Part shown: positions 1 through 64,000 of the stretch, piece by piece
Position numbering within the stretch: position 1 is the first letter of the stretch
Layout: each line of letters starts with the position of its first letter
Notes under the pieces: model-generated
Seen by the model: only the letters and a program-made list of their open reading frames with translations
Databases searched by the model: none
What the model was told of the DNA's origin: nothing
Translations under genes and position numbers: made by a program
Source of the DNA: an uncultured Clostridia bacterium
GTDB lineage: Bacteria > Bacillota > Clostridia > TANB77 > CAG-508
Direction of reading: 5' to 3'
Assembly: GCA_944392105.1 (NCBI GenBank)
Contig: CALXVM010000001.1
Coordinates: 110,514-174,513 of the forward strand
Length of the DNA: 64,000 bases

Positions 1-935
1 ATAATAAAATCTCAAGGAATGAATTTTGCAGTCCCAGATAAAGAAATAATAAGAAAAGCAATGCAAGACGTTGATATAGTACACTTTTATATGCCTTTTT
101 GGTTATCAAGAACAGCAAAAAAATTGCAGATGAATTAAAAATTCCAAATACAGCTGCATTTCATGTACAGCCAGAGAATATAACTTATACTATAAAAATG
201 GGAAAAGTTAAATTAATAAACGATAAAATATATGAAGAATTTAGAGATGACTTTTTTAATAAATTTAATAGAATTCACTGTCCAAGCGAATTTATAGCAA
301 ATCAATTAAGGGAGCATAACTATACAGCTAAATTATATGTAATTTCAAATGGTATACAGGAAAAATTTAAACCAATGCCAAAAGAAAAGAATGAAAAAAT
401 AATTATAACAATGGTAGGGCGTTTATCTGGCGAAAAAAGGCAAGACTTACTTTTTGAGGCTATAAAAAAATCTAAATATGAGAAAGATATTCAACTTGTT
501 TTAGCAGGTAAAGGACCTAAATATAAGCAATATGTAAAAATGGGGGAAGAGCTAACAAATAAGCCTATTATACAGTTTTGTAATGAGGAACAACTTTTAG
601 AATTATTACATAAAACAGATTTATATGTACATACATCAGATGCAGAGATAGAGGCTATATCTTGTATAGAAGCAATTGCGTGTGGAAATGTTCCTATTAT
701 ATCAAATAGTGATAAATCTGCTACTCCTCAATTTGCATTAGATGATAGAAGCCTATTTGAAGCGGGCAATAGTGATGATTTAGCTAAAAAAATAGATAAT
801 TGGCTAAGTAATAAGCAAGAACTTGAAAAAATGAGAAAAATATATGCTGAAAGTGCGAATAAATATAGAATAGAGAATAGTATGAAAAAAATAGAGGAGA
901 TGTTTGAAGATGAAATTGCTGAAAGGAATAACTAA
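1..935 (+). CDS. Family 4 glycosyltransferase, C-terminal part (N-terminus lies upstream of the window). The reading frame is interrupted by an apparent -1 frameshift in an A7 tract at 117-123.
   Basis: Frame 1 reads ...DIVHFYMPFWLSRTAKK and stops at 136. Frame 3 continues IADELKIP... through EAIACGNVPIISNS (a GT4 C-terminal motif). The join falls exactly in the A7 run; eight As would restore one ORF. Confidence 0.6.
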
Positions 936-1602
936 TTTCTTGCAAGATACATTCTATTACTTAATTGCTGTTCCAATTTTATTTGTAGTAAATAAAGTAG
1001 TATTAGGATATAAATTAATAGGAAAGGAAAATATAAAAAAAGTACCTGGAGCTAAAATAACAATTTCTAATCATGTACATACTATAGACTGCTCAATGAA
1101 TGGAATAGTAAATTTTCCACAATATTGTTATTTTATTACACTTCAAAGTAATGTGGATTTGCCTTTTATAGGAAAGCTTGTAAGACTATTAAGAGGAATA
1201 CCAATACCTTTAAAAATATCTGAAAAAGAAAAATTTTATGAAGAAATATCAAACTTATTAAAAAATGGTGAAACAGTGCATATATATCCAGAAGGAATGC
1301 TTAGACCATATGCTACAGATTTATTACAGTTTAAAAAAGGTGCTTTTGCAATGGCGGTGGAAAACAATGTGCCAATAGTACCAAGCGTTATTTTAACAAG
1401 AGAGCCAGATGGAATATACAAATGGTTTAAAAGAAAACCTCTATTTACTCAAGTTGTATTAGAGCCAATATATCCAGATATAACAATAGAAAATAAAGGT
1501 GAAAGAATAAAGAAAATGCTAGATGAGGCATATACAAAAATGAAAGAACAACTTGATAATAACAACGAAATTACTTATGAACAAGAAGAAGTAAAAGCGT
1601 AA
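904..1602 (+). CDS. Lysophospholipid acyltransferase of the PlsC/LPLAT family
   Basis: Has the NHVHTIDC (HxxxxD) motif and a YPEGMLRP (PEG) motif. It overlaps the end of the upstream glycosyltransferase, consistent with a glycolipid-synthesis pair. Confidence 0.6.
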   Translation: MKMKLLKGITNFLQDTFYYLIAVPILFVVNKVVLGYKLIGKENIKKVPGAKITISNHVHTIDCSMNGIVNFPQYCYFITLQSNVDLPFIGKLVRLLRGIPIPLKISEKEKFYEEISNLLKNGETVHIYPEGMLRPYATDLLQFKKGAFAMAVENNVPIVPSVILTREPDGIYKWFKRKPLFTQVVLEPIYPDITIENKGERIKKMLDEAYTKMKEQLDNNNEITYEQEEVKA

Positions 1603-1726
1603 TACAAAATAAAAACTATTTAGAATTAATATACAAAATAAAAAATTTTAAAACAAAAAACAACTTTAAATATATTAAGTTATGTATAAAATTAAATATT
1701 AAAACGTAGTTATACGTACAATAAAA

Positions 1727-1769
1727 AGAACCTTCTTAAATATGTAATACTTAAGGAGGTTCTTTTTTT
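1727..1769. terminator. Bidirectional rho-independent terminator
   Basis: The stem agaaccttcttaa / ttaaggaggttct is followed by a T7 run. It sits between convergent genes. Confidence 0.6.
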
Positions 1770-1787
1770 ACGCTATGAACGCAAAAA

Positions 1788-1988
1788 CTATTTCATTTGG
1801 TTTTCAGCTTGTTGGATTAATTTCTTAACCATTTGTCCACCTATTCTACCAGCGTCTCTTGAAGATAAATCTCCATTATAACCTTGTTTTAAATTAACAC
1901 CAACTTCGTTAGCTACTTCATATTTGAATCTGTTAAGAGCTTCTTTAGCTTCTGGAACTACAGAATAATTGCTGTTGTTATTTGCCAT
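1788..1988 (-). CDS. Small acid-soluble spore protein, alpha/beta type
   Basis: Translates to MANNNSNYSVVPEAKEALNRFKYEVANEVGVNLKQGYNGDLSSRDAGRIGGQMVKK, the SASP signature. An AGGAGGTG site lies 6 nt upstream of the ATG at 1988; the longer GTG-initiated ORF in the track was rejected. Confidence 0.85.
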   Translation of the reverse strand: MANNNSNYSVVPEAKEALNRFKYEVANEVGVNLKQGYNGDLSSRDAGRIGGQMVKKLIQQAENQMK

Positions 1989-2374
1989 GTGTTTCACCTC
2001 CTAAATTGTGATAAATAAAGCTTTGAAAAAACGATTTGTCTTTTCAATATATAGATTGTGCAATAACGAAAAAAATAAACTGGAAATTTATGAGAATACA
2101 AATATTGTAACTAACACAATAAAAAATATTAAAAATGTAATTTAAAATAATAATTTGATAGTTGCTTAAAATTTTGTAAAATAAATAGATAGACAATAAT
2201 TAGGGCTATAAAAATTTATTTTAAATAATTAAAATTCTAAAAAAATGTATTTAAAAATATTTTTTTGTATTATAATAATTATAAATGTAAAAAATAAGTC
2301 TAAACTTGTAATAAATTTAATCAAAAATTTAAAAAGGAAGGAGAGTATGGTTATATAAACTATACGAAAAATAT

Positions 2375-3250
2375 ATGTACAAATTAATAGCAATAGATCT
2401 TGATGGAACATTATTAAATTCATATGGAGTAATATCTGAAATAGATAAAGAGGCAATAAAAAAAGCAATAAAAAAAGGTGTAAAAGTAATTCTTACATCT
2501 GGAAGAGGTACAATGTCTGTTAAAAATTTTGCAAATGAACTTGAAATAGATGGTGATATTATTTGTGGAAATGGAGCTATAATATATAATTTACAAGAAG
2601 ATAGAATAATATACAACCAATATATAGATAAGAAAAAAGTTTTACAAATTATTAAAATTTGCGAAGAAAATAGTATATATTATAATGTATTTACAGAAGA
2701 TACAATATTAACAAGTTCGCTTGCCTATAATGTTTTGTTTTATAATCAAGAAAATGTAAAAAAGCCAGATAGCAAAAAAACAAATATAAATATTATACCA
2801 AACATATATAAATATGTTGAAGAAAGAGAAAAAGAAGATTATTTAAAAATTTGTATATGTGATAAGAACGACATTATATTTGGCGGTATTATGAAAAAGT
2901 TAAAAGAAGTAAAAAATGTTAATGTTATGGAAGTAGCACATATGGCAAGAAAACTTATTGCAAACGGTACAGACTATGTTCCTGTAGAATATTACATAAC
3001 AGAAATAATGAATCAAGATGCTGATAAATGGAACGCAGTTAAGTTTTTAGCTGATAAGTATAAAATAAAGACAGATGAAGTAATTACAATAGGTGATAAT
3101 GTAAATGATGAACAAATGCTTAAAAATGCTGGAATAGGCGTTGCAATGGGAAATAGTGCACCTTATATACAAGAAATGGCTAAGGAAGTAACTCTAGATA
3201 ATAATTCTGGAGGAGTAGCAAATGTAATAGAAAAATATATATTAAAATGA
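2375..3250 (+). CDS. Cof-type HAD-IIB hydrolase (sugar phosphatase)
   Basis: Begins MYKLIAIDLDGTLLNS and ends with GDNVNDEQMLKNAGIGVAMGNS. Confidence 0.7.
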   Translation: MYKLIAIDLDGTLLNSYGVISEIDKEAIKKAIKKGVKVILTSGRGTMSVKNFANELEIDGDIICGNGAIIYNLQEDRIIYNQYIDKKKVLQIIKICEENSIYYNVFTEDTILTSSLAYNVLFYNQENVKKPDSKKTNINIIPNIYKYVEEREKEDYLKICICDKNDIIFGGIMKKLKEVKNVNVMEVAHMARKLIANGTDYVPVEYYITEIMNQDADKWNAVKFLADKYKIKTDEVITIGDNVNDEQMLKNAGIGVAMGNSAPYIQEMAKEVTLDNNSGGVANVIEKYILK

Positions 3251-3384
3251 GACTAAATAATAATAAATGGAATATAAAAGTTGAAATTGGCTAATAAAAA
3301 TATAGCCGTAATTTAAATAATTAAAAATTGTATAAAAAATATAAAAAAAGCACATAACTATCTTTGATAGGAGTGTGTTTTTTT

Positions 3385-3657
3385 ATGGATAACGAAGAAA
3401 AAAATCAGATAGATATAAGTAAAGATTTTGATAGTTATAAAAATAAGTTACAAGAGAAAGAAAGCCAAAGTGAAATAAAAGAAGAAATAGAAAGAAGAGA
3501 AAAAATAGATGAGACAAAAGAAGAGATAGGAGAAATAGAAGATACTACAAAATATGGAGAATTTGTATCTTCTTATTTTGCATGGCTTACACTTGACAGG
3601 CAGAAGAAAACAGCAAAAAAATTAGAGAATATAACCAAAAAAGGTAAAGAATTTTAA
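3385..3657 (+). CDS. Hypothetical small protein rich in Glu and Lys
   Basis: ORF preceded by a weak GGAG site. Low-complexity composition and no recognisable motif. Confidence 0.3.
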   Translation: MDNEEKNQIDISKDFDSYKNKLQEKESQSEIKEEIERREKIDETKEEIGEIEDTTKYGEFVSSYFAWLTLDRQKKTAKKLENITKKGKEF

Positions 3658-3665
3658 AAAAAGTA

Positions 3666-3726
3666 TTGCAAAATAAAAAAAACGTAGTATAATAATAATG
3701 TAGGTCAAAGAAAGTCAAAGTCAAAA
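3666..3726 (+). promoter_or_regulatory. SigA-type promoter (TTGCAA, 16 nt, TATAAT) with a CtsR operator (tandem GTCAAA heptad repeats) directly downstream of the -10
   Basis: TTGCAA lies at 3666-3671 and TATAAT at 3688-3693. The sequence aGGTCAAAgaaAGTCAAAGTCAAAa at 3702-3726 matches the CtsR box consensus (A/G)GTCAAAnAn(A/G)GTCAAA. Confidence 0.75.
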
Positions 3727-3748
3727 ATAAAGAAAAGAGGCGAATAAA

Positions 3749-4198
3749 ATGAGAATATCAGATATAATAGAAGATTTTATAAAAGAAATGTTTGACGATA
3801 CAGATTTTATAGAAATACAAAGAAATGACTTAGCACAACATTTTAATTGTGTTCCATCCCAAATAAATTATGTCATTTCCACAAGATTTAAACCGTCACA
3901 AGGTTATTATGTAGAAAGCAAAAGAGGTGGAGGCGGACATATAACTATAAAAAGGATAAACACAACTAAAAGTAATGCACTAATGCATATTATATCTAGT
4001 ATAGGAGATAAAATAACCGCTCAAGAAGTAGATATTTTTATTAGAAACTTGCTTTCTAAAGACTATATAAATAGAAATGAAGCTAAATTATTAAAAGTAG
4101 CAACAAGTGATAATGTACTTACAATATCAAATGATATAAAGGATATTATAAGAGCAAAAATATTTAAGAATATGCTTATAAATTTAGTGGAAGATTAA
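3749..4198 (+). CDS. ctsR: CtsR, repressor of class III stress genes
   Basis: Contains MRISDIIEDFIKEMF...QRNDLAQHFNCVPSQINYVISTRF. It is the first gene of the ctsR-mcsA-mcsB-clpC operon. Confidence 0.9.
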   Translation: MRISDIIEDFIKEMFDDTDFIEIQRNDLAQHFNCVPSQINYVISTRFKPSQGYYVESKRGGGGHITIKRINTTKSNALMHIISSIGDKITAQEVDIFIRNLLSKDYINRNEAKLLKVATSDNVLTISNDIKDIIRAKIFKNMLINLVED

Positions 4199-4370
4199 GT
4201 AAAAGTTAGAATAGGAATTAAGAAGAAAAAACAAATGACGATAAATATTAAAATAATAAAAAGGTTAATTAAATAAAAGTTAAATGAATATTACAATAAG
4301 ATTTTAGAAAAAAATTAAGTTAAACAGATAAAAAATAAACAAACATAAAAAATAAAGGAGGTAGATTTTT

Positions 4371-4955
4371 ATGTTATGTCAAAATTGTGGAAAAAAAGAG
4401 GTTAATTTTAGATATACTCAAATTGTAAATGGCGTAAAAAAAGAAATGGCTTTATGTGAGGATTGTGCAAGAAAATTAGGACTATATAATGATATGGATT
4501 TTAGTATGCCAATTAGTATGTCAAGCTTTTTAGGAGATATGCTTGGCAACTACGAAGAAGCTTTTTTACCAAGCTTTAGTAGCATAGCAACTTCTAAATG
4601 TAATACTTGTGGAACAGACTATGATGAATTTATAGAAAGAGGGCTACTAGGTTGTGAAAATTGTTATGATGTATTTTCAAATAAAATAGACTCATTATTA
4701 AAAAATATTCATGGCTCAAACAGACACGTAGGAAGAATAAGCAAATTTATAGAAAGTAATAATAATTTAAATGAGTTTAACAAAGCAGAAAAAGAACTAA
4801 AAAATAATAAAAAAGAAAAAGTTTCAAAAATTGAAGAGCTAAAAGAAAAACTTAATAAAGCTATAAAAGAAGAACGTTATGAAGATGCAGCTAAAATAAG
4901 AGATGAAATAAAAAAAGAGGACAAGAAGTTGAACAAAGACAATAATAAAAAATAA
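4371..4955 (+). CDS. mcsA: McsA, activator of the protein-arginine kinase (zinc fingers plus UVR domain)
   Basis: CxxC pairs (CQNCG, CEDC, CNTCG, CENC) and a C-terminal UVR motif (ERYEDAAKIRDEIKK). Operon position fits. Confidence 0.85.
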   Translation: MLCQNCGKKEVNFRYTQIVNGVKKEMALCEDCARKLGLYNDMDFSMPISMSSFLGDMLGNYEEAFLPSFSSIATSKCNTCGTDYDEFIERGLLGCENCYDVFSNKIDSLLKNIHGSNRHVGRISKFIESNNNLNEFNKAEKELKNNKKEKVSKIEELKEKLNKAIKEERYEDAAKIRDEIKKEDKKLNKDNNKK

Positions 4956-4997
4956 TTATAAGAGAAAAATAATACAAAATTAGGAGGAAGAAAAGTA

Positions 4998-6032
4998 ATG
5001 TCTAATTGGTATGTTCAAACAGGTAAAGATTCAGATGTTGTTATAAGCTCAAGAGTGAGGTTAGCAAGAAATATAAAAGGAATTCCTTTTATAACAAAAT
5101 GTAATCAAGAAAACTTAGAAAAAGTAATTGATATAATGAATAATGTTGTAAATAGCTTAGGTTATGGTTTAAAACTTTTCAAAATGGATAAAATAGACAA
5201 TATAACTAAATTAAGTTTAGTAGAAAAGCATTTAATAAGTCCTGAGTTTATTTCAAAAAATGATAACACAATAACACAAAATCTAAAAGCAATATTGTTA
5301 AATGATGATGAAAATATTTGTATTATGATAAATGAAGAAGATCATTTAAGAATACAAGTTTTTGGTGCAGGTTTAGATTTGGAAAATTTAAAAAATTTAA
5401 TAGTAGAAATAGATGAAAAAATAGATGAGGCTTGCCATTATGCATGTAACGAAAAATATGGATATTTAACAGCTTGCCCAACAAATGTTGGTACAGGAAT
5501 GCGAGCTTCTGTTATGGTTCATCTTCCTGCTTTAACAATGACAGGAAATATTAACAAAGTATTACAAATTGTTAATAATTTTGGGATGAATATAAGAGGC
5601 TTATATGGTGAAGGTTCTCAAAGTGTGGGCAATATATATCAAATTTCAAATAATCAATCTTTAGGTTTAACAGAAGATGAGATTATTAAAAATTTGAATA
5701 TAATAACGTCAAAAATAATAGAGCAAGAAAGATTAGCTAGAAAAAACTTAACAAAAGAACCTTTAGAGTTAGAAGATAGAATATGCCGTTCATACGGTAT
5801 ATTAACTAATGCAAGAAAACTTACATCAGAAGAGTGCTTAAAACTTTGGTCAGATGTAAAGCTAGGGATGGACTTAGGAATAATAGATGGATTAACAGAC
5901 TTAAAAGTAAACAAAATTAAAATATATAGTCAATCTGGAAACTTGCAAAAATATTTAGGTAATCAGTTAAATGCCTATGAAAGAGATATAGAAAGACCTA
6001 AATTAATTAATAAAATAATAAATGAAAATTAA
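4998..6032 (+). CDS. mcsB: McsB protein-arginine kinase (ATP:guanido phosphotransferase family)
   Basis: Phosphagen-kinase-like core (CPTNVGTGMRASVMVHLP). Operon position fits. Confidence 0.85.
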   Translation: MSNWYVQTGKDSDVVISSRVRLARNIKGIPFITKCNQENLEKVIDIMNNVVNSLGYGLKLFKMDKIDNITKLSLVEKHLISPEFISKNDNTITQNLKAILLNDDENICIMINEEDHLRIQVFGAGLDLENLKNLIVEIDEKIDEACHYACNEKYGYLTACPTNVGTGMRASVMVHLPALTMTGNINKVLQIVNNFGMNIRGLYGEGSQSVGNIYQISNNQSLGLTEDEIIKNLNIITSKIIEQERLARKNLTKEPLELEDRICRSYGILTNARKLTSEECLKLWSDVKLGMDLGIIDGLTDLKVNKIKIYSQSGNLQKYLGNQLNAYERDIERPKLINKIINEN

Positions 6033-6051
6033 GTGAAAGGAAGTGTTACAT

Positions 6052-8499
6052 ATGGTTTATAAATTTACAAATAGAGCTGAAAAAGCTTTAGAAATAGCAA
6101 ATGACTTAGCAACAGAGTTAGGACATAATTATATAGGAACAGAACATATTTTATATGGTTTGGCAAAAGAAGGCACTGGTGTTGCAAGTAAAGTTTTGGA
6201 AATGCAAAATGTTACACCAGAACAGATAAAAGAAGAAATAGAAGCATTAATTGGTGTTGGTGCAGAATTAGAAAATGGAACAGTAGGATTTACTCCAAGA
6301 ACTAAAAGAGTTATAGAAAATGCATTTAGAGAAGCAAGAAAATTAGGTTCTGAGTATATAGGAACAGAGCATCTATTAATAGGAATTATGCGTGAAGGAG
6401 ATAGTATTGCAGTTCGTATAATGATGAACTTAAATATAAATCCTCAAAGATTATATACAGAAATTTTAAAAGTAATAAACGAAGACGAAAATGCTTTTAA
6501 TAATGAAAAGTCAAATAATAATAGTACTTATGGAAGTTATAATCAAACAACTACTTTAAATCAATATGGTGCAGATTTAACAAAACAAGCAAAAGAAGGA
6601 AAGTTAGACCCTGTTATTGGTAGAAAAAAGGAAATAGATAGAGTAATTGAGATTTTATCAAGAAGAACTAAAAACAATCCATGTTTAATTGGTGAACCAG
6701 GTGTTGGTAAAACAGCAGTAGTAGAGGGATTAGCTGAAAAAATTACTTCAGATGATGTACCAGAAATGCTAAAAAATAAAAGAGTAGTTAGTATAGATAT
6801 ATCAAGTATGGTTGCAGGTGCGAAATACAGAGGAGACTTCGAGGAGAGAATAAAAAAATGCTTAGAAGAAGTTAAAAAAGTAAAAGATGTTATACTATTT
6901 ATAGATGAAATTCATACTATTGTAGGTGCAGGCTCTGCAGAAGGCGCAGTAGATGCGGCAAATATTTTAAAACCACTTTTAGCAAGAGGAGAAGTTCAAG
7001 TAGTTGGTGCTACAACTTTAAATGAATATAGAAAATATATTGAAAAAGATGCAGCTTTGGAAAGAAGATTTAGCCCTGTTATGGTTGGAGAGCCTACTGC
7101 AGAGGAGACTATTCAAATTTTAAATGGTATTAGAGACAAATATGAAGCACATCATAATGTAAAAATTAGTGAAGAAGCTATAAAAGCAGCAGTTAACTTA
7201 TCTGTTAGATATATAAATGATAGATTTTTGCCAGATAAAGCAATAGACTTAGTAGATGAGGCAGCATCAAGGGTAAGGATGAAAACTTACACAGTGCCAG
7301 ATTCTTTAAAGAAATTGGAAGATAAAATTTCAGAACTTGACAAAGAAAAAGAAGAGGCAATAAGGGTACAAGATTTTGAAAAAGCTGCCACATTAAGAGA
7401 TGAGGAAAATAAGGCAAAAGAGGAACTTTCTAAAGGAAAAGAAAAATGGCATAATAAAAATAGTAAAAATGTTGTTACTTTAACCGAAGAAGATATTGCA
7501 GATGTTGTAGCAAATTGGACAGGAATACCTGTAAAAAAGATTAGCCAAGATGAAAATGAGAGATTAAAAAACTTAGAGGCAGAGCTTCACAAGAGAGTTA
7601 TTGGACAAAACGAAGCAGTAGAAGCTGTAAGTAAAGCTATAAGAAGAGGCAGATTAGGATTAAAAGATCCAAATAGACCAATTGGTTCGTTCTTGTTCTT
7701 AGGTCCAACTGGTGTAGGTAAAACAGAACTTTCAAAAGCATTAGCAGAAAGTCTATTTGGCTCAGAAGATGCAATGATAAGAATTGATATGTCTGAATAT
7801 ATGGAGCCACATTCTGTTTCTAAATTAATTGGTTCGCCTCCAGGATATGTAGGTTTTGATGATGGTGGACAATTAACAGAGAAAATAAGAAGAAAACCAT
7901 ATTCTGTAATATTATTTGATGAGATTGAAAAGGCACATCCAGATGTAATGAATATGTTGCTTCAAATTTTAGATGATGGACGTTTAACAGACGCACAAGG
8001 AAGAACTGTAAACTTTAAAAATACAGTGATTATAATGACATCAAATGTAGGAGCAAGAATAATTACAGACAAAACATCTTTAGGATTTTCAAATGATAGC
8101 AAAAAAGATGATAGCGTAGATAAAGACTATGAAAGCATTAAAAAAGATGTAATGGCAGAATTAAAGAAACAATTTAGACCAGAGTTTTTAAATAGAATTG
8201 ATGAAATTATTGTGTTCCATAAATTAAATGACGAAGATGTAAAGAAAATTATAGACATAATGATAAATCAATTAGAAAAGAGACTTAATGCTCAAAATAT
8301 TACATTAGATGTAGACGACAAAGTAAAAGACCTTATTGCTAAAAAAGGTGTAGACAGAAACTATGGTGCAAGACCATTAAAAAGAGCAATACAGAATATG
8401 TTAGAGGACAAAATTGCAGAAGAAATGCTAGACGGAAAGGTAAAACAAGGAAAGAAAAACATAGCAACTGTTGAAGATGACAAAATTGTGATAAAATAA
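6052..8499 (+). CDS. clpC: ClpC, ATP-dependent Clp protease ATP-binding subunit
   Basis: Two Clp N repeats, two AAA+ modules (GEPGVGKT and GPTGVGKT) and a UVR-like linker. The ATG at 6052 is preceded by AAAGGAAG. Confidence 0.9.
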   Translation: MVYKFTNRAEKALEIANDLATELGHNYIGTEHILYGLAKEGTGVASKVLEMQNVTPEQIKEEIEALIGVGAELENGTVGFTPRTKRVIENAFREARKLGSEYIGTEHLLIGIMREGDSIAVRIMMNLNINPQRLYTEILKVINEDENAFNNEKSNNNSTYGSYNQTTTLNQYGADLTKQAKEGKLDPVIGRKKEIDRVIEILSRRTKNNPCLIGEPGVGKTAVVEGLAEKITSDDVPEMLKNKRVVSIDISSMVAGAKYRGDFEERIKKCLEEVKKVKDVILFIDEIHTIVGAGSAEGAVDAANILKPLLARGEVQVVGATTLNEYRKYIEKDAALERRFSPVMVGEPTAEETIQILNGIRDKYEAHHNVKISEEAIKAAVNLSVRYINDRFLPDKAIDLVDEAASRVRMKTYTVPDSLKKLEDKISELDKEKEEAIRVQDFEKAATLRDEENKAKEELSKGKEKWHNKNSKNVVTLTEEDIADVVANWTGIPVKKISQDENERLKNLEAELHKRVIGQNEAVEAVSKAIRRGRLGLKDPNRPIGSFLFLGPTGVGKTELSKALAESLFGSEDAMIRIDMSEYMEPHSVSKLIGSPPGYVGFDDGGQLTEKIRRKPYSVILFDEIEKAHPDVMNMLLQILDDGRLTDAQGRTVNFKNTVIIMTSNVGARIITDKTSLGFSNDSKKDDSVDKDYESIKKDVMAELKKQFRPEFLNRIDEIIVFHKLNDEDVKKIIDIMINQLEKRLNAQNITLDVDDKVKDLIAKKGVDRNYGARPLKRAIQNMLEDKIAEEMLDGKVKQGKKNIATVEDDKIVIK

Positions 8500-8695
8500 T
8501 ATTTATTGTAACAAAAATGCATTTTATTTAATATTGTTTAAATAAATAGAAAAAAATAACTTTTAGTATAGCAAATTCTAAAATTAATGTCTATTTTAAA
8601 ATTAATATTACTTGTGTTTTTTGAAATATAAAAGCATTGCTAAAAATAAAACCACATGCTATAATAAGTTCATACCAAAAGAGAAGGTGTATGAA

Positions 8696-9037
8696 ATGGA
8701 CTTTATAATAGCATGTGTTTTTGTTTTATTATTTATAGTTATAGCATTAGTGCTACTTGCTGTTTTTCAGATAAGGATGGCAGGTATTAAAATAAAAGAT
8801 TTTTATGGTTTTATACAAGCAAACCAAATGTTAGATAAATTAGCAAGATTCGCGAGAAGATATGAAAATATGTCTCCGCAAGAACAAGTAATATATTTAA
8901 AGGAAGCGGAAAAAATATTTGAGGCATATGACAAAATACCAAGTGTAATATGGGAAGATCAATATAGGGAATATCAAAAAGTACTTGATGCATATAAAAA
9001 TATTAGAGTACTAAGATGGGAAGATAGTAAAAAATAA
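8696..9037 (+). CDS. Hypothetical membrane-anchored protein
   Basis: N-terminal transmembrane helix (FIIACVFVLLFIVIALVLLAVF). No recognisable domain. Confidence 0.4.
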   Translation: MDFIIACVFVLLFIVIALVLLAVFQIRMAGIKIKDFYGFIQANQMLDKLARFARRYENMSPQEQVIYLKEAEKIFEAYDKIPSVIWEDQYREYQKVLDAYKNIRVLRWEDSKK

Positions 9038-9045
9038 AAGAGGAA

Positions 9046-9067
9046 GCCCCTGCATTTCTGCAGGGGC
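9046..9067. terminator. GC-rich hairpin acting as a bidirectional terminator at the edge of the GC-rich insert
   Basis: gcccctgca-tttc-tgcaggggc. A U-rich tract follows on the minus strand. Confidence 0.55.
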
Positions 9068-9136
9068 TTTGACTTGTGGCATGCACTATACAAGAAGTAA
9101 AGCCAGGTTCATAAGTTTAGTTTGCCTACAAGAGGC

Positions 9137-10147
9137 TTACTTATAAATATGAACTACACCGGGACCTCCAGCTGTGAGCATGGAGTTGTCGTACCAGATA
9201 TTCAGGCCAAACGCTTCTACGACGAAGCGGGCAGGAACCAAAGTACGATCACCAGTAACAATGGGTGCAACTGCCATTTGCAGCCACTTACCATCATATC
9301 TCATATACGGGTAACCGATATAGAGGTTGATAGTGTGGTTACGATTGCTGATATTGACCTGCTGAGCCTGACCGCCGACCCATTTTACATCATATCCGAG
9401 CATTTCGCCAAGTGCGTATACCGGAATCATTGTGTAACCGGGATCTACCACAATAGGCTGCTGGTCGGGGAAGTTTACGCGTTCCCCGTTCAGCATAACA
9501 ATAATGGGAGTTCGCCCATCGTTGTTAATAAAGACACTATCGTCATAACGGTAGTACTTGTAGCCAAGAGCAGTAGCCCATTGCTGCAGGGTCTGGTAAG
9601 AAGTACTTACGTTTGTGGGTGTGGTTCCGAAAATTGCCTTTAGACTGTCCGTCTGAGGATAATTCACATAGACACTACCCGTGTTGCTACCATACGTGTA
9701 AGCAGCATTGGAAACGTAAAAACCGTTTCTGTACACTTTAACAGTGCGGATATACGGTTCTTCGTCTTCACTGTCATCGTACCAAGGATAATCGTCATCA
9801 TCGATGACGGGGTTATCGTGGTATCTGTCAGAATACAAGTAAACCTTGTTATTCTTTACCGTAATGTCATAGCCGAATTCGTCAGCCCAATCATTAAGGC
9901 AGACATCGTCGTTAGGAGATGCTGAAAGCATATCCTCGGTTTCATCCGGGAAAATATCACGGATATCGTCCCAGGAATCAACATAAACGTCATCATGCCG
10001 GTCCTGATAGGCATCACTTACGCCAGTGTAGTCGTTGTCGACATACACCTTCATGCTTCCGGTAGCAGCAAATGCTACGGTAGACATGCTGAGCATCATG
10101 ACTACTGCAAGAACAGCAGCCATAAGCCGTTTACTAGTTTTCAACAT
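9137..10147 (-). CDS. Secreted protein carrying tandem C-terminal copper-amine-oxidase N-terminal-like stalk domains. The gene is compositionally foreign, at about 50% GC.
   Basis: Signal peptide ...STVAFA|AT. Stalk-domain signatures TLVPARFVVEAFGLNIWYD and MIPVYALGEMLGYDVKWV. An AGGAGG site precedes the start. Local GC is about 50% against a host average of about 28%. Confidence 0.7.
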   Translation of the reverse strand: MLKTSKRLMAAVLAVVMMLSMSTVAFAATGSMKVYVDNDYTGVSDAYQDRHDDVYVDSWDDIRDIFPDETEDMLSASPNDDVCLNDWADEFGYDITVKNNKVYLYSDRYHDNPVIDDDDYPWYDDSEDEEPYIRTVKVYRNGFYVSNAAYTYGSNTGSVYVNYPQTDSLKAIFGTTPTNVSTSYQTLQQWATALGYKYYRYDDSVFINNDGRTPIIVMLNGERVNFPDQQPIVVDPGYTMIPVYALGEMLGYDVKWVGGQAQQVNISNRNHTINLYIGYPYMRYDGKWLQMAVAPIVTGDRTLVPARFVVEAFGLNIWYDNSMLTAGGPGVVHIYK

Positions 10148-10464
10148 AAGAATTCCTCCTAAAAGTCCGAAAAGTTTAAAATTTTCAATGTACAGTGAAT
10201 GCTAGAAAGCCAATCCCTCCTATATATAAAAACTTTATATATAAACATATTGTAAGGAGCAAAAAAGCTCAACTTCCAATATGGAAATGCATTGTGGTCA
10301 TTAGACCAAAACGCTAAGCGATGCTTAAAATAAAAGCAATACTAGTATAATTATAGCACAAATATTGGAAATAAGCAATTAACATAACTACACAAATATT
10401 TTATGTGAATAAATTAATAAATTGTGGAAATACTAAAGAAAAAATTAGGTTTACAGTGATTATT

Positions 10465-10812
10465 ATGTGGAAAAAATTAATAATTGGTTTAATTGCAGGA
10501 ATTATAAGTGGATTTTTTTCAGCAGGTGGAGGACTTATTTTAGTTCCTTCATTTGTGTACTTTTTAAATATGGACGAAAAAAAAGCAAGGGCTACTTCGC
10601 TTTTTTGTATACTTCCAATGGTATTAGTAACAGCATTTTTTTATGGAAAAAATAACTTTATACATTGGAATATAGGAATAAAATGTGCAATAGGAGGAGT
10701 AATAGGCGGAATTATAGGAGCAAAATTACTTACAAAAATACCAAATAAATATTTAAAAATTATATTTGCATTATTTTTAGTATATGCGGGAATTAACATG
10801 ATTATAAAGTAA
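10465..10812 (+). CDS. Half-size TauE/SafE (DUF81) family anion exporter, first half
   Basis: Gly-rich TM segments LIIGLIAGIISGFFSAGGGLILVP and GGVIGGIIGAKLL, typical of TauE repeats. Confidence 0.55.
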   Translation: MWKKLIIGLIAGIISGFFSAGGGLILVPSFVYFLNMDEKKARATSLFCILPMVLVTAFFYGKNNFIHWNIGIKCAIGGVIGGIIGAKLLTKIPNKYLKIIFALFLVYAGINMIIK

Positions 10813-11099
10813 AACTTTTAATAAGAAAGATATTAAATATATTTATTGATTTAAGGAAAATTAAAAGACATATAGAATTTATTTTATCTATTTCTTCCTG
10901 CTAATTTTTTAATTTTAAGTAATCTGTACCGTATTCTTCTTGTTTATTTTAAGTAATTCTAAAATAATAGTTACGGTTAAATATTATAACCTATAAATAA
11001 TATCAATCACTAAAAAATAAAATTGATAAATATTAGAAGCTTAATTAATAAATTACAAGGTTAAATATTAAAAGAATAAAAAGGATATAATTAATAAAT

Positions 11100-11492
11100 A
11101 TGATAGAAGTTTTAATAGGATTAATTTCAGGGATTATAAGTGGAACGGGAATGGGAGGAGGAACTATTTTAATATTACTCCTTTCTATATTTATGGGACT
11201 AGACCAACATGTGGCACAAGCTACTAATTTAGTATTCTTTGTGCCTACTGCAATTGCTGCAATTTTTATTAGTTTAAAAAAGAAAATTATAGATTTAAGA
11301 GCAGGAGTAGTAGTAATAATAGTAGGAGTTGTGGGAGCTACAATAGGAGCTATAATTTCTAGTAAAATGAACGTTAATTTATTAAAAAAATTTTTTGGAA
11401 TTTTTTTACTCATTATAGCAATTTATGAAATTTATTCTTGGTATAAGATGTATATAAAGAAAAAAATAAGACATACTAAAGTTAAGAAATAA
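11100..11492 (+). CDS. Half-size TauE/SafE (DUF81) family anion exporter, second half
   Basis: GLISGIISGTGMGGGTILILLL... It pairs with the preceding half-size gene. Confidence 0.55.
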   Translation: MIEVLIGLISGIISGTGMGGGTILILLLSIFMGLDQHVAQATNLVFFVPTAIAAIFISLKKKIIDLRAGVVVIIVGVVGATIGAIISSKMNVNLLKKFFGIFLLIIAIYEIYSWYKMYIKKKIRHTKVKK

Positions 11493-11537
11493 AAATTTTC
11501 AAAATTACAAAAATATATAAAATAAGGAGGAATTTAA

Positions 11538-11678
11538 ATGAAATTTGTTAAAGGTATGTTAGTAGGAGGATTATTATCTGCAGGAGTTGCTATGATTTAT
11601 GCAGGAACTATGGAACAGAATAAAAAGAAAGTTATGAAAAAGGGAAAACAATTTGCTAGAAAATTAGGTATAATGTAA
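11538..11678 (+). CDS. Small 46-aa protein with one transmembrane segment (MKFVKGMLVGGLLSAGVAMIYAG...)
   Basis: Perfect AAGGAGG site 7 nt upstream of the ATG. It was missed by the ORF track, which skips short ORFs. Confidence 0.5.
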   Translation: MKFVKGMLVGGLLSAGVAMIYAGTMEQNKKKVMKKGKQFARKLGIM

Positions 11679-12047
11679 CAATAAAAGCTATATAAAAAAT
11701 TGCAGACACAAAATAAACATAAAAATTAGTTTCTATGTAAAGAAAAGAGGTTCCAGAGCAAGCTAAGTAAAGAGTTGAATGTTTTTAGAAGTATTTTTAG
11801 TATATAGAATAATTTGTGTAAAGTTCAAGGTTAACATAAATTTTCTAACATCCTAACTTTTAGCTTAAGTTTGCTAGGAAACTCTTTTTTTATTTATATT
11901 AAAAAAATCATAAAAAAGTAAAATTTTGAACAGGCTGTTGGCAAAGTAAAAAACTTAGTCAATAACCTGGAAAAATTTAGAGTTTTTGTATTTTTATTAA
12001 TTATTTAATAAATTCATGTTAAAGCCTGAATTTAAAAGCTTAAATAA

Positions 12048-12521
12048 TTAGCAATCTTTTTCTGTTTTACATGGACATTCAGGTTTGCAATGTTCAGGCT
12101 TACATGGAAGCTCTGGCTTGCAAGGTTTATCTGGTTTACATGGTGGACAATCTAATTTTATTCCTTTTAAACATTTTCCTTCATGTTTTCCTTCTACGCA
12201 AACTTTACAATGTTTTACTTCATCAACCCAAATGTTTATCTCATAATATCTATTTGCACATAGTGGTCCAAATACAAATTCACCGTTCTTGTCTGTAAAA
12301 GTATGAGAAACAGGTCTTCTTTCTTCTTTTCCACAATCGCAAACAACTTCTACTAGTTTAACAACTGCATTATCTACAGGGTCACCATAACAATCCTTAA
12401 CAATTCCATATATAACACTGCGGTCATCACATGGTAAAGTAATGTCTAAGTCAAATTGCTTTCCTGTTGCTAAAACACCATCTACATTAACAACTGGGCA
12501 AATTCCCTTATCATATTCCAT
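12048..12521 (-). CDS. Cysteine-rich protein with C-terminal CKP(D/E) repeats; possibly a spore coat or exosporium protein
   Basis: AAAGGAGG site 8 nt upstream of the ATG at 12521. C-terminus reads CPPCKPDKPCKPELPCKPEHCKPECPCKTEKDC. The long N-terminal extension in the ORF track lacks a ribosome-binding site and is low complexity. Confidence 0.55.
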   Translation of the reverse strand: MEYDKGICPVVNVDGVLATGKQFDLDITLPCDDRSVIYGIVKDCYGDPVDNAVVKLVEVVCDCGKEERRPVSHTFTDKNGEFVFGPLCANRYYEINIWVDEVKHCKVCVEGKHEGKCLKGIKLDCPPCKPDKPCKPELPCKPEHCKPECPCKTEKDC

Positions 12522-12672
12522 TATAAATTCCTCCTTTTTAGTATTTATAATATATACTATTCGAATATAAATAAAATGTGACTTATTTCGACATAGAAGA
12601 AATTTAATTAATAAGGAATAAAAAGTGTAATTTATACATAATAATAAAATAGATTTTTTATATGGAGGAAAT

Positions 12673-12888
12673 ATGTTTTTGGTAATTAATAAAAATAAAA
12701 TATATACATATATTGTAACTATTTGCACAGTCGTTGTGCTATTTGTATTATCTTTTGCAATGCTAACTACAGATAATAACACAGTTGTTACATCTGGTAA
12801 TGTTATAAATGAGATGGAAAACGCAGACAGTATTACAAATATAATGAATAAAACAGATAATAATTTAGGGAACAATATGAATATGTAA
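12673..12888 (+). CDS. Small signal-anchored hypothetical protein
   Basis: GGAGG site 4-5 nt upstream of the start. Hydrophobic N-terminus. Divergent from the cysteine-rich gene. Confidence 0.35.
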   Translation: MFLVINKNKIYTYIVTICTVVVLFVLSFAMLTTDNNTVVTSGNVINEMENADSITNIMNKTDNNLGNNMNM

Positions 12889-13219
12889 CTATAATTTAGT
12901 AGATAAATATATAAACAATAATGTAGTAAAGTAAATAAGATGAACTATGCTGGCAAATAGAAAGGTATGTATAAAATGGATTTTAATGGATACAATTATA
13001 ATAGTTTTAGCACATAAGGGGTAATTTGAAATGTAAAACTTAAAGAGTTTTGGCAGTAAAAGGTAAATTATAAAAGTGAAATATTTTGTGGAAAAATAGA
13101 AAAATATAACATTTTATGTAGACAAAGTGAATATAAAGTGGTATAATATAAAATATGGCTGGGTTACAGCTTAAGAGATATTATAAATTTTAAGAAACAA
13201 ATAAGAGGAGGAAATTAAA

Positions 13220-13924
13220 TTGAATACTATTTATGAGGAGAATAACCATATTACATTAATGGGTAAAGTAACAAGCGAAAAAAGATTTAGTCACGAAATA
13301 TATGGAGAAAAATTCTATATATTTGACATTAGTGTACCACGTTTAAGTGGAAGTTCAGATATTATACCAGTTACAATATCTGAGAGATTATTAATAGGAG
13401 AGGACATAAAATTAGACAGTAAAGTAATTATTGATGGACAATTTAGATCATATAATAGCTACGAAAACGAAAAGAGCAGATTAGTACTTACAGTATTTGC
13501 AAAAGACATTAAACTTACAGAAAATCAAGACGAAGAAATAAAGGCTGGAAAAGACATAATTTCAAATGAAGTAACTTTAACAGGTTATATTTGTAAAAAA
13601 CCTATTTATCGTAAAACTCCATTTGGAAGAGAAATTGCAGATGTATTATTAGCAGTAAACAGAGCATATAACAAGTCAGACTATATTCCATGTATTGCAT
13701 GGGGAAGAAATGCTAGATTTTGCGAAAATATGCCAGTTGGAACAGAACTTAAAATAGTAGGAAGAGTTCAATCAAGAGCTTATGAGAAAAAACACGAGGA
13801 CGGAACAATTGAAAATAGAATGGCATATGAGGTTTCAGTAGGAAGCTTAGAAGTTGCAGGAGAAGGAACTACAACAAATAAGACAGAAGAAGATGCAGAA
13901 AACGAAAATAAAGAGGCTATGTAA
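13220..13924 (+). CDS. Tandem OB-fold protein resembling single-strand DNA-binding protein (SSB)
   Basis: Two repeats, each with an SSB-like pattern (ITLMGKV...; DYIPCIAWGRNARF...GRVQSRAYEKK...RMAYEVSV). An upstream promoter TAGACA, 17 nt, TG-TATAAT lies at about 13113-13147. Confidence 0.5.
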   Translation: MNTIYEENNHITLMGKVTSEKRFSHEIYGEKFYIFDISVPRLSGSSDIIPVTISERLLIGEDIKLDSKVIIDGQFRSYNSYENEKSRLVLTVFAKDIKLTENQDEEIKAGKDIISNEVTLTGYICKKPIYRKTPFGREIADVLLAVNRAYNKSDYIPCIAWGRNARFCENMPVGTELKIVGRVQSRAYEKKHEDGTIENRMAYEVSVGSLEVAGEGTTTNKTEEDAENENKEAM

Positions 13925-13952
13925 TAGATTATTAAAATAAGATTATCAAAAA

Positions 13953-13990
13953 TAAAAAATTCAGCTAGTTCAGCTGAATTTTTTATTTTT
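13953..13990. terminator. Bidirectional rho-independent terminator
   Basis: A-run, then aattcagct-agttc-agctgaatt, then a T-run. Sits between convergent genes. Confidence 0.7.
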
Positions 13991-14165
13991 TCTCTTCTGG
14001 AATAATTATTTTATCTTTTTTTGGTTTCTCATGTGGTTTTTCAATATCTATGTGTTCACGTACTGGAGAAATGTTTAAACCATCTCCATCTCCTGAAATA
14101 ATTTGAATTTCCTTTTTTTCAGGAGTTTCATTTATATTTTCTAAATCTTCATTTGAACTGTTCAT
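13983..14165 (-). CDS. Small acidic hypothetical protein
   Basis: AGGTGG site 8 nt upstream of the ATG (MNSSNEDLEN...). Confidence 0.4.
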   Translation of the reverse strand: MNSSNEDLENINETPEKKEIQIISGDGDGLNISPVREHIDIEKPHEKPKKDKIIIPEEKK

Positions 14166-14226
14166 AAAACGCACCACCTATCTAATAATTTTTTATAATA
14201 TAACATAAAAGAAATAAATATTCAAG

Positions 14227-14351
14227 ACGAAGATGTCACTGGGGACGAAGTTGTCACTGGGGACGGAGATTTTTGACAACCTTTTTGCTTTTTGATTTTT
14301 GATTTCTCGTAAAAGTGGTCAAAAATCTCCGTCCCCAGTGACAACTTCGTC
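14227..14351. repeat. Large palindromic element: a perfect 34-bp inverted repeat (14244-14277 and 14318-14351) around a 40-nt spacer, plus a 21-nt direct repeat. Assigned to repeat family B, whose core is GTTGTCActGGGGACGGAGatTTTTGACAAC.
   Basis: gacgaagttgtcactggggacggagatttttgac has its exact reverse complement at gtcaaaaatctccgtccccagtgacaacttcgtc. Related copies occur at 46860-46962. Confidence 0.8.
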
Positions 14352-14433
14352 TCCACGCTCCAAAAGTTTACTCTTGAAAGGGATTAAAAAATATGGTATT
14401 ATATAAAATAGTTTTAAGAAAAGAGAAATTGTT

Positions 14434-15051
14434 ATGGAAGAGTTAGATAAATATTGGGATAATATTCATAAAAACTATACATCTTGCTATGATGGGTGGT
14501 TAGATAAATATATAGACTTGTTAAAAAATGATGACGTAATAGTAGAGCTTGGATGTGGAAGAGCGTATGCTAGTAATTATTTAATGGAGCAAGGTTTTAG
14601 AGATATTACTGCCTGCGATTTTTCAGAGGAAGCTTTAAAAGTGGTAAGAGAAGAAAATAAAAATTTAAAAACTATGAATTTCGACATGAGTAAAGGATTG
14701 CCTTTTAATGATAATTCTATAGATATTATAATAGCAGATTTGAGTTTACATTATTTTAATAATAAGACAACTCAATATATAATTAATGAAATATATAGAG
14801 TTTTAAAAAATGATGGATATGTTATAGGAAGAGTAAACGAATTAAAGGAAATAGAAAAACTAAATAAAGGTAGTGTAAAAATTGAAGAAAATTTTTACTA
14901 TGAAGAACCGATTTATAAAAGATTTTTTGACAAAGAATGTTTAGAAAAATATTTTAATAAATTTGAAATATATAGAATTTCAGAAGAAAGAATGGATAGA
15001 TATGAAAAGCCGAAAGTTTTACTTGAGTTTTGTATGATGAAGAGCAAATAA
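14434..15051 (+). CDS. Class I SAM-dependent methyltransferase
   Basis: VIVELGCGRAYASNYL, a glycine-rich SAM motif. Confidence 0.65.
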   Translation: MEELDKYWDNIHKNYTSCYDGWLDKYIDLLKNDDVIVELGCGRAYASNYLMEQGFRDITACDFSEEALKVVREENKNLKTMNFDMSKGLPFNDNSIDIIIADLSLHYFNNKTTQYIINEIYRVLKNDGYVIGRVNELKEIEKLNKGSVKIEENFYYEEPIYKRFFDKECLEKYFNKFEIYRISEERMDRYEKPKVLLEFCMMKSK

Positions 15052-15073
15052 ATATAACTAGGAAGTGTGATAA

Positions 15074-15694
15074 ATGGAAAAAGAAAGAATAATGGGGATT
15101 ATAGAGTCAATCTTATTTGCAGCAGGAAGGGAAGTAACTATAAAAGAGCTTATGACAGTATTAGAAGCTGAATCTAGCGATATAATAAACTTTGTAAATG
15201 AGATGAAAGAAAAGTACGAAAACGAAGATAGAGGAATACAAATAATAAATGTAGATGGTGCATATCAATTATGTACTAAAAAACAAAATTACGATTATAT
15301 ATGTCAAATATTTGATAAAAGAGCTAAATTGCAATTATCACAATCAGCAATGGAGACTTTATCTATTATTGCATATAATCCAAGAATTACAAGAGCTGAA
15401 ATAGAGGCAATAAGAGGAGTAAGCTCAGATGGCGTAATTTATAAACTATTGGACTATAACTTAATTGCAGAAACAGGTAAACTAGATGCTCCAGGTAGAC
15501 CGACAACTTTTTCTACAACAAACGAATTTTTAAAAATGTTTGGACTTTCAAGTTTAAAAGATTTACCAGAACTTCCGAGATATAAGTTAGATAGTAATAA
15601 ACAGATTGTAATAGATGACTTAGTAAATGGAGAGGCAGGAGAGACTACTGGAGAGCTAGAAGTCCCGGGAAAGAGCGAGGATACTGAAAATTAA
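15074..15694 (+). CDS. scpB: Segregation and condensation protein B
   Basis: N-terminus MEKERIMGIIESILFAAGREVTIKEL, typical of ScpB. Confidence 0.8.
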   Translation: MEKERIMGIIESILFAAGREVTIKELMTVLEAESSDIINFVNEMKEKYENEDRGIQIINVDGAYQLCTKKQNYDYICQIFDKRAKLQLSQSAMETLSIIAYNPRITRAEIEAIRGVSSDGVIYKLLDYNLIAETGKLDAPGRPTTFSTTNEFLKMFGLSSLKDLPELPRYKLDSNKQIVIDDLVNGEAGETTGELEVPGKSEDTEN

Positions 15695-15765
15695 ATATTA
15701 ACAAAAATTTAAAGAAAGGAGAGTATGGTTTATTTAAATTATTAAATATATCATACAAAAATATT

Positions 15766-17199
15766 ATGGATAAAGAATATGTTAAAGAGCTTACAAATAT
15801 AGAAGAAGATTTTGCTCAGTGGTATACAGATATAGTTTTAAAAGCTGAGCTTGCAGACTATACAGATACAAAAGGATGTATAGCTATAAAACCATATGGA
15901 TATGCTATATGGGAAAATATACAAAAATATACAGATGACTTATTTAAAAAAGCAGGAGTTAAAAATGTATATTTCCCAATATTAATTCCAGAAAGTTTAC
16001 TACAAAAGGAGAAGGACCATGTAGAAGGGTTTGCACCAGAAGTAGCAATGGTAACAGAGGCTGGAGGAGAGCCACTAGAAGAAAAACTTGTAGTAAGACC
16101 AACTTCTGAAACAATGTTTTCAACACTTTACTCTAAGTGGATTAGCTCTTGGAGAGATTTACCAGTAGTTTATAATCAATGGTGTAATGTATTAAGATGG
16201 GAAAAAGAAACAAGACCATTTTTACGTTCACGTGAATTCTTGTGGCAAGAAGGTCATACAATTCATGCTACAGAAAAAGAAGCAAGAGAACGCACAATAC
16301 AAATGCTTGAAATTTATGCACAGGTTGTAGAAGATTTGTTAGCAATACCAGTATTAAAAGGAGAAAAAACACCAAGTGAAAAGTTTGCAGGGGCAGAAAA
16401 CACATATACAATAGAAACTTTGATGCATGACGGAAGAGCTCTTCAATCAGGAACTTCACATTATTTTGGTCAAAACTTCACAAAACCATTTAATATAAAA
16501 TTCCAAAACAAAGAAGGAAAAGAAGAATATGGCTATCAAACTTCATGGGGAATTAGTACAAGATTACTTGGTGGAGTTATTATGGCACATGGAGATGATA
16601 GAGGATTAAAACTACCTCCAAAAGTTGCACCAATACAGATTGTTATAGTTCCAGTTGCAGCACATAAAGAGGGCGTTGTAGAAAAAGCAACAGAACTAAA
16701 AAATGAGCTAGAAGAAAAGTTCCGTGTAGAATTAGATTTAAGAGACAATTACTCAACAGGATATAAATTTAATTATTGGGAATTAAGAGGAGTACCAGTA
16801 AGAATAGAAATAGGTCCTAGAGATATAGAAAATGAGCAATGCGTTGTAGTTAGAAGAGACACCTTAGAAAAACAAGTTGTAAAATTAGATGAACTATCTA
16901 AAAAAATAGAAGAATTATTAAAAGAAATTCAAAAGCATATGTATGACGAATGTGTAGAAAGAGTAAAAAGAAAAACAACAACTGCAACAAACATGGAAGA
17001 ATTTGAAAAAAATCTTAAAGAAAATCAAGGATATGTTAAAGCAATGTGGTGTGGAGACGAAGCTTGCGAAGACAAGATAAAAGAACTTACAGGAGCTAAA
17101 TCTAGATGCATTCCATTTGAGCAAGAGCATATATCAGATAAATGTGTATGTTGTGGAAAACCAGCAACTACAATGGTTTACTGGGGTAGACAATATTAG
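15766..17199 (+). CDS. proS: Proline--tRNA ligase (archaeal/eukaryote-like type)
   Basis: MDKEYVKELTNIEEDFAQWYTDIVLKAELADY...; class II motifs; C-terminal zinc-binding CxxC...CxxC. Confidence 0.85.
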   Translation: MDKEYVKELTNIEEDFAQWYTDIVLKAELADYTDTKGCIAIKPYGYAIWENIQKYTDDLFKKAGVKNVYFPILIPESLLQKEKDHVEGFAPEVAMVTEAGGEPLEEKLVVRPTSETMFSTLYSKWISSWRDLPVVYNQWCNVLRWEKETRPFLRSREFLWQEGHTIHATEKEARERTIQMLEIYAQVVEDLLAIPVLKGEKTPSEKFAGAENTYTIETLMHDGRALQSGTSHYFGQNFTKPFNIKFQNKEGKEEYGYQTSWGISTRLLGGVIMAHGDDRGLKLPPKVAPIQIVIVPVAAHKEGVVEKATELKNELEEKFRVELDLRDNYSTGYKFNYWELRGVPVRIEIGPRDIENEQCVVVRRDTLEKQVVKLDELSKKIEELLKEIQKHMYDECVERVKRKTTTATNMEEFEKNLKENQGYVKAMWCGDEACEDKIKELTGAKSRCIPFEQEHISDKCVCCGKPATTMVYWGRQY

Positions 17200-17200
17200 T

Positions 17201-17227
17201 GGAAATTGGGACCAGGTCCCAATTTCC
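17201..17227. repeat. 27-bp perfect palindrome ggaaattgggacc-a-ggtcccaatttcc (repeat family A). It sits exactly between the convergent stop codons of proS and the next gene.
   Basis: Seen directly in the sequence; related to copies at 31671 and 44300. Confidence 0.8.
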
Positions 17228-17790
17228 TAAAACTTTTTATTAACTGTATTTAAAATTTCTGGATAAATTTTGTAGGCATTTGTTTTCCAATTGTCTACAA
17301 TTTTTTTTGCTTCATCACGTGAACCACAGAATATTTTTAGCTCAAATATACATTTACTGTTTTCGTTTATTTTGCAAGTCACAGTATATTCAGTTTCACT
17401 CTTGGGAGTAAACTCAGCAATTACAGATTCTTGTTCTTTGGTTGCTGAAATTTCATTTTTTAAGTTAATATCAACTTTAAGTTTTATTATTCCAGGTAAC
17501 ATGTCTATAGTTAAATGTAAAGCTTCTCTACCTGAGTCTGTTATTTCATAGACATCTTTAGTATCTTTTTTATATCCTTTAATGTAATTTAATTGTATTA
17601 AGTCTAGCAAAAATTGTTGAAAGTAAAAATAGTTCATATCTTGTGTTGAAAGAATTATTCTGTATAAGTTTGCATTATCTATTGGTGCATATAGTTTGTC
17701 TAAAATGTATAGTATTAGTATTTTATTTTCTGCTAATGTTTCATTGTCTGATGAAAGTTTCACTTCGCTCACTCCTAAATATTTTTTCAT
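17227..17790 (-). CDS. Hypothetical protein
   Basis: ORF with MKKYLGVSEVKL...; no confident domain assignment. Confidence 0.4.
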   Translation of the reverse strand: MKKYLGVSEVKLSSDNETLAENKILILYILDKLYAPIDNANLYRIILSTQDMNYFYFQQFLLDLIQLNYIKGYKKDTKDVYEITDSGREALHLTIDMLPGIIKLKVDINLKNEISATKEQESVIAEFTPKSETEYTVTCKINENSKCIFELKIFCGSRDEAKKIVDNWKTNAYKIYPEILNTVNKKF

Positions 17791-17877
17791 CATTATAACA
17801 CAAATTATTAATAAATACTATCATTTTTTTATTAAAAATGTTATACTTTACTAAGATTGTTTTATTATGGGGGAAAG

Positions 17878-18591
17878 ATGAAAAAAACACTATATGATAT
17901 ATTAGAAGTTAGTGAAAAGGCTTCTAAGGAGGTAATAGATAAAGCATATAAGGTTCTTGCTAAAAAGTATCATCCAGATTTGCAGGCAGAAGAAAATAAA
18001 AGTAAAGCGGAAGCAAAAATGAAGGAAATAAATGAGGCATATAATGTTTTAAGTGATGACGCGGCAAGGGAAAAGTATGATGAGGAACTTGCAAGTGAAA
18101 GAGAAGTAGAAAAGCAAGAAAACTTAAGAAAACAGCAAAGTATGTATTCAGACATGGCTCACAGTGACCAAAATAACTATAATATGTACAATTCGCAGGC
18201 AACACAAGGAAATATAAAGAGTGACAAAGACTTACAAAAAAATATGCAGGAGGCATTAAAAAGACAACAAGAAGATTTAAGAAGGCAACAAGAAGCATAT
18301 ATTAAACAACAGGAAGAGATGGAAAAACAATATAATAATGCATATTATAAGTATTTAAAGAGCTTAGGGTATAAAGTAAAATTTAAGTGGACTTGGAAAC
18401 AATATTTAACATTACTTATAGTAATAGTGGTGCTAATTGTTATAGGGCTTATTTTATGGATTATCCCGCCAACACATGATTGGATGTTAGGTTTATATAA
18501 TAACAATATATTTATAAAAACAGTAGTAAATATATTTATAGGTATCTTTAATGGAATAGGAAAAATGATTTCTGGACTATTTAGCAATTAG
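17878..18591 (+). CDS. J-domain (DnaJ-like) protein with a C-terminal transmembrane anchor
   Basis: [29 protein letters not shown] (HPD motif). C-terminal hydrophobic helix [20 protein letters not shown]. Confidence 0.7.
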
Positions 18592-18836
18592 TATAATAAA
18601 TATTAACAAAAGCAAAATTATTAATATATAGATTGAATAAAAAAGAGAAGGTGAAAAAATAACACAAATATTAAATAGAGAAAATTTAAAAAAGTAAGAT
18701 AAAAATAGAAATATAAAAAATATATTAAATTTATAAAATTACATATTGAATAAATATTTTAATTTAGTATATAATTATTTATAAGTACAAGCTTGAATAA
18801 TAAAATATTCAAGCTTAATTTTTTAGGAGGGATATT

Positions 18837-19913
18837 ATGGATAGAAAAATTAGAGTTATGCAATATGGAACTGGCAAAATGTCTGCTTATACAATGCGTT
18901 ATGTATTTGAAAAAGGAGCAGAAGTAGTAGGAGCTGTTGATGTGAATCCAGCAGTTATTGGTAAAGACATTGGAGAAATAATGAAAACAGACAACAAAAA
19001 TGTTACAGTAAAAAATGTTAGCGAGGCTGAAAACATTATAAACGAAACTAAACCAGATATTGTTATTGTTACTACCATGAGCCTAATAAAGGATGTAGAA
19101 GATGCATTAATGTTATGTGCTAAAATGGGAGTAAATGCTATTACAACATGTGAAGAAGCTTTTTATCCAGCAAATTCTAATCCAGAAATAACAAAAAAAT
19201 TAGATGAATTGGCAAAGAAAAATAATTGTACTATTACAGGAAGCGGTTATCAAGATATTTATTGGGGACAACTTATAAGTTCTATAGCAGGATCAACACA
19301 TAAAATAACAAAAATAAAAGGAAGCTCTAGCTATAACGTAGAAGATTATGGAATAGCTTTGGCAAAAGCTCATGGGGCAGGACTTACACTAGATGAATTT
19401 GAAGACCAAGTTGCTTCTGTAGATAAAATATCAGATGAAGAAAGAAATAAAGTAATAGAAGCAGGAGATTATTTACCTTCATATATGTGGAACGTAAATG
19501 GTTGGCTATGTGAAAAATTAGGATTAACTGTTGAAAGACAAACTCAAAAAACAGTTCCACAAACATATAAAGAAGATATTTACTCAACTACATTAGGTAT
19601 GAACGTTCCAGCAGGAAATGCTACAGGAATGAGTGCAGTTGTTACTACAACTACAAAAGAAGGTATTACTTTAGAGACAGAATGTATAGGAAAAGTATAT
19701 TCTAAAGAAGATTATGATAAAAATGAGTGGACAATAGAAGGAGAACCAAATACTACTATAGTTGTAGCAAGACCAAGTACAGTAGAATTAACTTGTGCAT
19801 CTATAGTAAACAGAATTCCAGATGTAATAAATAGTGAAGCAGGATATGTTCCAACAGATAGAATGGGAGAATTAGAGTATAGAGTAAAACCACTAAATGA
19901 ATATGTAAAATAA
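18837..19913 (+). CDS. NAD(P)-dependent amine dehydrogenase of the DapB-like / 2,4-diaminopentanoate dehydrogenase family
   Basis: MDRKIRVMQYGTGKMSAYTMRYVFEKGAEVVGAVD (Rossmann motif). An AGGAGGG ribosome-binding site precedes the start. Confidence 0.55.
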   Translation: MDRKIRVMQYGTGKMSAYTMRYVFEKGAEVVGAVDVNPAVIGKDIGEIMKTDNKNVTVKNVSEAENIINETKPDIVIVTTMSLIKDVEDALMLCAKMGVNAITTCEEAFYPANSNPEITKKLDELAKKNNCTITGSGYQDIYWGQLISSIAGSTHKITKIKGSSSYNVEDYGIALAKAHGAGLTLDEFEDQVASVDKISDEERNKVIEAGDYLPSYMWNVNGWLCEKLGLTVERQTQKTVPQTYKEDIYSTTLGMNVPAGNATGMSAVVTTTTKEGITLETECIGKVYSKEDYDKNEWTIEGEPNTTIVVARPSTVELTCASIVNRIPDVINSEAGYVPTDRMGELEYRVKPLNEYVK

Positions 19914-19925
19914 AAGGAATAAATT

Positions 19926-20591
19926 ATGAGAATTAGATATAAACCATGGGCAAGACCAGAATTAGAAGCAAGTAAATTTTATATAGACAATCCAGAAGAA
20001 TATAAAGGTAGATGGAAAGAGGCTTTTAAAAACCAAGATAACGAATTACACTTAGAACTTGGTTGTGGAAAAGGAAGTTTTATATCACAACTTGCAGTTA
20101 AAAATCATAATATAAATTATTTAGCAATAGACCTAGTAGATGCAATGCTAGGTCTAGCTAAAAGAAATATAGAACAAAAATATAATGAGGCGAAAAAAGA
20201 AATTGACAACATTATAATAACAAGATATGATATAGAAAGAATTTTAAATATTTTAGATAAAGCAGATAATGTAACAAGAATATATATAAATTTTTGTAAT
20301 CCATGGCCACGAGGAAAGCATCATAAAAAGAGGCTTACACATACAAGACAATTAGAAAAATATAAACAGTTTTTAAGTAAAAATGGAGAAATATATTTTA
20401 AAACAGATGATGATGCCTTATTTTTAGATAGTTTGTCTTACCTAAAGCAAGAAGGTTTTAAAATAGAAAAATGTACATATAATTTAGAAAATGAAGAGAA
20501 TTTTTGGTATAATATTCTTACAGAACATGAGCAAATGTTTATGAACGAAGGAATAAAAATAAAAGCAGTTATAGCTAGATTGGAGGAATAA
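19926..20591 (+). CDS. trmB: tRNA (guanine-N7)-methyltransferase
   Basis: LELGCGKGSFISQLAVKNHNINYLAIDL, plus typical TrmB length and start. Confidence 0.8.
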   Translation: MRIRYKPWARPELEASKFYIDNPEEYKGRWKEAFKNQDNELHLELGCGKGSFISQLAVKNHNINYLAIDLVDAMLGLAKRNIEQKYNEAKKEIDNIIITRYDIERILNILDKADNVTRIYINFCNPWPRGKHHKKRLTHTRQLEKYKQFLSKNGEIYFKTDDDALFLDSLSYLKQEGFKIEKCTYNLENEENFWYNILTEHEQMFMNEGIKIKAVIARLEE

Positions 20592-21952
20592 TGGAAGTAG
20601 TTAATTCAATAATGAATTATTTTAAAAACATTACAACAGAGCAAATTTTAACAATGGTTATAGCACTTGCTATAATAATATTATTCTGTTTATTAAGTTC
20701 TTTAATTGCATATGGAATAATAAAAATTTTTAAATGGAAAAGCAAAGGAAAAGAAATAAAGGAAAACTCATTATACAAGCCATTAAAAACAGTTGTTATT
20801 TGGGTTGGATTACATATTGCAATTTTAACATTAGGTCTTCCAAGCAATGTAAATGCTATTTGCAATAAAATATTTAGAATAGGTGCAATAATAATTATAG
20901 CAGTTGGTATAGCTAATATGTTCTCACCAGATTCTAAAATATTTAAGAAAATTGCTAATCATAAAAGAATAAAAGGAAATCAAACTTTAATAAATTTTAT
21001 TAGTAAAGTAACGAAAGGCATAATTTATGTTATTGCAATATTCCTAGTAATGGCTGAGCTAAACTTTAACCTAAGTGGTTTAATTGCAGGGCTTGGTTTA
21101 GGAGGAGTAATAGTAGCTCTAGCTGCACAAGATATTGCCAAAAATTTATTTGGAGGGATGGCAATTATAGTAGATAAGCCATTTTCTGTTGGGGATTGGA
21201 TACAAACAACTAATTATTCTGGAACTGTAGAGGACATATCATTTAGGAGTACACGTCTTAGAATGACAGACAATACAGTGGTTACTATACAAAATTCTAC
21301 ATTATCAAATGAGCCTGTTATAAACTATGCAAAACTTCCAATGAGAAGATTTTCTACAACATTAAATTTAGCATTAGAAACAAATTCTAATGTAGTAGAA
21401 AATATAATAGGAAAAGTAAAATTTGCTCTCTCAAATACAGACGGAGTGCTTCCAAATGACCTTAATGTGTATTTGCAGAAAATTGCAGATGATGGAATAG
21501 AAATAGGAATATTTTTTAATACCAATATTGTTTCATATTATGATTATTTAAGTTTTTGCGAGCAAGTTAACTTATTGTTACTAAAGGTATTAGAATCTGA
21601 AAATGTAAAACTTGCATATCCTACACAAAAAGTATATGTAGCAGATAAAAATGATTTTAACGAAAGCAGTAAAAAAGTTACTAGTAAGAGTGCTTTAAAC
21701 AATGAAAAAATAGAAAAAATGCTTAATGAATGTATAAATAAAAATATAGACGAAATAGTAAATGGTAAGCAAAATAAAACTTTAGATAGTAAAAATAATG
21801 GCAATAAAAAAGAAAATGAAGAAGAAATTAGTACAATTAATAGGATAAGTACTAAAATAACAAAATCAGCAAAAAGAGTTACAGATGCAATTGTTAAAGT
21901 AGAAAAAAAGCCTAAAAAGTCGAAAAAGAAAGATGAAAAAATTACAAAATAA
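20591..21952 (+). CDS. Mechanosensitive ion channel, MscS family
   Basis: TM helices followed by the MscS beta-domain motif DKPFSVGDWIQT...GTVEDISFRSTRLR. Confidence 0.75.
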   Translation: MEVVNSIMNYFKNITTEQILTMVIALAIIILFCLLSSLIAYGIIKIFKWKSKGKEIKENSLYKPLKTVVIWVGLHIAILTLGLPSNVNAICNKIFRIGAIIIIAVGIANMFSPDSKIFKKIANHKRIKGNQTLINFISKVTKGIIYVIAIFLVMAELNFNLSGLIAGLGLGGVIVALAAQDIAKNLFGGMAIIVDKPFSVGDWIQTTNYSGTVEDISFRSTRLRMTDNTVVTIQNSTLSNEPVINYAKLPMRRFSTTLNLALETNSNVVENIIGKVKFALSNTDGVLPNDLNVYLQKIADDGIEIGIFFNTNIVSYYDYLSFCEQVNLLLLKVLESENVKLAYPTQKVYVADKNDFNESSKKVTSKSALNNEKIEKMLNECINKNIDEIVNGKQNKTLDSKNNGNKKENEEEISTINRISTKITKSAKRVTDAIVKVEKKPKKSKKKDEKITK

Positions 21953-21962
21953 GTAAACAAAT

Positions 21963-21991
21963 TTGCAAATATATGGAAAAGGGTGTATAAT
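21963..21991 (+). promoter_or_regulatory. Consensus SigA promoter: TTGCAA, 17 nt, TG-n-TATAAT
   Basis: TTGCAA at 21963-21968; extended -10 tgTATAAT at 21984-21991. Confidence 0.6.
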
Positions 21992-22049
21992 ATTTATATG
22001 AGTTCCTTATAAGTGTGTGGCATTATTATAGAGAGGACTAGATAGAAAT

Positions 22050-22442
22050 ATGATGAACAACGAGACTGTGAAGCAGGCAAAAACCATGAAGGCTCTGTAC
22101 GAAATGCGGAGCACAGGACGTTTTCCTACTCTTGAAGTAGAAGAAGAGTCTTTATGGATGGAGGTAACAGAGCTGTTGCGTACAAGCGTACTCTTCAGCG
22201 AATCGCCTCTTATGAAGGCTCGAATCCTCATCTTTCAGGATTGGGAGAAGCTTTCGCTTAGCTACCGTTTAGGTAGCGACGACAAGACTCTTAAGCGCCA
22301 GTTTGCTTTGGAGTACAACTGCAACCGCATTAACGCTCTCAAGAACAGAGCTGAGCGAAATGGCTATAAAACTAAATATAGCCCGCCGGATGAACAGTAT
22401 AAAGCTGGTCTTTTGGAAATCGAACTGGATTTGACCAAGTAA
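22050..22442 (+). CDS. Hypothetical 130-aa protein in a compositionally foreign GC-rich (about 47%) segment
   Basis: Long ORF with GC-rich codon usage (aag, ctg, cgc, agc) unlike the host. Followed by a GC-rich terminator. No recognisable motif. Confidence 0.5.
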   Translation: MMNNETVKQAKTMKALYEMRSTGRFPTLEVEEESLWMEVTELLRTSVLFSESPLMKARILIFQDWEKLSLSYRLGSDDKTLKRQFALEYNCNRINALKNRAERNGYKTKYSPPDEQYKAGLLEIELDLTK

Positions 22443-22492
22443 CGACGATTTTTCGGAACTCTAAAAAGAGAAAATAATGCTAACACACTAAT

Positions 22493-22521
22493 CCCCGCGC
22501 CTTTGTGCGGGGTATTTTTTT
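22493..22521 (+). terminator. GC-rich rho-independent terminator (ccccgc...gcgggg followed by T7)
   Basis: aatccccgcgcctttgtgcggggtattttttt. Confidence 0.75.
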
Positions 22522-22690
22522 GCGTAATTAAAAATGTAAAACATAAAACAATTAGAAAACAAATTAAGTTTTAACAAAGGGTCAATTGAAAAAGTAAAAC
22601 AGTTTTAACAAATATATATTTTTTTGTTCACAATATAGACATAATAAATAGTTATAATATATAATAACTATGTGTATTAGGAGGTTATAT

Positions 22691-23368
22691 ATGAGTGATA
22701 TAACAGTATTAGTAGTAGATGATGAATCAAGGATGAGAAAACTAATTAGAGATTTTTTAAGCCAAAAACAATATAAAATATTGGAGGCTGGAGATGGAGA
22801 AGAGGCTTTAAAAGTATTTGAAGAAAATCAAAATAGTATAAACTTAATTTTATTAGATGTAATGATGCCTAAATTAGATGGATGGTCTGTTTTAAGACAG
22901 ATAAGACAAACTTCTAAAGTGCCAATAGTTATGCTAACAGCAAGAGGAGAGGAACAAGACGAGTTATTTGGGTTTGAGTTAGGTGTAGATGAATATATAT
23001 CTAAACCTTTTAGTCCAAAAATATTGGTAGCAAGAGTTGAAGCTATATTAAAAAGAACTCAAGCAGAAGAAAATAAAGTAATAGATTGTGGCGGAATTAC
23101 TATAGACACAGAAGGAAGAACTGTAAAAGTAGACGGCAAAGAAATAGAAATGAGCTTAAGAGAGTATGAGCTTTTAAAATACTTAATGGACAATGCTAAT
23201 ATTGCTCTATCTAGAGATAAAATACTAAATAATGTGTGGAACTATGATTATTATGGAGATTCTAGAACTATAGATAGCCATATAAAGAAAATAAGACATA
23301 AACTTGGTAAAAAGGGAAAATACATAGAAACTATTAGAGGCGTTGGTTATAAGTTTGAAGTAAAATAA
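22691..23368 (+). CDS. OmpR-family response regulator
   Basis: Receiver domain (VLVVDDE...LLDVMMPKLDG) plus winged-helix C-terminus (...IETIRGVGYKF). GGAGG site precedes the start. Confidence 0.85.
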   Translation: MSDITVLVVDDESRMRKLIRDFLSQKQYKILEAGDGEEALKVFEENQNSINLILLDVMMPKLDGWSVLRQIRQTSKVPIVMLTARGEEQDELFGFELGVDEYISKPFSPKILVARVEAILKRTQAEENKVIDCGGITIDTEGRTVKVDGKEIEMSLREYELLKYLMDNANIALSRDKILNNVWNYDYYGDSRTIDSHIKKIRHKLGKKGKYIETIRGVGYKFEVK

Positions 23369-23383
23369 TAAGAGGATTATATA

Positions 23384-24889
23384 ATGGAAAAGTTAAGAGA
23401 AAGATTAAAATCTGTAAGATTTAAACTGTTTTTAGTAATGTGTGTAGTTATAGCATTTATAATACTATGTCTAATACTAGTAAATAGTATTGTTTTAGAA
23501 ACATTTTATATGTATTCAAAAACAAACACTGTAAGAGCAGTTTATAGTAGAATTAATGACTACTATTCATCAAATAATATAAATATAGATTTAGATGAAG
23601 AATTAAAAAACATTGCATTTAAAAATAACTTTGATATTGTAATTCAAGCTGACAATAACATTATAGTATTTTCTACTAACAGAGATTTTATAAGTTCTAT
23701 AGACCAAGTAATGGACACAGAGGCAGCAAATAGCCAAGATAATACTAATATTATATATAAAGATAAGGACATGACAATAAGAAAAGTAGTAAGTAGTAAT
23801 AGTTCTATGAATTATATATTACTAAGCGGAAACTTAGTAAATGATTATAAATTATACATAAGAATTCCAATAGCTCCAATAGAGGAAAGTGTTAGAATTT
23901 CTAATAATGTTTTAATATTTATAGGATGTATAACAATAATTATTGCAGGAATTATAGCATCTGTAATTTCTAAAAAATTTACAGACCCAATTTTAGAGTT
24001 AAACAGTATAACAAATAAAATGGCAAGATTAGACTTTAGTCAAAAATATGTAACAAAAGATGTAGATGATGAGATTAATGAGCTAGGAAAAAACATTAAC
24101 ACTATGTCTAATAAGCTAGAAACTATAATAAATCAACTTAGAGACAACAACATAGAACTTGAAAAAGACATTGAAGAAAAGTCTAAAATAGATGAGATGA
24201 GAAAGCAATTTATTTCAGACGTATCACATGAGTTGAAAACACCTATAGCTTTAATTCAAGGATATGCAGAAGGGCTAGTAGAAAATGTAACAACAGATGA
24301 CGAATCTAGAAAGTTTTATGCGGAAGTTATTTTAGACGAGTCAAATAAAATGGACAAATTAGTAAAACAATTACTAGAACTTATGAAATTAGAGTATGGA
24401 AAAAGAGAATTTACTAACGAAAAATTTGACTTAAGAGAACTAGTTAATGAAGTTATTAGAAAATGTGATGTAATGCTTAAAGAAAATGACATTGCAATAA
24501 ACTTTAAACAAGATGAGCCTGTTTATATTTATGCAGATGAGTTTTATATAGAACAAGCAGTAACAAATTATTTTACTAATGCTATAAAACATGCAGAAGA
24601 AAAAGATGGAAAAAAAGAAATAGAAATAAGATTAGAAAAATTAAAAGATAAGGACAAAGTTAGATTATATGTTTACAATACTGGAGAAAATATAGCACAA
24701 GAAGATTTAGATAGAATTTGGAAAAGATTTTATAAAGTAGATACTTCTAGAAATAGAGAAAATGGAGGTACAGGAATAGGCTTAGCTTTAGTTAAAGCAA
24801 TAATGAATAATTATAAAAATGAGTATGGTGTTATAAATAAAGAAAATGGTGTGGAATTTTATTTTGATTTAGACTTGAGCAAAGAATAA
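23384..24889 (+). CDS. Sensor histidine kinase (two TM segments, HAMP, HisKA, HATPase)
   Basis: H-box ISDVSHELKTP; N/G boxes (YFTNAIKHA, GGTGIGLALV). Confidence 0.85.
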   Translation: MEKLRERLKSVRFKLFLVMCVVIAFIILCLILVNSIVLETFYMYSKTNTVRAVYSRINDYYSSNNINIDLDEELKNIAFKNNFDIVIQADNNIIVFSTNRDFISSIDQVMDTEAANSQDNTNIIYKDKDMTIRKVVSSNSSMNYILLSGNLVNDYKLYIRIPIAPIEESVRISNNVLIFIGCITIIIAGIIASVISKKFTDPILELNSITNKMARLDFSQKYVTKDVDDEINELGKNINTMSNKLETIINQLRDNNIELEKDIEEKSKIDEMRKQFISDVSHELKTPIALIQGYAEGLVENVTTDDESRKFYAEVILDESNKMDKLVKQLLELMKLEYGKREFTNEKFDLRELVNEVIRKCDVMLKENDIAINFKQDEPVYIYADEFYIEQAVTNYFTNAIKHAEEKDGKKEIEIRLEKLKDKDKVRLYVYNTGENIAQEDLDRIWKRFYKVDTSRNRENGGTGIGLALVKAIMNNYKNEYGVINKENGVEFYFDLDLSKE

Positions 24890-24895
24890 AGAAGA

Positions 24896-24929
24896 ATAGT
24901 GAGGTAATAATATTACTTCACTATTTTTA
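24896..24929 (+). terminator. Rho-independent terminator
   Basis: atagtgaggtaat / attacttcactat (13-bp stem) followed by TTTTT. Confidence 0.65.
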
Positions 24930-25340
24930 ATTGCTTATTACAAAAAAATCTTACTTTGCATTAAGAAGTTTTTAATTAAATCTTTACTAAGACTTCAAAA
25001 TTCATTCATAAAATGGTCATAAATAAAATGTAAAATAAAAGCATATTAAGAGAGGAGGCGGTAGAAAAAAATGAATAAAGAAAATAGCATTGGAATTTTG
25101 TAAAGGAGGAATGCTATGGTAGATTAGTTTTGAAAATATTTGACATAAAGAAATAAAAAAATATTTTAAATAAATAATAAATTAGTAATATATAAAAAAG
25201 GAGAGTGGTGCCTATAAGTAATTTAAGTAGATGTGATGCACAATAATATATAAGATATAAGTGTAAAATTATAGATATTATAATAACCCCATAAAATGTT
25301 ATATAAATAATTACCCTTAAATGAGATATAGATAAGAAGG

Positions 25341-25379
25341 AATGGCTTGGAATCTTAAGTACAGCCATTTCTTTTTTTG
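25341..25379 (+). terminator. Rho-independent terminator in the leader upstream of the ABC transporter
   Basis: aatggct...agccatt followed by tcttttttt. Confidence 0.5.
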
Positions 25380-25569
25380 CGCAAAAACTCTCCTTAATAA
25401 AAACTTAATTATTTAGCTAATTTTTTCTTAATAAATTATATGGTATTATAAAAATATCAATTAAAGCTTTAAACAATTTTACAAAATTCAAATTAAAGCA
25501 ATTTTATAAAATTGTGAAAAATGCTATAAAAGTTTCGAAACTAAAAATATAAATTAAGGAGGAGATAAA

Positions 25570-26475
25570 GTGGGAGATGTAGTACTTAAGTGTGAGCATT
25601 TACACAAAAACTTTGGAAGAAAAGAAATATTAAAAGATGTTTCTTTAGAATTAGAAAAAGGAGATATTTTAGGGTTTATAGGACCAAATGGTGCAGGAAA
25701 GACTACAACAATAAAATTAATTTTAGGACTTCAAAGTATTACAAGTGGAACTGTTAATATTAATGGATATGATATAACTAATAATTTTACAAAAGCAATA
25801 GAAAAAGTGGGAGCAATAGTTGAAAATCCAGATTTGTATATGTATTTAACAGGATATGAAAACTTAAAGTTAATAGCTAATTTATATAAAGGTGTTGGAA
25901 AAGATAGAATAGACGAAGTTGTAAAATTAGTAAAGTTGGAAAATAGAATAAATGATAAAGTGTCTAAATATTCATTGGGAATGAGACAAAGACTGGGTAT
26001 TGCCCAAGCTATTTTGCATAAACCAAATTTGTTAATTTTAGATGAGCCAACAAATGGGTTAGACCCAGAAGGTATAAAGGAAATAAGAGAGCTTTTAAAA
26101 GAACTAGCAGAAAAAGAAAAAATGGCAGTTTTAATTTCTAGTCATAATCTTTTAGAATTAGAAACTTTTTGTAACAAAATTTGTATTATAAAAAATGGAA
26201 AAGTAATGGAAACAAATAAGATAGAAGATGTAAAAAATGTTGCAAAGAGCGGATATATATTTGAAATTGATAATACAGAAATGGTAGACAAAATGCTTAA
26301 AGGCGTTACTGTTATAGATAATACAAAATTTAAAATTGATATAGAAAGAGAAGAAGTACCAAGTATAGTAAAGAGACTTGTAGAAAATGACATAAAAATT
26401 TATTCTATAAATGAAGAAAAAATTTCATTAGAGGATGCGTTCTTAAAAAAGACAGGGGGTAATGTAATTGATTAG
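25570..26475 (+). CDS. ABC transporter ATP-binding protein (GTG start)
   Basis: Walker A GPNGAGKTT; signature YSLGMRQRLGIA; Walker B LLILDEPTNGLD. AGGAGGA site precedes the GTG. Confidence 0.85.
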   Translation: MGDVVLKCEHLHKNFGRKEILKDVSLELEKGDILGFIGPNGAGKTTTIKLILGLQSITSGTVNINGYDITNNFTKAIEKVGAIVENPDLYMYLTGYENLKLIANLYKGVGKDRIDEVVKLVKLENRINDKVSKYSLGMRQRLGIAQAILHKPNLLILDEPTNGLDPEGIKEIRELLKELAEKEKMAVLISSHNLLELETFCNKICIIKNGKVMETNKIEDVKNVAKSGYIFEIDNTEMVDKMLKGVTVIDNTKFKIDIEREEVPSIVKRLVENDIKIYSINEEKISLEDAFLKKTGGNVID

Positions 26476-27937
26476 ATTAATAAAAAATGAATTAGCTAAA
26501 ATCTTTAAGAAAAAGAGTTTTTACATTGTTATGTTAGTAACTTTAGCTTTTATAATAGGTTATAACGTAATAATGAAAAACATAAGTAATTCAGAAAATA
26601 TTAACTATTATGGGAACTTAGATGAGCAAATAGTTTATATGGAAGCAGAATTAAAGGAATTAAATCCATTAGATGAAAATGATAAATCACAGTATATAGA
26701 TTATAAATCAAGCTTAGAAACATATAAATTAATGAAAAAATACGGTGTAAATTCATGGCAGTTTTTAATAGTTCAAACTAAGATAAATCCATATTTAAGA
26801 GACTTAGCTACATACGACACAATGATAAATAAAGATGAAGTTGCTTATAAAGAAACTTTAAATGAGTATAACGAATTAATTTCAAGACTAGACAAAGAAG
26901 ACTGGCAATCTTTTGCACGAGATGATTTAGAAGAAGCAAATAAACAAATAGAAGAGCAAAAGAAAATAAAAGAAAGTGCAGAAACAGAAAAACAAATGGC
27001 AGAAGCAGACAAAATGATAAGATATTTAGAAGTACAAAAACAGACATTAGAATGGAGACTAGATAAAAACATTAGTTATGAGTCTAGCTATTATAATGGA
27101 TTAATAGATCAATATTATAATTCAAGCATTAGTGTTATAGATTATGAAATGAGTAAAAGTGAATCAGATACAACTTTAATGAAGCAAGATTATTACGATA
27201 GTTTAGAAAGAGCTAATAAGGCTAAATATGATATAGAAAATGGAACAAGAACACAAGACGAGAGCAATGCAAGAGGAATGTTAGTAAACTTCTTCTCAGA
27301 ATACGAAATATTTATTGTTATTGTTATAGTAATGATAGCAGGAACAATTGTTAGTGAGGAATTTAACAAGGGTACGGTAAAATTATTACTTATAAGACCA
27401 TATAAAAGAACGACAATACTAACATCTAAATTTATTACATGCTTAATTATGCTAGCAATTATAATAATTTCTATTATGCTAATGCAGTTTGTTGTAGGAG
27501 GAGTAGTATTTGGATTTGATAGTTTGCAAACCCAAGCTATAGAATATGACTTTAATGCACACTCTATTCAAGAAATGAGCATAGCAAGTTACATGCTAAT
27601 ACAAACTATAGGAAAACTTCCTATATATGTGCTATTAATGACCTTAGCATTTGCTTTAAGCACATTATTTAATAATAGTGCTGTTGCAATTACATTAACT
27701 CTATTAGGTTATATGGGTTCATCTATGATAAATATGATTGGTATACAGTTAGACTTAGATTGGGTAAAATATTTTGTAACTCCTAACTGGGATTTAACAC
27801 AACATTTCTTTGGTGCAATTCCAATGTATGAAGGCACTTCATTAGAGTTTGCAATGGTTATAAATGCAATATACTTTATAATTATGCTTATACCAACATA
27901 CATAGTATTTAAAAAGAGAAATATAAAGAATATTTAA
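26468..27937 (+). CDS. ABC-2 type transporter permease with a large coiled-coil soluble domain
   Basis: N-terminal TM helix, about 250 aa of charged coiled-coil, then 5 TM helices. Overlaps the ATPase gene by 8 nt. Confidence 0.6.
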   Translation: MIRLIKNELAKIFKKKSFYIVMLVTLAFIIGYNVIMKNISNSENINYYGNLDEQIVYMEAELKELNPLDENDKSQYIDYKSSLETYKLMKKYGVNSWQFLIVQTKINPYLRDLATYDTMINKDEVAYKETLNEYNELISRLDKEDWQSFARDDLEEANKQIEEQKKIKESAETEKQMAEADKMIRYLEVQKQTLEWRLDKNISYESSYYNGLIDQYYNSSISVIDYEMSKSESDTTLMKQDYYDSLERANKAKYDIENGTRTQDESNARGMLVNFFSEYEIFIVIVIVMIAGTIVSEEFNKGTVKLLLIRPYKRTTILTSKFITCLIMLAIIIISIMLMQFVVGGVVFGFDSLQTQAIEYDFNAHSIQEMSIASYMLIQTIGKLPIYVLLMTLAFALSTLFNNSAVAITLTLLGYMGSSMINMIGIQLDLDWVKYFVTPNWDLTQHFFGAIPMYEGTSLEFAMVINAIYFIIMLIPTYIVFKKRNIKNI

Positions 27938-28055
27938 AGAAAAATTGTTTAACATATAATATAAAAATTTTACTTATACTAGTTTGAGAATTGTCTAATC
28001 AAAAATTTTATTTATATTATTATAAATATGGTTTAATTAAAATTATTAGCAATAA

Positions 28056-28106
28056 AAAATCCTCTTAAATGTTAAAAATTTAAGTTAGCATTTTAAGAGG
28101 ATTTTT
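28056..28106. terminator. Bidirectional terminator (14-bp stem with a long loop)
   Basis: aaaatcctcttaaa ... tttaagaggatttt. Confidence 0.5.
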
Positions 28107-28164
28107 ATTATCATAAGAAGTTTAAATATAAGTTTTACAATATTTTTTATTATTAATAATATAA

Positions 28165-28759
28165 CTAAATAATATTATTATGTTTTTTTCCTTTAGAACC
28201 AATACCACTAATTCCTCTTTGCCCATCACGCAGTTCATTTTCAAAATCACGAATAGTAACAAATTTAGAATTATCTGTAGTTGCAATAGTTTCTGCAACT
28301 ACCAAAGGGTCAACAAAATCAATTAAAATTCTTGCAGGTGAAGAGGCAAAATTGGCACCTGCTAATATTAAACCTTCATAATAACTTTGACAAGCTCCTG
28401 CAAAAATTGCTAAATGATTATCTGGATTATCAAACTTTCTAGCGTTTTCAACACATTTTATAAAGTATTTGGAATTTCTATAATTATATAAATCATTATA
28501 GTTAGTACCGTTTTTTTATCATTCCATCATGACCGGTTATAACTAAAATATCTGGGTTATACTTTTTTAGTAAATTTCTTACGACCGCAGGTTGCCTATA
28601 TTCTGGTATATACTTAACAACTGCTTGAAGACCAGCTTTTTTATAATACAAACTAGATTTGTCAGTATAACGTTTGTCTCCATCTAAGTGCAATATTTTA
28701 CCGGTATGAATTTTGGTACAGTAATTTGTCCATGTAATCACCTCATATAAGCTGATTAC
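28165..28759 (-). pseudogene. yabG: Sporulation-specific protease YabG, interrupted by a frameshift in an A7/T7 homopolymer at 28502-28508 and possibly a second near the N-terminus
   Basis: Reads ...KIHTGKILHLDGDKRY...PDILVITGHDGMIKK, then shifts frame to NGTNYNDLYNYRNSKYF...AIFAGACQSYYEGLILAGANFASSPARI, matching YabG on both sides. A GAGGTG site precedes an ATG (MDKLLYQ) that is out of frame by one A in an A4 run. Confidence 0.7.
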
Positions 28760-29046
28760 TATATAATATGTCGAAAACTGTAAAATGTTCGCGTAAATAT
28801 GAGAAATAAAAATTGTTAAATAGTTCAATTACTACATAACTAAACTATATGAATTAAGTTTATGAAAGCTAAAATTTTATTATTAAAAAAATGTATCAGT
28901 TATGAAATATAATTGTAATATAAATGTAACATAAAGCTAAAACCTTTAACAATAGAGCAATACAGCCATTTTGAGCTTGCTTATAGCTTTGACAATTTAT
29001 GTCGCAAATGGTATAATCTAGCTATATTTTAGAAGTAGGTGATAGA

Positions 29047-29343
29047 ATGATTTGCCCAAATGATATTGCAACACTAAAGACAGATATCAATGAAAAAATA
29101 GGACAAAAGATAATAGTAAAAGGTTCCTTAGGAAGAAGTAAATCGTTTGAGAAAGAAGCCACTATACAAAAAGCATATCCTAGCCTTTTTGTTATAAAAT
29201 ATACAGAAGAAAATAGAAATGTAAGTTATAGTTATACAGATATTTTAACAAGAACTGTTGAAGTAGATGTTTTTAATGGAGAAGGTTATAGTCCATTATT
29301 TGTACCTTCAGAAGATATCAAAAAGAAAAAAGCAATAGTATAA
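29047..29343 (+). CDS. veg: Veg protein (biofilm and sporulation related)
   Basis: ...LGRSKSFEKEATIQKAYPSLFVIKYTEENRNVSYSYTDILTRTVEV, the Veg signature. Conserved yabG-veg synteny. Confidence 0.8.
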   Translation: MICPNDIATLKTDINEKIGQKIIVKGSLGRSKSFEKEATIQKAYPSLFVIKYTEENRNVSYSYTDILTRTVEVDVFNGEGYSPLFVPSEDIKKKKAIV

Positions 29344-29363
29344 TAAAATATTTTAAATTACAA

Positions 29364-29390
29364 AATTCCTAGAAATAGGAATTTTTTTTA
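29364..29390 (+). terminator. Rho-independent terminator after veg
   Basis: aattccta-gaaa-taggaatt followed by T7. Confidence 0.8.
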
Positions 29391-29437
29391 ATGTCCATAA
29401 ATATATATTAACTATCAGAATTTAAGGAGGGATAAAG

Positions 29438-30970
29438 ATGGCTATTGAAACAGCAAAAGATAGCTTATGTGTAAATCAAGTAATATCACAGAAGACTAAT
29501 AACTTTATAATAGAGGATGATGTAATAGTACCAGATATAAAGCCAGATATTATAAATGCAGTAAGTACAAGTGGCACAGTGTGTATTTATAAAAAAGAAA
29601 TTTTAAATGGAAGAGTTAAAGTTGATGGAAAAATAGATACATATATAATGTATTTGGCAGATACAGAAGATGGATATATAAGAAGTTTAAATACAAATTT
29701 AGAATTTTCGCAAACTTTTAATATACCAGAAGCACAGGAGGGAATGAATTTAAACTTAGACTTAAATGTTAGAAGTATAGATTGTAGAGTTTTAAATGGA
29801 AGAAAAATTAATTTAAGAGCTATTGTTGATGCTAATATTTCAATATCTGCAAATGAGAATATTGACTTTATAAAACAAGTAGACAATGTAAAAGATATTC
29901 AAGTGCTAAACAAAACATTTAATGTAAACTCACTTGTGGGAAGCGGAGAAACAAAAACATATGCAAAAGATACTATTAAATTAAGCGAAACAGATAATTT
30001 AGCAGAGATAATGAAATGCAATTTTAGAATATTAAATAAAGATGTAAAAATTAGCTATAACAAGGTGTTAGTTAAGTCAGACTTAGAGGCAAAAATACTT
30101 TATTTAACAGATGACAATAGAATAAACTCAGTTGAAACTATTATACCTATAATGGGATTTATAGATATTCAAGATATAAACGAAGAAAATGTTTGTGATG
30201 TAAAATATGAGATTTGTAATGTTGTAATAGAACCAAAAAGTGTAGAAGAACATGCAATATATATAGAAGTTGAAATAAAAATTCATGGGGAAGCATATCA
30301 AAATAAGGAGTTAAATGTAATACAAGACTTATATAGTCCAAGCGCTGAACTAAACTTTACACAAAAGCAAATTCAAGCTATGCATACTAAGAAAACAATT
30401 CAAGATACATGTAGTATAAGAGATAAGCAAATAATTCCAGAAATGCATGGAGGAAAAATTTATGATGTAGATGTAGTTCCATATATAATAAAGCAAAGTG
30501 TAGCAAATAATAAAGTTTTATATGAGGGAGAGGTAAAGCTAAATTTTGTATATTCTGTAAATAATTTTTCTGGAGTAGATACAAAAGAAATTGTGTTACC
30601 ATTTAACTTTTCTATGCAAAGTGATGACATAGATGCAAACACTAATATAGATACAGGTATCGAAATTGGGCTTCAAAATTTTGTTGTAACCTCAGATGAA
30701 AGTATAGATATAAAAATAGACCTTATATTTAAAGTTTCTATGTCTAATAATTCTAAAATAAACGTAATAGATGGAGTAGAAATAGACGAGAATAAAAATA
30801 TTAACAAATATAGTATGGTTATATATTTTGTAAAACCAGGCGATAGTTTGTGGAAAATAGCTAAAAAATTTGCAAGTACTGTCTCAGCAATTGCAGAAGT
30901 AAATAATATAGAACAGATAGACAATATTTTAGTAGGTCAGCAACTATTTATTCCAAGATATAATGGATAA
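29438..30970 (+). CDS. SipL-like spore morphogenetic protein (SpoVID functional analogue): DUF3794-type repeats with a C-terminal LysM domain
   Basis: C-terminal LysM (YSMVIYFVKPGDSLWKIAKKFASTVSAIAEVNNIE...LVGQQLFIP). Located downstream of yabG-veg as in clostridial sporulation clusters. Confidence 0.6.
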   Translation: MAIETAKDSLCVNQVISQKTNNFIIEDDVIVPDIKPDIINAVSTSGTVCIYKKEILNGRVKVDGKIDTYIMYLADTEDGYIRSLNTNLEFSQTFNIPEAQEGMNLNLDLNVRSIDCRVLNGRKINLRAIVDANISISANENIDFIKQVDNVKDIQVLNKTFNVNSLVGSGETKTYAKDTIKLSETDNLAEIMKCNFRILNKDVKISYNKVLVKSDLEAKILYLTDDNRINSVETIIPIMGFIDIQDINEENVCDVKYEICNVVIEPKSVEEHAIYIEVEIKIHGEAYQNKELNVIQDLYSPSAELNFTQKQIQAMHTKKTIQDTCSIRDKQIIPEMHGGKIYDVDVVPYIIKQSVANNKVLYEGEVKLNFVYSVNNFSGVDTKEIVLPFNFSMQSDDIDANTNIDTGIEIGLQNFVVTSDESIDIKIDLIFKVSMSNNSKINVIDGVEIDENKNINKYSMVIYFVKPGDSLWKIAKKFASTVSAIAEVNNIEQIDNILVGQQLFIPRYNG

Positions 30971-31670
30971 AAATGATACAAAAATTTATACTAGACATAG
31001 AATTAAGTTGCCAAAGATAAAAGATAGCAAAAACAAAAGAAAAATTGTAAAAATTTTAATAATACTAGTAATTGCTATAATTGTAGCAAGAACGGTACTT
31101 CTTAGTGTAACTCCAATAATTGAGGAGAGATGTAAAACAACTGCAAAATCTATTGCTACAAAAATATCTAATGAACAAGCGACAATAGTAATGTCAAATT
31201 ATACATATGAGGATTTAATAAATATAATAAAAGATGAAAATGGAAATATAAAAATGATAGGAACAAATATAATTTCTGTAAATGAAATAATATCCGACAT
31301 ACCAATAAAAATACAAGAAGAATTAGAAAAGAGTGAAAACAACAATTTTAATATAAGACTTGGGAGCTTTTTTGGAAGTAAGCTCTTTTCTGGAATGGGA
31401 CCTAACATAAATATAAAAATACAATTAGATGGTTCAGTAGAGACTGATTTAAAATCTGAATTTACTTCACAGGGAATAAACCAGACACTACATAGAATAT
31501 ATTTAGACGTTGTTTGTAAAGTAAGTATTCTTACACCTTTTCAAGTAATAAGTGAAGAAATAAAAAATCAAGTATTGCTAGTTGAAGGAATAATCGCAGG
31601 AGAAATTCCAGATAGTTATTATAATTTAGAGGGGTTAGAAAGCAGAGATGCTATAGAGATAATAAATTAA
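30963..31670 (+). CDS. yunB: Sporulation protein YunB
   Basis: TM anchor and YunB-like core (...RLGSFFGSKLFSGMGPNINIKIQLDGSVETDL...). Overlaps sipL by 8 nt. Confidence 0.65.
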   Translation: MDKNDTKIYTRHRIKLPKIKDSKNKRKIVKILIILVIAIIVARTVLLSVTPIIEERCKTTAKSIATKISNEQATIVMSNYTYEDLINIIKDENGNIKMIGTNIISVNEIISDIPIKIQEELEKSENNNFNIRLGSFFGSKLFSGMGPNINIKIQLDGSVETDLKSEFTSQGINQTLHRIYLDVVCKVSILTPFQVISEEIKNQVLLVEGIIAGEIPDSYYNLEGLESRDAIEIIN

Positions 31671-31729
31671 GAAATTGGGACCAGATCTAAATTTCCTTAT
31701 TGAGGAAATTTAGATCTGGTCCCAATTTC
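31671..31729. repeat. 59-bp palindromic element: 26-bp arms gaaattgggaccagatctaaatttcc around a 7-nt centre (repeat family A). It begins 1 nt after the yunB stop.
   Basis: A perfect inverted repeat seen directly in the sequence. Confidence 0.85.
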
Positions 31730-31794
31730 TCATTTACACAAATCTAACTTTATGGTAATATATTATAAGAAGAAATAAGAAAGGAATAATTTAA

Positions 31795-33648
31795 ATGACA
31801 AAGTGGAGAAAGCTCGATAACTCTGCAAAGATATTTCCTATAGATTCAGACAAAAATTTTAGTGCTGTTTATAGGATGTCAGTTTTGTTAACAGAAGATA
31901 TAAATCCTAAGATTGTAAAAGATGCAGTGAATAAAACTTTAGAAAGTTTTACTTCTTTTAAAGTATGCTTAAAAAGGGGATTTTTCTGGTATTATTTAGA
32001 GGAAAATACAAAAGAGATAATTATAGATGAGGAAAAAAATTATCCTTGTAAATATATAGATAAAAATACTAATAATGGGTATTTATTTAAGGTTACATAT
32101 TATAAAAATAAAATTAATGTTGATACATTTCACTCACTAACAGATGGAAGTAGCAGTATAGAGTTTATAAAAGCAATTGCTTACAATTACATAGATTTAG
32201 CACATCCAGATGAGACTAAAAATATTCCAGAAATGGAAGTAAAGCAAAATATTGAGGTTAATGATAAAAACACAGAAGATAGTTATATGAAAAACTATCA
32301 AAAAAGTTTAAAATCTCCAAAAGGAGGTAAAAGAGCTTACATTTTACATGGAAGAAGAATACCACTTTATGGTGTGAATGTCACACATGGTTTTATAAAT
32401 TTAAAACAAATAATAAAGAGATGTAGAAAATTAAAAGTAACTGTAACACAGTATTTTACAGCTGTTTTAATTTATGCAATATACCAAGAGTATCTTGAGA
32501 AATATAAAAATAGGAAATTAAAAAAGCCTATAAAAATATGTATACCAGTTAATTTAAAAAAGTATTTTGAGTCTACAACAATAACTAATTTCTTTTCTTA
32601 TATAAGCATTAATGCAAGTGCTAAAGAATTAGATTTGCTAGACTTTAACAAAGTGCTAGAGTTTGTGCATGATGACTTTAAGAAAAAGTTGGACAAAACA
32701 GAAATTGCAAGAACTATGATGAAAAATATAAAGCTGGGTAATAACATAGGTGTAAAACTTATACCATTATTTTTAAAAAGACCAATAGTAAAAATAAGTT
32801 ACATAGAAATAAGAAAATATAGTACAACAACGCTTTCTAATATAGGAAAGGTAAATGTACTTCCAGAATATCAAAAATATATTGATAACTTCTTATTTTT
32901 AATTGCTCCAGATAGAGGAGAAAAAATAAAATGTTCGACAATGTCATATAAAGATAATATTATTTTTACTATTACATCAATATTAAAAAATGATGGCGTA
33001 GAGAAGAAGTTTTTTGAATATTTAGAAAAAGAAAATACGACTGTACAGATAGAAACAAATGGTGTACGTGAGAATAATGAAAGCAAGTTATATCCTAAAA
33101 TAAGAAATATAAATAGAATAGATAAAGTTATGCTAATAATGACAATAATTTCATTTGTTATTGGAATAACGTCTTTAATAGTAAATCACTTTGTTACTCA
33201 GCATTTTAAATGGTCGTTATTGGTAATTGCAGGTGTTATTTATACTTGGATAACGGTAATGAACTCAATAAAAAAGAACGTAAATATTGCATCACGTGTA
33301 ATGCTTCAAGTTATATTAATAGATATATTGTGTGTTGCGTTAGATTGGATAATAGGGTATAAAGGCTGGTCATTTACTATAGCAATTCCTATAAGCATTA
33401 TAACAGCAAATGTAACAATGCTAATTTTACTAATGTGTGCTTTTAAAATATATGCTAGGTATATTATATATCAATTAATTATATTTGTGTGGAGTATGAT
33501 ACCAGCTGTATTATGTCTAATAGGATGGGTTCCGACAAATATTTTAACAATAATTGCTACACCAATAGCAGTATTTTCACTATTGCTAACGATTGTTTTG
33601 TTCGCAAAAGAAGTAAACGAAGAAATGAAAAAGAGATTTCATTTATAA
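31795..33648 (+). CDS. Putative acyltransferase (condensation / CAT / WS-DGAT-like HxxxDG motif) fused to a C-terminal polytopic membrane domain
   Basis: FHSLTDGSSS (HxxxDG) about 110 aa from the N-terminus. About six TM helices in the last 180 aa. Followed by two alpha/beta-hydrolase genes. Confidence 0.4.
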   Translation: MTKWRKLDNSAKIFPIDSDKNFSAVYRMSVLLTEDINPKIVKDAVNKTLESFTSFKVCLKRGFFWYYLEENTKEIIIDEEKNYPCKYIDKNTNNGYLFKVTYYKNKINVDTFHSLTDGSSSIEFIKAIAYNYIDLAHPDETKNIPEMEVKQNIEVNDKNTEDSYMKNYQKSLKSPKGGKRAYILHGRRIPLYGVNVTHGFINLKQIIKRCRKLKVTVTQYFTAVLIYAIYQEYLEKYKNRKLKKPIKICIPVNLKKYFESTTITNFFSYISINASAKELDLLDFNKVLEFVHDDFKKKLDKTEIARTMMKNIKLGNNIGVKLIPLFLKRPIVKISYIEIRKYSTTTLSNIGKVNVLPEYQKYIDNFLFLIAPDRGEKIKCSTMSYKDNIIFTITSILKNDGVEKKFFEYLEKENTTVQIETNGVRENNESKLYPKIRNINRIDKVMLIMTIISFVIGITSLIVNHFVTQHFKWSLLVIAGVIYTWITVMNSIKKNVNIASRVMLQVILIDILCVALDWIIGYKGWSFTIAIPISIITANVTMLILLMCAFKIYARYIIYQLIIFVWSMIPAVLCLIGWVPTNILTIIATPIAVFSLLLTIVLFAKEVNEEMKKRFHL

Positions 33649-33663
33649 TAAAAGGAGGAGAAC

Positions 33664-34554
33664 ATGGGATTTGTAAACTTAATGTTAATTGTTCTTATTT
33701 TATTAATTGTGCTTACAATGTTAGCATTAGTATATTTGTTTACAGGAAATATACAGTCAAGACCTCCTAAATCTGTGTCTAAGAGCTATAATTTAAAAGA
33801 ATATGATTACCTACATAGACAAGTATTTACTATAAAGCCAGATGTAGAAGAAAGCTCTGGAAAGGTTATTATGTATTTACATGGAGGCTCATATGTAGGT
33901 GAGCTATATAAAGAACATTGGAACTTTTTTAGAGATTTAATAAAAGATACAGGAGCAACTATTGTTGTGCCAGATTATCCATTAACACCGCAATATAGAT
34001 ATACAGATGTATTTGGAATGGTATTACCTTTATATAGAGAAATAGTTAAAAGAGTAGAAAAGGAAAACTTTATTTTAATGGGGGACTCAGCAGGAGGAGG
34101 TATAGCACTAGCTTTGGCGGAAGAAGCGGGAAAAGAAGGGCTAAATCAACCTAGTAAATTAATACTTATATCACCTTGGCTAGATGTGACAATGAAAAAT
34201 CCAAAAATAGATACAGTACAAAAACACGATAAAATGCTAAACAAAAAAGTTCTTACAGTTGCAGGAGTAGCATATGCTGGAGGAAAAGATATGGACAAGT
34301 ACTTAGTAAGTCCAATAAATGGACCATTGGACAAGCTAGAAAATGTAATAATTTATACTGGTACATATGATATTTTAAACCCAGATGTACATACATTTGA
34401 AAAATTAGCTAAAGAGAAAAATTTGAAATTAGATATAAGAGAAACAAAAGGTGCAGCACATATATGGTTAATAAAGAGATATACAGATAAAAAATATGAT
34501 GATGATAAAGCAAAAGATGCATATAATAATTTAGTAAAACTGATAAATGATTAA
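33664..34554 (+). CDS. Alpha/beta hydrolase, esterase/lipase (HSL-like family IV)
   Basis: HGGSYVG (HGG oxyanion motif) and GDSAGGG (GxSxG). Confidence 0.75.
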   Translation: MGFVNLMLIVLILLIVLTMLALVYLFTGNIQSRPPKSVSKSYNLKEYDYLHRQVFTIKPDVEESSGKVIMYLHGGSYVGELYKEHWNFFRDLIKDTGATIVVPDYPLTPQYRYTDVFGMVLPLYREIVKRVEKENFILMGDSAGGGIALALAEEAGKEGLNQPSKLILISPWLDVTMKNPKIDTVQKHDKMLNKKVLTVAGVAYAGGKDMDKYLVSPINGPLDKLENVIIYTGTYDILNPDVHTFEKLAKEKNLKLDIRETKGAAHIWLIKRYTDKKYDDDKAKDAYNNLVKLIND

Positions 34555-34760
34555 GAGAAATATACAATTTTGAGCAAATCAATAAATGTGTGATAAGAAT
34601 ATACAATAATGAGGAAACTAAGCAAAGAATATAAAAATGAAAAACAATAAATGTAAATAAAAATTAGTGAAAACGAAGATAAACATAAATAAAAGAAAAT
34701 TATAAAATGAAAGAAAGGAGTACGTATAGTGTTTATATATTCATTATACGAGAAAAATAA

Positions 34761-35741
34761 ATGAAGAAAGGTATAAAAATTTTTATGATAGTATTTTTAG
34801 TACTAATAATATTAGCAGGAATTGCATTTGTGGTAGTTGGAAATTACTTTTTTGATTTCGCTTTAAGTGCAGACTCATCAAAGGCAATGGTGTTGGATAA
34901 TAATCAAGGAAGCGACGAAGAAGATAACGCAGAAAAAACAGAAGAACAAATTAAAGAAGAAAATACAGAAAAAAGCGAATTAAATAAGTGGTTTGAAGAG
35001 ACTAAACAAGATGTTTATATTACATCTGACGATAATTTAAAGCTACATGCATATGAGTTTGTAAATTCAAATGCAACTAATATATGGACAATTGTTATAC
35101 ATGGATATGCTAGTGAAGGAAAACTAATGGCAAATTATACTAAAAAGTTTTATGATATGGGATATAATGTGCTAACTGTAGATTTAAGAGGAGCAGGAGA
35201 AAGTGAGGGAGACTACATTGGCATGGGATGGCCTGACAGACTAGATATTAAAAAATGGATAGATGAAATTGTAAATAAAAATGAAAATAGTAAGATTATA
35301 TTATTTGGCTTATCAATGGGAGCTGCGACAACAATGATGACAACAGGAGAAGAATTGCCAAACAATGTTAAAGTAGCAATAGAAGACTGTGGTTATTCAT
35401 CTGTATGGGATGAATTTGCAGGTCAATTAAAAAAATTATTTAACTTACCAACATTTCCTGCATTAAATGCTGCAGATTTTGTAACAGGAATTAGAGCAGG
35501 TTATAATTTTAAAGAGGCTTCATCTGTAGAACAAGTAAAAAAATCAAATACGCCAACATTATTTATTCATGGAGACAAAGACACATTTGTACCATTTTGG
35601 ATGTTAGATGAAGTTTATAATGCAGCAGCTTGTAAAAAAGAAAAACTTGTGGTAGAAGGGGCAGAACATGCGGAATCTTCAGAAGTAGCACCAGAGTTAT
35701 ATTGGAGTACAGTAGAAAGATTTATAAAGGAAAATTTGTAG
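34761..35741 (+). CDS. Membrane-anchored alpha/beta hydrolase (S9/S15-like esterase)
   Basis: N-terminal TM helix; nucleophile elbow GLSMGAATT; ...HGDKDTFVP. Confidence 0.7.
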   Translation: MKKGIKIFMIVFLVLIILAGIAFVVVGNYFFDFALSADSSKAMVLDNNQGSDEEDNAEKTEEQIKEENTEKSELNKWFEETKQDVYITSDDNLKLHAYEFVNSNATNIWTIVIHGYASEGKLMANYTKKFYDMGYNVLTVDLRGAGESEGDYIGMGWPDRLDIKKWIDEIVNKNENSKIILFGLSMGAATTMMTTGEELPNNVKVAIEDCGYSSVWDEFAGQLKKLFNLPTFPALNAADFVTGIRAGYNFKEASSVEQVKKSNTPTLFIHGDKDTFVPFWMLDEVYNAAACKKEKLVVEGAEHAESSEVAPELYWSTVERFIKENL

Positions 35742-35912
35742 AGAAAGTGAGTTATATTATTGATATGATGCTTTTATTAGACAGATATATAGATTATATT
35801 GAGTGTTTTCCATAAAAAATATTGATAAAAACAAACAAAATTATATGTAATAGGGTATGGTTGGAATTACAGTGCATAATAAATATTAAAAGCCAAATTA
35901 AAATTTTATACA

Positions 35913-35947
35913 AAAAAACTCGTAAGCATTTAAACTTACGAGTTTTA
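35913..35947. terminator. Bidirectional rho-independent terminator
   Basis: A-run, then actcgtaag...cttacgagt, then TTTT. Confidence 0.7.
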
Positions 35948-35970
35948 ATAATTTTTTGTAAAATTCTTGA

Positions 35971-36378
35971 TTATCTCTTGCTAAATTGTGGAGCTTTACG
36001 AGCTTTTTTAAGACCATATTTCTTTCTTTCCTTCATACGAGGATCTCTTGTTAAGAATCCTGCAACTTTTAATGTTGGTCTGTATTCTCCGTTTGCTTGT
36101 AATAAAGCTCTAGATATTCCGTGACGGATTGCACCAGCTTGACCACTAATTCCTCCACCAATAACTTTTGCAACAACATCATATTTGTCTAAAGTATTTG
36201 TAGCAACTAATGGTTGTTTTACAATTACTTTTAATGTTTCTGGTCCAAAATATTCGTTTAATTCTCTTCCATTAACTGTTATAACTCCAGTACCAGGCAT
36301 TAATCTAACTCTAGCGATAGATTTTTTTCTTCTTCCTGTACCTAAAAATACTATTTTTTCTGTTTTAGCTTTAGCCAT
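35971..36378 (-). CDS. rpsI: 30S ribosomal protein S9
   Basis: ...[14 protein letters not shown]...[19 protein letters not shown]...[17 protein letters not shown]. Confidence 0.95.
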
Positions 36379-36379
36379 T

Positions 36380-36817
36380 TTATTTTACCTCCCATACTTC
36401 AGGTTTTTGTGCTATTTGCTCATGCTCACTACCAGCATAAACTCTTAATTTTTTAGCCATTTGTCTTCCTAAACTATTATGTGGAAGCATTCCTACAACT
36501 GCATGTGTCATAACTTTTTCTGGGCTCTTATTCATCATTTCTCTAGCTGTAAGCTCTTTCATTCCACCAATGTATCCTGAAAAGTGTCTGTATACTTTTT
36601 GATCCATTTTCTTTCCAGTTAAAATAGCTTCTTTACAATTAATAATAATAACATTGTCACCAACATCCATATGAGTTGTATAAGTTGGTTTGTGTTTTCC
36701 TCTTAATAATTTTGCAGCTTCTGTAGCAACTCTACCAATTGGCTTATTTGCTGCATCAATTATATACCATTTTCTTTCAATTTCACTTTTTTTAACACTA
36801 TATGTAGTATTGTTCAT
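36380..36817 (-). CDS. rplM: 50S ribosomal protein L13
   Basis: ...[45 protein letters not shown]...; GGAGG site. Confidence 0.95.
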
Positions 36818-36983
36818 GGTAATCTATATCCTCCATTCAATTTTAAACTTAATTATATGAAATAAAAATAAAAACCACCGGGGAGAAGCTTTTACTTTTC
36901 TCATATTCAAATATGCTATATTATTCTATTACAAAAACAAAAAAAAGTCAAGCAAACAGCCAAAAATTATGAAAAATGTTTTA

Positions 36984-37012
36984 GTATATATTGACTTATA
37001 AATAAACAATTT
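36984..37012 (+). promoter_or_regulatory. Consensus SigA promoter (TTGACT, 17 nt, TATAAT) driving the small hydrophobic peptide gene
   Basis: TTGACT at 36984-36989; TATAAT at 37007-37012. Confidence 0.6.
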
Positions 37013-37078
37013 ATATAATTTTATATAGAAATAGGAAAAAGCAGAAGTGTGTCGCCACCAACGTAAGGAGGTGGTTGT

Positions 37079-37189
37079 ATGATAGATTTATTATTACAGT
37101 TAATCATATTACTTTTTGCTGGTTTAGTATCAGTAACTATCATTACTATTACCTTAATTATTGTGATAATACATATATTAAGTAAATAG
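37079..37189 (+). CDS. 36-aa hydrophobic peptide, candidate type I toxin of the Fst/Ldr type (MIDLLLQLIILLFAGLVSVTIITITLIIVIIHILSK)
   Basis: Perfect AAGGAGG site 7 nt upstream; its own consensus promoter; a single TM helix with a polar C-terminal tail (SK). The N-terminus resembles Fst (MKDLMSLVIAPIFVGLV). Confidence 0.5.
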   Translation: MIDLLLQLIILLFAGLVSVTIITITLIIVIIHILSK

Positions 37190-37276
37190 AAAAGAAATAC
37201 ACACTCTGCTTGGCGGTTAGAGTGTGTATTAAATACCAATTTAATCGGCGACCACTTTTGTGGCTTCCTGTTTCTA
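37185..37276 (-). ncRNA. Candidate antitoxin small RNA (about 90 nt) convergent with the small-peptide gene, driven by a minus-strand TTGACA, 16 nt, TGaTATAAT promoter and ending at a hairpin with a U-run
   Basis: On the minus strand, -35 TTGACA (plus 37305-37310) and extended -10 (plus 37283-37291). Terminator hairpin acacactct/agagtgtgt (37199-37227) is followed on the minus strand by auuucuuuucuauuu. Confidence 0.4.
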
Positions 37277-37389
37277 TATAAAATTATATCACATATTTTA
37301 CTTTTGTCAATAATCTATAACAAGAGTCATACAAACTTAATTTCCAAAAAACAGTTGACTTTTTACAAAAAATATAGTATTATAATAAA

Positions 37390-37492
37390 GTAATTTTAAG
37401 AAGAAGCAATCCACTTCTCACCTTATCTTAATGGAAAAAGGTTAGTAAATACATCAAATAAGATTTATTTTTATGTGTGGATTGGCTTTTTA
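37390..37492 (+). promoter_or_regulatory. L20 (rplT) autoregulatory leader / attenuator of the infC-rpmI-rplT operon
   Basis: Long-range pairing gcaatccac (37406-37414) with gtggattggc (37477-37486) followed by TTTTT. A TTGACT promoter lies at 37355-37360. Matches the known Firmicute L20-leader architecture. Confidence 0.5.
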
Positions 37493-37557
37493 CAAGTCAA
37501 TTTTTTTATTGCACATAAATGAAGTTGCACTTGTAACATTTTAGGAGGTGTTTTATT

Positions 37558-38073
37558 ATTAAACAAGAATTGCCAATTAATGAACAAATAAGAGCAAGCA
37601 AGGTTCAAGTAATTGATGAGCAAGGCGAAAAAAGAGGAGTAATGAGCATACATGACGCGTTAGACTTAGCTTATGACAAAAAATTAGACCTAGTTTTAGT
37701 TGCACCAAATGCAGAAATTCCAGTATGTAAAATAATGAACTATGGGAAATACAAATTTGAGCAATCTAAAAAGGAAAAAGAGGCTAAGAAAAAGCAAAAG
37801 ACTTTTGAAATAAAAGAAATTCGTATTACTCCAAACATAGAACAACACGATTTCGAATTTAAACTAAAAAATGCACAAAAATTTATAGAAGACGGCAATA
37901 AGGTTAAAATAACAGTTAGATTTAGAGGTAGAGAAATGAACTATGTAAAATTAGGAGAGCAAGTTTTAAATAAGTTCATTGAAAGACTAGCAGATATTAC
38001 AACTGTTGAGAAAAAACCTTTATTAGAAGGTAAAAATATGTTTATTATATTAGCTAAAAAAGCTGATAAGTAA
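37558..38073 (+). CDS. infC: Translation initiation factor IF-3, initiating at an AUU codon
   Basis: AGGAGGTG (37543-37550) lies 7 nt before ATT at 37558 (IKQELPINEQIRASKVQVIDEQGEK...). The ORF track placed the start at an in-frame TTG at 37570. Confidence 0.9.
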   Translation: MKQELPINEQIRASKVQVIDEQGEKRGVMSIHDALDLAYDKKLDLVLVAPNAEIPVCKIMNYGKYKFEQSKKEKEAKKKQKTFEIKEIRITPNIEQHDFEFKLKNAQKFIEDGNKVKITVRFRGREMNYVKLGEQVLNKFIERLADITTVEKKPLLEGKNMFIILAKKADK

Positions 38074-38122
38074 TATAAATTAAGTAAATTATTTACTTAC
38101 AAAATTAGAAGGAGGAATTTAT

Positions 38123-38326
38123 ATGCCAAAATTAAAGACAAATAAAGCAGCTAAGAAAAGATATTCTTATACAGCTACTGGAAAAGTTAAAAGAACTAAA
38201 TCAAATAGAAGACATCTTTTATCTAACAAATCAACAAGAGCTAGATCAAGAGGAAAAGTTCAAGATGCTTATGCAGACAAGACTTGCAAAGCAGGAATTA
38301 AAAGATTATTGCCATATGGCAACTAA
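38123..38326 (+). CDS. rpmI: 50S ribosomal protein L35
   Basis: MPKLKTNKAAKKRYSYTATGKVKRTKSNRRHL... Confidence 0.9.
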   Translation: MPKLKTNKAAKKRYSYTATGKVKRTKSNRRHLLSNKSTRARSRGKVQDAYADKTCKAGIKRLLPYGN

Positions 38327-38361
38327 TATGAAAATATGAAATGAAAGAAAGGTGAAATAGA

Positions 38362-38706
38362 ATGGCAAGAGTAAAAACAGCATTAATTACACGTAAAAAA
38401 CATAAAAAAATATTAAAAAGAGCAAAAGGTTACTATGGAGCAAAACATTACAGATTTAGAATGGCTAAACAAGCTGTTATGAAATCTGGACAATATGCTT
38501 ATGTAGGAAGAAAAGATAGAAAGAGCAATTTTAGAAAATTATGGATTGCTAGAATAAATGCTGCTGCAAGACAAAATGGATTAACATACAGCAAATTAAT
38601 TAGTGGATTAAAGAAAGCAAATATTGTTATAAATAGAAAAATGTTAGCTGAAATAGCTGTTACAGATCCAAAAGCATTTGCAGAAATAGCTAAAAAAGCA
38701 AAATAA
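38362..38706 (+). CDS. rplT: 50S ribosomal protein L20
   Basis: [30 protein letters not shown]... Confidence 0.95.
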
Positions 38707-39126
38707 TAAGTGCTATTAGTAATTTTAGATATTAATAGTATATGTATATAAGCTTAACAATTAATTTTATAAGAAATTAAAATTTAAGCTATAAAATATT
38801 TAAAATTTTATTAAATATATAGAAAAAAGAAAGTCAATTGTTATATAATACAATTGATTTTTTTATATTATAGGAAAGTTCTATTTTTAAGTAATAGAGA
38901 ACAAAAAATAAAAAGCATAATAAAAATTGCCTCAAAAATAATTTATATGCCAAAATAATTTATATAATAAAATATTCTAAAACGTAAAATTTCTTTAAAT
39001 AATATTAGTTTGGCATTATTGCTGTAGAGTATAAAAATATAAGTTGTTACAAAATAGATTATTAAAAATAATTTAAATATTAGAGTATATTATGAAAAAT
39101 AAATAAAAAAATAAGGAGGAATACTA

Positions 39127-39717
39127 ATGAAAATAGGAATTGATATTGATGGAGTTTTAACAGATATAGAAAAATATATATGTGACTATGGTACAAAATT
39201 TTGTTATGAAAATAATATACCAATAAATATAGAGCATATATACTATGATGAAAGAAAATTATTCGGTTGGGATAAAGAACAAGATACAAAATTTTGGAAT
39301 GACTATTTAGAAAACTATGTAAAAAATTCTAAGCCTAGAGATTGTGCAGTAGAAGTTATAAATAAGTTAAAGGAACATAACGAAATATATTTAATAACTG
39401 CTAGAAATGATTATGGCTTGCCTTTAGATGATAGAGAAAAAATGCCAGAATTTACAAAAAAATGGTTAGAAGATAACCAAATATACTATGATAAATTAGT
39501 GTTTAAACCAGACAGCGAAAAACTAGATTATTGCTTAGAAAATGGAATAGATGTAATGATAGAAGATAGCCCCAATAATGTAAAAAATATATCTAGTAAA
39601 ATGAAAGTTATGTGCTATAACTGTATGTACAATGCGGACATAGAAGGAGAAAACATAATAAGAGTTTATGGTTGGTATGATATTTTGGAAAAAATGTCAA
39701 TGAAATTACCAAAGTAA
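39127..39717 (+). CDS. HAD-superfamily 5'(3')-deoxyribonucleotidase-like phosphatase
   Basis: MKIGIDIDGVLTD (DxDxV/T motif). AAGGAGG site. Confidence 0.55.
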   Translation: MKIGIDIDGVLTDIEKYICDYGTKFCYENNIPINIEHIYYDERKLFGWDKEQDTKFWNDYLENYVKNSKPRDCAVEVINKLKEHNEIYLITARNDYGLPLDDREKMPEFTKKWLEDNQIYYDKLVFKPDSEKLDYCLENGIDVMIEDSPNNVKNISSKMKVMCYNCMYNADIEGENIIRVYGWYDILEKMSMKLPK

Positions 39718-39775
39718 TGATTAAGCTAATATTATATACATGACAATCTGCCTGGTAAAGTCTAGCTAACAACCA

Positions 39776-39809
39776 GCACGTAAGCATAAATAATGTTTAC
39801 GTGCTTTTT
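39776..39809. terminator. Bidirectional rho-independent terminator
   Basis: gcacgtaa...ttacgtgc followed by TTTTT. Confidence 0.7.
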
Positions 39810-39813
39810 AAAC

Positions 39814-40200
39814 TTACTGCTTTTTTATTTTAGGTTTAGCTAAAAGAGAGGCAATATAGCCAAAGAATATTGCAGCTGCAATTCCGCCAGCGGCTGCTTT
39901 AACTCCACCTATAAATGCACCAAGCAGTCCAATATTTTGTACTTCTTGAATAGCTCCTTTGGCTAAGTTTGCACCAAAACCTAAAAGTGGAACTGTTGCT
40001 CCTGCACCTGCAAATTCTATTAAGTATTTGTATATTCCAAGTCCACCTAAAATTGCTCCAATTGTAACAAATAGTACTAATATTCTAGCTGAGGTTAATT
40101 TTGTTTTATCAATTAATATTTGTCCAACTACACAAATTAATCCGCCAACAATAAAGCATCTTAATAGTAACATCCAATCAATACTTTGTAAAAATTCCAT
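39814..40200 (-). CDS. spoVAE: Stage V sporulation protein AE
   Basis: SpoVAC/SpoVAEB-type Gly-rich membrane protein (...GATVPLLGFGANLAKGAIQEVQNIGLLGAF...). Confidence 0.8.
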   Translation of the reverse strand: MEFLQSIDWMLLLRCFIVGGLICVVGQILIDKTKLTSARILVLFVTIGAILGGLGIYKYLIEFAGAGATVPLLGFGANLAKGAIQEVQNIGLLGAFIGGVKAAAGGIAAAIFFGYIASLLAKPKIKKQ

Positions 40201-40325
40201 AATTATTGTAATTCCTTTCTTTTACTTTAATGCGAATAACCTATATAAATAAAAATGCAAAAATCAATTAGTTGCTGTTTTATAGGTACAATTGCATTAA
40301 TTTAAAATTTATAATAATATTTCTC

Positions 40326-41330
40326 TTAATTTTCTATGGCAATTGCATGGGCAATTCCAGGGATTGATTCTCCTTGCTGTGAACTTGTTGCATTCATTAA
40401 AGCGCCTGTTGCCATAAGTAATATTTTGTTTATTTTTCTATTTTTTAATTCTTTAAATAAATATCCTGAAAAAGTAGTAGCAATACATGCACAGCCACTT
40501 CCACCAGAATGTGTGTCTTGCTCATCTTTATTAAAAATAAGAACACCACAATCGTTGTAGTTACTTTTTATATTATATCCTTTTGTTTTTGCGAGGTCTG
40601 TTAAAATGTCTTTTCCAATATAACCTAAATCGCCAGTAATTATTAGGTCATAGTAGCTTGGCTTTCTACCTGTATCTTGAAAATGTGCAATTAATGTGTC
40701 AAGGGCAGCAGGTGCCATAGCAGCTCCCATATTGTTTGCGTCTTTTATTCCCATATCTACAATTCTACCAGGAGTAATATGTGTAATGTATGGACCAGTG
40801 CCGTTTTTTGTTAAAAGTGCTGCACCAGAGCCAGTAACAGTCCACTGAGCTGTTGGCGTACGTTGATTTCCAAGTTCAAGAGGAAATCTAAATTGTTTTT
40901 CTGCACTACAAAAATGGCTAGAGGTAGCGCAAAGTACATTTGTTGCACCTCCACCTTCTATAAAAACACTACCTATGCACAATCCTTCAACAAATGTGGA
41001 ACAAGCGCCAAATATTCCGAAAAAAGGGATGTTTAAATCTCGTAAACCAAAATTTGTAGATATACATTGGTTTAAAAGGTCTCCTGCAAAGCAATAATCA
41101 ATTTTGTCGGCAGGAATACCAGATTTAAAAATTAATGTATTTACATTTTCTCGTATTATTTTACTTTCAGCCTTTTCCCAAGTTTTTTCTCCCCAAAACT
41201 CATCTTCTAAGCATTGGTCAAAATACTTAGCAAGTGGTCCTTGACCTTCTTTAGGACCAACAATTGAAGATGTTTCCAAAATAGTTGGGGGAGTATTAAA
41301 TTTTATAGTTTGCTTTCCAATTCTCTCCAT
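40326..41330 (-). CDS. spoVAD: Stage V sporulation protein AD (thiolase / FabH-like fold)
   Basis: MERIGKQTIKFNTPPTILETSSIVGPKEGQGPL...; AAGGAG site. Confidence 0.85.
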   Translation of the reverse strand: MERIGKQTIKFNTPPTILETSSIVGPKEGQGPLAKYFDQCLEDEFWGEKTWEKAESKIIRENVNTLIFKSGIPADKIDYCFAGDLLNQCISTNFGLRDLNIPFFGIFGACSTFVEGLCIGSVFIEGGGATNVLCATSSHFCSAEKQFRFPLELGNQRTPTAQWTVTGSGAALLTKNGTGPYITHITPGRIVDMGIKDANNMGAAMAPAALDTLIAHFQDTGRKPSYYDLIITGDLGYIGKDILTDLAKTKGYNIKSNYNDCGVLIFNKDEQDTHSGGSGCACIATTFSGYLFKELKNRKINKILLMATGALMNATSSQQGESIPGIAHAIAIEN

Positions 41331-41544
41331 AAACGCAATAAACTCCTTTTTAATTTTAAACTTTTGGTTTTAAATAAAAATAAGTTATTTATAAAAGTAA
41401 ATTTACTAAAATAAGTTTATAAATATTTATTAAAACTATTTTTAATGAAATAAGTGTATAAATATTGAGTAAAAATAGTTTGCTAAAATAAACCTATAAA
41501 TTATTAAATAAAATTCTTATATTAAAATGCCTTTAAAATACTGT

Positions 41545-41991
41545 TTAGAAAAATGCTGCAATTATACCTATTATTACAGAAGTAGATATACCAAAAACAA
41601 GTACAGGACCTGCTACTGTAAACATTTTTCCGCCAACACCCATAACATATCCTTCTGATTTATATTCTATAGCAGGAGAAACAATAGAGTTTGCGAATCC
41701 TGTAATAGGAATTAGTGAGCCTGCACCTGCAAATTTTCCAATTTTATTGAATATATTTAAACTTGTTAAAAGTGCAGAAATTCCAATTAAAATAATAGAC
41801 ACAATTGTAGCAGAAGATGTTTCGTCCAAGCCTTTGTATTTGCAGTAAAACAAGATAATTTGTCCAATAGAGCAAATTAATCCTCCTACCCAAAACGCAT
41901 TAAAGCAATTCTTTAAAATAGGGGAGTTTGGCGACTTTTTATCTACATATTTACTATATTCTTGTTTAGTTTCTAAAGGGTTATTCTCCAT
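41545..41991 (-). CDS. spoVAC: Stage V sporulation protein AC
   Basis: ...NAFWVGGLICSIGQIILFY...GAGSLIPITGFANSIVSPAIEYKSEGYVMGVGGKMFTVAGPV... Confidence 0.85.
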   Translation of the reverse strand: MENNPLETKQEYSKYVDKKSPNSPILKNCFNAFWVGGLICSIGQIILFYCKYKGLDETSSATIVSIILIGISALLTSLNIFNKIGKFAGAGSLIPITGFANSIVSPAIEYKSEGYVMGVGGKMFTVAGPVLVFGISTSVIIGIIAAFF

Positions 41992-42215
41992 AAAATTTTC
42001 TAATGTTATATTTGATAATTAAATACAACATATACTCCTTGTATAATATATTTAGGTTTTTAAAAGGTTCCCTATAAACCTTTATATAACAATTATTTCA
42101 TAATATAATTATTATGCTGACACTGTGGAATCTTATTGCTCCTTGTTAATATATTTTAATAATTCATAACTGTATTTTAATGTGTTTAACTTATTTTGCG
42201 ATTATAAATTAAATA

Positions 42216-42428
42216 CTAATCTCTGTCTCGGTCTATAATAAATGAAATATCTAAATCAACAAAATATTGAGTTAGTTTTTTTCCGTCTATTTGAGCTCGT
42301 TGGTCAATAACACGTACAGAAGATAAGTAATCTATTGTTTTAGATGCCTCACTTACAGCTTGTACTACTGCATCTTTCCAAGAAACAGTAGAAGAACCTG
42401 TTATACTTAAATGTTTTTCAATTCCCAT
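42216..42428 (-). CDS. Dodecin-family (flavin-binding) small protein
   Basis: MGIEKHLSITGSSTVSWKDAVVQAVSEASKTIDYLSSVRVIDQRAQIDGKKLTQYFVDLDISF matches the dodecin pattern. GGAGG site 8 nt upstream. Confidence 0.65.
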   Translation of the reverse strand: MGIEKHLSITGSSTVSWKDAVVQAVSEASKTIDYLSSVRVIDQRAQIDGKKLTQYFVDLDISFIIDRDRD

Positions 42429-42949
42429 TAAAATCAACCTCCAATTAAATTTATAATTATATATTTTCCGAAATTTCTAAAATTATACAAAGATTTATAT
42501 AAACTATTAAATATGATAAAAAATACATTATTTAACTACCATAGAAATATATGTGAATTTGAATAATATAGTTGGCAAATATAATTTTGTCGAAAAATGG
42601 AGAAAAAATAAATATAAAAATGTTGCATTTATGAAAAAAAAGTGGTAGTATATAACAGTAACTGTGAATAGTACAGAACAAACATATACATTTATCCACA
42701 GTACAGATATGAAAAAACTAAAATTAAATATTTAAAGCCGTTTGGAGAAAGCAAAGTAGGTATAAGAAGAGATATTATAGAGAGATGGGATTGTAGCTGG
42801 AAGCCTGTTATATCCTTATATTGAAATTTCACTTTTGAGGTTCTTTTTTGAACAAATAGCAAATACATGAGATACTTATAAATATATAAGTATCCTAAAA
42901 ACTTTTAATATTTAGTATAACTTTATATTAAATATTAAAAAAGATATGT

Positions 42950-43166
42950 TTTATTATTTAAGTAGAGAAAGACGTTAGCTACGATATAGCTATAATGAGG
43001 TTAATACAAATTTATTTATGCGACAAAAATTAAACGACTACATATAAACGACTGTATACAAGTGTATAATTATTTTAATAAGGCATAATAAATTTATTAA
43101 TAAAGATAGGTGGTACCACGATATCCATTTCGTCCTATTGCAAGGATGAAATGGATTTTTTGATAT
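42950..43166 (+). promoter_or_regulatory. T-box riboswitch leader of pheS-pheT (5' boundary approximate)
   Basis: Conserved T-box sequence aGGTGGTACCACG at 43108-43120, overlapping the 5' arm of the terminator atccatttcgtcct...aggatgaaatggat (43121-43160) plus a T-run. An AGAGA box lies near 42966. Confidence 0.75.
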
Positions 43167-43273
43167 ATAAAATTCAGTTGAGAATTTATAAAACATATCA
43201 AATTATTATAAAATATATCAAATTAGATTATAAATAAGTTTATCTAATTTTGAAAAGAAGAAAGGAGTTTTAT

Positions 43274-44299
43274 ATGAAAGAGCAAATTGAAAAGATTAGA
43301 CAGTCAGCACTAGAAGAAATTAAAAATGCAAATGATGAAAAAGTCCTAAATGATGCTAGAGTTAAATACTTAGGAAAAAAGGGAGAGCTAACTTTAATTT
43401 TAAGAGGTATGGGTGGACCTTCACCAGAAGAAAGACCTGTAATAGGAAGCTTAGTAAATGAAGTTAGAGACGAAATTGAAAATTTAATAGAAGAAAGAGA
43501 AAAAGAATTTAAAACAGCAGAAATAAAAAGAAAGCTAGAGCATGAAAAGATAGATGTAACAATGCCAGGTAAAAAGATAAACTTAGGCAGTGTTCATCCT
43601 ATAACACAAATAATAAAAGATATGGAAGAAATATTTATAGGAATGGGGTATGAAATAGCAGATGGACCAGAGGTAGAACTTGCAGAGTATAATTTTGATA
43701 AATTAAACACACCACCAGACCATCCAGCAAGAGATATACAAGATACTTTTTACGTAACAGATGACATAGTTCTAAGGTCACAAACATCACCTGTTCAAGC
43801 TAGAGTAATGGAAACACAAAAACCACCAATTAAAATAGTATGTCCTGGTGTGGTTTATCGTTCAGACAGTGTAGATGCAACACACTCACCAGTATTCCAC
43901 CAAATAGAAGGATTAGTAGTTGATAAAAATATATCAATGGGAGATTTAAAAGGAACATTAGAAATGTTTGCTAAAAAGTGCTTAGGAGAAAAAACACAAA
44001 TAAGATTTAGACCACATCATTTCCCATTTACAGAACCTAGTGCAGAAGCAGACGTATCATGCTTCGTATGTGGAGGAAAAGGATGTAGAGTGTGTAAAGG
44101 CGAAGGCTGGATAGAACTTTTAGGATGCGGTATGGTACACCCTAATGTACTTAGAAACTGCGGAATAGACCCAGAAGAATATTCAGGATTTGCATTTGGC
44201 TGTGGAATAGAAAGAATAGCTATGGCAAAATTCGGAATAGACGACATGCGTTTATTATACGAAAATGATGTACGTTTTTTAAAACAATTTGGAAATTAG
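43274..44299 (+). CDS. pheS: Phenylalanine--tRNA ligase alpha subunit
   Basis: [17 protein letters not shown]...; class II motifs; GAAGGAG site. Confidence 0.95.
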
Positions 44300-44384
44300 G
44301 AAATTGGGACCAGATCCAAATTTCCGAAAATGAGAAATTGGGACCAGATCTAAATTTCCGAAATTAAGAAATTAGTGACAGGTC
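44300..44384 (+). repeat. Tandem direct repeats (two full copies and one partial) of gaaattgggaccagatc(c/t)aaatttccgaaa (repeat family A), inserted between pheS and pheT
   Basis: Copies at 44300-44330 and 44335-44366, with a partial copy at 44368-44384. Confidence 0.85.
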
Positions 44385-44438
44385 AAAATATTATATGTAT
44401 AAGAAAAAAGCAGAAAAATTAGAAAGGATGTAAAGTAA

Positions 44439-46859
44439 ATGAAAGCAAGTATAGAATGGTTAAATGAATATGCAGACATAGGTGTTTCTGCAAAAGAATT
44501 AGGAGATATTCTTACTATGACTGGGTCTAAGGTTGAGACTATAGATGACAAAGGTGACGAAATTAAGAATGTTGTTGTAGGAAAAATATTAGAAGTAAAA
44601 AAGCATATTAATGCAGATAAATTGGTTGTTACTAAAGTAGATGTTGGAAATGGGGAGACTTTGCAAATTGTTACTGGAGCACCTAATATTATAGTTGGTA
44701 CATCCGGACAAATTGTGCCAGTAGCGAAGCCAAATTCAATGCTTCCAGGAGGAAGAGAAATTAAAGCTGGAAAGCTTCGTGGAATTGAGTCATGTGGAAT
44801 GCTTTGTTCTATTGGCGAGCTTGGAATTGATCCTGCAGCTTATCCAGATGCAATAGAGGATGGAATATTTATTTTAGACAATAAATATGAGAAAAATATA
44901 GGAGAAAATATTGTAGATATATTAGGTTTAGGTGAATCTATAATAGATTTTGAAATAACACCTAACAGACCAGATTGTTTATCTATAGAGGGCTTAGGAA
45001 GAGAGACAGCTGTTTCACTTAATAAACCATTTAAAAATCCTAGAAAAAATTTAGATGAGATGAAAGTAGAAAACAAAAAAGAACTAGAAGGTTTAACTGT
45101 AGAAATTTCTGCACCAGATTTATGTTATAGATATATAGCAAGAGTTGCAAAAAATGTTAAAATAGGTCCTTCTCCAGATTGGATGGTAAGAAGACTTAAT
45201 GCATGTGGAGTAAGGTCTATAAATAATATTGTTGATATAACAAACTATGTTATGCTAGAGCTTGGTCAACCAATGCATGCATTTGATATTAATTCAATTG
45301 AAGGAAGACATATTAATGTAAGAAGAGCAAAAGCTGATGAGGAAATAGTAACATTAGATAGTCAAAAAAGAAAGCTAGATGAGAATATGCTTGTTATTGC
45401 AGATAGCAAAAAGCCTGTTGCAATTGCAGGAGTAATGGGTGGCGAAAACTCAGAAATAGAAAATGATACTGAAACAATAGTATTTGAGTCAGCTGTATTT
45501 TATGGCGGAAGTGTTAGAAAAACTGCAAAAGCAGTAGGCTTAAGAACAGAAGCTTCGAGTAGATATGAAAAAGGATTATCTCCTGAAAATGCTTTAAGAG
45601 CTGTAAACAGAGCAGTAGAGTTAGTAGAGCTATTAGGAGCAGGAGAGCCTGTAGAAGGTATGGTTGATGTTTATCCAACAAAACAAAAAACTGTAGAAAT
45701 TCCACTAGAAGTAGACAGAATAAACAGACTATTAGGCACAAATATATCTAAAGAAGAAATGATAAATATTCTTAATAAATTAGATATAAAAGTTGAAAAT
45801 GATGTCGTAAAACCTCCATTTTTCAGACAAGATATTGAACAAACAGCAGATGTAGCAGAGGAAATACTACGTTTCTATGGCTATGATAAATTGGAAACAA
45901 CATTAGTTAGTGCAGATACAACTTTAGGCGGAAGAAATAAAAAACAGACTATAGAAGATAAAATATCAGATTTACTTGTACATAGTGGCTTATCTGAAAT
46001 TTGCACATATGGATTTGTTAGTGAAAACGATTTAAGAAAATGTAATATTTCTAAAGATAGCGTTTATGCTAAACAATCAATTAAAATAAAAAATCCATTA
46101 AGTGAAGATTATACAATGATGAAAACAACTTCTGTTCCATCTATGATGCAAATGCTAGAAAACAACAATAACTATAAAAACAAAAATGTTAAATTATTTG
46201 ATATCTCTAGGATTTATAAAAATGTTAATGAAAACATTGAAAAGGGAGAACTTCCAGAAGAAGATACAATTCTTACTATAGGTATGTATGGGGATGATGT
46301 AGACTTTTATGTATTAAAAGGTTTAGTAGAAAATGTTTTAAGCATTGCAGGAGTTGCTAAATATGATGTAGTAAAAGAAACAGAAAACGAAATGTATCAT
46401 CCAGGAAGATGTGCAAACTTAAAAGTTGGCAAAGACGTAATAGGAACAATGGGTGAAGTAAATCCACTTCTTGCAACAAATTACGACATTTCTCAAAGAA
46501 TATTATTTGCAGAAATAAATATAGACAAAATAATAAAATATTCTAGAAATGTAAAGAAATATGTACCAATTCCAAAATATCCTGCTGTTGAAAGAGATAT
46601 TGCGATGGTAGTAGATGAAGATGTTGAAGTTGGTCAAATAGAAAAAATAATAGAGAAAAAAGCAAGAAAAGTATTAGAAGAAGCCAAACTATTTGACGTA
46701 TATAGAAGCGAAAAAATAGGAGAAGGAAAGAAAAGCGTTGCATATGCACTTAAATTTAGAGTACCAGACAGAACATTAACAGACGAAGAAGTAAATGTTG
46801 TTATGAAAGAAGTTTTAGATGGACTAGAAAAAGAATTACATGCTGAGCTTAGAAAATAA
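44439..46859 (+). CDS. pheT: Phenylalanine--tRNA ligase beta subunit
   Basis: 806 aa with tRNA-binding, B3/B4, B5 and anticodon-binding regions. Confidence 0.95.
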   Translation: MKASIEWLNEYADIGVSAKELGDILTMTGSKVETIDDKGDEIKNVVVGKILEVKKHINADKLVVTKVDVGNGETLQIVTGAPNIIVGTSGQIVPVAKPNSMLPGGREIKAGKLRGIESCGMLCSIGELGIDPAAYPDAIEDGIFILDNKYEKNIGENIVDILGLGESIIDFEITPNRPDCLSIEGLGRETAVSLNKPFKNPRKNLDEMKVENKKELEGLTVEISAPDLCYRYIARVAKNVKIGPSPDWMVRRLNACGVRSINNIVDITNYVMLELGQPMHAFDINSIEGRHINVRRAKADEEIVTLDSQKRKLDENMLVIADSKKPVAIAGVMGGENSEIENDTETIVFESAVFYGGSVRKTAKAVGLRTEASSRYEKGLSPENALRAVNRAVELVELLGAGEPVEGMVDVYPTKQKTVEIPLEVDRINRLLGTNISKEEMINILNKLDIKVENDVVKPPFFRQDIEQTADVAEEILRFYGYDKLETTLVSADTTLGGRNKKQTIEDKISDLLVHSGLSEICTYGFVSENDLRKCNISKDSVYAKQSIKIKNPLSEDYTMMKTTSVPSMMQMLENNNNYKNKNVKLFDISRIYKNVNENIEKGELPEEDTILTIGMYGDDVDFYVLKGLVENVLSIAGVAKYDVVKETENEMYHPGRCANLKVGKDVIGTMGEVNPLLATNYDISQRILFAEINIDKIIKYSRNVKKYVPIPKYPAVERDIAMVVDEDVEVGQIEKIIEKKARKVLEEAKLFDVYRSEKIGEGKKSVAYALKFRVPDRTLTDEEVNVVMKEVLDGLEKELHAELRK

Positions 46860-46962
46860 TTGTCAGTTGTCAAAGAAGAGGTTGTCAGCGGGGACGGAGA
46901 AATTTGACAACCTTGTCAATGAAAACGGAGAAGCTGTCAGTGAGGACAGAGATTTTGATACA
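46860..46962 (+). repeat. Cluster of family B repeat units (gttgtcagcggggacggagaaatttgacaacc plus degenerate copies), directly after the pheT stop
   Basis: Unit at 46881-46912; degenerate unit at 46934-46962; partial units flank them. Homologous to the palindromic element at 14227-14351. Confidence 0.75.
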
Positions 46963-47010
46963 AAAAAGAAATAGCTCTTTAAATTATAAAAAGAAGCTAT
47001 TTCTTTTTTG
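46962..47010. terminator. Bidirectional rho-independent terminator
   Basis: A-run, then agaaatagct...agctatttct, then T6. Confidence 0.8.
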
Positions 47011-47029
47011 TGCTAATGTATAGTAGAAT

Positions 47030-47917
47030 TTATATTTTACTAAAAATTCTTTCCAAAATTTCAACAGCGATTTTTTCAGTTACTTTATCCTTATCTAAAA
47101 GTGGGTTAAGCTCTACTAGGTCTAATGATTTTACAGTTTTATCACTAATTTTTTCGCTTATTAAATCAGCAATTTTATAAGCTTCATCTAAATTAATTCC
47201 ATGGGTAGCGGGAATAGATACACCAGGTGCAATCTTAGGGTCTATTACATCTAAATCATAGCTTATATGAACTCCATCAGTTCCGTTTGAGGCTATTTCT
47301 ATTGCTTTCTTAAACATTGCTTCCGCACCATATTTGTGTATATCTTCTGTTGAAATTAAAGTAACACCTGCATCTGTAATATTTGGCAATTCTAATTCGT
47401 CAATATCTCTTCCTCCTAGTATTACAGCATTATGTGGATTATAAAAATTGCCATTATGAAAATCTGCCAAAAGTTGTTTCTCATATCCTGTAATAACTGC
47501 ATAAGGTAAGCCATGTAGATTACCAGATTGTGTAGTTGCAAATGTATTGTAGTCTCCATGTGCATCTACCCAAATAATTCCCATGTTTTTATATTTATTT
47601 ATAGAAGCAAGTGCAGAAGCAATTGCTATAACATGGTCTCCACCTAAAGTTACAGGAAATTCCTCTTTTTTAATTACTTCGTTTACTAAATTGTACAATT
47701 CAGTATTAAACTTGTTTACAGGAAGCAAGTTTTTCTTTTTATTGTTTTTATCTAATTCTTTTTCAGCTTCTTCTGCATGTAAAGTGTAGAAATTTGTTAT
47801 TTTTCCTCCAAGCTCAGTTTCTTGAACATCTTTAGAAATTGCTTCTGGACCAAATTTTGCACCATTTACATGAACTCCAAAGTCTGAACAAGCACTTATT
47901 ATTGAAAAATTTTTCAT
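47030..47917 (-). CDS. Arginase-family ureohydrolase (arginase / agmatinase / formiminoglutamase)
   Basis: Metal-binding motifs GGDHVI, DAHGD and SYDLDVIDP. Confidence 0.75.
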   Translation of the reverse strand: MKNFSIISACSDFGVHVNGAKFGPEAISKDVQETELGGKITNFYTLHAEEAEKELDKNNKKKNLLPVNKFNTELYNLVNEVIKKEEFPVTLGGDHVIAIASALASINKYKNMGIIWVDAHGDYNTFATTQSGNLHGLPYAVITGYEKQLLADFHNGNFYNPHNAVILGGRDIDELELPNITDAGVTLISTEDIHKYGAEAMFKKAIEIASNGTDGVHISYDLDVIDPKIAPGVSIPATHGINLDEAYKIADLISEKISDKTVKSLDLVELNPLLDKDKVTEKIAVEILERIFSKI

Positions 47918-48121
47918 TTTATAAACACAACCTTTCGAAATTTAATAAATTTTATATTATTTGCATAAATTAATTCTTCACGCAAGTCATAATTATAACA
48001 TAACTAAAAAAAATAACAACCGTAAATTGAAAAATATTTTTGCCAAACATTCTATATTGACAAATGCATTCCATATTGATAAGATTATAATACAAAATTA
48101 GGTTATAATGTGGAGGCAAAA

Positions 48122-48625
48122 ATGGACTTTTATACTAAGATGTATCCCAAAGCATATTTTAATAATATTAAAGACGTATCTATAGAATTTTTGCAATCAC
48201 ATAATATAAAAGGGCTTCTTATAGATGTAGATAATACATTAATAGATTATAACAAAAATGTATTATTTGGAGTGAAAGAGTGGGTTGACAATATGAACAA
48301 CGAAGGCATAAAGTTATGTATTTTGTCAAACACTAATAATAAAAGAAAAGTTGAAAATGTTTCTAGGTACTTAGAAATTCCTTTTATTTATTTTGCGATG
48401 AAACCTTTAAAATTCGGATTTAAAAAAGGGATGAATAAATTAAAACTACCAAATAAAAACATAGCTGTAATAGGTGATCAACTTTTAACTGATGTGTTAG
48501 GGGCTAATAGGGCTGGTATGTATTCTATTTTAGTTAAGCCTATAAATGAAAAAGATATTTTAATTACAAAAATAAAAAGACCACTTGAAAAAAAGATTAT
48601 GAATAAGTATTTAAATAAGAAATAG
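48122..48625 (+). CDS. YqeG-family HAD-IIIA phosphatase
   Basis: ...IKGLLIDVDNTL...LSNTNNKRK...GDQLLTDVLGANRAG...; GGAGG site. Confidence 0.7.
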   Translation: MDFYTKMYPKAYFNNIKDVSIEFLQSHNIKGLLIDVDNTLIDYNKNVLFGVKEWVDNMNNEGIKLCILSNTNNKRKVENVSRYLEIPFIYFAMKPLKFGFKKGMNKLKLPNKNIAVIGDQLLTDVLGANRAGMYSILVKPINEKDILITKIKRPLEKKIMNKYLNKK

Positions 48626-48792
48626 TTAGTATTAAATTATTTTACAATACAAAATTTTATAAAAATGCAAATAAAGTAAATAGCATAGATTTGATTATAT
48701 TAGAAAATTAAATATAAAAATGAAAAAATTAATAAAACAAAAAATCGTAATAAATAAATCGAAAGAATAAATTAAGAAATGGAGAACAATAG

Positions 48793-49539
48793 ATGTATAT
48801 AAATGATATTAACATATTATATTATTTGGGAATAGGAATAATTGGACTCTTGGTTGGGCAGTTTATAGATTGGTGCAACAAGAGACTTCCAGAATATAAA
48901 AAAGTTTTTTCAAAAGAATTTTTTACAGTATATTTTAAAGAAGCAAAGCCAAAATATTTGTTAATGGTAATAACAGCTGCAATGTATGTAGGACTTTTAT
49001 ATTTCTTTGGTTTTAGTATAGATACACTTAAATATATGTTTTTAGTACCAATGCTTATAAGTGCATTTGTTATAGACTACAGGCTTCAAATAATACCCAA
49101 TAGATTAACACTTACAATTTTTGAGACAGGCTTAATTTTTACATTTGCTAGTGTTTTAATAAACACAAATGCTGGAATAAGTATATTTATGAACAATATG
49201 CTTGGAATGATAGTTGGTGGAGGAATTTTCTTAATTATTACACTTATAGGTGGATTAATTGCTGGAAAAGATGCCATGGGCTTTGGAGATGTTAAGCTAA
49301 TGGGAGCCTTAGGATTATTTTTTGGCTGGATGAACATAATAATGGTTGCAGTAATGGCATTTTTATTAGCAGCTGTAATAAGTATAATTATACTAGTTTC
49401 AAGAAGGAAAAAAGCAGATGAGTATATTCCTTTTGGACCTTTTATTGTAATAAGTGCAATAATTGCAATGTTTGTACCAAGCACATTATTGTTAACAGCA
49501 TTATTTAAAATATTTACATTGGGATTATATAAAGGATAA
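48793..49539 (+). CDS. Prepilin peptidase (A24 type IV leader peptidase)
   Basis: Polytopic membrane protein with GFGDVKLMGALGLFFG. Confidence 0.75.
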   Translation: MYINDINILYYLGIGIIGLLVGQFIDWCNKRLPEYKKVFSKEFFTVYFKEAKPKYLLMVITAAMYVGLLYFFGFSIDTLKYMFLVPMLISAFVIDYRLQIIPNRLTLTIFETGLIFTFASVLINTNAGISIFMNNMLGMIVGGGIFLIITLIGGLIAGKDAMGFGDVKLMGALGLFFGWMNIIMVAVMAFLLAAVISIIILVSRRKKADEYIPFGPFIVISAIIAMFVPSTLLLTALFKIFTLGLYKG

Positions 49540-49572
49540 TGTTTAATAATAGTTAATTATTATAATAAAGGG

Positions 49573-50670
49573 ATGATGTGTATGAACCCAAAGATAAAAT
49601 GGCTAAGAGATAAAATAAGATTATCAAACATGGATGGCATTATTATATCAAATCCTGTTAATATTAAATATTTAACAGGAATAGATGCTGAGGGCACATT
49701 ACTTATAACTAGAAAAGAAAATTATTATATTACAGATTCAAGATACATAGAATATGTTAAGTCTGTAATTACTATTAATGACGAAATTATAGTTTATAAC
49801 ATGACTGATATAAGCAAGGATGACTACGAAAATTTCTTTATGTTTTGTGACAATGTAGGTTTTGAGGAAAGCTATGTTACATATCTTATGTATAAACTTT
49901 ATATGCAAAGATACAAAATAAATAATTTAGAAGAAACAGAAAATATTATAGAAAAGCAAAGAATGATAAAAGATGAAGAAGAAATTGGCTATATAGAAAA
50001 AGCCTGTAAAATAACAGATGCATGCTTTAGCCATTTAATAGATTTTATAAAAATAGGAATGACAGAAAAAGAAATTGCTTTTGAAATTGAAAAATTTTTT
50101 ATCCAAAATGGTGCAGATGGAGTAGCTTTTGAAACAATTGTCGCATCTGGCAAAAATTCATCTAAGCCACATGCAGTCCCAACAGACAAAAAAATAGAGG
50201 CAGGAGATGCAATTACAATAGATATGGGATGCAAATATAAAGGTTATTGCTCAGATATGACAAGAACAATTTTTGCAGGATATATTCCTGTAAAGATAAG
50301 AGAAATATATGACTTGGTTTTGAAAAATCAAATTCAAGCATTAAAGGAAATGTATGATGGTGCTAATGCAAAAATAGCAGCAAGAAACGTTAAAAATGAC
50401 TTTAAATTGCATAATTATGATTTAATACATAGTTTAGGACATGGAGTAGGATTAGATATTCACGAAAGACCATTTATAAGTGATAGAATTGATATGACAT
50501 TAAAAGAAAACATGGTTGTTACAGATGAACCTGGAATTTACTTGCCAGGAACGTATGGAGTTAGAATAGAAGATACAGTATTAATTACAAAATCTGGTTG
50601 TATAACTTTAACTAAATCTGACAAAAATTATATTATAGTAGATGAACAAGATATTGGGGTTGATTTTTAG
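49573..50670 (+). CDS. Xaa-Pro aminopeptidase / dipeptidase (M24B)
   Basis: HGVGLDIHERP plus metal ligands D..D..H..E..E. The true start may be the ATG at 49582. Confidence 0.8.
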   Translation: MMCMNPKIKWLRDKIRLSNMDGIIISNPVNIKYLTGIDAEGTLLITRKENYYITDSRYIEYVKSVITINDEIIVYNMTDISKDDYENFFMFCDNVGFEESYVTYLMYKLYMQRYKINNLEETENIIEKQRMIKDEEEIGYIEKACKITDACFSHLIDFIKIGMTEKEIAFEIEKFFIQNGADGVAFETIVASGKNSSKPHAVPTDKKIEAGDAITIDMGCKYKGYCSDMTRTIFAGYIPVKIREIYDLVLKNQIQALKEMYDGANAKIAARNVKNDFKLHNYDLIHSLGHGVGLDIHERPFISDRIDMTLKENMVVTDEPGIYLPGTYGVRIEDTVLITKSGCITLTKSDKNYIIVDEQDIGVDF

Positions 50671-50744
50671 CCAAATTTGTAGTAAAATAGATAAGTCAAT
50701 TAAAAATAACGAAAAGAATAATAAAATTTGAAAGGGGTAATAAT

Positions 50745-51311
50745 ATGGCAACAGTATATTCAGCAGGAGATTTTAGAAATGGTACTACATTTGAAATGGA
50801 TGGAAACGTATTTAAAGTTGTAGAGTTTCAACATGTAAAACCAGGAAAGGGTTCAGCTTTTGTAAGAACTAAATTAAAAAACGTAATATCAGGAGCTGTT
50901 ATAGAAAAAACATTTAACCCATCTGAAAAATATCCAGCAGCAGAAATAGAGAAAAAAGAAATGCAATATCTATACAATGATGGAGGAATCTATTATTTTA
51001 TGGATAACGAAACATATGAGCAATTGCCTTTAAACGAAGAACAAATTGGTGATGGTTTAAAATTCTTAAAAGAAAATATGAACGTAAAAATATTATCTTA
51101 TAAAGGTAATGTATTTTCAGTAGAACCACCAATGTTTGTTGAGTTAGAAGTTACATATACAGAACCAGGATTTGCTGGAAATACAGCAACTACATCTGGA
51201 AAACCTGCAACATTAGAAAATGGATATACATTAACTGTACCTATGTTTGTTAATGTTGGTGATGTTGTAAGAATAGACACAAGAACTGGCGAATATATGG
51301 AAAGAGTTTAA
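50745..51311 (+). CDS. efp: Elongation factor P
   Basis: [46 protein letters not shown]... Confidence 0.95.
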
Positions 51312-51329
51312 TTTGGAGGTAATTAATAC

Positions 51330-51875
51330 ATGTCAGAGATTGGTATCGAATATAAGAGAATAATGGAAGAAATTGAAAAGACAATTTCAAATGAGGAAGA
51401 AAGAAAATTTGTTAAATCAAAATTAGCTGAGTTATCTATTTCTTTTATAGACATAATAGATAGAATAACAAAAGCAACAGACATGAAAATTAAAGAAATA
51501 GAAAGAAATCAGGATAATATAGAAAAGAAAATGTCTAGTATAGAAGCAATTGTAGACAATATAGAAAATGACATTTACGAAGATGGAGATTCAGACGAAG
51601 ACTATGAATTCGAAGTGGTTTGCCCATATTGTAATTATGAATTTTCTGTAGATATGGATAATATTGAAAAAGATGAAGTAGAATGTCCAGAGTGTCATAA
51701 TGTAATAGAATTAGACTGGAACGAGGAACATTGTTCTGGAAGTTGTTCACATTGTATGGAAAATTGCTTACAAGAAGATGAAGAAAGTTACAATTCAAAC
51801 GAAATAGATACCAACAAAAAAGAAACTAATAGTAAAGATACTTCTAAAAATGAAGATGATGACGAAGACATGTAA
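51330..51875 (+). CDS. Acidic hypothetical protein with a CxxC...CxxC zinc ribbon
   Basis: VVCPYCNYEFS...VECPECHNV; Asp/Glu-rich tails. Confidence 0.45.
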   Translation: MSEIGIEYKRIMEEIEKTISNEEERKFVKSKLAELSISFIDIIDRITKATDMKIKEIERNQDNIEKKMSSIEAIVDNIENDIYEDGDSDEDYEFEVVCPYCNYEFSVDMDNIEKDEVECPECHNVIELDWNEEHCSGSCSHCMENCLQEDEESYNSNEIDTNKKETNSKDTSKNEDDDEDM

Positions 51876-52002
51876 TGTTTATACAAATAGAAGATACAAT
51901 AATAAAAATATAATTATATTAAGTGCCAAAAAGTAATTTGTATAATTAAATGTACTTTAAACGCAATATTTTTATAGGAAAATATATTATAGTAAAAAAT
52001 AA

Positions 52003-52030
52003 AAGAATACTTGCAAAGTATTCTTTTTTG
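52003..52030 (+). terminator. Rho-independent terminator
   Basis: aagaatactt-gca-aagtattctt followed by TTTT. Confidence 0.75.
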
Positions 52031-52080
52031 ATATAAAATACAAAAGAGTTAAATTTATTTAAAAAGGTGAGATTAAATAT

Positions 52081-53295
52081 ATGGAAAAAAGAAATTCACA
52101 ACAAGTTTATAAAACAATAATGCTTATTATTATAACAGTATTAATTACTGCTTTAGTTACTACAATTGTAATATATAATTTTGTAATAAAATCTGGTAAA
52201 ATTGCTATTAAAAGTGAAGACAATAGTAGTTTAAGTGGATTAGAAGCAACACTAGCAAGCTTTAGAAGTGTATTAGAAGAAAAATACATGGGAGAGATAG
52301 ATGATGAAGCATTAATAGAAGGTGCAATAAAAGGCTATGTTAGTGCTTTAGGAGACCCATATACTACATATTATACAAAAGAAGAAATGGATGAACTTAT
52401 GGAAGAAACAACTGGAAATTATGTTGGAATTGGTATATATATGACATTAGATTTAGAAAATAATGCAATATATGTAGTAAAACCAATGGAAGGTTCACCA
52501 GCAGAGGAAGCTGGAATACAAGCAGGAGATTTAATTACTAAAGTAGATGGTAAAGAATATTCTGGAGAAGAACTAGACCAAGCTTCTAATGCAATTAAGG
52601 GAGAAGAAGGAACAACTGTTAAGCTAGAAATACTAAGAGATGGAGAAACACAAGAATTAGAAGTAGAAAGAAGAAAAATTGTTGTTTCACACATTGTAGA
52701 AAAGAAATTTGATAATGTTGGTTATTTATTAATAGAGGACTTTGATGGCGGTTGTGCAAAAGAATTTGAAGAAAAATATAAAGAGTTAGAAAGTCAAGGA
52801 ATAGATAGGCTAATAATAGACCTTAGAAATAATGGTGGCGGAGTAGTTGATGAAGCTGTTTCTATAGCAGATATGTTATTAGACAAAGACGATACAATAC
52901 TAATTACAAAAGATAAAAAAGGTAATGAAGAAATAACTAAATCTGAGCATAATCCAACTATAACAATGCCTGTAGTAGTACTTACAAATGGATATTCAGC
53001 AAGTGCATCTGAAATATTAGTAGGAGCTTTACAAGACAATGAAAGAGCTACAATAGTAGGAACCAAAACTTATGGAAAAGGTGTAATTCAAGAGGTAGAT
53101 AGACTAAATGATGGAAGTGGCTTAAAAATAACTATAGAAGAATATTACACACCAAATAAAAATGAAATAAATAAGGTAGGAATAGAGCCAGATGAAGAAA
53201 TAGATTTATCTGACGAAGTAAAAGAACAAGGAACTTATACAGATGAGGAAGACAATCAATTGCAAAAGGCAATTGAGATTATAAAAGAAAAATAG
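52081..53295 (+). CDS. ctpA: Carboxy-terminal processing protease (S41, PDZ-containing)
   Basis: N-terminal TM helix, PDZ domain (GSPAEEAGIQAGDLITKVDG) and S41 core (...TNGYSASASEILVGAL...KTYGKG). Confidence 0.8.
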   Translation: MEKRNSQQVYKTIMLIIITVLITALVTTIVIYNFVIKSGKIAIKSEDNSSLSGLEATLASFRSVLEEKYMGEIDDEALIEGAIKGYVSALGDPYTTYYTKEEMDELMEETTGNYVGIGIYMTLDLENNAIYVVKPMEGSPAEEAGIQAGDLITKVDGKEYSGEELDQASNAIKGEEGTTVKLEILRDGETQELEVERRKIVVSHIVEKKFDNVGYLLIEDFDGGCAKEFEEKYKELESQGIDRLIIDLRNNGGGVVDEAVSIADMLLDKDDTILITKDKKGNEEITKSEHNPTITMPVVVLTNGYSASASEILVGALQDNERATIVGTKTYGKGVIQEVDRLNDGSGLKITIEEYYTPNKNEINKVGIEPDEEIDLSDEVKEQGTYTDEEDNQLQKAIEIIKEK

Positions 53296-53307
53296 GAGGA
53301 AAAAGTT

Positions 53308-55011
53308 ATGTCTGAGCCACAAGATAATCCTAATAGACTAGGAGGATTAAAAGAATATACTGAAAATTTAAAATTAATAACTGGATACATGAGAATATTA
53401 AATTCAAATTATAATAAGAAAAAAGATGAAACTATTAGGGTATTAAAAAAAGCTGGATATACAATTGAAGATATTAAAAGAATTCAAGAACAATATAATA
53501 GACATTACAATGGTGATTCTATTAAAGCAGATTTACTAACAGAAAGTCTTGATGAAATGAGAGCTTTAGTAGAGGACCTAAAACATATTAATGAAGAAAT
53601 TACATGGCATATGGAAAAAGATTCTTCAGAGCAAGAAAAAAGTACATTGGGAGATAATGACAAGCAAACTGTTACAATTGGAATAAGAGAAACTACCCAA
53701 GGAGATACAAACAACAGAGAAAGTCAAGATGTAGAATATGTAGAAGCAGAAATTGTAAGTCCAGAAGAACTAGAAGAAATGAGAAAAAGACAAGAAGAAA
53801 CAAAATATCAACAAGAACTAGATAGAACATTAAGAATGGTCAATGAACATTCTGCTTGGGCAAGAGCAGAGAAAAATGCACAAGCAAAAGTTAACACAGA
53901 AAGGACAGCTGTACATTCAAGAGCAGGAAGTAGTGATATTCCTAGAGGAGGTGCTAGAGTGAAAGAAGCAGAATTTAGAAGAAAAGTTGCAGATATGGCA
54001 AGAGAAACAGCAGATGGTAGAGAATTTAATTATAGCGAAAGTTTTGGAAGAAGACAATCTACTAGAGGAGATTCGTATAGAGGGGAGCGTTACGGAAGAA
54101 CTACAGGAAGCTCAAGAACAACGAGATATGGCGAAAGAGAAAGCACTACAAGAACAAGACAAGGAAGTTCTACACGAAAAAGAAATGTTAGAAATAAGCC
54201 TAAAACATTAAGCACTAAGGGGTTAGTAAGAAGAATTGCTGCAGGAGCATTAGCAATATCAATGTTGGCAGGTGCGTATGCTATTCATAGAAGCAATGAA
54301 TATAAAGAAGACGTAGAGAATAGAATTGAGTATGTAGATAATATAATAGACAGAAATGGTACAATACAAGACTATACGGTGTACTGTGGAATTGGGTTTA
54401 CACAAGAAGAGTTAGAGAAGTTCTTAGAAGTAGAGGGAAAAATAGATGGCTATCAAGGTAAAGAATCTACCGAATTAAGTGTAGTTGATATTATTACAAC
54501 AGCACAAGATTTTGGTAACATTTACAGATACATAGTAAAAGAGCGTTTAGAAGAAGGTTTTGGATATAGTATAGATGAAAATGAGATAAAAGTTGTAAGA
54601 GAAAGAGACGATTTAGATGGACATCCAGGAGATTATAATGAAAATGGACGCATAAGTCAAATAGGCTATATGGAACATATAAATGACGGGAAAATTCCTA
54701 AAGAACTAAGAAGTTCAGTAATTGCAGCATATGGAGGTCAAGGCATAGAAGAGCCAGCCATGTCAGTTGATGAACTAATATATAAGTTGGATAATCAAGA
54801 AATAACAAAAGCAGAAGCTAGTCAATATTTGGGAGAAATGCTAGACGATGCTAAAGAAATGATGACAAGACAATATAATGAAAAAGAATATGGCGAATTA
54901 GAAGAAGTAGACTCAACATATACAACTGTAAAAGAAAAAGAAGAAGAGCAAGCTAAAAATAACAAACAAGCAGAGCAATATGTTGCAGAGAAAGATGATG
55001 AAGAAAGATAA
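53308..55011 (+). CDS. Hypothetical single-pass membrane protein with a central Arg/Ser/Thr/Gly-rich low-complexity region
   Basis: TM helix LVRRIAAGALAISMLAGAYAI. The RS/RG-rich segment is locally GC-enriched. Confidence 0.4.
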   Translation: MSEPQDNPNRLGGLKEYTENLKLITGYMRILNSNYNKKKDETIRVLKKAGYTIEDIKRIQEQYNRHYNGDSIKADLLTESLDEMRALVEDLKHINEEITWHMEKDSSEQEKSTLGDNDKQTVTIGIRETTQGDTNNRESQDVEYVEAEIVSPEELEEMRKRQEETKYQQELDRTLRMVNEHSAWARAEKNAQAKVNTERTAVHSRAGSSDIPRGGARVKEAEFRRKVADMARETADGREFNYSESFGRRQSTRGDSYRGERYGRTTGSSRTTRYGERESTTRTRQGSSTRKRNVRNKPKTLSTKGLVRRIAAGALAISMLAGAYAIHRSNEYKEDVENRIEYVDNIIDRNGTIQDYTVYCGIGFTQEELEKFLEVEGKIDGYQGKESTELSVVDIITTAQDFGNIYRYIVKERLEEGFGYSIDENEIKVVRERDDLDGHPGDYNENGRISQIGYMEHINDGKIPKELRSSVIAAYGGQGIEEPAMSVDELIYKLDNQEITKAEASQYLGEMLDDAKEMMTRQYNEKEYGELEEVDSTYTTVKEKEEEQAKNNKQAEQYVAEKDDEER

Positions 55012-55078
55012 TAGCATATGAAAAAGTTTAATGTTATAAAAATTTTTTCAAAAAAATAAAAAAAATTGTAAAATTGTA

Positions 55079-55107
55079 TTGACAAGTGACTAAAAATTTA
55101 GTATACT
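55079..55107 (+). promoter_or_regulatory. tRNA operon promoter TTGACA, 17 nt, TATACT, bracketed by the 9-bp inverted repeat caagtgact / agtcacttg
   Basis: -35 at 55079-55084; -10 at 55102-55107. Inverted repeat at 55083-55091 and 55113-55121. Confidence 0.6.
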
Positions 55108-55125
55108 GAACTAGTCACTTGAGAC

Positions 55126-55201
55126 GGGCGCATAGCTCAGCTGGGAGAGCATCTGCCTTACAAGCAGGAGGTCATAGGTTCGAGCCCTATTGCGCCCACC
55201 A
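55126..55201 (+). tRNA. tRNA-Val (anticodon TAC)
   Basis: Cloverleaf with anticodon loop cTTACaa and 3' CCA. Confidence 0.9.
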
Positions 55202-55212
55202 TTTTTATAAAT

Positions 55213-55289
55213 GGCCTGGTAGTTCAGTTGGTTAGAATGCTAGCCTGTCACGCTAGAGGTCGACGGTTCGAGCCCGTTCCAGGTCGCCA
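55213..55289 (+). tRNA. tRNA-Asp (anticodon GTC)
   Basis: Cloverleaf with anticodon loop cTGTCAc and 3' CCA. Confidence 0.9.
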
Positions 55290-55397
55290 TTTTTTTAGCC
55301 AAATAGTTTAAAATAAACATTTGGCAATTTTTAAATAAAAGCACATATATTAATAAGGAAATATGTATGTGCAATACAAATTAATATAGTTATGAAT

Positions 55398-55445
55398 GCC
55401 TTGATAGCTCAGTTGGTAGAGCAAGGGACTGAAAATCTTTGGTGC
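55398..55445 (+). pseudogene. Degenerate 5' half of tRNA-Phe (acceptor, D and anticodon arms only), a duplicated fragment
   Basis: gccttgatagctcagttggtagagcaagggactgaaaatctttgg. It matches the intact tRNA-Phe up to the anticodon arm and lacks the T arm. Confidence 0.7.
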
Positions 55446-55453
55446 AATTTAAT

Positions 55454-55529
55454 GCCTTGATAGCTCAGTTGGTAGAGCAAAGGACTGAAAATCCTTGTGT
55501 CACTGGTTCGATTCCAGTTCAAGGCACCA
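55454..55529 (+). tRNA. tRNA-Phe (anticodon GAA)
   Basis: 76-nt cloverleaf with anticodon loop cTGAAaa and 3' CCA. Confidence 0.9.
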
Positions 55530-55605
55530 AACAATCATTTGTACCAAAAAAATTAAATTTTTTACTAACATCTAAAAAAATATCTAAAAAATTTAATTTT
55601 ATGAT

Positions 55606-55645
55606 TTTCAGTTCAAAGACACGAGTTCGATTCTCGTTCAAGCCA
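55606..55645 (+). repeat. tRNA 3'-end-like fragment (T arm plus acceptor 3' strand), a probable att-site remnant next to the integrase
   Basis: cacgagttcgattctcgttcaagcca resembles tRNA-Phe cactggttcgattccagttcaaggca but cannot pair with its 5' strand. Confidence 0.5.
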
Positions 55646-55666
55646 CATAATATTTTAGAAGTAGAA

Positions 55667-56842
55667 TTAGGCAATGGCTACTTCTTTTTTTGTACCAAAT
55701 ACATTTGCCATAACTTTTCCTGTATTATTTACACTACTTGAATCTAAATGTGCATATAAGTTAGCAGTAGTATTATAATTTGAATGACCAAGCCACGCTT
55801 GAATTTCTTTCATATTCGCACCATTTTTTAATAATATACTTGCACAAGTATGCCTTAAATCGTGAAAACGAATAATTTTTAAATTCTTTCTTTTTAGTAA
55901 TTTTAAAAATGTTTCTGTTACATAGTCTGGTCTAATTATATTTCCACAATTATCTACACAAATATATTCTAAATAATCTTTATTGTAACTATCTCCACAT
56001 AGTTCTCTGTTTTTTTCTTGTTTTTCTTTTAGTTCAATTAAAAAAGATTTTACAATAGGTTCTAAAGGTAAAGTCCTTTTACTTGATTTTGTCTTTGTTT
56101 TATCTCTTATAATTAGTTTTCCGCTTGACTGTGTAATGGTGTGATCTATTGTAATTGTATCATTTTCAAAATCAACTGCACTCCATTTCAACCCAATAAC
56201 TTCACTTCTTCTAAAACCATAAAAACAATCTATCATTACAGGAATTTCTAATTTAGTTCCAATAACTTCATTTAGTAATATTTTAACCTCATTACTTGTG
56301 TAGAATTTTGGCTTATATTCTTCAATTTTAGGTAAATCAACCTTGTCAGCAGGGTTAGATAAAATAATATCTGTTTTCATAGCATATTGTAAGGCTTTCC
56401 TTATATTTGCGTGATAATGTTTAACTGTATTTCCAGAAAGACCATCATCTAATAAATATTGGTAAAATTCTTGTATGTGCTTTGGCTTTATATTTTGTAG
56501 TGTTATTTTTGTATTTTTGAAATAATCTGTCATTCTGCCATTTATAACACCTTGATAGCCATTTAAGGTTGTTGGCTCAACACTTGCTGAAATCATTTTT
56601 AGCCATTTTTTCATATAGTCTATAAAGAGTATATCTTCATTATCAATATTATCGCTATTTATTTCTTCTTGAAACTTTTTCCTAATCTCTTCTTTTTTAG
56701 TTTCTGCCTTTTTCTTATTTCCTTTTATAGCTTTTATACCTGTTGACTTCCATTTTGTTTCCCATTTTTCATTTTTCTTATAACTTAAAACGGCTTGATA
56801 AATACCGTTTCTTATCTGTAAGCTAGCTGTTACATTTATCAT
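55667..56842 (-). CDS. int: Tyrosine-type site-specific integrase
   Basis: C-terminal catalytic motifs RFHDLRHTCASILL and LGHSNYNTTANLYAHL. GGAAGGAG site. Confidence 0.9.
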   Translation of the reverse strand: MINVTASLQIRNGIYQAVLSYKKNEKWETKWKSTGIKAIKGNKKKAETKKEEIRKKFQEEINSDNIDNEDILFIDYMKKWLKMISASVEPTTLNGYQGVINGRMTDYFKNTKITLQNIKPKHIQEFYQYLLDDGLSGNTVKHYHANIRKALQYAMKTDIILSNPADKVDLPKIEEYKPKFYTSNEVKILLNEVIGTKLEIPVMIDCFYGFRRSEVIGLKWSAVDFENDTITIDHTITQSSGKLIIRDKTKTKSSKRTLPLEPIVKSFLIELKEKQEKNRELCGDSYNKDYLEYICVDNCGNIIRPDYVTETFLKLLKRKNLKIIRFHDLRHTCASILLKNGANMKEIQAWLGHSNYNTTANLYAHLDSSSVNNTGKVMANVFGTKKEVAIA

Positions 56843-56934
56843 AAATAACTCCTTCCTATTTCTATAACAGTCTAAATTTAACTTACTATTGATATTTATG
56901 ATAATAACATAAAAGTAAATTAAAATCTAGTTTA

Positions 56935-57141
56935 TTAATTCTGTCTAGTTAAATAACTTATAATATTTCTTTTTGGTATTTTATATTCTCTACCAATTTT
57001 AAAAGCAGGAATAGTATTGTTTTTAACTAACCTATAAGCTAGTGTAACACCAATTCCTAACATTTCTTTTAATTGAACAATGTTTACTAAATCAGGGTAT
57101 GAAGTAAACATCATATCATAATTTTCTTTCAAAGTACCCAT
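56935..57141 (-). CDS. Excisionase-like HTH DNA-binding protein
   Basis: ...VQLKEMLGIGVTLAYRLVKNNTIPAFKIGREYKIPKRNI (MerR/Xis-type HTH). AAGGAGG site. Confidence 0.65.
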   Translation of the reverse strand: MGTLKENYDMMFTSYPDLVNIVQLKEMLGIGVTLAYRLVKNNTIPAFKIGREYKIPKRNIISYLTRQN

Positions 57142-57190
57142 AATTAAAACCTCCTTAAAAATAAAATAAAAAGACCTTATTTAAAATCTT

Positions 57191-57640
57191 TTAAACAAGG
57201 CATTTTTGCGATTTAAGTTTCATATTCATATTAATTTTTTTAGGAACATCATTTGTTACATTTAATTTTCTATCTATAATTAAATTTCCTTTTTTATTTC
57301 TATGATAAGCACTTAAATTCCATTTTGCAAAATCATAATCAGAAATAGTATTGTTATGAAATGATAATTCAGCATTGTCTTTGTTTAATAATGCTTTTAA
57401 TTGTTCATAAGAATTATCATCTTTTTTAGGTCTTTCATAGTTTTTATAATATTCTCTATTATATTCAGCTTTTTTCTGCATTGATTTTTTATGCCTTATT
57501 TCTTTCTCCTTAGTATATCTTGTGTCTTTTTTCACTACTTGAGATATATAGCTTTGTGAAACTCCAATAGTTTTGGCAATAATCTCTTGTTTTTGGTGTT
57601 CTTCAAAATACATTTGTAAAATTTCTTCTTTTTTACTCAT
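57191..57640 (-). CDS. HTH transcriptional regulator (sigma-70 region-4-like)
   Basis: ...QKQEIIAKTIGVSQSYISQVVKK; GGAGG site. Confidence 0.5.
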   Translation of the reverse strand: MSKKEEILQMYFEEHQKQEIIAKTIGVSQSYISQVVKKDTRYTKEKEIRHKKSMQKKAEYNREYYKNYERPKKDDNSYEQLKALLNKDNAELSFHNNTISDYDFAKWNLSAYHRNKKGNLIIDRKLNVTNDVPKKINMNMKLKSQKCLV

Positions 57641-57914
57641 TTTGACCTCCTTTCTTTACTTATATTTTTTACTTGCACTATTTTAGATATAAAAACCCTA
57701 TATAAAGTACAAGATGTAATTTATACTATAATTTGACAAATATAATTATTTATTGTAATATATTCTTATAAGAAAAGTATTAAAATTAACATAAAGTAGC
57801 CGTTAATACTTCATAATATAAGATAGATTACATTTCTATTATAGAGTAATACTTTTTGTGTGTCAATAGATTACATTAAACTTTTTGAAAAATTTTTATG
57901 AATAGGAGAATATT

Positions 57915-58883
57915 ATGAGAATGAATTTAGAATATGGCTTTAATAATGAGTCATTACCAAAATTTAAAGAATATAAAATAAAGGAAATAAACAATATTAA
58001 ATATGTTGTTCCTAAAATTCTAAAAGAAAATATGTCAAACTATTCTTTAATCGATTTTGATGACTACAAAGAAGATGATAAGCCTCTAATTGATTTTATT
58101 AATTTAGGGAAATTATCTTTAGAAGAAAAAGAAAATACTGATAGTCTAGTAATTGAATATGTAAATAAATATGGACTTTTAGGACTTATACATGATTTCC
58201 CAGTAAATAGATATTATACATTAGAAAAGGAAGTTTTACTAAAAGAATTTAATTATATAAATAATAAAGATTATTTTACAACAATAGAGCTAATTGAATA
58301 TTTTAAAATATTCTTTCCTACTACTACTGAAGAAGAAATAAAAAAACTAATAGAGAAAATAAATAAATTTATTTATGAGCATAGTATGGAAAAATTTATT
58401 TCTCCAGAAATCAATAATTTAATTTATAAAAATGAAAAATATTGTGAGCGAGTAAATATGATTATAAAATATGCACAATTTATGTATAATACTTTAAAAG
58501 AATTGAAAAAAGATAATGGAGAATATATTGATACACGAGAAATAAATAAATTAGAATCAAACCATATAAGAGTAAATTTAGAATATGATGGCTTAACAAT
58601 ACATATTAGAAGTTTAAAAGAATACATAGATGAAGATTTTAAATTATATGCAATACAAGAAAAGAAATACTTAAAACTATGTAAGCATTGTGGAAAAGCA
58701 TTTATTGCAAGTAACCCAAAAGCAATATATGATACATTTAGCTGTAAAAATCAAGAAAATGTTTACAATAGTAGAGCAAGGTTAAGTTCGAATGTTACAA
58801 AGACCAAAAACGGACTAACAGTTAAAGTAACACCAAGTGAAGAATTGTCAAATGAACTATTAAAAAATCCAGAAAAAAATTAA
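57915..58883 (+). CDS. Hypothetical protein with a C-terminal zinc ribbon
   Basis: CKHCGKAFIASNPKAIYDTFSCKNQ; no other recognisable domain. Confidence 0.4.
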   Translation: MRMNLEYGFNNESLPKFKEYKIKEINNIKYVVPKILKENMSNYSLIDFDDYKEDDKPLIDFINLGKLSLEEKENTDSLVIEYVNKYGLLGLIHDFPVNRYYTLEKEVLLKEFNYINNKDYFTTIELIEYFKIFFPTTTEEEIKKLIEKINKFIYEHSMEKFISPEINNLIYKNEKYCERVNMIIKYAQFMYNTLKELKKDNGEYIDTREINKLESNHIRVNLEYDGLTIHIRSLKEYIDEDFKLYAIQEKKYLKLCKHCGKAFIASNPKAIYDTFSCKNQENVYNSRARLSSNVTKTKNGLTVKVTPSEELSNELLKNPEKN

Positions 58884-59051
58884 ATATAATATGATAAAAA
58901 GGGTATTTGCTGTACTCTTTTTGTTTTATGCAAAAGCACTTTATATACAACCTGTTTACACTCATATGTGAGCAATAAGAATAAGTATCATTAAAAAACA
59001 AAATTTAATATAATTCAAATGGTTGTAGAACGAGCAGTAGGAGGTGTGTAT

Positions 59052-59396
59052 ATGAGTGCAATAGATAGATTATATTCTAGTACCAATAAAACTATAAAGA
59101 AATCAATTAATATTGATGATAGTTTATATAAAAGGTTAATGAGATTTACAAAAAAGAATTATGACGCAACATTTAGTGAGGTTATAAATGTGTGCATAGA
59201 AGAATATATTTATAAAAATCAACCATACTTTTATGAAAAGCCTGAAAATGAAACAGTTACATATAGGAGTATTATGATCAGAAAGGAAAATTTAAGCAAC
59301 TTGCAAAAATTTCACAAAAAAACTGGTATTTCTGTAACAAGATTATTAAATTGTGCTGTTAAAGAATTTTTAGATAACTATGATAATAAAAGATAA
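59052..59396 (+). CDS. Hypothetical 114-aa protein, paralog A (MSAIDRLY...)
   Basis: AGGAGGTG site. About 55% identical to the protein at 60276-60614. Confidence 0.5.
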   Translation: MSAIDRLYSSTNKTIKKSINIDDSLYKRLMRFTKKNYDATFSEVINVCIEEYIYKNQPYFYEKPENETVTYRSIMIRKENLSNLQKFHKKTGISVTRLLNCAVKEFLDNYDNKR

Positions 59397-59472
59397 GTTA
59401 ATATAAAATATCAACTTACCTTATATTATAAAACACAATGTAGTTTATTATATAATGAGTTTATATAATAAG

Positions 59473-60112
59473 CTATTTTTTATTTAAGGCAATATAATAT
59501 GCTAAACTGCTTTGATAAGATGAAAGTTCAAAATCTATTTTTTGATATTCATAAAATTTTTTCCTTTCTTCTGCTGAAAAATTAGATGTAAGTTCTAGTG
59601 TTAATTTATTAAACTTGCGATTAAGTTCAACATAATCTTTTATATCAAACAAATCATTTATATGTACTTCTATACTATCATCTACCTTATCCATATTGCT
59701 TTTGTTAAACCAATTCAAGTCAATTTTAATATTTTTTATAGATTCTAGTTCATAAACTCCGTTTAGTTTTAAAGAAAATTGCAAGACCATCTAATTTATT
59801 ATCAAAAAATAACGGAAAAATCATTTGTGAAAAATATTCTACTTCATCATTTTCTACAATTTTTTTGAAGTTATCATTTAAAAGTAAATATAAATCTTCT
59901 GAAAACTCTTTATTTTTCCACTCTTTTATTAAATTGAGCATATCTGTACTTAAAGGCTTATGCCAGTAATTATCATAGTCCAAAGTAATATCATTTTTTT
60001 CATCTACTATTCCATATTGAATTGTTTTTAAATCAGCAATTAGAATATTAGATTTTACATTAGAGCCGTTAAAAGATTTTAATAAATCTACACACTTTTC
60101 TGAAATTTGCAT
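59473..60112 (-). pseudogene. Hypothetical protein of about 212 aa, split by a frameshift in the T/A tract near 59770-59785
   Basis: Two overlapping ORFs (59750-60112 and 59473-59790) read continuously after a 1-nt shift. AAAGGAGG site precedes the start at 60112. Confidence 0.45.
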
Positions 60113-60275
60113 AGGTAAACCTCCTTTCTAATATTTTCACATATTATATCTTAAAAGTGATTTTAATTCAACCTACTATCGTGTATGCATACACGATAAA
60201 ACTAAGTTACATACTACAAACGATTTAAGTATAATATTCGTAAAAAGGTTAGATATTAATTACTGGAGGTGTAAT

Positions 60276-60614
60276 ATGAGTGCAATAGATAGGTTATATA
60301 AAAAATCAAACTATACAATTCAAAAAAGTATAAATTTAGAAGATGGATTATATACGAGATTAAAAGAAATAGTAGATAAAGACTATGACGCAACAATTAG
60401 CGATATGATAAATGTTTGTATTGAAGATTTACTATCTGCTGGAAATGTAAAATATTATGCTAAGCCAGAAGATGAAATAACAATTTATAGGAGTGTAATG
60501 ATTAGAAAAGAAAATGTAGAAGCATTGAACAAAATAACACAAGAAACGGGAATTTCCCTAACAAGATTAGTAAATATAGCAATGAAAGAATTTTTAGATA
60601 AATATAAAAAATAA
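60276..60614 (+). CDS. Hypothetical 112-aa protein, paralog B (MSAIDRLY...)
   Basis: GGAGGTG site. Paralog of the protein at 59052-59396. Confidence 0.5.
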   Translation: MSAIDRLYKKSNYTIQKSINLEDGLYTRLKEIVDKDYDATISDMINVCIEDLLSAGNVKYYAKPEDEITIYRSVMIRKENVEALNKITQETGISLTRLVNIAMKEFLDKYKK

Positions 60615-60791
60615 AATGTAGAAGATTATCATAAGAATTGATAATCTTTTATTTTTATGATATTATTCTTTTAGAATAATAATAAGTTGTTGCTGAGATT
60701 GTGTTTCTAAATATTGTAAAAATGCAAATAGAAAATACATAAACTGAAAGATTATAGACATTTAAATTTATTGTGTGTATTACAAAAAATG

Positions 60792-60820
60792 TTGATTTTA
60801 ATGAAAGAACATGGTAAAAT
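60792..60820 (+). promoter_or_regulatory. SigA promoter TTGATT, 17 nt, TG-n-TAAAAT driving the HAD/rSAM/SDR/rSAM operon
   Basis: -35 at 60792-60797; extended -10 at 60812-60820. Confidence 0.55.
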
Positions 60821-60857
60821 ACTATTTGTAAATTAATGTATACGAGGAGGTTGTCTA

Positions 60858-61607
60858 ATGAAAGATTTTTTAAAGAAAAAATTAGCTGATTTAGATTTGG
60901 TTATTTTTGATTTAGACGGTACTTTAATTGATTCAAATGGTACACATAATTATTTGGATATCGAATTAGCTCGCTCACTTGGAGAAAATAAAAGTTCAGA
61001 AGAAATCTTACAAGAAAGAGATGAGTTTATAAAAAATAATAGTACAGGCGATATATACTTAAATTATTGTGAGTATTTAAAAACAAAATATAATTCTGTT
61101 TTATCGGGAAAAGAAATTTTACAATTTCGAAGAAATTTATCAAAAAAAATTTCAAAAGATATTAAATATAAACCAGATGCAGACAAGATTATAAAATATT
61201 TAAAAAATCAAAATATAAAACTTGCTTTGGGCACAGTTTCAAGAAAAGAAACCATAGATATTTATATCAATGAAAATGAAAATATCAAAAATAAATGTAA
61301 TATTAAAGATTATTTTGACCTAATAGTAACTAAAGACGATGTAAAATTTAAAAAACCTAATCCAGAAGTTTATAATAAAATAATTGAAATTTTTCAAATA
61401 AATGACTTATCAAGATGTATTGTTATAGAAGATTCATTAACAGGTGTTCTTGCGGCAAAAAATGCTAATCTTGATGTTATAGTTATTTATGATGAATATT
61501 CTGATAAAGATAGAGAAAAAATAAATGAACTTGCAGATTATAGAATTTCAAATTTTAAAGAATTAATAAATTTGTTTGAAGAAAGTAAAAAGAGAGGAGA
61601 AAATTAA
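60858..61607 (+). CDS. HAD-superfamily hydrolase (beta-phosphoglucomutase-like, subfamily IA)
   Basis: LVIFDLDGTLIDS...; GAGG site. Confidence 0.7.
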   Translation: MKDFLKKKLADLDLVIFDLDGTLIDSNGTHNYLDIELARSLGENKSSEEILQERDEFIKNNSTGDIYLNYCEYLKTKYNSVLSGKEILQFRRNLSKKISKDIKYKPDADKIIKYLKNQNIKLALGTVSRKETIDIYINENENIKNKCNIKDYFDLIVTKDDVKFKKPNPEVYNKIIEIFQINDLSRCIVIEDSLTGVLAAKNANLDVIVIYDEYSDKDREKINELADYRISNFKELINLFEESKKRGEN

Positions 61608-62598
61608 AATGAGTTCACCATGTGTATTTAGAAAAAGAGAAACCAGCAATTATTTAGCATTTATTGAAATAACAAATAATTGCAACATGAAATGTAAACA
61701 TTGTATGAATTGGTCTGTTGAAAATTCAAACGAGGGTTTTGAAAAAGAAAATATACTAAAGTTAATAAAAGATCTATATGATAATAACACAGAGGAAATA
61801 TATATATCTGGAGGAGAACCTTTATTATATCCATATATTGATGAAGCAATTTTATATGCTAATTCATTAGGAATAAAAGTAACTCTTGCAACTAATGCTC
61901 TTGAAATTGCTAATCATTTAGAAACAATAAAAAAGGGTGTTCAATTAGTATCAATTAGTTTAGATGGTATAGGAGAAACACATGATAATTTTAGAGGTGT
62001 TCCAGGAGCATTTGACAATTGTATAAAAATGTTTAAATTATTGAAGCAAAATAACATAAAAACAAGAATAAGTGCTATGATTTGGAAAGAAAATGTTGAG
62101 CAATTAGATGAAATGATTTCTCTTGCGAAATCTTGTGGAGTTTCTAAAGTTAATTTGGCATTTTTAATACCTGAAGGAAGAGCAAAGACAGATGATACTA
62201 TCAAACTACCTATTGAAATGTATAAAGAAATAGTTGATAAGGTAGCTGAGTTAAGACAAAAATATAAATCAGAAAATTTTGACGTAGAAATTAGAAGAAA
62301 TAATTTATTAGATGAAAATAGTATAGATTGTCCAGGAGGAAGAAACCTAATACATATAAATGTAAATGGAAAAGTATCACCTTGTTCATGGATTGCAAAA
62401 CTGGATAAAGATGATGAATTTTCTGCATATTGGCCAGAAAGTAGTATTAAACAATGTATAGATAAGTTTAGTGGTTTTGAAAAATTATTAAAATTAAGAA
62501 AAGAAAAATATGGATATTGTGGATGTATTGCTTTATCTAAAATTTATAATGGGAATTTTACTGATATAGATCCATTAAATAGTTTTTTGGAGATGTAG
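61608..62598 (+). CDS. Radical SAM enzyme with a Cys-rich C-terminus (SPASM/twitch-like)
   Basis: CNMKCKHC (CxxxCxxC) near the N-terminus; C-terminal CPGG...C..W...YGYCGC. AGAGGAG site; the ATG abuts the HAD stop codon. Confidence 0.75.
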
Positions 62599-63343
62599 AT
62601 GAATATGAATAAACATGCAATAATAACTGGTGTATCGTCAGGAATAGGTGAATGTATAGCTAATTACTTTATAGAAGAAGGCATATATGTTTTTGGAATT
62701 GATGAGAAGATTTCTAATAATAATAAAATAGAATTTTTTAATTGTGATATTAGAAATGAAGAAAAAATAATTGAAATAATCAATAATATAAAAGAAAAAA
62801 CAGATAGTATTGATTATTTGATAAATTCCGCTGGTATATTTTGCTATCAACGGAAGAGATTTAATTGAAAATCTTTCAAAGGAAGAATGGCAAAATGTTA
62901 TTGATGTTAATTTAACAGGTACTTTTTTGATAACAAAATATTCTATACCATTATTAAAAAATTCTAGCAATGGAAATATAATAAATTTTAGTTCGGAACA
63001 AGTGGTTTTACCACAAACTAAAAGTGCACCATATGCAATAACTAAAGCAGGAATTGAGATGTTTTCTAAGATACTTGCGTTTGAATTAATGGATAATAAA
63101 ATAAGAGTTAATACGATATCATTAGCTTCTGTAAAAACTAATTTCTTGAAAAGATATAAAAAAGATGATGATATAATAAATGAAATGATGAAAAAAACTG
63201 ACAAAAACATGCCTTTTGGAATTATAAAACCATATGATGTATATGAATTAGTTAAGTATTTGATTAAAGAAGATAACAAAATAACAGGTCAAACTATTCT
63301 TATGGATAGTGGGGTTGTTTTAGATATTAATAAGAAAAAGTAA
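62599..63343 (+). pseudogene. Short-chain dehydrogenase/reductase (SDR), interrupted by a +1 frameshift in a T4 tract at 62839-62842
   Basis: N-terminal TGVSSGIG (Rossmann) ... NSAGIF, then the frame shifts to ...SAPYAITKAG (YxxxK). One fewer T restores a single ORF. Confidence 0.65.
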
Positions 63344-63355
63344 GAGGAGAAATTT

Positions 63356-64000
63356 ATGAAGAAAATAGAATTTGATATAAATGAAAATAATAAACTATAT
63401 TTCCTTCCTGAATATAATAGATTTGCTTTAAATAAGATTGAGTCTGAAATAGAACCAGATTATTATGATACTTCATTAGTAAAATTAAGATTAGAAATTT
63501 CACATATGTGCAATGGAAGATGTAAATATTGTTTAGTGTTTGGAAATAATGTGGAAAATTTTGATACAATAGATATAAAAGAATTTTGGAAAGAATTTAG
63601 TAATAAAGACTGGTTTAAAAATTTAAAAAGTATATTTATTATTGGAGGAGAGCCATTACTTTTTTTTGATGAAATAAGTTTTATTTTAGATAATTTTAAT
63701 GGAAGGGTAAGTTTTTCAACAAATGGAACTTTATTAACAGAAGATATGGTTAAAAAGTTTTCAAAATCAAATGTTTCCGTATATATTTCATTAGATGGTC
63801 CAGCATTTGAAGATAATATTAATAGAGTTTATACAAATGGTGAATATATGTATCCAGATATTATAAAAGGAATTAATTTACTACAACAATATAATGTAAA
63901 ATTTGGAATATTTATGGTAGCAAGTAAAGAAACAATACATAAAGCTAAAGATATGATTTTAGAATTAGATGAAAAATATTCTCCATCTAGAATTGGATAT
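63356..64000 (+). CDS. Second radical SAM enzyme (partial; continues beyond the window)
   Basis: CNGRCKYC (CxxxCxxC); AGAGGAG site. Confidence 0.7.
   Translation, partial: MKKIEFDINENNKLYFLPEYNRFALNKIESEIEPDYYDTSLVKLRLEISHMCNGRCKYCLVFGNNVENFDTIDIKEFWKEFSNKDWFKNLKSIFIIGGEPLLFFDEISFILDNFNGRVSFSTNGTLLTEDMVKKFSKSNVSVYISLDGPAFEDNINRVYTNGEYMYPDIIKGINLLQQYNVKFGIFMVASKETIHKAKDMILELDEKYSPSRIGY

Follow-up and report, generated by a model that had tools for sequence, protein, structure and literature searches.

Transposase genes of the RAYT type that are flanked by inverted repeats have been described from several bacterial systems. In TIRtrons, RAYT-like genes (TIRYTs) lie between inverted repeats carrying GGGGWSAS, and these repeats make up moderately abundant families (Di Nocera et al. 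2013, PMC3733652). TIRYT has been equated with TnpA_Y1 subclass 2.1, a class of long proteins with a C-terminal HTH, which corresponds to RAYT Group 1, reported also in Clostridia (Quentin et al. 2018, PMC6006769; Bertels et al. 2017, PMC5581495). This HTH-bearing RAYT subclass (2.1, TIRYT or Group 1) has been reported in ∼15% of bacterial strains, and Quentin et al. found no REP-like secondary structure next to subclass 2.1 genes. Firmicutes and Clostridia are not mentioned in the TIRtron repeat survey (PMC3733652), and Clostridia are mentioned only twice in the subclass paper (PMC6006769).

Three further systems bear on the repeats described here. The IS200 TnpA is a dimeric protein of ∼130–150 aa, and the ends of IS200/IS605 elements are two different hairpins in direct orientation. 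Canonical REP/RAYT systems comprise intergenic palindromic units with a 5′ GT[AG]G foot, found singly or paired in inverted orientation, the pairs folding into long hairpins (BIMEs, REPINs), together with an HUH/Y1 transposase (4ER8; Bertels and Rainey 2011, PMC3116915). Lastly, the CGTC-tagged REPs, an orphan superfamily with no associated transposase, are small AT-stemmed hairpins, mostly in head-to-head dimers, whose tag ends an 8–9-bp stem with a 4–5-nt loop and which carry a CCA tail (PMC3733652).

A repeat comparable with these systems was found in the window (i.e. the whole 64-kb stretch of DNA that was analysed). The element at 14226–14355 is, in our judgment, very probably a REP/REPIN-like doublet of a RAYT system, and as such a non-coding, non-autonomous repeat. 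The family to which it belongs (Family B) is undescribed, yet it represents an already known kind of bacterial repeat and no new kind of system. Among the described classes, the HTH-bearing TIRYT/subclass 2.1 fits best, based on the length and domain layout of the associated protein and on the motif in its flanks.

The doublet is composed of a half unit, a left unit (+), a 40-nt spacer and a right unit (−). Positions 14244–14277 (GACGAAGTTGTCACTGGGGACGGAGATTTTTGAC) are the exact reverse complement of 14318–14351, which bears out the perfect 34-nt inverted repeat of the original prediction, as does the T-rich 40-nt spacer between the arms (14278–14317, 21 T), which would form the loop of a long hairpin and whose exact reverse complement is present in one strain contig (L033). 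A repeat search extended the arms to 45 nt (14240–14284 and 14311–14355; 93% complementary, with one mismatch per side in the extension). An additional direct repeat had also been predicted; it is present, not with the 21 nt assigned to it but as a tandem copy with an 18-nt period (14226–14243 versus 14244–14261, 17 of 18 positions matching, 94%). Because of this copy and the longer arms, the true extent of the element is 14226–14355, slightly wider than the 14227–14351 originally given.

The tandem copy is an extra half unit (14226–14243, +; GACGAAGATGTCACTGGG) made up of the 5′ arm and the start of the loop. It is followed by the left REP-like unit (14244–14284, +), with a hairpin at 14250–14280, and, beyond the spacer, by the inverted right unit (14311–14355, −). 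The predicted 7-bp stem of the left unit, GTTGTCA/TGACAAC around the loop ctGGGGACGGAGatttt, was recovered as the minimum-energy DNA fold, with GGGGACGGAG in the loop (−4.0 kcal/mol, z = −1.4). The small hairpin of the right unit is weaker (−2.2 kcal/mol), since its 3′ arm reads GACCAC. Folded as single-stranded DNA, the whole 130-nt element reaches −47.6 kcal/mol (z = −13.3). The stem of the single unit is supported by covariation between families, described below, and not by folding energy. The unit pattern GTTGTCAnnGGGGACGGAGnnnTTTGACAAC (∼31 nt) matched the window three times, at 14250 (+), at 14315 (−, one mismatch) and at 46881 (+), against 0.00 matches expected by chance in the shuffled window. 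Two divergent sigma-70-like promoters bracket the element exactly, in agreement with the divergent promoter region that had been proposed: TTGAAT-17-TATATT at 14225–14197 (−), which serves a 60-aa ORF, and TTGAAA-17-TATTAT at 14374–14402 (+), which serves a methyltransferase gene. In an Rfam scan of the 64-kb window, only three tRNAs reached the gathering score, and the repeat had no match.

The match at 46881 confirms the predicted recurrence of the unit behind pheT. This copy (46861–46966), a solo unit with decayed neighbors, has the pheT stop codon (46859) on one side and, on the other, a terminator formed by a hairpin and T-run at ∼46970–47010. Directly after the stop codon are degenerate half units (TTGTCAGTTGTCAAAGAAGAG; 46861–46880, +), where two strain contigs (L120 and L124) have TTGTCAGCGGGGGGCGGAGAG. 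The solo unit itself (46879–46913, +), in sense with pheT, has a 9-bp stem, AGGTTGTCA/TGACAACCT, and the loop gcgGGGACggagaaatt (−7.5 kcal/mol, z = −3.5). A decayed or fused unit follows (CTTGTCAATGAAAACGGAGAAG-CTGTCAGTGAGGACAGAG; 46914–46951, +); judged from the strain comparison at pheT, the form seen in the window looks like the product of a deletion between units, and it resembles the inner motif TTGTCAGtAGGGACAC that adjoins the RAYT gene in a related MAG (L002, see below).

The window also holds a sister family, Family A, the unit of which (GGAAATT-GGGAC-cagatcta-AATTTCC) obeys the same grammar as Family B, i.e. stem, GGGAC, loop, stem. The earlier observation that both families place GGGAC in a hairpin loop therefore holds. 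One Family A unit, GGAAATT GGGACcaggtccc AATTTCC, is located at 17201–17227, a convergent doublet with 33-nt arms (94% matching, 5 nt apart) at 31664–31735, and tandem units identified by repeat search and by the shared grammar upstream of pheT at 44293–44392 (+). A further Family A unit lies after gatB, outside the window. Family A may be tied to a transposase only by analogy with Family B.

Family B is dispersed among uncultured gut Clostridia. A genome-wide search for further copies had been suggested by the original prediction, and a strict-pattern scan of 185,579 species-representative genomes identified 23 intergenic stretches in 15 related assemblies, all of them uncultured Clostridia MAGs (GC 25–31%) from rabbit, chicken or human gut. 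When as many as six substitutions were tolerated, 61 units were counted in the fetched loci versus 0 after shuffling. Across these loci the unit is a ∼27–31-nt hairpin with the stem (GT)TGTCA(A)/(T)TGACA(AC) and a loop opening with GGGGACGGAG; its 27-nt core, TGTCAATGGGGACGGAGATTTTTGACA, is nearly invariant, with only three or four variable positions, which could also reflect a host function or recent horizontal spread across the species-level MAGs. Units were found 3′ of genes, 5′ of genes, beside tRNA or tmRNA genes (L001, L006, L013, L027) and, in one case, between groES and groEL (L014), at a density of approximately one site per 30 kb in both the fetched DNA and the window; the apparent copy number is in the tens. 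They occur singly about as often as in doublets. All 13 short-range doublets (the one in the window and 12 in L001–L022) are convergent, + then −, and none is divergent, while the spacers of the other doublets are mutually unrelated, AT-rich and 12–60 nt long. Different species have units at the same orthologous sites (L007/L010 and L017/L022), suggesting that units stay in place for a long time. In a scan of viral contigs, the unit was carried by four, where it follows a tRNA, and no phage-specific role was apparent in these four. A full-text literature search for GGGGACGGAG returned, among the matches listed, only unrelated eukaryotic or primer papers.

The identification of a transposase associated with the unit comes from the fetched loci. 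In one MAG (L002), a 225-aa ORF is flanked by units at 5990 (+) and 6900 (−), ∼900 bp apart, and gene and units are arranged alike in a second MAG (L013). The gene is bracketed by inverted units in these and further relatives (L002, L013, L038–L045, L053 and L128–L137), with the upstream unit in sense and the downstream unit in antisense. This is the polarity of the doublets as well, so that a doublet looks like a gene-less REPtron; such a gene-less doublet form (L021) is present in the same MAG as L002. The proposal that GGGAC is a recognition element for a protein gains support with respect to a transposase, in that the unit flanks a Y1/HUH gene of the RAYT type, while nothing was found in favor of an RNase or of a small RNA.

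The L002 protein scored 49.3 bits against Pfam Y1_Tnp (cutoff 23), 78.6 bits against NCBIfam REP_Tyr_transpos (cutoff 80, i.e. 1.4 bits short) and 23 bits against the NCBIfam IS200 model (cutoff 55). With a profile of 19 homologues, the only PDB sequence match was 4ER8 (E = 5e-4), a structure of the REP-associated transposase of E. coli in complex with a REP hairpin. The same structure was the top fold match of the AlphaFold model (pLDDT 75.5; E = 5e-6, TM 0.62), followed by the TnpA proteins of ISDra2 and IS608, with 2VJV and 2XO6 as the next-best structures. These results lean strongly towards a RAYT rather than an IS200 TnpA, with the NCBIfam RAYT cutoff narrowly missed. H60-A-H62 and the class-2 tyrosine motif Y120-x3-N124-P125 (Y-x3-N-P as defined in PMC6006769) are invariant among homologues. 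The protein is longer than 4ER8 (225 versus 165 aa), and residues 190–221 gave weak HTH matches (Pfam HTH_11, HTH_DeoR and HTH_38; E = 2.6e-5 to 2.4e-4, with scores near or below their cutoffs) within a helical C-terminal domain in the AlphaFold model (164–224, pLDDT 76–91). Membership in subclass 2.1 is likely. At least 1,214 proteins of the collection belong to this family, many of them encoded on ∼1-kb contigs, as expected if assemblies break at the flanking repeats. The gene occupies a conserved locus beside ssrA and mutL (L013, L041, L128–L137) and is greatly outnumbered by the units.

The window itself has no RAYT gene (tblastn of the L002 RAYT, best E = 2), nor was one found in ∼10 kb beyond each of its ends; for this reason, we infer the cognate enzyme of the window organism from its relatives. 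The units nearest to the window copies belong to RAYT P0043, the gene for which lies beside the tmRNA gene (ssrA) and mutL on many contigs from the same cohorts. The unit upstream of P0043 (L130/L131) and window positions 46880–46923 share 95% identity over 44 nt, the 3′ extension ACCTTrTCAATGAA included, and the upstream unit also has the half-unit-plus-unit arrangement seen at 14230–14283 of the window (L130–L132). Downstream of P0043, the unit matches the window arms with 97% identity over 30 nt. Presumably, the P0043 enzyme or an orthologue serves the window units. Among the contigs listed, no sample contained both the window species and RAYT P0043. In the sequence beyond the window, a mobile element is present at the right end.

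The association between gene and hairpin was assessed in 80 metagenomic loci of transposase homologues (34–70% protein identity). The Family B core was found upstream in sense at 17 of the 80 loci, at a distance of 110–208 nt, and downstream in antisense at ∼25, at 7–222 nt, with core mismatches rising as protein identity falls. The GGGAC motif alone was more widely retained: 68 of 75 loci have a sense copy ≤300 nt upstream of the gene and 70 of 75 an antisense copy ≤450 nt downstream, against a background of 0.19 per kb per strand. Stems differ wholly between clades yet remain complementary around GGGAC, as in TGTCAA/TTGACA, TGCCAAA/TTTGGCA, GGTCAA/TTGACC, TGGAAAC/GTTTCCA, TGATTTT/AAAATCA, GAACACTT/AAGTGTTC and GTGATCCTTTTT/AAAAAGGATCAC, and the corresponding motif of other homologues is GGGGACAC or GGGGACAG.

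A formal test of the stem was performed on 150 windows centered on gene-flanking GGGAC, using one fixed geometry and no pre-selection for stems. Paired cells amounted to 67.1% versus 46.1% in shuffles and covariation to 0.543 versus 0.216 (0 of 500 shuffles for each), while slid controls gave covariation of 0.17–0.27. For each of the six core pairs, 41–68 of the 150 sequences had changed on both sides relative to the commonest pair and were still paired. In the consensus, nnnTGnCAATGGGGACGGnnnnTTTTGnCAnnn, the only invariant columns are those of GGGAC, all of them in the loop. Pairing above shuffles, and covariation above both shuffles and slid controls, indicate that the hairpin is real, with GGGAC as the feature that stays constant. 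Half units in tandem (5′ arm plus GGGAC…) are seen again and again among families with unrelated stems (L041, L070, L074, L090, L099, L114, L130 and the window), and they may point to joining immediately 3′ of GGGAC. An origin of the half units by nested insertion was rejected for L022, where the matching 3′ arms are missing.

Compared with the described systems, TIRYTs share with the present family a RAYT-like protein that is longer than canonical and carries a C-terminal HTH, and a gene flanked by G-rich inverted repeats, the published GGGGWSAS having GGGGACGG and GGGACAC as its possible counterparts here. The former, in the main unit, matches GGGGWSAS at 7 of 8 positions, with G for A at position 7, and the inner motif (A)GGGACAC is present in L002, L021 and L052. 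In both cases the flanking repeat forms a moderately abundant family of singles, dimers and clusters. Unlike what is described for TIRYT/subclass 2.1, each flank here forms a small hairpin whose loop holds the conserved motif and whose stem shows compensatory changes (80 loci). Canonical REP/RAYT systems are alike in their intergenic palindromic singles and inverted long-hairpin doublets, in a transposase gene bracketed by inverted units (REPtron), in the HUH/Y1 enzyme, for which 4ER8 is the best match in sequence and fold, and in the lack of target-site duplications and the conserved chromosomal locus of the gene. They differ in that the 5′ GT[AG]G foot is absent here, where GGGAC is instead conserved in a large loop (about 11–17 nt); furthermore, the present enzyme has an extra HTH domain and scores just under the NCBIfam RAYT cutoff, and the host is a low-GC Firmicute with apparent copies in the tens rather than hundreds.

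The IS200/IS605 elements and PATEs share the Y1/HUH fold and, by analogy, may share with the present system the recognition of subterminal hairpins in single-stranded DNA without target duplication. In contrast to IS200/IS605, the units here are inverted and greatly outnumber the gene, which is kept at one conserved locus. The likeness to CGTC-tagged REPs is probably superficial: the reverse complement of GGGACG contains CGTC, and both are small AT-stemmed hairpins in mostly head-to-head dimers, but here the sequence lies inside an 11–17-nt loop rather than at the end of a stem, and a transposase is associated.

Variation among strains was inspected in 20 contigs, ten for each of the two window loci. 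At the first locus, the ten contigs encode an identical methyltransferase and all ten carry the element. The window and L034 have the 18-nt half unit in duplicate, and five other strain contigs have it singly; the spacer of L035 has diverged; L033, in which the element lies at the contig end, has an extra unit in addition to the reversed spacer; and four contigs end in the element or have Ns there. At pheT, the window form is shared by eight of the ten contigs; the other two are L124, with a further full unit in tandem (+49 nt), and L120, which represents a third form. Strains were polymorphic in unit number and spacer orientation and not in presence or absence, none of the 20 contigs having an empty site, so that the changes fall short of demonstrating transposition. 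Together with the copying of an entire doublet and its spacer in L025–L027, they are indirect signs that the transposase may mobilize the units. Events at hairpins (slippage, template switching, recombination) are compatible with the changes, which could also result from enzyme-mediated rearrangement.

Among the alternatives, the one that survives best is that the repeat is a host-function site kept under selection, whether as a binding site for nucleoid or regulatory proteins or as a transcribed hairpin that terminates transcription or stabilizes mRNA, with the link to the transposase secondary or historical. We consider this improbable. It would account for the near invariance of the 27-nt core across 15 species-level MAGs, the orthologous sites retained between species, the element being kept in 20 of 20 strain contigs and the sense orientation of the solo unit in the pheT 3′ UTR, and canonical REPs do bind IHF and gyrase and stabilize mRNA (PMC6006769). 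However, the position of the unit relative to promoters or gene ends is variable, its number changes freely between strains and its sequence co-diverges with the adjacent RAYT. No T-run follows the doublet, and the pheT copy has a separate terminator downstream. Moreover, a host function would be compatible with a RAYT-dependent origin and spread.

Less probable still is a conventional MITE, in which the arms would be the TIRs of a deleted DDE-type IS that moved as double-stranded DNA. The 125-bp size and the 34–45-nt inverted arms are within MITE dimensions, and in L025–L027 a doublet has been duplicated in its entirety, spacer included, yet no target-site duplications were seen by eye at the ends of six doublets and solo units are as common as doublets. 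The sole gene found between two units encodes a Y1/HUH and not a DDE transposase, and the stems within each arm covary, which a double-stranded TIR would not require.

An inverton, in which a site-specific recombinase would flip the spacer and thereby regulate the two divergent promoters, is suggested by the position of the element exactly between these promoters and by the reversed spacer of L033, but we regard it as very doubtful. The spacer contains no good promoter (the best is a 9/12 match that uses the TTGACC of the unit itself), looping over only 40 nt would not permit recombinase synapsis, and no recombinase gene lies within 3 kb. The unit is also found solo, in 3′ UTRs, beside tRNAs and inside operons (groES-groEL), and the L033 copy, at a contig end and with an extra unit, is explained equally well by hairpin template switching or misassembly. 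Operators of CtsR, Spo0A or other regulators were rejected given the lack of a fixed promoter geometry and the conservation of the whole 27-mer, as were integron attC sites (the arms misfit RYYYAAC/GTTRRRY and the neighbors are housekeeping genes) and CRISPR (the copies are inverted, in place of direct ones separated by unique spacers).

For a REP/REPIN-like doublet of a RAYT system, a mechanism can be proposed by analogy with TnpA_REP (4ER8) and the TnpA proteins of IS608 and ISDra2. The unit would fold when the DNA is single-stranded, e.g. on the lagging-strand template, and the RAYT would bind the hairpin, reading the GGGAC(G) bases, with the extra HTH domain possibly adding duplex or loop recognition. 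Cleavage and rejoining would use Tyr120 (Y-x3-N-P) together with the metal site formed by H60-A-H62. In the course of evolution, units and doublets would be copied, excised or rearranged without target-site duplications, a proposal for unit multiplication that draws on the solved homologues and on the REPIN model (PMC3116915). The doublet could extrude as a 50-bp hairpin or cruciform, which would explain the slippage among strains, the spacer inversion and the assembly breaks. Any effect on neighboring genes, by the doublet between divergent −35 boxes or the solo unit in the pheT 3′ UTR, would be secondary.

The arrangement of a variable stem, 0–3 nt, an invariant GGGAC(G/A), ∼6–10 nt and the complementary stem may be a general code of the HTH-bearing RAYT subclass, a generalization that we hold to be evenly balanced. 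If true, the window's Families A and B would both belong to a third REP superfamily, in addition to those tagged with GTAG or CGTC. Its enzyme would recognize bases in the loop and not a tetranucleotide at the foot, and the tandem half units (5′ arm plus GGGAC, period 14–22 nt) would mark the point of cleavage and joining. The RAYT reading accounts for two conspicuous palindromic repeat families in poorly known uncultured gut Clostridia, as well as for the assembly breaks at repeat sites. It offers a candidate DNA substrate, the GGGAC-loop hairpin with its natural compensatory stem variants, for a large RAYT subclass whose target is unclear. Furthermore, because of their hypervariability among strains that are otherwise identical, the units may serve as markers for typing in metagenomes.

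The RAYT gene of the Family B clade, encoding the Y1/HUH single-strand-DNA transposase that is bracketed by Family B units (REP-like hairpin repeats) in related genomes, was found in a conserved chromosomal place in the fetched loci L013, L041 and L128-L137. The unit downstream of it borders directly on the tmRNA gene (ssrA) at the 3' end of the latter, and mutL comes next; the upstream context is of two kinds, pyrD/DHODB or GtrA. Such a conserved locus characterises resident single-copy genes rather than insertion sequences. A promoter-like block, aaaTTCGACAaa-N17-TGaTATAAT, was also observed to be conserved in many loci in the stretch that separates the RAYT start codon from the upstream unit, 40 to 90 nt upstream of the gene (−40 to −90, e.g. 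L038-L065).

The arrangement of stem, GGGAC, loop and stem is common to Family B and to its sister family in the window, Family A. Units of the latter (GGAAATT-GGGAC-cagatcta/caggtccc-AATTTCC) lie at 17201-17227, 31664-31735 and 44293-44392, and a further unit follows gatB just beyond the window (L138, 1696-1722); they take the form of a perfect palindrome, a convergent doublet or tandem units. Half of the 20 GGGAC pentamers in the window fall within the two families. In the related locus L102, a RAYT homologue (38% identity) is flanked by a Family A-like unit with a palindromic loop, AAATT GGGACagtccc AATTT. At the proS / DUF4364 intergenic site, a 229-kb ENA contig of one strain (L028, 5767-6000) carries ∼200 nt of sequence differing from window 17200-17230, with a degenerate copy (ggaaattgggaaaaaagggac...) in place of the Family A palindrome.

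Full hairpins are in several cases preceded by half units, each consisting of the 5' arm, GGGAC and 0–9 nt, repeated in tandem at a period of 14–22 nt (window 14226-14261; L022, L041, L070, L074, L090, L099, L114 and L130-L132). These recur across RAYT-flanking repeats of very different stems (e.g. three copies of TGCCATTGGGGACG and two of GAACACTTGGGGAC), and may mark where cleavage and joining take place or else be a trace of slippage. Doublets are also found in the IMG/VR contigs L025-L027, where a 95-bp doublet sits directly 3' of a tRNA and a second copy lies 656 bp downstream, with a 120-aa membrane-protein ORF between the two; the second also overlaps the beginning of a 138-aa ORF. Since the copies (L027, 6613-6707 and 7269-7363) are near-identical and share an identical 41-nt spacer, doublet and spacer were copied as one unit.

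Elsewhere in the window, 47 nt of the 5' part of tRNA-Phe are duplicated (55395-55441 against 55451-55497, 96%), the copy lying 56 nt upstream of the genuine tRNA. The 249-aa HAD hydrolase gene at 60858-61607 also occurs in strain contigs (L141/L142), where its neighbours include a phage-type integrase, an HTH_17 excisionase-like gene, a Mob_Pre relaxase and a radical-SAM/sugar gene cluster. The partial tRNA-Phe copy and the genes seen in these contigs suggest that an integrative mobilisable element may lie at tRNA-Phe (window ∼55.5–64 kb). Separately, the ORF at 12048-12875 (minus strand) finishes with a repeat rich in Cys, Pro and Lys (CPPCKPDKPCKPELPCKPEHCKPECPCKTEKDC), which gives it the look of a spore-coat or exosporium protein; in strain contigs the gene call covers only its 157-aa C-terminal part.

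Lastly, each Family B unit holds a consensus −35 hexamer because its 3' stem arm provides TTGACA, with TTGACC instead in the right arm; the −35-like hexamers in the window are at 14272-14277 (+), 14317-14322 (−) and 46902-46907 (+). A Family B unit inserted upstream of an AT-rich −10 could create a promoter; here, a promoter scan returned only a 9/12 match (14322-14295, minus strand).

Follow-up and report, generated by a model that had tools for sequence, protein, structure and literature searches.

Canonical REPs carry a GTAG tag and have been reported from Proteobacteria, Cyanobacteria, Chloroflexi and the PVC group (PMC3733652). A related arrangement is the TIRtron, in which genes for RAYT-like proteins, the TIRYTs, have long inverted repeats on both sides, frequently with the motif GGGGWSAS in common (Di Nocera et al., 2013; PMC3733652). 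Some of these TIR repeats constitute moderately abundant families, occurring as single copies, dimers and clusters (PMC3733652). TIRYTs correspond to subclass 2.1, i.e., RAYT group 1, and possess C-terminal HTH domains (Quentin et al., 2018; PMC6006769). They form the largest RAYT class, and Quentin et al. did not find REP-like structures beside subclass 2.1 genes (PMC6006769). Group 1 RAYTs have been reported in Clostridia, and their flanking 16-mers number about 12 per replicon (Bertels et al., 2017; PMC5581495).

We analysed a 64-kb stretch of DNA from an uncultured Clostridia bacterium, referred to as the window, in which an earlier note made from the sequence had pointed out a palindrome downstream of proS. 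We report the repeat family to which this palindrome belongs, its anatomy and positions, a RAYT-like gene flanked by the repeats, and the parallel change of repeats and enzyme. The palindrome is very probably a REP-like element of a dispersed family that is paired with a RAYT-type HUH/Y1 transposase carrying a helical C-terminal extension. A scan of the window located the repeats at three loci within the 64 kb, with copy 1 at proS, copy 2 after yunB and copy 3 between pheS and pheT. The features at these loci are the following:

15766-17199, plus strand: proS (class II ProRS; Pfam PF00587, PF03129 and PF09180), with its TAG at 17197-17199.
17201-17227, no strand assigned: P-type unit of two head-to-head half-sites GGAAATTGGGAC, without the terminal half-module that is kept in strain L009.
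17227-17793, minus strand: DUF4364 gene, convergent with proS; its stop is read as CTA on the plus strand at 17227-17229.
31671-31729, no strand assigned: A-type inverted dimer (REPIN-like), made of a 26-nt unit, a 7-nt unpaired centre and the 26-nt unit reversed.
44291-44299, plus strand: half-site variant GGAAATTAG, which provides the final two codons of pheS (Gly-Asn) and its TAG stop.
44300-44325, plus strand: A-type unit with 1 mismatch, first in the pheS-pheT array.
44334-44359, plus strand: exact A-type unit, second in the pheS-pheT array, 34 nt start to start.
44368-44384, plus strand: degenerate terminal half-module GAAATTAGTGACAGGTC, which closes the pheS-pheT array; it was identified by comparison with the terminal modules (GAAAtttGGGgCAGATC) of many loci.

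At proS, the sequence of positions 17201-17227 is GGAAATTGGGACC-A-GGTCCCAATTTCC. The perfect 27-bp palindrome between convergent stop codons that had been described there is indeed present, with 13+1+13 symmetry, a single base between the proS TAG and its start, and an overlap of its last C with the DUF4364 stop. Folding predictions for single-stranded DNA give it a stem of 12 bp closed by a 3-nt loop (-12.3 kcal/mol, z = -5.4). The 7-bp stem with GGGACC in its loop that had been ascribed to all copies describes the units at yunB and pheS; copy 1 differs, as GGGACC and GGTCCC belong there to the 12-bp stem. The proS copy was kept in 10 of 10 strain contigs. Strain L009 retains the full composite, in which the palindrome is followed by the spacer TAAACC and the terminal module GGGAAAAAGGGACAGATC. 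Relative to L009, 75 nt are absent in the window and in nine other strains, and the edge of this deletion coincides with the element. Because these 75 nt are missing, the DUF4364 gene now ends on the minus strand with the junction TAG/GAAATTGGGACC.

The related copies noticed after yunB and after pheS proved to be an inverted pair and a tandem array, respectively. The yunB dimer consists of two exact 26-mers GAAATTGGGACCAGATCTAAATTTCC in inverted orientation, and in folding predictions for single-stranded DNA it gives a 28-bp hairpin of -31.2 kcal/mol (z = -12.5). All three loci abut stop codons, as had been claimed: the repeat starts 1 nt past the TAG at proS, directly 3' of the TAA at yunB (31668-31670), and on the final base of the TAG at pheS. 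A search with PheT identified two strains, in both of which the pheS-pheT intergenic array was identical to that of the window, and the pheS array was identical in all same-species contigs examined. Against an expectation of 0.16, the 12-mer core is present 6 times in the window; for the 26-mer, allowing up to 3 mismatches, 5 occurrences compare with 0.00 expected.

The anatomy of the repeats was established by reading all loci and from a consensus of 55 distinct units with their flanks. The building block is the half-site GGAAATTGGGAC. In the A-type unit, found at yunB and pheS, a half-site is followed by AGATCT and AAATTTCC, giving a 7-bp stem. The P-type unit, found at proS, consists of two head-to-head half-sites (GGAAATTGGGrcCAGGTCCCAATTTCC) and is a full palindrome. 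A unit is followed by a 6-8-nt spacer and then by a terminal half-module (GAAAtttGGGgCAGATC or GGGAAAAAAGGGACAGATC). Arrangements vary and include single units, inverted dimers and direct tandem arrays with a 34-nt period; inverted '+-' doublets such as that at 31671-31729 were seen at about nine further loci. Among the 55 distinct units, the motif GGGAC is conserved just inside the 5' arm and the 5' flank has the consensus T-A-R, the three bases preceding the unit being T in 60%, A in 58% and G or A in 97%. When the GTAG/GTGG tetranucleotide was looked for at the hairpin foot, no GTAG was present in the consensus of these 55 units.

Judged by their sequences, the repeats are of two subfamilies, A-type and P-type, and copy 1 belongs to a different subfamily than copies 2 and 3. 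The sequence would allow the proS palindrome to be derived from an inverted A-type dimer that has lost its central part. Membership of a separate P-type subfamily is the better reading because many P-type copies and a P-type-flanked RAYT allele exist. A CRISPR array was also considered and rejected, as the spacers are 6-8 nt long and mutually similar, versus unique spacers of at least 26 nt.

The motif is not restricted to the three window loci. One pattern scan returned 32 metagenome stretches with the repeat, and assembly ERZ1643246 has at least 16 separate loci with the pattern. Confinement to the three loci, which the earlier note had named as grounds for refutation, is thus contradicted. 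Contigs L035 and L042 of this assembly are 98-99% identical to the window and thus represent the same species, while contigs of assembly ERZ1643251 are 84-90% identical (a sister species) and also carry the repeats. At most loci the A-type 26-mer has no mismatch or a single one, so that the mismatch spectrum peaks at 0-1. Among the loci sampled, with a bias introduced by the search pattern, the same-species assembly contained both subfamilies and the sister assembly the A-type only. The pattern GAAATTGGGACCAGNTCNNAATTTC gave 0 matches in the reference genome collection, from which the source species is absent or in which it is masked; the copy number is therefore drawn from one metagenome assembly and a strict pattern. 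Viral contigs also gave 0 matches, leaving a phage origin of the repeats unsupported. With Rfam at gathering thresholds, the only matches in the window were three tRNAs, and the repeats matched no RNA family. A literature search with the repeat sequence returned unrelated primer matches only and no description of the repeat.

Of the 33 clusters with a called gene on either side, 27 have co-directional neighbours and 6 convergent ones, and none has divergent neighbours. After merging of orthologous loci, the repeat starts between 9 nt inside the 3' end of a gene and 4 nt past its stop codon at 15 of 25 loci (p = 6e-14 with 5% of loci expected there and p = 2e-4 with 25%). The bias toward gene 3' ends, which had been put forward as a point to check, is thus present. 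Reading of the stop-adjacent loci indicated that it is the GAAATTGGG end that faces the stop codon. In some cases the repeat itself supplies the end of the gene: the half-site variant GGA AAT TAG (Gly-Asn-stop) closes pheS and the GH15 gene beside the RAYT gene and, by reading, genes at L036 and L048. A second recurrent site lies directly upstream of a ribosome-binding site (…CCCAATTTCC AAGGAGG…ATG), e.g., that of radA. One P-type copy is located in frame inside a glycosyltransferase gene, and the other copies are extragenic. Asymmetric units are almost always found on the G-rich strand, which is inseparable from gene direction. Because of this confounding, unit orientation does not distinguish a replication-linked mechanism from selection.

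No RAYT-like protein is encoded in the 64-kb window. The gene was found on the short contig L029, where a 265-aa HUH/Y1 ORF lies between inverted repeats at both contig ends. The protein matches Pfam Y1_Tnp (6e-14), and its best NCBIfam model is REP_Tyr_transpos with 70.8 bits, short of the curated cut-off of 80, whereas the IS200 model scores 18.7. We found 377 relatives; many of these are on contigs of ~1 kb, a length to be anticipated when repeats lie on either side of a gene. Across 26 aligned relatives, all of which match the REP_Tyr_transpos model, the HxH and Y-x3-NP motifs are invariant (H59, H61, Y118, N122 and P123), and so are Q247, R250 and G253 in the C-terminal helical region. 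Matches to HTH models were weak (E around 0.02), with HTH_23 in 5 and HTH_28 in 3 of the 26 relatives.

A closely similar protein, P0001 (97% identity to the L029 protein), is encoded by a gene with GH15 on one side and radA on the other. The P0001 contig shares its sample, and approximately its coverage, with a contig whose ProS is identical to that of the window; the tie between the RAYT gene and the genome of the window consists of this sample co-occurrence, the similar coverage and the shared repeats. The AlphaFold2 model of P0001 (pLDDT 89) is all-helical over residues 139 to 264. Its top structural match is 4ER8, the E. coli TnpA-REP structure (E = 5.8e-8, TM = 0.75 normalised to target), ahead of the IS608 and ISDra2 transposases with structural E values of about 1e-4. 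The same entry was the single match when the family profile was compared with PDB sequences.

The repeats around the RAYT gene are composites of about 50 nt (unit, spacer and terminal module) in inverted orientation. Upstream of P0001, the order is half-site, unit(+), spacer, unit(-), spacer, GAAAAGAGGGGCAGATC and gene, and downstream it is GATCGGTTTCAAATTTCC, spacer, unit(-) and the radA ribosome-binding site. The terminal half-modules (ending ...CAGATC) thereby face the RAYT gene from both sides, which is a REPtron/TIRtron arrangement. Repeats on both sides of the RAYT gene were present in L029, L053-L058 and L139-L142. The gene appears to be fixed at one chromosomal locus and not to be multi-copy.

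Repeats and enzyme vary together. Within the species of the window, two RAYT alleles, P0001 and P0003, occur at the same locus, with flanks that are 98-99% identical; the alleles share 65% amino acid and 76% DNA identity. The repeats around P0001 are A-type, those around P0003 P-type. A profile scan of reference genomes for RAYT relatives gave a nearest match of 57% identity, and the close ones were all from uncultured Clostridia MAGs. Relatives with 40-57% identity have the GH15 gene upstream (L059 and L062) or radA downstream (L060 and L061). In three of these lineages the gene is flanked by repeats of the same design with different stems, namely GGTAATT[GGGGACGTTTCCT]AATTACC in L059, TCCCATT[GGGGACGTTTCCT]AATGGGA in L063 and GCAAGTT[GGGGACAGGCACC]AACTTGC in L062. 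Each of four RAYT lineages (L059, L062 and the A-type and P-type alleles) has its own stem sequence. In an alignment of five units, 35 of 35 cells pair and 5 of the 7 stem pairs have changed on both sides, a count that is illustrative only because the five sequences were hand-picked. TTGGG after the 5' arm is invariant in this alignment, and across families TTGGG..C is invariant and GGG(G)AC conserved.

In comparison with described systems, the protein is a putative TIRYT (RAYT group 1, subclass 2.1), and the TIRtron is the closest description, to which the family conforms; this placement is made by published descriptions. Shared features are a RAYT-like Y1 gene with a C-terminal helical extension, flanks of long inverted repeats in place of GTAG REPs, moderately abundant repeats that occur as singles, dimers and clusters, and a host of the class Clostridia. 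The inner repeat ends are also near GGGGWSAS (GGGGACAG, GGGACAGATC and GGGGCAGATC): GGGGACAG occurs in several copies and in L062, and GGGGACAC in L059. However, the motifs in the RAYT flanks, such as GGGGCAGA and GGGACAGA, do not fit GGGGWSAS exactly, and GGGGCAGA, GGGGATAG and GGGACAGG are near-matches only. The repeats described here also differ from TIRtrons in being clear hairpins with co-varying stems, and 34-nt tandem arrays, placement at stop codons and allele-matched subfamilies are absent from the three papers (PMC3733652, PMC6006769, PMC5581495). These features would be additions to the TIRtron kind.

The REP/BIME/REPIN-RAYT systems of E. coli and Pseudomonas resemble the present one in consisting of extragenic hairpins of 20-40 nt, mostly located after genes in co-directional or convergent settings, in the occurrence of inverted doublets, and in a flanked RAYT gene for which the partial synteny of relatives suggests vertical inheritance; the best structural match, 4ER8, points in the same direction. 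Here, in contrast, GGG(G)AC takes the place of the GTAG/GTGG tag, the protein is about 100 aa longer with its C-terminal extension, the host is one of the Firmicutes (Clostridia), and the copy number, as far as sampled, is in the tens and not hundreds.

Differences between strains suggest that the system has been active. The yunB dimer of strain L017 has its central 7 nt inverted. In four strains, the yunB dimer and 37 further bases are replaced by an unrelated segment of about 365 nt. Where a stop codon and a terminator adjoin in the window, the sister species has a repeat array and a 1.4-kb gene exactly between the two. The borders of the rearrangements coincide with element borders at three informative differences (yunB, proS and the sister-species locus). 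All three are replacements or deletions involving other DNA, and the strain comparisons contained no clean pair of filled and empty sites and no transposition event. The rearrangements and the near-identical copies at many loci are thus indirect signs of activity. A 145-bp length difference 3' of the DnaJ gene was considered as well and is unrelated to the repeats.

Some of these observations would also suit a static role, in which the repeats are binding sites for a host protein and owe their persistence to selection and gene conversion, not to transposition; the protein could be, e.g., the HTH-bearing RAYT-like protein, domesticated as a regulator or acting on the nucleoid or in replication. 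We consider this unlikely. It would agree with the partial synteny of RAYT relatives (40-57% identity) with GH15 and/or radA, which looks like vertical inheritance, with the conserved helical C-terminal extension and its weak HTH_23 and HTH_28 matches, with the stability of copies at orthologous loci between strains, and with the literature view of RAYTs as housekeeping-like (PMC5581495). On the other hand, the near-identical master copies at many unrelated loci, with the mismatch peak at 0-1, the variable arrangements, the in-frame copy and the dimer inverted in one strain fit cutting and rejoining better than static operators, and the catalytic HxH and Tyr are invariant.

A REP-like family paired with a RAYT-type enzyme can further be set against insertion sequences and other small repeats. 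With IS200/IS605 elements and PATEs the system shares HUH/Y1 chemistry and, as a prediction, recognition of single-stranded hairpins. A conserved stretch of a few bases directly 5' of the element is likewise plausible here, and no flanking duplications were noticed at junctions read by eye, as Y1 chemistry predicts. It differs from IS200/IS605 in the low score of the IS200 model (18.7 bits), the lack of tnpB and a gene that appears to occupy a single locus. Among the small repeats of Gram-positive bacteria, RUP, Bcr1 and EFAR (listed in PMC3733652) resemble the present family as short structured non-coding repeats beside genes in low-GC Firmicutes, and so does BOX. They are, however, MITE-like or modular elements of 70-300 bp, tied to DDE-type IS or to no known enzyme, and are set apart here by their descriptions.

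The repeats might nevertheless be MITE or PATE derivatives of an ordinary multi-copy IS, or have been spread by another transposase, with their adjacency to the RAYT gene a coincidence. Inverted termini and clustered occurrence are compatible with such an origin, and the link between repeats and RAYT is drawn from sequence comparison. Coincidence is nonetheless very improbable, given that repeats are found at RAYT flanks in four separate lineages, each with its own stem, that the copies examined had no transposase gene beside them other than the Y1 transposase, and that viral contigs contained no match.

Rho-independent terminators share with the repeats a stable stem-loop directly after a gene. 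A terminator scan gave nothing at proS or at pheS-pheT, and a T-tract is lacking from copies 1 and 3; at yunB the dimer is a formal match to the scan, but its apparent T-tail is part of the hairpin arm. A canonical terminator was accordingly rejected, as there is no U-tract at proS and pheS-pheT, the array lies within the pheS-pheT operon, and further copies are located in 5' leaders. That the palindrome evolved in place as a bidirectional intrinsic terminator or 3'-end stabilising hairpin, with similar copies arising by convergence or chance, is scarcely credible: its site exactly between two convergent stops, a stable RNA hairpin on either strand and the formal scan match at yunB speak for it, but the same sequence recurs at dozens of unrelated loci, including the pheS-pheT operon and sites upstream of ribosome-binding sites, the repeats also flank a transposase gene, and a genuine terminator of different sequence follows another gene of the window (9036-9075). 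Of the description 'mobile terminator-like or MITE/REP-like' given in the earlier note, the REP-like part is therefore retained in view of the dispersed copies and the repeat-flanked RAYT-like gene; the terminator-like part is not, and MITE in the DDE sense appears not to fit, the associated enzyme being a Y1 transposase.

For the REP-like family and its RAYT enzyme, a mechanism can be proposed mainly by analogy, in which the enzyme would mobilise the repeats with a preference for certain targets, and the inserted hairpins would influence mRNA and translation. The element hairpin would form as single-stranded DNA or RNA. As with E. coli TnpA-REP and IS608 TnpA, the transposase may recognise the hairpin together with GGG(G)AC on single-stranded DNA. 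Cutting and rejoining at the element borders would then allow copies to spread, invert, be deleted or be rearranged. Copies at stop codons may survive because of a T-W-R preference immediately 5' of the element, because insertion there is harmless, or both. In the mRNA, a hairpin after the stop codon probably protects the 3' end, which is plausible because the RNA hairpins are stable (about -18.6 kcal/mol on either strand for the proS copy, and -46.9 kcal/mol), and it may affect translation termination. E. coli REPs located within about 15 nt of a stop codon reportedly stall ribosomes and trigger trans-translation (Liang, Rudd and Deutscher, 2015). REPs have been implicated in the regulation of translation, as cited in PMC6006769.

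A more far-reaching and tentative proposal, possible but on balance doubtful, is that this is a Firmicutes system of the REPIN-RAYT type run by the HTH-bearing class of RAYTs that is now regarded as lacking REP-like hairpins, with placement at stop codons to near-nucleotide precision and two alleles at one locus, each with its own repeat subfamily. If so, the final codons of a gene and its stop would in some cases come from a hairpin, raising the question whether insertion targets stop codons. Two alleles with their own repeat subfamilies would be a natural experiment on how a RAYT specifies its hairpin. Because the stems co-vary and the two alleles pair with two subfamilies, enzyme-hairpin specificity could be tested with a few oligonucleotides and two proteins. 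For annotation, the repeats would account for odd Gly-Asn-stop gene ends and for strain-specific rearrangements. The placement at stop codons would offer a route to ask whether hairpins affect termination or mRNA decay in Gram-positive bacteria. REP and REPIN-RAYT systems have been studied almost entirely in Proteobacteria, and the family described here would provide a concrete set of repeats for a group 1-type enzyme in gut Clostridia.

The locus between the GH15 gene and radA, outside the window, holds either of two alleles of the REP-associated tyrosine transposase (RAYT), one on contig L053 (10001-10798) and the other on contig L139 (4001-4828). The two alleles share 65% identity at the protein level and 76% at the DNA level, whereas the flanks of the two contigs are 98-99% identical. 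The repeats surrounding them also differ, being of the AGATCT-core A-type around the L053 allele and of the P-type, the full 27-bp palindrome, around the L139 allele. A P-type palindrome was also found inside a coding sequence: on the same-species contig L050 (12299-12325) it lies in frame within a 627-aa ORF for a PMT_2-family glycosyltransferase, and is translated as the nine residues WKLGPGPNF.

Two of the family A sites in the window, those at proS and yunB, vary among strains.

Variants of family A sites in other strains
L009 11435-11540, orthologous to window 17200-17232: fuller form of the proS element
L013, L015, L016 and L018, positions 3709-4102, orthologous to window 31671-31767: replacement segment downstream of yunB
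L017 3709-3767, orthologous to window 31671-31729: yunB hairpin dimer

One strain (L009) retains the spacer and terminal module of its proS element and a further 56 nt, and the DUF4364 protein of this strain is two residues longer, ending in …KKFEE versus …KKF. Downstream of yunB, four strains have about 365 nt in place of the hairpin dimer and 37 nt. Within the substituted DNA a hydrophobic peptide of 36 aa, MLEILEFLFIGLMISITINLALLCIIYIKWVNSQIK, is encoded between two AATGTGTAGTT(G/A)CC repeats. The segment resembles a small membrane-toxin cassette; no match to Pfam was found. The L017 dimer has the same arms, but its central 7 nt are inverted (TCAATAA versus TTATTGA), which reflects a flip, in this one strain, of either the entire element or the loop.

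At window 9033-9075 a canonical terminator hairpin comes immediately after a stop codon. This stop codon and terminator are separated in the sister species (L025 1400-2865), where an array of three repeat units and a cysteine-desulfurase-like gene of 1.4 kb lie between them.

Elsewhere in the window, a 47-nt segment at 55395-55441 matches the 5' part of tRNA-Phe (55454-55529) with 96% identity. It was not called as a tRNA by Rfam or by ARAGORN and is probably a tRNA fragment remaining from a partial duplication. Negative GC skew occurs within the window only at 56001-60000, where G+C is also lowest (23.5%). A 161-nt direct repeat (71% identity) occupies 59231-59391 and 60455-60615.

A second repeat, family B, is present at two window sites.

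Window 14226-14355 and 46862-46966: family B repeat, AGGTTGTCA[..GGGGACGGAGA....]TGACAACCT

One site holds an inverted pair and the other is placed after the pheT stop codon; further copies occur on same-species contigs L037, L048 and L050. No cognate gene was found for these repeats. Family B is built like family A: its arms are 7 nt long and its loop contains GGGGAC. It may be an additional REP-like family within the superfamily of family A.

Follow-up and report, generated by a model that had tools for sequence, protein, structure and literature searches.

What separates infC from rplM in this uncultured Clostridia bacterium? In the window, which is the whole 64-kb stretch of DNA analysed here, the infC-rplM spacer measures 752 bp, against 319-495 bp in 18 related species, in which the two genes are divergent neighbours and the additional DNA is absent. 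Alignment with relatives delimits this DNA as an inserted cassette (Table 1). A preliminary description had seen here a candidate type I toxin-antitoxin locus of the Fst, or par (RNA I/RNA II), kind, formed by a hydrophobic peptide gene and a convergent small RNA (sRNA). The evidence now suggests, with a probability of about 0.75, that the locus belongs to a family, not described before, of self-contained cassettes that resemble type I toxin-antitoxin systems: at the sequence level it has a small hydrophobic peptide encoded on a short mRNA and a cis-encoded complementary sRNA with a promoter of its own.

Table 1. Features of the cassette and of its rplM-proximal flank, in window coordinates
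Feature	Position	Strand	Basis or detail
rplM promoter, TTGACT/17/TAGAAT	36951-36923		-35 box conserved in relatives without the insert
Inserted cassette, about 390 bp	36960-37350		alignment with five relatives
Peptide (toxin) mRNA promoter, TTGACT/17/TATAAT	36991-37019	+	promoter scan, 11/12
Inverted repeat I1, 46 nt, 78%	37004-37049 / 37253-37298		repeat search
Predicted toxin mRNA, about 210 nt, ATAG start to hairpin end	37025-37235	+	ends deduced from where promoter and hairpin lie and from family alignment
mRNA 5' module, AUAGAAAUAGGAA...GUGUGUCGCC	37025-37056	+	left arm of inverted repeat 37004-37049
Motif "a", AAAGCAGAAGUGUGUC	37038-37053	+	complementary to terminator 5' arm and loop start
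GTCGCC copies	37051-37056; 37253-37248	+; -	
Anti-SD GCCACC (37054-37059) : GGUGGU (37070-37075)	37054-37075	+	partly sequesters the SD
Shine-Dalgarno site (SD), AAGGAGG	37065-37071	+	ATG 7 nt further on
36-aa peptide gene (putative toxin), MIDLLLQLIILLFAGLVSVTIITITLIIVIIHILSK	37079-37189	+	ORF list
Common bidirectional terminator hairpin	37196-37230	both	stems ACACACTCT (37200-37208) / AGAGTGTGT (37220-37228)
Motif "a" partner, UACACACUCUGCUUG	37198-37212	+	terminator 5' arm and first loop bases
sRNA hairpin H1, GCCAC-AAAA-GUGGU	37251-37264	-	folding
Predicted sRNA (putative antitoxin), about 90 nt	37277->37188	-	folding; family nhmmer match
sRNA promoter, TTGACA/16/TGaTATAAT, extended -10	37310-37283	-	promoter scan, 12/12

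The peptide gene with its AAGGAGG site and the promoter in front of it are present as the preliminary description had reported them, and so are the convergent minus-strand promoter and the hairpin. The peptide is almost entirely hydrophobic and is described as a single helix. The predicted sRNA has a single-stranded 5' end followed by hairpin H1, a spacer, the terminator and a U-rich tail; its fold has a z score of -4.7, with none of 200 shuffles equally stable, and it matches the family model at E = 2e-8 (nhmmer), a model that contains the window sequence itself. The terminator hairpin, of -16.5 kcal/mol, has the loop GCUUGGCGGUU, in which CUUG, read in the mRNA sense, is a YUNR motif. A strict terminator scan, which limits loops to 8 nt, lists nothing at the locus, probably because this loop has 11 nt. 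On the plus strand the U-tract after the hairpin is poor (AUUAAAU), so it is uncertain where the toxin mRNA ends. Promoter-like matches are frequent in the AT-rich kilobase scanned (11, against 7.0 +/- 2.7 in shuffles), which makes a local scan weak evidence when taken alone, and the toxin and sRNA promoters are the two top-scoring sites in it. The real support for the locus is that the whole arrangement is conserved in about 100 unrelated contexts.

The right arm of the inverted repeat spans the -10 box of the sRNA promoter and continues ~25 nt into the sRNA. Because the repeat is inverted, the 5' module is present in the same sense on each of the two RNAs, and the GTCGCC copies lie in it. 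The preliminary description had noticed this motif in the mRNA 5' region and in the sRNA, and it is indeed in both, but as same-sense copies the two cannot pair with each other and do not act as pairing sites. The mRNA and sRNA 5' modules co-evolve within a locus, and no published counterpart for a same-sense 5' module on both RNAs was found in the literature. Small ORFs within the 5' modules were considered and rejected, since their frames are not conserved.

RNA-RNA interaction prediction, proposed earlier as a check on the locus, gives one continuous and perfect duplex between the 3' ends of the two RNAs (cofolding), which has ~46 bp here and 43-52 bp across the family. It begins right after the stop codon and is the only significant mRNA-sRNA complementarity. 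The sRNA thus reaches only the stop codon, so that the overlap with the 3' end of the peptide gene that had been proposed holds for the 3' untranslated region (3' UTR) and terminator and not for the coding region. A duplex search of the sRNA 5' part against the mRNA gave results no better than shuffles in 22 members, and a search for contiguous helices at the initiation region found no conserved helix in the five members scored. In constrained folding SD accessibility is unchanged among the free, sRNA-bound and 5'-3'-helix states, so the idea that sRNA binding or the 5'-3' helix of the mRNA (described below) alters SD exposure finds no support there, and a translational effect of the sRNA is not predicted by these models. 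Pairing of the mRNA 5' motif with the terminator arm of the sRNA was also considered and was rejected, as it is weaker than the intramolecular pairing in 22/22.

The homologues that the preliminary description had proposed to look for exist, as pairs of peptide gene and sRNA gene. The first two, L015 and L026, were reached with blastn and tblastn in two metagenome-assembled genomes of GTDB, where they occupy other positions. A pattern scan then gives at least 120 metagenome contigs with the cassette and one IMG/VR prophage contig, which carries it at the prophage end; the unique elements number 99 among the matches listed (metagenome contigs and prophage). The pattern that retrieved most of these loci was taken from the 5' part of the sRNA, the conservation of which is therefore by construction, whereas the promoters, the SD hairpin, the terminator and the peptide ORF are conserved although they lie outside the pattern. 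Reciprocal retrieval with a peptide profile recovers 803 clusters at 90% identity, which have no Pfam domain and no informative name. All peptide-retrieved loci that extend beyond the terminator (L212-L216 and L224-L226, with L222 judged by eye) have a downstream opposite-strand sRNA gene. GenBank phage and PLSDB plasmid records gave no cassette match, and a literature string search for the peptide and RNA motifs gave none either. The exact window peptide was not found on record as a called gene; gene callers overlook or mis-call the family, and in this species the antisense strand is called. The result is a large cassette family, present in hundreds of contigs of uncultured gut Clostridia and without Pfam or Rfam match.

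Across the family the sRNA promoters average 11.3/12 and the toxin promoters 9.3/12, and the sRNA TATAAT is found in 92/99; the window copy is atypical in that its two promoters are nearly equal, its plus-strand U-tract is weak and its SD is paired only in part. Anti-SD/SD pairing persists between subfamilies while its sequence changes from CCACC:GGUGG to CCUCC:GGAGG. For the SD the modelled unpaired probability is 0.41 in the window copy; eight further members range over 0.00-0.47, five of them having 0.00-0.06. The terminator is kept despite differing stems, with a YUUG loop in 41 of the 52 unique loop variants of the family, and H1 is altered to AGCACA/UGUGCU in the clade-2 locus L224. Since MAFFT with RNAalifold misaligned the terminators of the sRNAs and recovered only H1, per-sequence folding was used instead.

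The peptide ORF is intact in 79/99 elements as scored, or in 80 when L099, which the SD filter missed, is included. The peptides measure 33-40 aa, their indels are in frame and codon position 2 is the least changed. The window peptide matches the family profile with 43 bits (E = 1.5e-12; the profile contains the peptide itself), and it has LLFAGLVSVTII in common with the independently retrieved P0077 and P0038. Raw codon differences in the 36-aa group amount to 279 synonymous and 773 non-synonymous, counts that show selection on hydrophobic character only and give no sign of strong purifying selection on the exact residues. Among 22 aligned family peptides the tails are ILSK, SKQK or SKSE and, in group C, KNWVDKQLHK; many type I toxins have a strongly charged tail, which is missing from the window peptide and from groups A and B, all with the ending ILSK(xx). 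In about 20% of the 99 elements the peptide gene is defective, being truncated or deleted in 8 (L151 and L156 are examples of defective elements) and absent in 11. In each of these 19 at least the promoter and the 5' part of the sRNA survive, and 5 of the 11 are without the sRNA terminator. Loss of the peptide gene with the sRNA kept looks like the decay pattern typical of toxin-antitoxin loci, and its recurrence would give indirect support to the roles of toxin and antitoxin.

These features suggest how a toxin-antitoxin cassette of this kind could work. The plus-strand promoter would drive the mRNA of the hydrophobic peptide, in which the upstream anti-SD would hold the SD region in a hairpin, and the stronger convergent promoter would drive the sRNA, one bidirectional terminator serving both RNAs. 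The conserved YUUG loop may be where pairing begins, through contact between loops. By analogy with the 3'-overlap systems of Bacillus subtilis, RNase III would then cut the long duplex and remove the protective 3' hairpin, so that the toxin mRNA decays, while the SD hairpin would keep translation low. Once the supply of sRNA stops, the peptide would be made and would damage the membrane. A 5' motif of the mRNA is predicted to pair with the 5' arm of the terminator, a state that would exclude both the terminator hairpin and pairing with the sRNA.

This last helix has its own record in the family. Motif "a" and its partner form a predicted duplex of -18.6 kcal/mol, against -7.9 +/- 2.3 in shuffles (0/500). 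The 5'-3' helix is found at -14 to -18.6 kcal/mol in 22/22 representatives, with shuffles at -6 to -8, and shows compensatory changes across the family; it is kept in the clade-2 loci, which have an unrelated stem sequence, at -18.1 and -17.2. The forced 5'-3' helix state lies 0.3-4.5 kcal/mol from the free ensemble in 8/9 modelled members, and 9.4 in L099. Because it uses the terminator's own 5' arm, the helix is a competitor of both the terminator and the sRNA. On the basis of sequence and folding it may be a 5'-3' lock or a conformational switch; the match between 5' motif and terminator could also reflect gene conversion among the repeats and not selection for pairing. No published counterpart for a covarying helix between 5' end and terminator arm was found in the literature. 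A tentative extension, possible though doubtful, is that the cassette is a three-part RNA switch, in which the mRNA 5' end imitates the 3' arm of the antitoxin and competes with both the antitoxin and the terminator hairpin for the 5' terminator arm. This competition might set read-through into the sRNA gene (self-antitermination, with promoter collision) or the receptiveness of the mRNA to the sRNA, and the co-evolving same-sense 5' modules could be read by a common factor, so that toxin and antitoxin would be controlled through identity and not complementarity; such a device is undescribed for any toxin-antitoxin system.

Does the peptide have to be a toxin? Instead it could be a small protein of the membrane, perhaps one that modulates a membrane complex, with the antisense sRNA serving to tune its level. 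The almost purely hydrophobic peptide with a minimal charged tail would suit such a protein, and so would copies in core-genome spacers, such as the one between infC and rplM here and the one that adjoins spo0A in L212. The cassette, however, moves among unrelated contexts, a prophage end among them, and is never tied to a constant partner gene; its SD is sequestered and, of its two promoters, the antisense one is consistently the stronger; and peptide genes are repeatedly deleted or truncated while the sRNA is kept. Signs of multiple copies also stand against it: L188 and L210 each have two within 3 kb, and there are contigs that break off at the terminator. With this evidence a non-toxic membrane protein is unlikely.

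Membership in Fst/par, the reading of the preliminary description, has more in its favour by architecture than by ancestry. A diverged member in which the sRNA blocks translation at the 5' initiation region would explain the convergent promoters, the bidirectional terminator with a YUNR loop, the SD in a 5' stem-loop, the 5'-3' helix, the sRNA that does not overlap the ORF and the similar peptide length of 33-40 aa, and by eye 8 of the 19 first residues match Fst. Against homology, hmmscan with Pfam and NCBIfam at E<=10 gave no Fst match for the window peptide and five representatives, the family profile found only SecG (E = 0.36) in the PDB at E<=10, and hhalign against Fst, with an Fst sequence that matches annotated Fst genes at 97% or better, gave a probability of 0.7%; kinship through the Fst-like N-terminus that had been proposed is not supported. 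Fst has a PXXXG(C) motif in its transmembrane helix, which is essential for toxicity, and also a charged C-terminal tail, and NMR structures of Fst and PepA1 are published (Weaver 2020, PMC7472228); the 22 aligned family peptides have no PXXXG and no proline. The Rfam models RF02844 and RF02848 have no match in 35500-39000 at E<=10, while on L228, a real par locus, they score 84 and 53 bits. No direct repeat of the DRa/DRb type is present, and 5' complementarity is not above shuffles, whereas the same test on par gives -34.5 vs -15.1 +/- 2.4 kcal/mol (0/300). Membership is largely refuted by these comparisons and appears very unlikely: what stands of the earlier assignment is a type I-like locus with par-like geometry, and what finds no support is Fst homology and the RNA I/RNA II mechanism.

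A non-coding, MITE-like repeat with 46-bp inverted repeats, the ORF and promoters being incidental, is highly improbable. An insertion of ~390 bp with inverted-repeat-containing ends and signs of multiple copies would fit it, and so would the possible direct repeat. The inverted repeat, however, is internal, covering promoter and transcript starts, and not terminal; an ORF of 33-40 codons is open in about 80% of 99 divergent elements of AT-rich DNA; substitutions follow the pattern of a hydrophobic protein, with indels in frame; SD and anti-SD co-vary; and a peptide profile recovers 803 clusters. The 64-kb window, moreover, holds a single copy.

At the insertion site, a possible direct repeat of 7 bp, CCAAAAA, can be read at the two cassette ends (36960-36966 and 37344-37350). 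When the element was compared by blastn and tblastn with 80 rplM loci from relatives, none had a copy upstream of that gene, and a family model search finds one copy in the window. The preliminary description had named as a possible refutation that the minus-strand promoter at 37310 is that of the rplM-rpsI operon, with this region as its leader; although this promoter is directed at rplM, 460 nt upstream of it, the comparative data have already refuted this, as a hairpin and U-rich tail lie 50-90 nt downstream of the start, rplM has a separate promoter with a -35 box kept in relatives without the insert, and the same sRNA gene is found in contexts unrelated to rplM. The toxin-antitoxin-like cassette thus lies between the promoters of two operons of ribosomal-protein and translation-factor genes, and is a natural case for transcriptional interference by an inserted toxin-antitoxin unit.

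Among known systems, par of Enterococcus faecalis pAD1, with its Fst-type relatives, is alike in its convergent promoters, its bidirectional intrinsic terminator and its YUNR loop (PMC7472228), and also in an mRNA helix between 5' region and 3' UTR; folding of the real par locus reproduces this helix, the par 5'-UH. The cassette differs from par in that it has no DRa/DRb repeats, no sRNA complementarity to the initiation region, and a repeat that is inverted, with the same-sense 5' module on both RNAs. Its 5'-3' helix takes the terminator's own 5' arm, and its peptide is without PXXXG and without a charged tail.

The B. subtilis systems txpA/RatA, bsrG/SR4, bsrE/SR5 and yonT/SR6 have a convergent antitoxin that pairs only with the toxin mRNA 3' end, as in the cassette, and an SD partly sequestered in the toxin mRNA. 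The overlap in these systems exceeds 100 nt. In the cassette it has 43-52 nt and is confined to the 3' UTR and terminator, whereas the Bacillus overlap extends into the 3' part of the ORF as well (PMC8594479); in both, a long perfect duplex would be expected to end in RNase III cleavage, the mechanism of the Bacillus systems (T1TAdb paper, PMC8594479). A search with the Rfam BsrG, RatA, SR4 and related models gave as best match a chance-level BsrG (14 bits, with a gathering threshold of 55; E = 3.5).

In the hok/sok and aapA1/IsoA1 systems, which are Gram-negative, the toxin mRNA also has a conserved helix that joins its 5' and 3' ends, in competition with other conformations; Franch et al., 1997, cited in PMC8594479, are reportedly relevant to this helix comparison. 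The antisense RNA of these systems targets the 5' part or the ORF, and their long-distance helix controls SD access directly until 3' processing removes it. In the cassette, by contrast, the models show no change in SD access, and the helix has the terminator arm as its 3' partner. By analogy, its helix may be comparable to the par 5'-UH helix or to the fbi element of hok.

To our knowledge, the only type I systems validated experimentally in gut Clostridia are those of Clostridioides difficile, which come from the same bacterial class, have the convergent layout and are compared here by description only. CD2517.1-RCd8, CD0956.2-RCd10 and others have convergent overlapping toxin and antitoxin genes, some of them in prophages (Soutourina 2019, PMC6563280), and the toxins are unannotated peptides of 34-53 aa, lysine-rich in their C-terminal region and often under the control of Sigma B promoters. 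Beside all these systems, the cassette separates architecture from ancestry, as it combines a par-like layout with a pairing logic that is not that of par.

The 752-bp rplM-infC spacer of the window contains what we regard, with a probability of roughly three in four, as a type I toxin-antitoxin-like cassette, whose functions we infer from its sequence. All the elements of the preliminary description, namely a 36-aa ORF with its AAGGAGG site, two promoters and a hairpin, are found there (table below), and the two promoter-like sites of the cassette are the top two of a promoter scan in the surrounding kilobase. The minus-strand RNA of about 90 nt also holds at the level of sequence and folding, as the predicted 90-nt transcript (-26.9 kcal/mol) outfolds its shuffles (z = -4.7). 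On their own, these local signals are weak evidence, because promoter-like matches are frequent by chance in this AT-rich kilobase (11 observed versus 7.0 +/- 2.7 expected) and a strict terminator scan of the locus reports no terminator, probably because the 11-nt hairpin loop exceeds the 8-nt limit of the scan. The window copy is somewhat atypical, with a strong toxin promoter, a weak plus-strand U-tract and an SD that is sequestered just partly. An antisense ORF of 40 aa (window 37021-37143, minus strand) is annotated opposite the peptide gene in 10/10 contigs of the species, in which the gene callers leave the peptide itself uncalled; in the family as a whole, ORFs antisense to the peptide gene vary in length (21-98 aa) and are not conserved, and the call is probably a systematic mis-annotation.

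Features of the rplM-infC spacer and its borders in the window
Feature	Position	Strand	Remarks
rplM	36380-36817	minus	
rplM's own promoter-like site	36951-36923		
Toxin-side promoter-like site, TTGACT/17/TATAAT	36991-37019	plus	11/12
Shine-Dalgarno, AAGGAGG			7 nt 5' of the 36-codon ORF
36-codon peptide ORF	37079-37189	plus	product MIDLLLQLIILLFAGLVSVTIITITLIIVIIHILSK
Shared terminator	37200-37228		9-bp hairpin with G+C
Predicted sRNA, 90 nt	37277 to ~37188	minus	ends from promoter and hairpin signals
sRNA-side promoter-like site, TTGACA/16/TATAAT	37310-37283	minus	12/12; TG before -10
infC promoter-like site, TTGACT/17/TATTAT	37355-37383	plus	
L20-leader match, 5' of infC-rpmI-rplT	37392-37515	plus	Rfam, 49.9 bits, E = 4e-8
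infC	37570-38073	plus	

Divergent infC and rplM genes are also adjacent in 18 related species, at a spacing of just 319-495 bp. An alignment with five relatives places the two -35 boxes 10-35 bp apart, and the window has ~390 extra bases (≈36960-37350) precisely between them. The minus-strand site might be read as the promoter of rplM followed by its leader, which the preliminary description had named as the finding that would count against it; this reading is excluded, since rplM has its own site and the insert is missing from the relatives, whose spacers are shorter. To judge from these alignments, the cassette is an insertion, separate from the neighbouring operons, and its region is identical in ten contigs of the same species except for one or two SNPs. 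The insert has CCAAAAA at either edge (window 36960-36966 and 37344-37350), possibly a target-site duplication or, in DNA this AT-rich, a coincidence. The L20-leader match is below the Rfam gathering score of 58.7 and is probably the usual autoregulatory leader in a diverged form. In the rplM 5' UTR, a block at window 36874-36888 (RNA sense CUUCUCCCCGGUGGU) is conserved between variable flanks in five related species and has no Rfam family match; it is a candidate element of an L13/S9 autoregulatory leader. Three tRNA genes at window 55126-55526 (plus strand) have no relation to the cassette.

Searches for homologous peptide and sRNA pairs, proposed earlier as a check, give 99 unique full-length elements among the matches listed and, with a peptide profile, 803 clusters at 90% identity. 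Two homologous cassettes, L015 and L026, come from the rplM loci of relatives and have another position, downstream of rpsI, while a scan with the sRNA 5' part as the pattern retrieves one IMG/VR contig and at least 120 metagenome contigs. The IMG/VR cassette (L091) adjoins tail, amidase and serine-integrase genes, a position that by gene content is a prophage end. No Pfam domain is found in the 803 peptide clusters, nearly all of which are unnamed or "hypothetical", one being from Caudoviricetes and one carrying a spurious transporter label. The peptide-retrieved loci sit in chromosomal spacers, such as one adjoining spo0A or one between udg and an oxidoreductase gene, and those reaching beyond the terminator have the sRNA gene downstream on the opposite strand (E = 7e-23 in L212-L216, E = 0.005 in L224-L226, by eye in L222). 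The cassette has no match in GenBank phages or PLSDB plasmids, and a full-text literature search with characteristic peptide and RNA strings returns none. Clade 2, a divergent branch (L222 3922-4290, L224 3921-4290), was missed by the sRNA DNA pattern and recovered only via the peptide profile; its terminator stem (GCACCACA/UGUGGUGC) and its sRNA hairpin H1 (AGCACA/UGUGCU) are both distinct. Two sRNA genes lie close together in L188 (~2.7 kb apart) and L210 (~1.5 kb), and four peptide-bearing contigs (L217-L220) stop exactly at the terminator, which points to a cassette present in several copies, at which assemblies break. Near the cassette of L026, a 52-aa ORF (L026 5372-5530, minus strand) may resemble an N-terminal fragment of a ToxN/AbiQ-type protein, in which case the cassette would lie there within a small defence or toxin-antitoxin islet.

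The peptide gene, both promoters, the anti-SD/SD pair and the terminator are all outside the sRNA-based search pattern and are conserved nonetheless. Across the family a hydrophobic peptide gene of 33-40 codons ends shortly 5' of the terminator and is intact in 79/99 elements as scored, and also in L099, which was dropped by the SD filter. The peptides fall into four sequence groups, A (MIEAVLLEIIYLLLFGLVVETIIVFALVILVIILSK), B (...IYILYYSLIGVTIIAFALIIALVIIISKxx), C (MFMVKVILFFIISLMLSLTLNVALTAVLYKNWVDKQLHK) and D (MVDFLLFLIIGFMISLTINIALLTVIFIMWTNKE); the window peptide groups with A and B and shares LLFAGLVSVTII with two independently retrieved peptides, P0077 and P0038. Changes are rarest at codon position 2 and indels keep the frame, a pattern that, as far as sequence can tell, is as expected for a hydrophobic protein. 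The sRNA promoters are near-consensus (mean 11.3/12, TATAAT in 92/99), and the toxin promoters are weaker (mean 9.3/12). Anti-SD:SD pairing is kept across groups (CCACC:GGUGG to CCUCC:GGAGG), and the bidirectional terminator has stems that vary by lineage and the mRNA-sense loop YUUG in 41/52 variants. In 19/99 elements the peptide gene is lost but the sRNA gene persists, at minimum as its promoter and 5' part: the peptide gene is truncated or deleted in 8, and the other 11 lack any peptide homology, 5 of them also missing the sRNA terminator. In L151 and L156 a deletion fuses the 5' module straight to the C-terminal codons. Group B loci (e.g. L113, L141, L212) have an AUG within the 5' motif (CAG-AUG-UGG) in frame with the peptide ORF, and gene callers accordingly report proteins of 50-57 aa that begin MWFAS.KEVRRM; the AUG lacks an SD, is out of frame in group A and is missing from the window.

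Two further conserved RNA features belong to the cassette, same-sense 5' modules and a helix between the mRNA 5' end and the terminator arm. An inverted DNA repeat (37004-37049/37253-37298, 46 nt, 78%) spans the -10 region of each promoter and the opening ~30-35 nt of each transcript, so both RNAs start with the same sequence (AUAGAAAUAGGAA..GUGUGUCGCC in the mRNA, AUAGAAACAGGAA..GUGGUCGCC in the sRNA), not with complementary ones. The GTCGCC motifs noticed earlier are real but are part of these modules and not complementary. The modules co-vary within each locus: the U-spacer of GUGG-Un-GCC is identical in 54/63 non-redundant loci, the leading 13 nt resemble each other more within a locus than between loci (0/2000 permutations), and clade-2 L222 and L224 have ..UGCUACCA.. 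in both modules instead. Owing to lineage structure, these are about four or five independent events at most, and the co-change may stem from gene conversion between the repeats.

The mRNA 5' motif (window 37038-37053) is complementary to 37198-37212, which comprises the terminator 5' arm and the first loop bases. This helix (-18.6 kcal/mol versus -7.9 +/- 2.3 in shuffles) is present in 22/22 representatives (-13.8 to -18.6 kcal/mol), with compensatory changes that follow the differences in the terminator (window, L099, L165, L093, L026), and is kept with the unrelated clade-2 stem (-18.1 and -17.2 kcal/mol, 0/500). It beats pairing with the corresponding arm of the sRNA in 22/22 (mean -15.4 versus -10.3), and forcing it costs 0.3-4.5 kcal/mol of ensemble energy in 8/9 modelled members and 9.4 kcal/mol in L099. 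It is incompatible with the terminator hairpin and with sRNA pairing; the mRNA 5' end would in effect mimic the 3' arm of the sRNA. SD exposure as modelled is the same with or without the helix, which could serve mRNA stabilisation, as the par 5'-UH does, control of sRNA access, or antitermination. The fbi of hok, which stabilises its mRNA, is an analogue for the first of these roles.

Between the two RNAs, cofolding gives a single continuous perfect duplex of 43-52 bp at the 3' ends, which in the window (37190-37235) begins directly 3' of the stop codon and leaves H1 and the SD hairpin unaffected. Pairing of the sRNA 5' part with the mRNA is not above shuffles in 22 members, and the five members scored show no conserved sRNA helix at the initiation region. 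The same procedure, run on L228, a genuine par locus retrieved via the Fst peptide, gives -34.5 kcal/mol versus -15.1 +/- 2.4 in shuffles (0/300) and reproduces the 5'-SL and 5'-UH helices, which makes the absence of a second contact in the cassette meaningful. The single 3' duplex suggests that the sRNA likely acts in the Bacillus 3'-overlap manner: it would form the long duplex with the mRNA 3' end, RNase III would cut it, and the toxin mRNA, its 3' hairpin lost, would decay.

The preliminary description was right in what it observed and very probably in its type I toxin-antitoxin reading, and its assignment to Fst/par stands for the geometry only. The layout agrees with the description of par in Weaver 2020 (PMC7472228). 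Membership is rejected, as every defining test failed: the family peptides have no Fst profile match, an hhalign probability against Fst of 0.7%, and neither PXXXG motif nor charged tail; the Rfam RNA I and RNA II models, both of which match L228, do not match the cassette; and the DRa/DRb direct repeats and their complementarity are lacking. PDB gives no match at E<=10, in a copy from which the Fst and PepA1 structures, published from NMR (PMC7472228), are possibly absent. In sequence terms the cassette is par-like in geometry, not Fst-related and without the pairing logic of par. Among clostridial type I systems, the ones validated by experiment belong to C. difficile (PMC6563280); with these considered by description only, the cassettes appear to be a new and abundant family of uncultured gut Clostridia. 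Functionally closest are the Gram-positive systems with an antisense RNA on the 3' side (T1TAdb paper, PMC8594479), from which the cassette differs in that its overlap is confined to the terminator.

Follow-up and report, generated by a model that had tools for sequence, protein, structure and literature searches.

The island that starts at position 55,438 of the 64-kb window (the whole stretch of DNA analyzed) and runs on past the window end is very probably the left part of an integrative mobilizable element (IME) of ~15 kb, which has split the host tRNA-Phe gene and brought along a whole tRNA-Phe gene of its own. One integration accounts for both the 5' half gene and the intact tRNA-Phe present at the junction. 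Disruption of a host tRNA gene by an element that carries its own replacement has so far been known for some bacteriophages, whereas the sequences described here point to the same strategy in a non-phage family seen in many gut Clostridia. The features are collected in Table 1.

Table 1 Features of the host tRNA operon and of the left part of the island
Feature	Position	Strand	Basis or remark
Candidate promoter TTGACA-17-TATACT, 5' of the host Val-Asp-Phe tRNA operon	55079-55107	+	11/12 matches
tRNA-Val	55126-55201		ARAGORN and Rfam
tRNA-Asp	55213-55289		ARAGORN and Rfam
Host tRNA-Phe remnant, positions 1-40	55398-55437	+	Bacterial arm of attL
Common core ACTGAAAATC, 10 bp	55428-55437	+	attL/attR comparison
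Island left end TTTGGTGCAATTTAAT: element-side core arm (C') and short leader	55438-55453	+	
Complete tRNA-Phe(GAA)	55454-55529	+	ARAGORN and Rfam, 74.9 bits
Tandem candidate arm-type integrase sites CATCTAAAAAAATATCTAAAAAATTT, P' arm	55569-55594	+	Putative binding
tRNA-Phe 3'-part relic	55603-55645	+	Inverted core, T arm, acceptor 3' strand, discriminator A
Hairpin GAAGTAG...CTACTTC and run of 7 T	55658-55691	+	Overlaps the integrase stop codon
Tyrosine integrase, 391 aa	55667-56842	-	PF00589 and SAM-like domains
Excisionase-family protein, 68 aa	56935-57141	-	PF12728 HTH_17
HTH protein, 149 aa, sigma-70 region 4-like N-terminal helix-turn-helix	57191-57640	-	Weak matches
Island interior	57915-64000		Runs on past the window end to the MobV relaxase

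The host tRNA-Phe gene appears cut in its anticodon loop

A partial tRNA copy 5' of the intact tRNA-Phe had been noted in a sequence-only reading of the locus and is real: a 47-nt direct repeat (55395-55441 versus 55451-55497, 96% identity) confirmed the 5'-half copy, the tRNA-like part of which is 55398-55437. This segment contains the acceptor 5' strand, the D arm, the 5' strand of the anticodon stem, the anticodon loop and two nucleotides more. The reading took it for a degenerate duplicate, whereas it proved to be the native allele present in contigs L001-L008 and L010, AGGGA anticodon stem strand included, ending where the crossover took place; of the two, it is the intact gene that is foreign. 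The window matched the native tRNA-Phe exactly through ACTGAAAATC and diverged immediately 3' of that sequence. The alignment indicates that 55398-55437 is the host's own tRNA-Phe, cut in the anticodon loop after ACTGAAAATC. Since the host gene is split, its 5' part is stranded at attL as a dead remnant.

Nine contigs of the same species, recognized by an identical S41 peptidase, lack the island and have a single tRNA-Phe with a DUF2207 gene directly 3' of it. These strains have neither the 5' half nor the T-arm fragment found downstream of the intact tRNA, and therefore both fragments belong to the history of a mobile element, in agreement with the earlier view of the locus as a tRNA-Phe integration site. 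The comparison with island-free relatives that had been suggested as a check thus defined attL and the empty site, and in this species the fragments were not seen without the island. The exact integrase was present in 24 index blocks, versus 177 for the flanking S41 peptidase. The promoter-like sequence of the operon showed no variation among island-free strains and probably now also drives the island tRNA-Phe.

The core ACTGAAAATC is the sole sequence common to attL and attR in the related elements L033, L037, L039 and L042, and the 7-nt anticodon loop CTGAAAA (55429-55435) is likely the overlap or crossover region. Contigs L022 and L068 end no more than 2 nt from the core, with breaks on both of its sides. 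The 16 nt 3' of the core in attL (TTTGGTGCAATTTAAT) are not tRNA sequence and restore no hybrid tRNA; because island and host share only the 10-bp core, no tRNA is rebuilt at the window junction. The attL sequence TTTGGTGCA at the island left end has no counterpart in island-free strains.

The intact tRNA-Phe as part of the island

ARAGORN and Rfam bore out the intact tRNA-Phe of the earlier reading and found only this one. It is identical to the native allele at 72 of 76 positions and differs from it by two compensatory base pair changes, 28:42 and 50:64, being A28:U42 and C50:G64 in the element allele and G28:C42 and G50:C64 in the native allele. The stem strands AAGGA/ACTGG are a mark of the element allele. 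Both flanks of the gene are of the element type, unlike the native flanks, and the gene is invariant across all island copies. It lies 16 nt inside the island left end in the orientation of the host Val-Asp-Phe operon. We conclude from allele and flank comparisons that the intact tRNA-Phe is foreign and came with the island. We infer that it replaces the disrupted host gene, and the element tRNA is predicted to be functionally required.

The same junction in other gut Clostridia

The layout recurs in 15 other uncultured gut Clostridia genomes, the integrases of which are 75-98% identical to the window integrase: a host-specific 5' half is followed by TTTGGTGCA, tRNA-Phe, ATCTAAAAAA repeats and the integrase gene. 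At least eight distinct host 5' halves were found among these junctions, the tRNA-Phe stems differing between hosts, and a complete tRNA-Phe was found in all relatives examined. Where attR was found, the host 3' half lies at the other element end, about 8-10 kb away. The attR of L033, L037, L039 and L042 reads TAGCACrGAAA-ACTGAAAATC and then continues into the host 3' half; the attR of L043, a 47% relative, is equivalent, although its core deviates slightly (AAATTTAAA-ACTGAAAAT, again followed by the host 3' half). The DNA 5' of the core in the attR of relatives is not tRNA sequence.

When the attL and attR halves of L039, L042 and L043 were joined, a cloverleaf resulted in each case, and all positions of its acceptor stem were paired. 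The two host halves of L033 mismatch, indicating a more complex history at some loci. In L044 and L049 stacked 5' halves record genuine serial integration, so that these elements integrate into element-borne tRNAs also. A sister clade with integrases 44-48% identical shows the same design on tRNA-Ser(CGA).

Genes and right end of the island

Pfam and NCBIfam confirmed the integrase, the Xis-like gene and the HTH regulator of the sequence-only reading. The integrase belongs to the tyrosine recombinase family (PF00589, E = 1.5e-25, 90.4 bits versus a cut-off of 27.1), and its best solved relatives are the Tn1549/Tn916-type integrases (PDB 6EMY, 6EN0), the nearest being Tn1549 Int 6EMY (E = 6e-15, residues 115-370). 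In the alignment with Tn1549 Int the motifs GFRRSE, HDLRHT, GHSN and LYAH fall on the catalytic R, HxxR, H and Y residues. Tn916 and Tn1549 insert at AT-rich sites with low target specificity. The island integrase differs in its strict association with one tRNA gene: tRNA-Phe adjoins the integrase gene in 17/17 relatives with a downstream flank that were examined. The excisionase matched TIGR01764 'excise' (29.9 bits versus a cut-off of 28.8). The HTH protein gene is the first of a regulator-xis-int operon, and a perfect -35/-10 promoter-like site is present on the minus strand at 57866-57838.

The interior encodes a 322-aa protein, two RHH_3 paralogues and small ORFs, 3' of which the cargo consists of HAD, radical SAM and split SDR genes; contigs L011, L012 and L021-L028 have the same interior genes. 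L021, a contig of the same island, encodes a MobV relaxase (NF041497, 127.7 bits versus a cut-off of 100). Among the genes called in ~14 kb there were no phage structural, VirB4-/VirD4-type or type IV secretion genes, and IMG/VR gave zero matches to the island junction. Integrase, excisionase and MobV relaxase together make this an integrative mobilizable element. Tn4451/Tn4453-type elements are the same kind of IME, having an integration/excision module plus a MobV relaxase. On other contigs, relaxases 91-93% identical accompany a large serine recombinase and TnpV, a sign of modular exchange.

A second copy of the tRNA 3' half was found nowhere in the 64-kb window, and the attR is missing from L021, the longest island contig. 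The contigs reached from the integrase and from the last island protein that is complete in the window were no longer than 13.9 kb and ended past the relaxase or at the tRNA repeats; on these the direct repeat expected beyond position 64,000 was not recovered. A walk through relaxase homologues reached only serine-recombinase relatives, and the predicted junction had 0 matches in JGI metagenomes. A DUF2207-based search gave one 3-kb contig that starts exactly 3' of the core, which locates the breakpoint without containing attR. As the relaxase region of L021 and the right-hand portions of L033, L039 and L042 share ~70% DNA identity, attR is expected ~0.9 kb past the L021 end, at window coordinate ~70.5 kb. 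The island right end would read ...GAAAACTGAAAATC and then the host 3' half CCTGTGTCAGTGGTTCGATTCCACTTCAAGGCACCAAGAG, giving a predicted attR of ...TAGCACGGAAAACTGAAAATC joined to CCTGTGTCAGTGGTTCGATTCCACTTCAAGGCACCAAGAGAAAAACAG, with the DUF2207 gene next.

Candidate arm-type repeats, likely terminator and probable tRNA relic

Tandem ATCTAAAAAA repeats are kept at the matching place in all relatives, and L033, L037, L039 and L042 have this pair at their other end as well, in the P arm ~150 nt from the core. In L043, the integrase of which is 47% identical, a different repeat is again found in both arms. Window-wide ATCTAAAAAA is not enriched (3 matches versus 2.2 expected), and the case for arm sites is therefore made by the tandem arrangement and the conservation in both arms. 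These paired repeats are candidate arm-type integrase sites; no Pfam arm-binding domain was detected at the integrase N terminus. The hairpin that follows is in the centroid structure and is conserved with compensatory variation among relatives. It likely terminates read-through from the tRNA operon.

The T-arm and acceptor fragment between repeats and hairpin, another element of the sequence-only reading, is also real. It consists of an inverted core copy GATTTTCAGT, 8 nt, the T arm ACGAG-TTCGATT-CTCGT (55621-55637, a perfect 5-bp stem with loop TTCGATT), and then TCAAGCC and A (55638-55645), but has neither CCA nor a 5' partner. Rfam gave only a weak partial T-arm match (E = 0.013). The earlier claim that pairing with the Phe 5' strand is impossible was overstated, since 6 of the 7 acceptor pairs would form with the local tRNA gene; what holds is the single C-C mismatch at 2:71. 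Nor does a different tRNA seem to be the source: the fragment resembles tRNA-Phe, and its acceptor strand is that of the tRNA-Phe of the related hosts L039 and L046. tRNA-Glu(UUC) and tRNA-Lys, suggested by a TTTTCAG 'loop', seem less likely sources in view of their stem sequences. An intact tRNA ending in ACGAGTTCGATTCTCGTTCAAGCCACCA was not found in a scan of JGI metagenomes, and IMG/VR gave no match to the relic.

The fragment, the spacer and the tRNA are 100% identical among all island copies, and the relic is also found inside related elements of other species that have different host tRNAs; the relic thus travels with the element. Four elements have it in full (those of the window, L029, L030 and L033), six have a shortened form and six have none. 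Most likely it is a decayed older copy of the element-borne tRNA-Phe that formerly stood just before the terminator and the integrase gene.

Alternative explanations

Three tRNA-like pieces within 250 nt, the real stacking in L044 and L049 and the non-matching halves of L033 would all suit the earlier proposal of at least two successive integrations, in which the 5' half is a degenerate duplicate and the T-arm fragment a local scar of an earlier element or of a different tRNA. We consider that history very unlikely, because the 5' half is the native allele and the intact gene is the deviating copy, the T-arm fragment moves with the element (100% identical copies, and other species too) and the island-free strains have no scar. 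A second integration is also unneeded, as one suffices and the same junction is present in 15 other genomes. Being inside every element copy and in the relatives from other species, the relic marks the element's own past rather than an earlier event at this site. Still more improbable, to the point of being negligible, is a tandem slippage of a 56-nt unit independent of the island, which would then have inserted in the canonical manner at or downstream of the 3' end of the intact tRNA-Phe. Slippage would give the observed head-to-tail repeat with its period of 56 nt, but the differences between the copies are compensated only within the downstream gene, and the native locus has neither TTTGGTGCAATTTAAT nor the 3' flank of the intact gene, both of which are kept beside unrelated host halves in 15 genomes. 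Moreover, the host 3' half of relatives lies at the other element end, about 8-10 kb away, and 0/9 island-free contigs carry the duplication.

A different question is whether the T-arm fragment is a working part, either an inverted secondary core-type integrase site or an attR-type junction from another element. In the former case the inverted core would serve in building the recombination complex, and in the latter the earlier element tRNA would have been the target of another element. The core, as its reverse complement, lies in exact tRNA register 8 nt 5' of the relic T stem, for which the chance expectation is ~1.5e-6 (10-mer) or 2e-5 (conserved 8-mer), TTTTCAGTT is retained even by elements without the T arm, and the arm-type repeats stand directly 5', as in a P arm. 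However, six related elements have lost the segment and have an intact integrase and attL, and so the segment is dispensable. Moreover, 55596-55700 folded only into the T hairpin and the terminator hairpin, no better than shuffled sequence (z = -0.38). Because the four relic-bearing copies are identical there, the segment offers no testable covariation. A working role is thus unlikely in our judgment, though less so than the two histories above.

Proposed mechanism of integration and replacement

In the single-integration model that we favor, the tyrosine integrase would act on the core of the circular element, predicted to be GCACGGAAAA-CTGAAAA-TCTTTGGTGC within the attP GCACGGAAAACTGAAAATCTTTGGTGCAATTTAATGCCTTG, and recombine it with the host tRNA-Phe gene at the anticodon stem-loop, the crossover falling within the 7-nt anticodon loop (the overlap region). 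A circular attP form of the tRNA-Phe element family was not observed. The element tRNA would then be transcribed from the host operon promoter, replacing the lost function. With a whole gene on board, any host's tRNA-Phe should be usable without formation of hybrid tRNAs having mismatched stems.

The relic may be the former element tRNA-Phe in its ancestral place before the terminator and the integrase gene. A tRNA in that position is seen in L043 (the 47% relative) and in the tRNA-Ser sister clade. Once a new tRNA copy stood beside the core, an inversion of the relic's own 10-bp core at its site may have put a second recombination site out of use. The window element tRNA resembles the host allele (72/76) far more than it does the tRNA of the nearest element relatives, being only 64/76 identical to the copy in elements with a 98%-identical integrase, a pattern that a simple one-integration model leaves unexplained. 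Taken jointly, that the relic records a change of design and that host genes serve from time to time as templates for renewing the tRNA slot is a tentative proposal, which we think possible but not probable.

Discussion

The closest known mechanism is the tRNA-dependent lysogeny described in 2024 for the actinobacteriophages Fionnbharth and other K4 and L cluster phages, in which survival of the integrant needs the element tRNA (Guerrero-Bustamante & Hatfull, mBio 2024, PMC10865867). Prophage Lj965 of Lactobacillus johnsonii is cited there as a possible case. Both systems have a lambda-like tyrosine integrase and an attB inside a tRNA gene, a core of only ~10 bp (hence no functional tRNA at the junction), paired arm-type sites flanking the core (candidate sites in the island) and a tRNA carried by the element, here tRNA-Phe(GAA). 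Given the MobV relaxase and the absence of phage genes in ~14 kb, the element works in the manner of tRNA-dependent lysogeny yet is not a phage. Unlike the phages, the island is mobilizable, has metabolic cargo, resides in low-GC gut Clostridia and belongs to a family that targets tRNA-Phe, or tRNA-Ser(CGA) in the sister clade. The replacement tRNA also differs in location: in the island it is part of attP, only 16 nt away from the core, and co-oriented with the host operon, whereas in Fionnbharth it is elsewhere in the phage genome under its own promoter (PMC10865867).

Canonical tRNA islands and prophages (Islander database, PMC4383910; Boilgate, PMC10865867) share with the island a tyrosine integrase gene adjoining a tRNA and element ends marked by fragments of the target gene; those that use the anticodon loop also share the crossover there, with the symmetrical stem as likely binding sites. 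In canonical islands, attP holds all of the tRNA that lies 3' of the crossover, so that a hybrid gene is regenerated and the displaced 3' part lies at the far end. In contrast, identity here extends over no more than 10 bp, neither host half survives as a gene, and the element supplies a whole one separately. Firmicutes IMEs with MobV/Mob_Pre relaxases (PMC5704250, PMC5357655) have, like the island, an integration/excision module, a single MobV and no conjugation pore genes. In the part of the literature covered by our search, we found no described IME that combines disruption of a tRNA gene with delivery of a complete substitute.

The 2024 paper asked how frequent this strategy is outside the actinobacteriophages and how it is tied in evolution to canonical tRNA integration (PMC10865867). 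The locus provides a non-phage example that is widespread, being present in at least 16 species-level uncultured gut Clostridia genomes plus the tRNA-Ser sister clade, with the replacement gene wired straight into the host tRNA operon, and the relics in these elements may record a shift from one design to another. Island finders that seek a regenerated tRNA and a displaced 3' fragment will mis-delimit such elements, and annotators will label the foreign tRNA as a host gene. With its 10-bp target, the self-contained int-attP-tRNA cassette could become a broad-host integration tool for Clostridia. If the tRNA slot is re-templated, the islands would spread tRNA-Phe alleles horizontally among gut Clostridia, with one allele replacing another, and decayed copies (as in L050) would leave an element-flanked tRNA as the resident gene.

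The host tRNA-Phe gene is interrupted in its anticodon loop

Three tRNA genes (Val, Asp and Phe, all on the plus strand) were found in the window by both ARAGORN and Rfam. The layout described in the sequence-only reading, in which a 5'-half copy is followed by an intact tRNA-Phe, a T-arm/acceptor fragment and then integrase, Xis-like and HTH genes, is present as stated. A 47-nt direct repeat (55395-55441 versus 55451-55497, 96% identity) identifies the half as a copy of nucleotides 1-40 of tRNA-Phe.

Features of the tRNA-Phe locus and adjoining island (window coordinates)
Feature	Position	Strand	Basis or remark
S41 peptidase gene	52081-53295
Strong promoter-like site upstream of the three tRNAs	55079-55107		sequence match
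tRNA-Val	55126-55201	+	ARAGORN and Rfam
tRNA-Asp	55213-55289	+	ARAGORN and Rfam
5' half of host tRNA-Phe	55398-55437
tRNA-Phe(GAA), intact	55454-55529	+	ARAGORN and Rfam
Perfect 16-nt inverted repeat	55549-55564 and 55585-55600		AAAATTAAATTTTTTA / TAAAAAATTTAATTTT
Core reverse complement	55603-55612		GATTTTCAGT
Perfect T arm ACGAG/TTCGATT/CTCGT, then TCAAGCC and A	55621-55645		downstream of tRNA-Phe
Hairpin, putative terminator	55658-55691
Tyrosine integrase, 391 aa	55667-56842	-
Excisionase-family protein, 68 aa	56935-57141	-
HTH protein, 149 aa	57191-57640	-
RHH_3 paralogues	59019-59396 and 60276-60614
SDR gene, two ORFs (89 and 138 aa)	62599-62868 and 62927-63343

The protein encoded by the upstream S41 peptidase gene recurs unchanged on many metagenome contigs. 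On nine of these the locus is island-free: a gene encoding 567 aa is followed by Val, Asp and a single intact tRNA-Phe, with a DUF2207 gene ~150 nt beyond, and both the island and the tRNA fragments are absent. In the native tRNA-Phe the anticodon stem is AGGGA/TCCCT and the T stem is AGTGG/CCACT. The upstream half in the window has AGGGA and matches the native gene as far as ACTGAAAATC, after which the window reads TTTGGTGCAATTTAAT and the native gene CCTGTGTC. The stems of the intact window gene are AAGGA/TCCTT and ACTGG/CCAGT, its four differences from the native gene being two compensated pairs, and its 3' flank (AACAATCATTTG...) bears no relation to that of the native gene (AGAGAAAAACAG...). 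Thus, the upstream half is what remains of the host's own tRNA-Phe after a cut within the anticodon loop, and the island brought the intact gene.

Conspecific strains also differ by a 31-nt indel just 5' of the tRNA operon promoter (window 55036-55037 versus L001 and L006-L008, four of the island-free contigs; alignment A1 columns 26-56). In a related lineage (contig L009, 7524-8880) HTH_19 and DUF2726 genes separate an intact tRNA-Phe from the DUF2207 gene, so the stretch 3' of tRNA-Phe varies for other reasons as well.

The layout recurs in relatives of the integrase

In a scan of one genome per species, relatives of the integrase were encoded at 24 loci, each in an uncultured gut Clostridia genome or a related MAG. 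In all 17 loci with an examined downstream flank the integrase adjoins the tRNA-Phe of a Val-Asp-Phe cluster (in one, L043, the cluster is Asp-Phe only and the contig ends there). Fifteen of the 17 have a 5' half ending in ACTGAAAATC, then TTTGGTGCA plus 7 nt and a complete tRNA-Phe, followed by AACAnTAATTTG..., a tandem ATCTAAAAAA pair, a hairpin with a T run and the integrase stop codon. The 5' halves vary between genomes (at least eight variants), as expected of host genes, and the complete element tRNA is nearly identical in most elements. At two loci (L044 and L049) a pair of 5' halves is stacked, one being that of an element-type tRNA; hence elements also insert into the tRNA of an element already in place.

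The far end lies 7.6-10 kb away in four relatives (L033, L037, L039 and L042), where ...TAGCACrGAAA-ACTGAAAATC is followed by the 3' part of tRNA-Phe through CCA. In L043, a 47% relative, the corresponding junction has a core that departs slightly from this one, AAATTTAAA-ACTGAAAAT. When the attL 5' half and the attR 3' half of L039, L042 or L043 were joined, the product folded as a cloverleaf with a fully paired acceptor stem, indicating that a single host gene was split in each. The halves in L033 do not match, which points to a longer history at that locus. The 10-bp ACTGAAAATC is the only sequence common to the attL and attR junctions. The predicted attP, GCACGGAAAA-CTGAAAA-TCTTTGGTGC, is an imperfect inverted repeat about the 7-nt anticodon loop; an inverted repeat around a short overlap is the usual core architecture of tyrosine recombinases. 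The ATCTAAAAAA pair reappears in the P arm at a distance of ~150 nt from the core, and L043 has another repeat, GTCTAACAAA, in both arms. These repeats fit arm-type sites that co-vary with the integrase and would be bound by it. The 16-nt inverted repeat, partly conserved in relatives, flanks the candidate arm-type sites.

Decayed copies were also seen. At L050 (3057-3200) integrase fragments lie by a single tRNA-Phe with element-type 3' flanks and no 5' half; another copy is at L048 (10273-10410), and at L021 (1-1145) an integrase cut to 238 aa gives way to unrelated DNA.

The T-arm fragment belongs to the element

In the sequence-only reading the fragment cannot pair with the Phe 5' strand and was probably inherited from a different tRNA or an earlier element. 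The first point goes too far: six of the seven acceptor positions would pair with the local gene, and the acceptor strand and discriminator are those of tRNA-Phe in two hosts of related elements (L039 and L046). The core reverse complement lies exactly 8 nt before the T stem, the core-to-T-stem register of a real tRNA-Phe. The spacer between the repeats and the terminator has a long form containing the T arm in the window and three other elements (L029, L030 and L033) and a medium form, TTTTCAGTTTAAAAGTACATA, in six elements; in six the segment is absent. The medium form resembles the long form after deletion between two of its CAC repeats. When the integrase tree is rooted with L043, elements with the long form fall in both branches of the basal split; this form is thus probably ancestral, although recombination between modules may have produced the same distribution. 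In L043 and a tRNA-Ser(CGA) sister clade (GenBank MT836101 and MT839038; integrases 44-49% identical) the element tRNA stands just before the terminator and integrase, the position occupied by the fragment in the window. We prefer to read the fragment as a former element tRNA-Phe that was superseded by the copy next to the core and then decayed, which leaves the flipped loop unexplained.

Extent and nature of the island

On other contigs encoding an identical integrase, attL, tRNA, spacer and fragment are 100% identical to those of the window. Of these contigs, one begins 2 nt beyond the core, and a Logan contig from the DUF2207 flank begins with the very first base beyond it, indicating that assembly graphs branch at the crossover point. 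Contig L021 continues the island with three radical SAM genes, HAD, the split SDR, a PNP-like gene, PfkB, a histidine phosphatase and a MobV relaxase, the relaxase region being ~70% DNA-identical to the right parts of L033, L039 and L042. From this alignment attR is expected ~0.9 kb past the end of L021, near window coordinate 70.5 kb, giving an island of ~15 kb. The right junction of the window's own island was not recovered from the window, island contigs, relaxase homologues, JGI metagenomes or DUF2207-side contigs, which leaves the main gap in the argument. Neither phage nor mating-pore genes were seen in the element, and neither the junction nor the relic has a match in IMG/VR; it is thus an integrative mobilizable element (IME).

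The SDR is split in every recovered island copy, either as a pseudogene that has become fixed or as a true gene in two parts. The RHH_3 paralogues share a 161-nt stretch (71% DNA identity) and enclose two small minus-strand ORFs of unassigned role. Relaxases 91-93% identical to that of the island occur on ~11-kb elements with a large serine recombinase (L054-L067, found via MobV). Those shown in full, with sequence 5' of the relaxase (L054 and L057-L066), have a spoIIID gene and TnpV at one end and varying chromosomal contexts; they may be another type that brings a replacement copy of its own target gene.

A proposed tRNA-dependent strategy in a mobilizable island

In the tRNA-dependent lysogeny of mycobacteriophages the core is 10 bp, no tRNA is rebuilt, and viable integration depends on a phage tRNA of the same isotype, which lies at another place and has a promoter of its own (PMC10865867). 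The island has the same short core, lack of rebuilding and same-isotype tRNA and, by analogy, its mechanism would match, including the need for that tRNA. In contrast to the phages, the island bears a relaxase and resides in gut Clostridia, elements of this design target tRNA-Phe and tRNA-Ser, and the tRNA lies inside attP, beside the core and co-oriented with the host operon. Text searches, which cover the literature incompletely, returned no description of an IME with such a replacement tRNA.

The same design was seen on tRNA-Ser(CGA) in L069 (MT836101.1, 455-730), L072 (MT839038.1, 1409-1680) and L070 (MT836946.1, 3640-3880), all deposited as "Bacteriophage sp." with integrases 44-49% identical: a 5' half of the host gene that stops in the anticodon loop, ~150 nt, a complete tRNA-Ser, a hairpin and the integrase. 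Non-tRNA DNA precedes the core in L070, which may be attP. In Enterococcus faecalis (L071, NZ_CP143580.1, 1876-3469) a tRNA-Lys(CTT) lies just upstream of an HTH-integrase pair (integrase 44% identical), with no tRNA downstream.

The window element tRNA is identical to the host allele at 72/76 positions and to the tRNA of elements with 97-98%-identical integrases at 64/76, and its flanks stay element-type. The slot seems to have received, by exchange, the gene of a closely related host.

The sequences show a host gene broken at the anticodon loop, element-host identity confined to 10 bp, and a complete tRNA-Phe placed 16 nt into the island and oriented like the operon. We propose that the integrase would bind the anticodon-stem arms and exchange strands across the loop, and that the element tRNA would be transcribed from the host operon promoter, with termination at the hairpin, and substitute for the lost host gene. 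In most of these hosts a canonical element carrying only the 3' part would make hybrid tRNAs whose acceptor, anticodon and T stems are mismatched, because host tRNA-Phe stems differ. The advantage of the design is evident: a whole gene, with a target that does not extend past the invariant loop, would serve in every one of these hosts.
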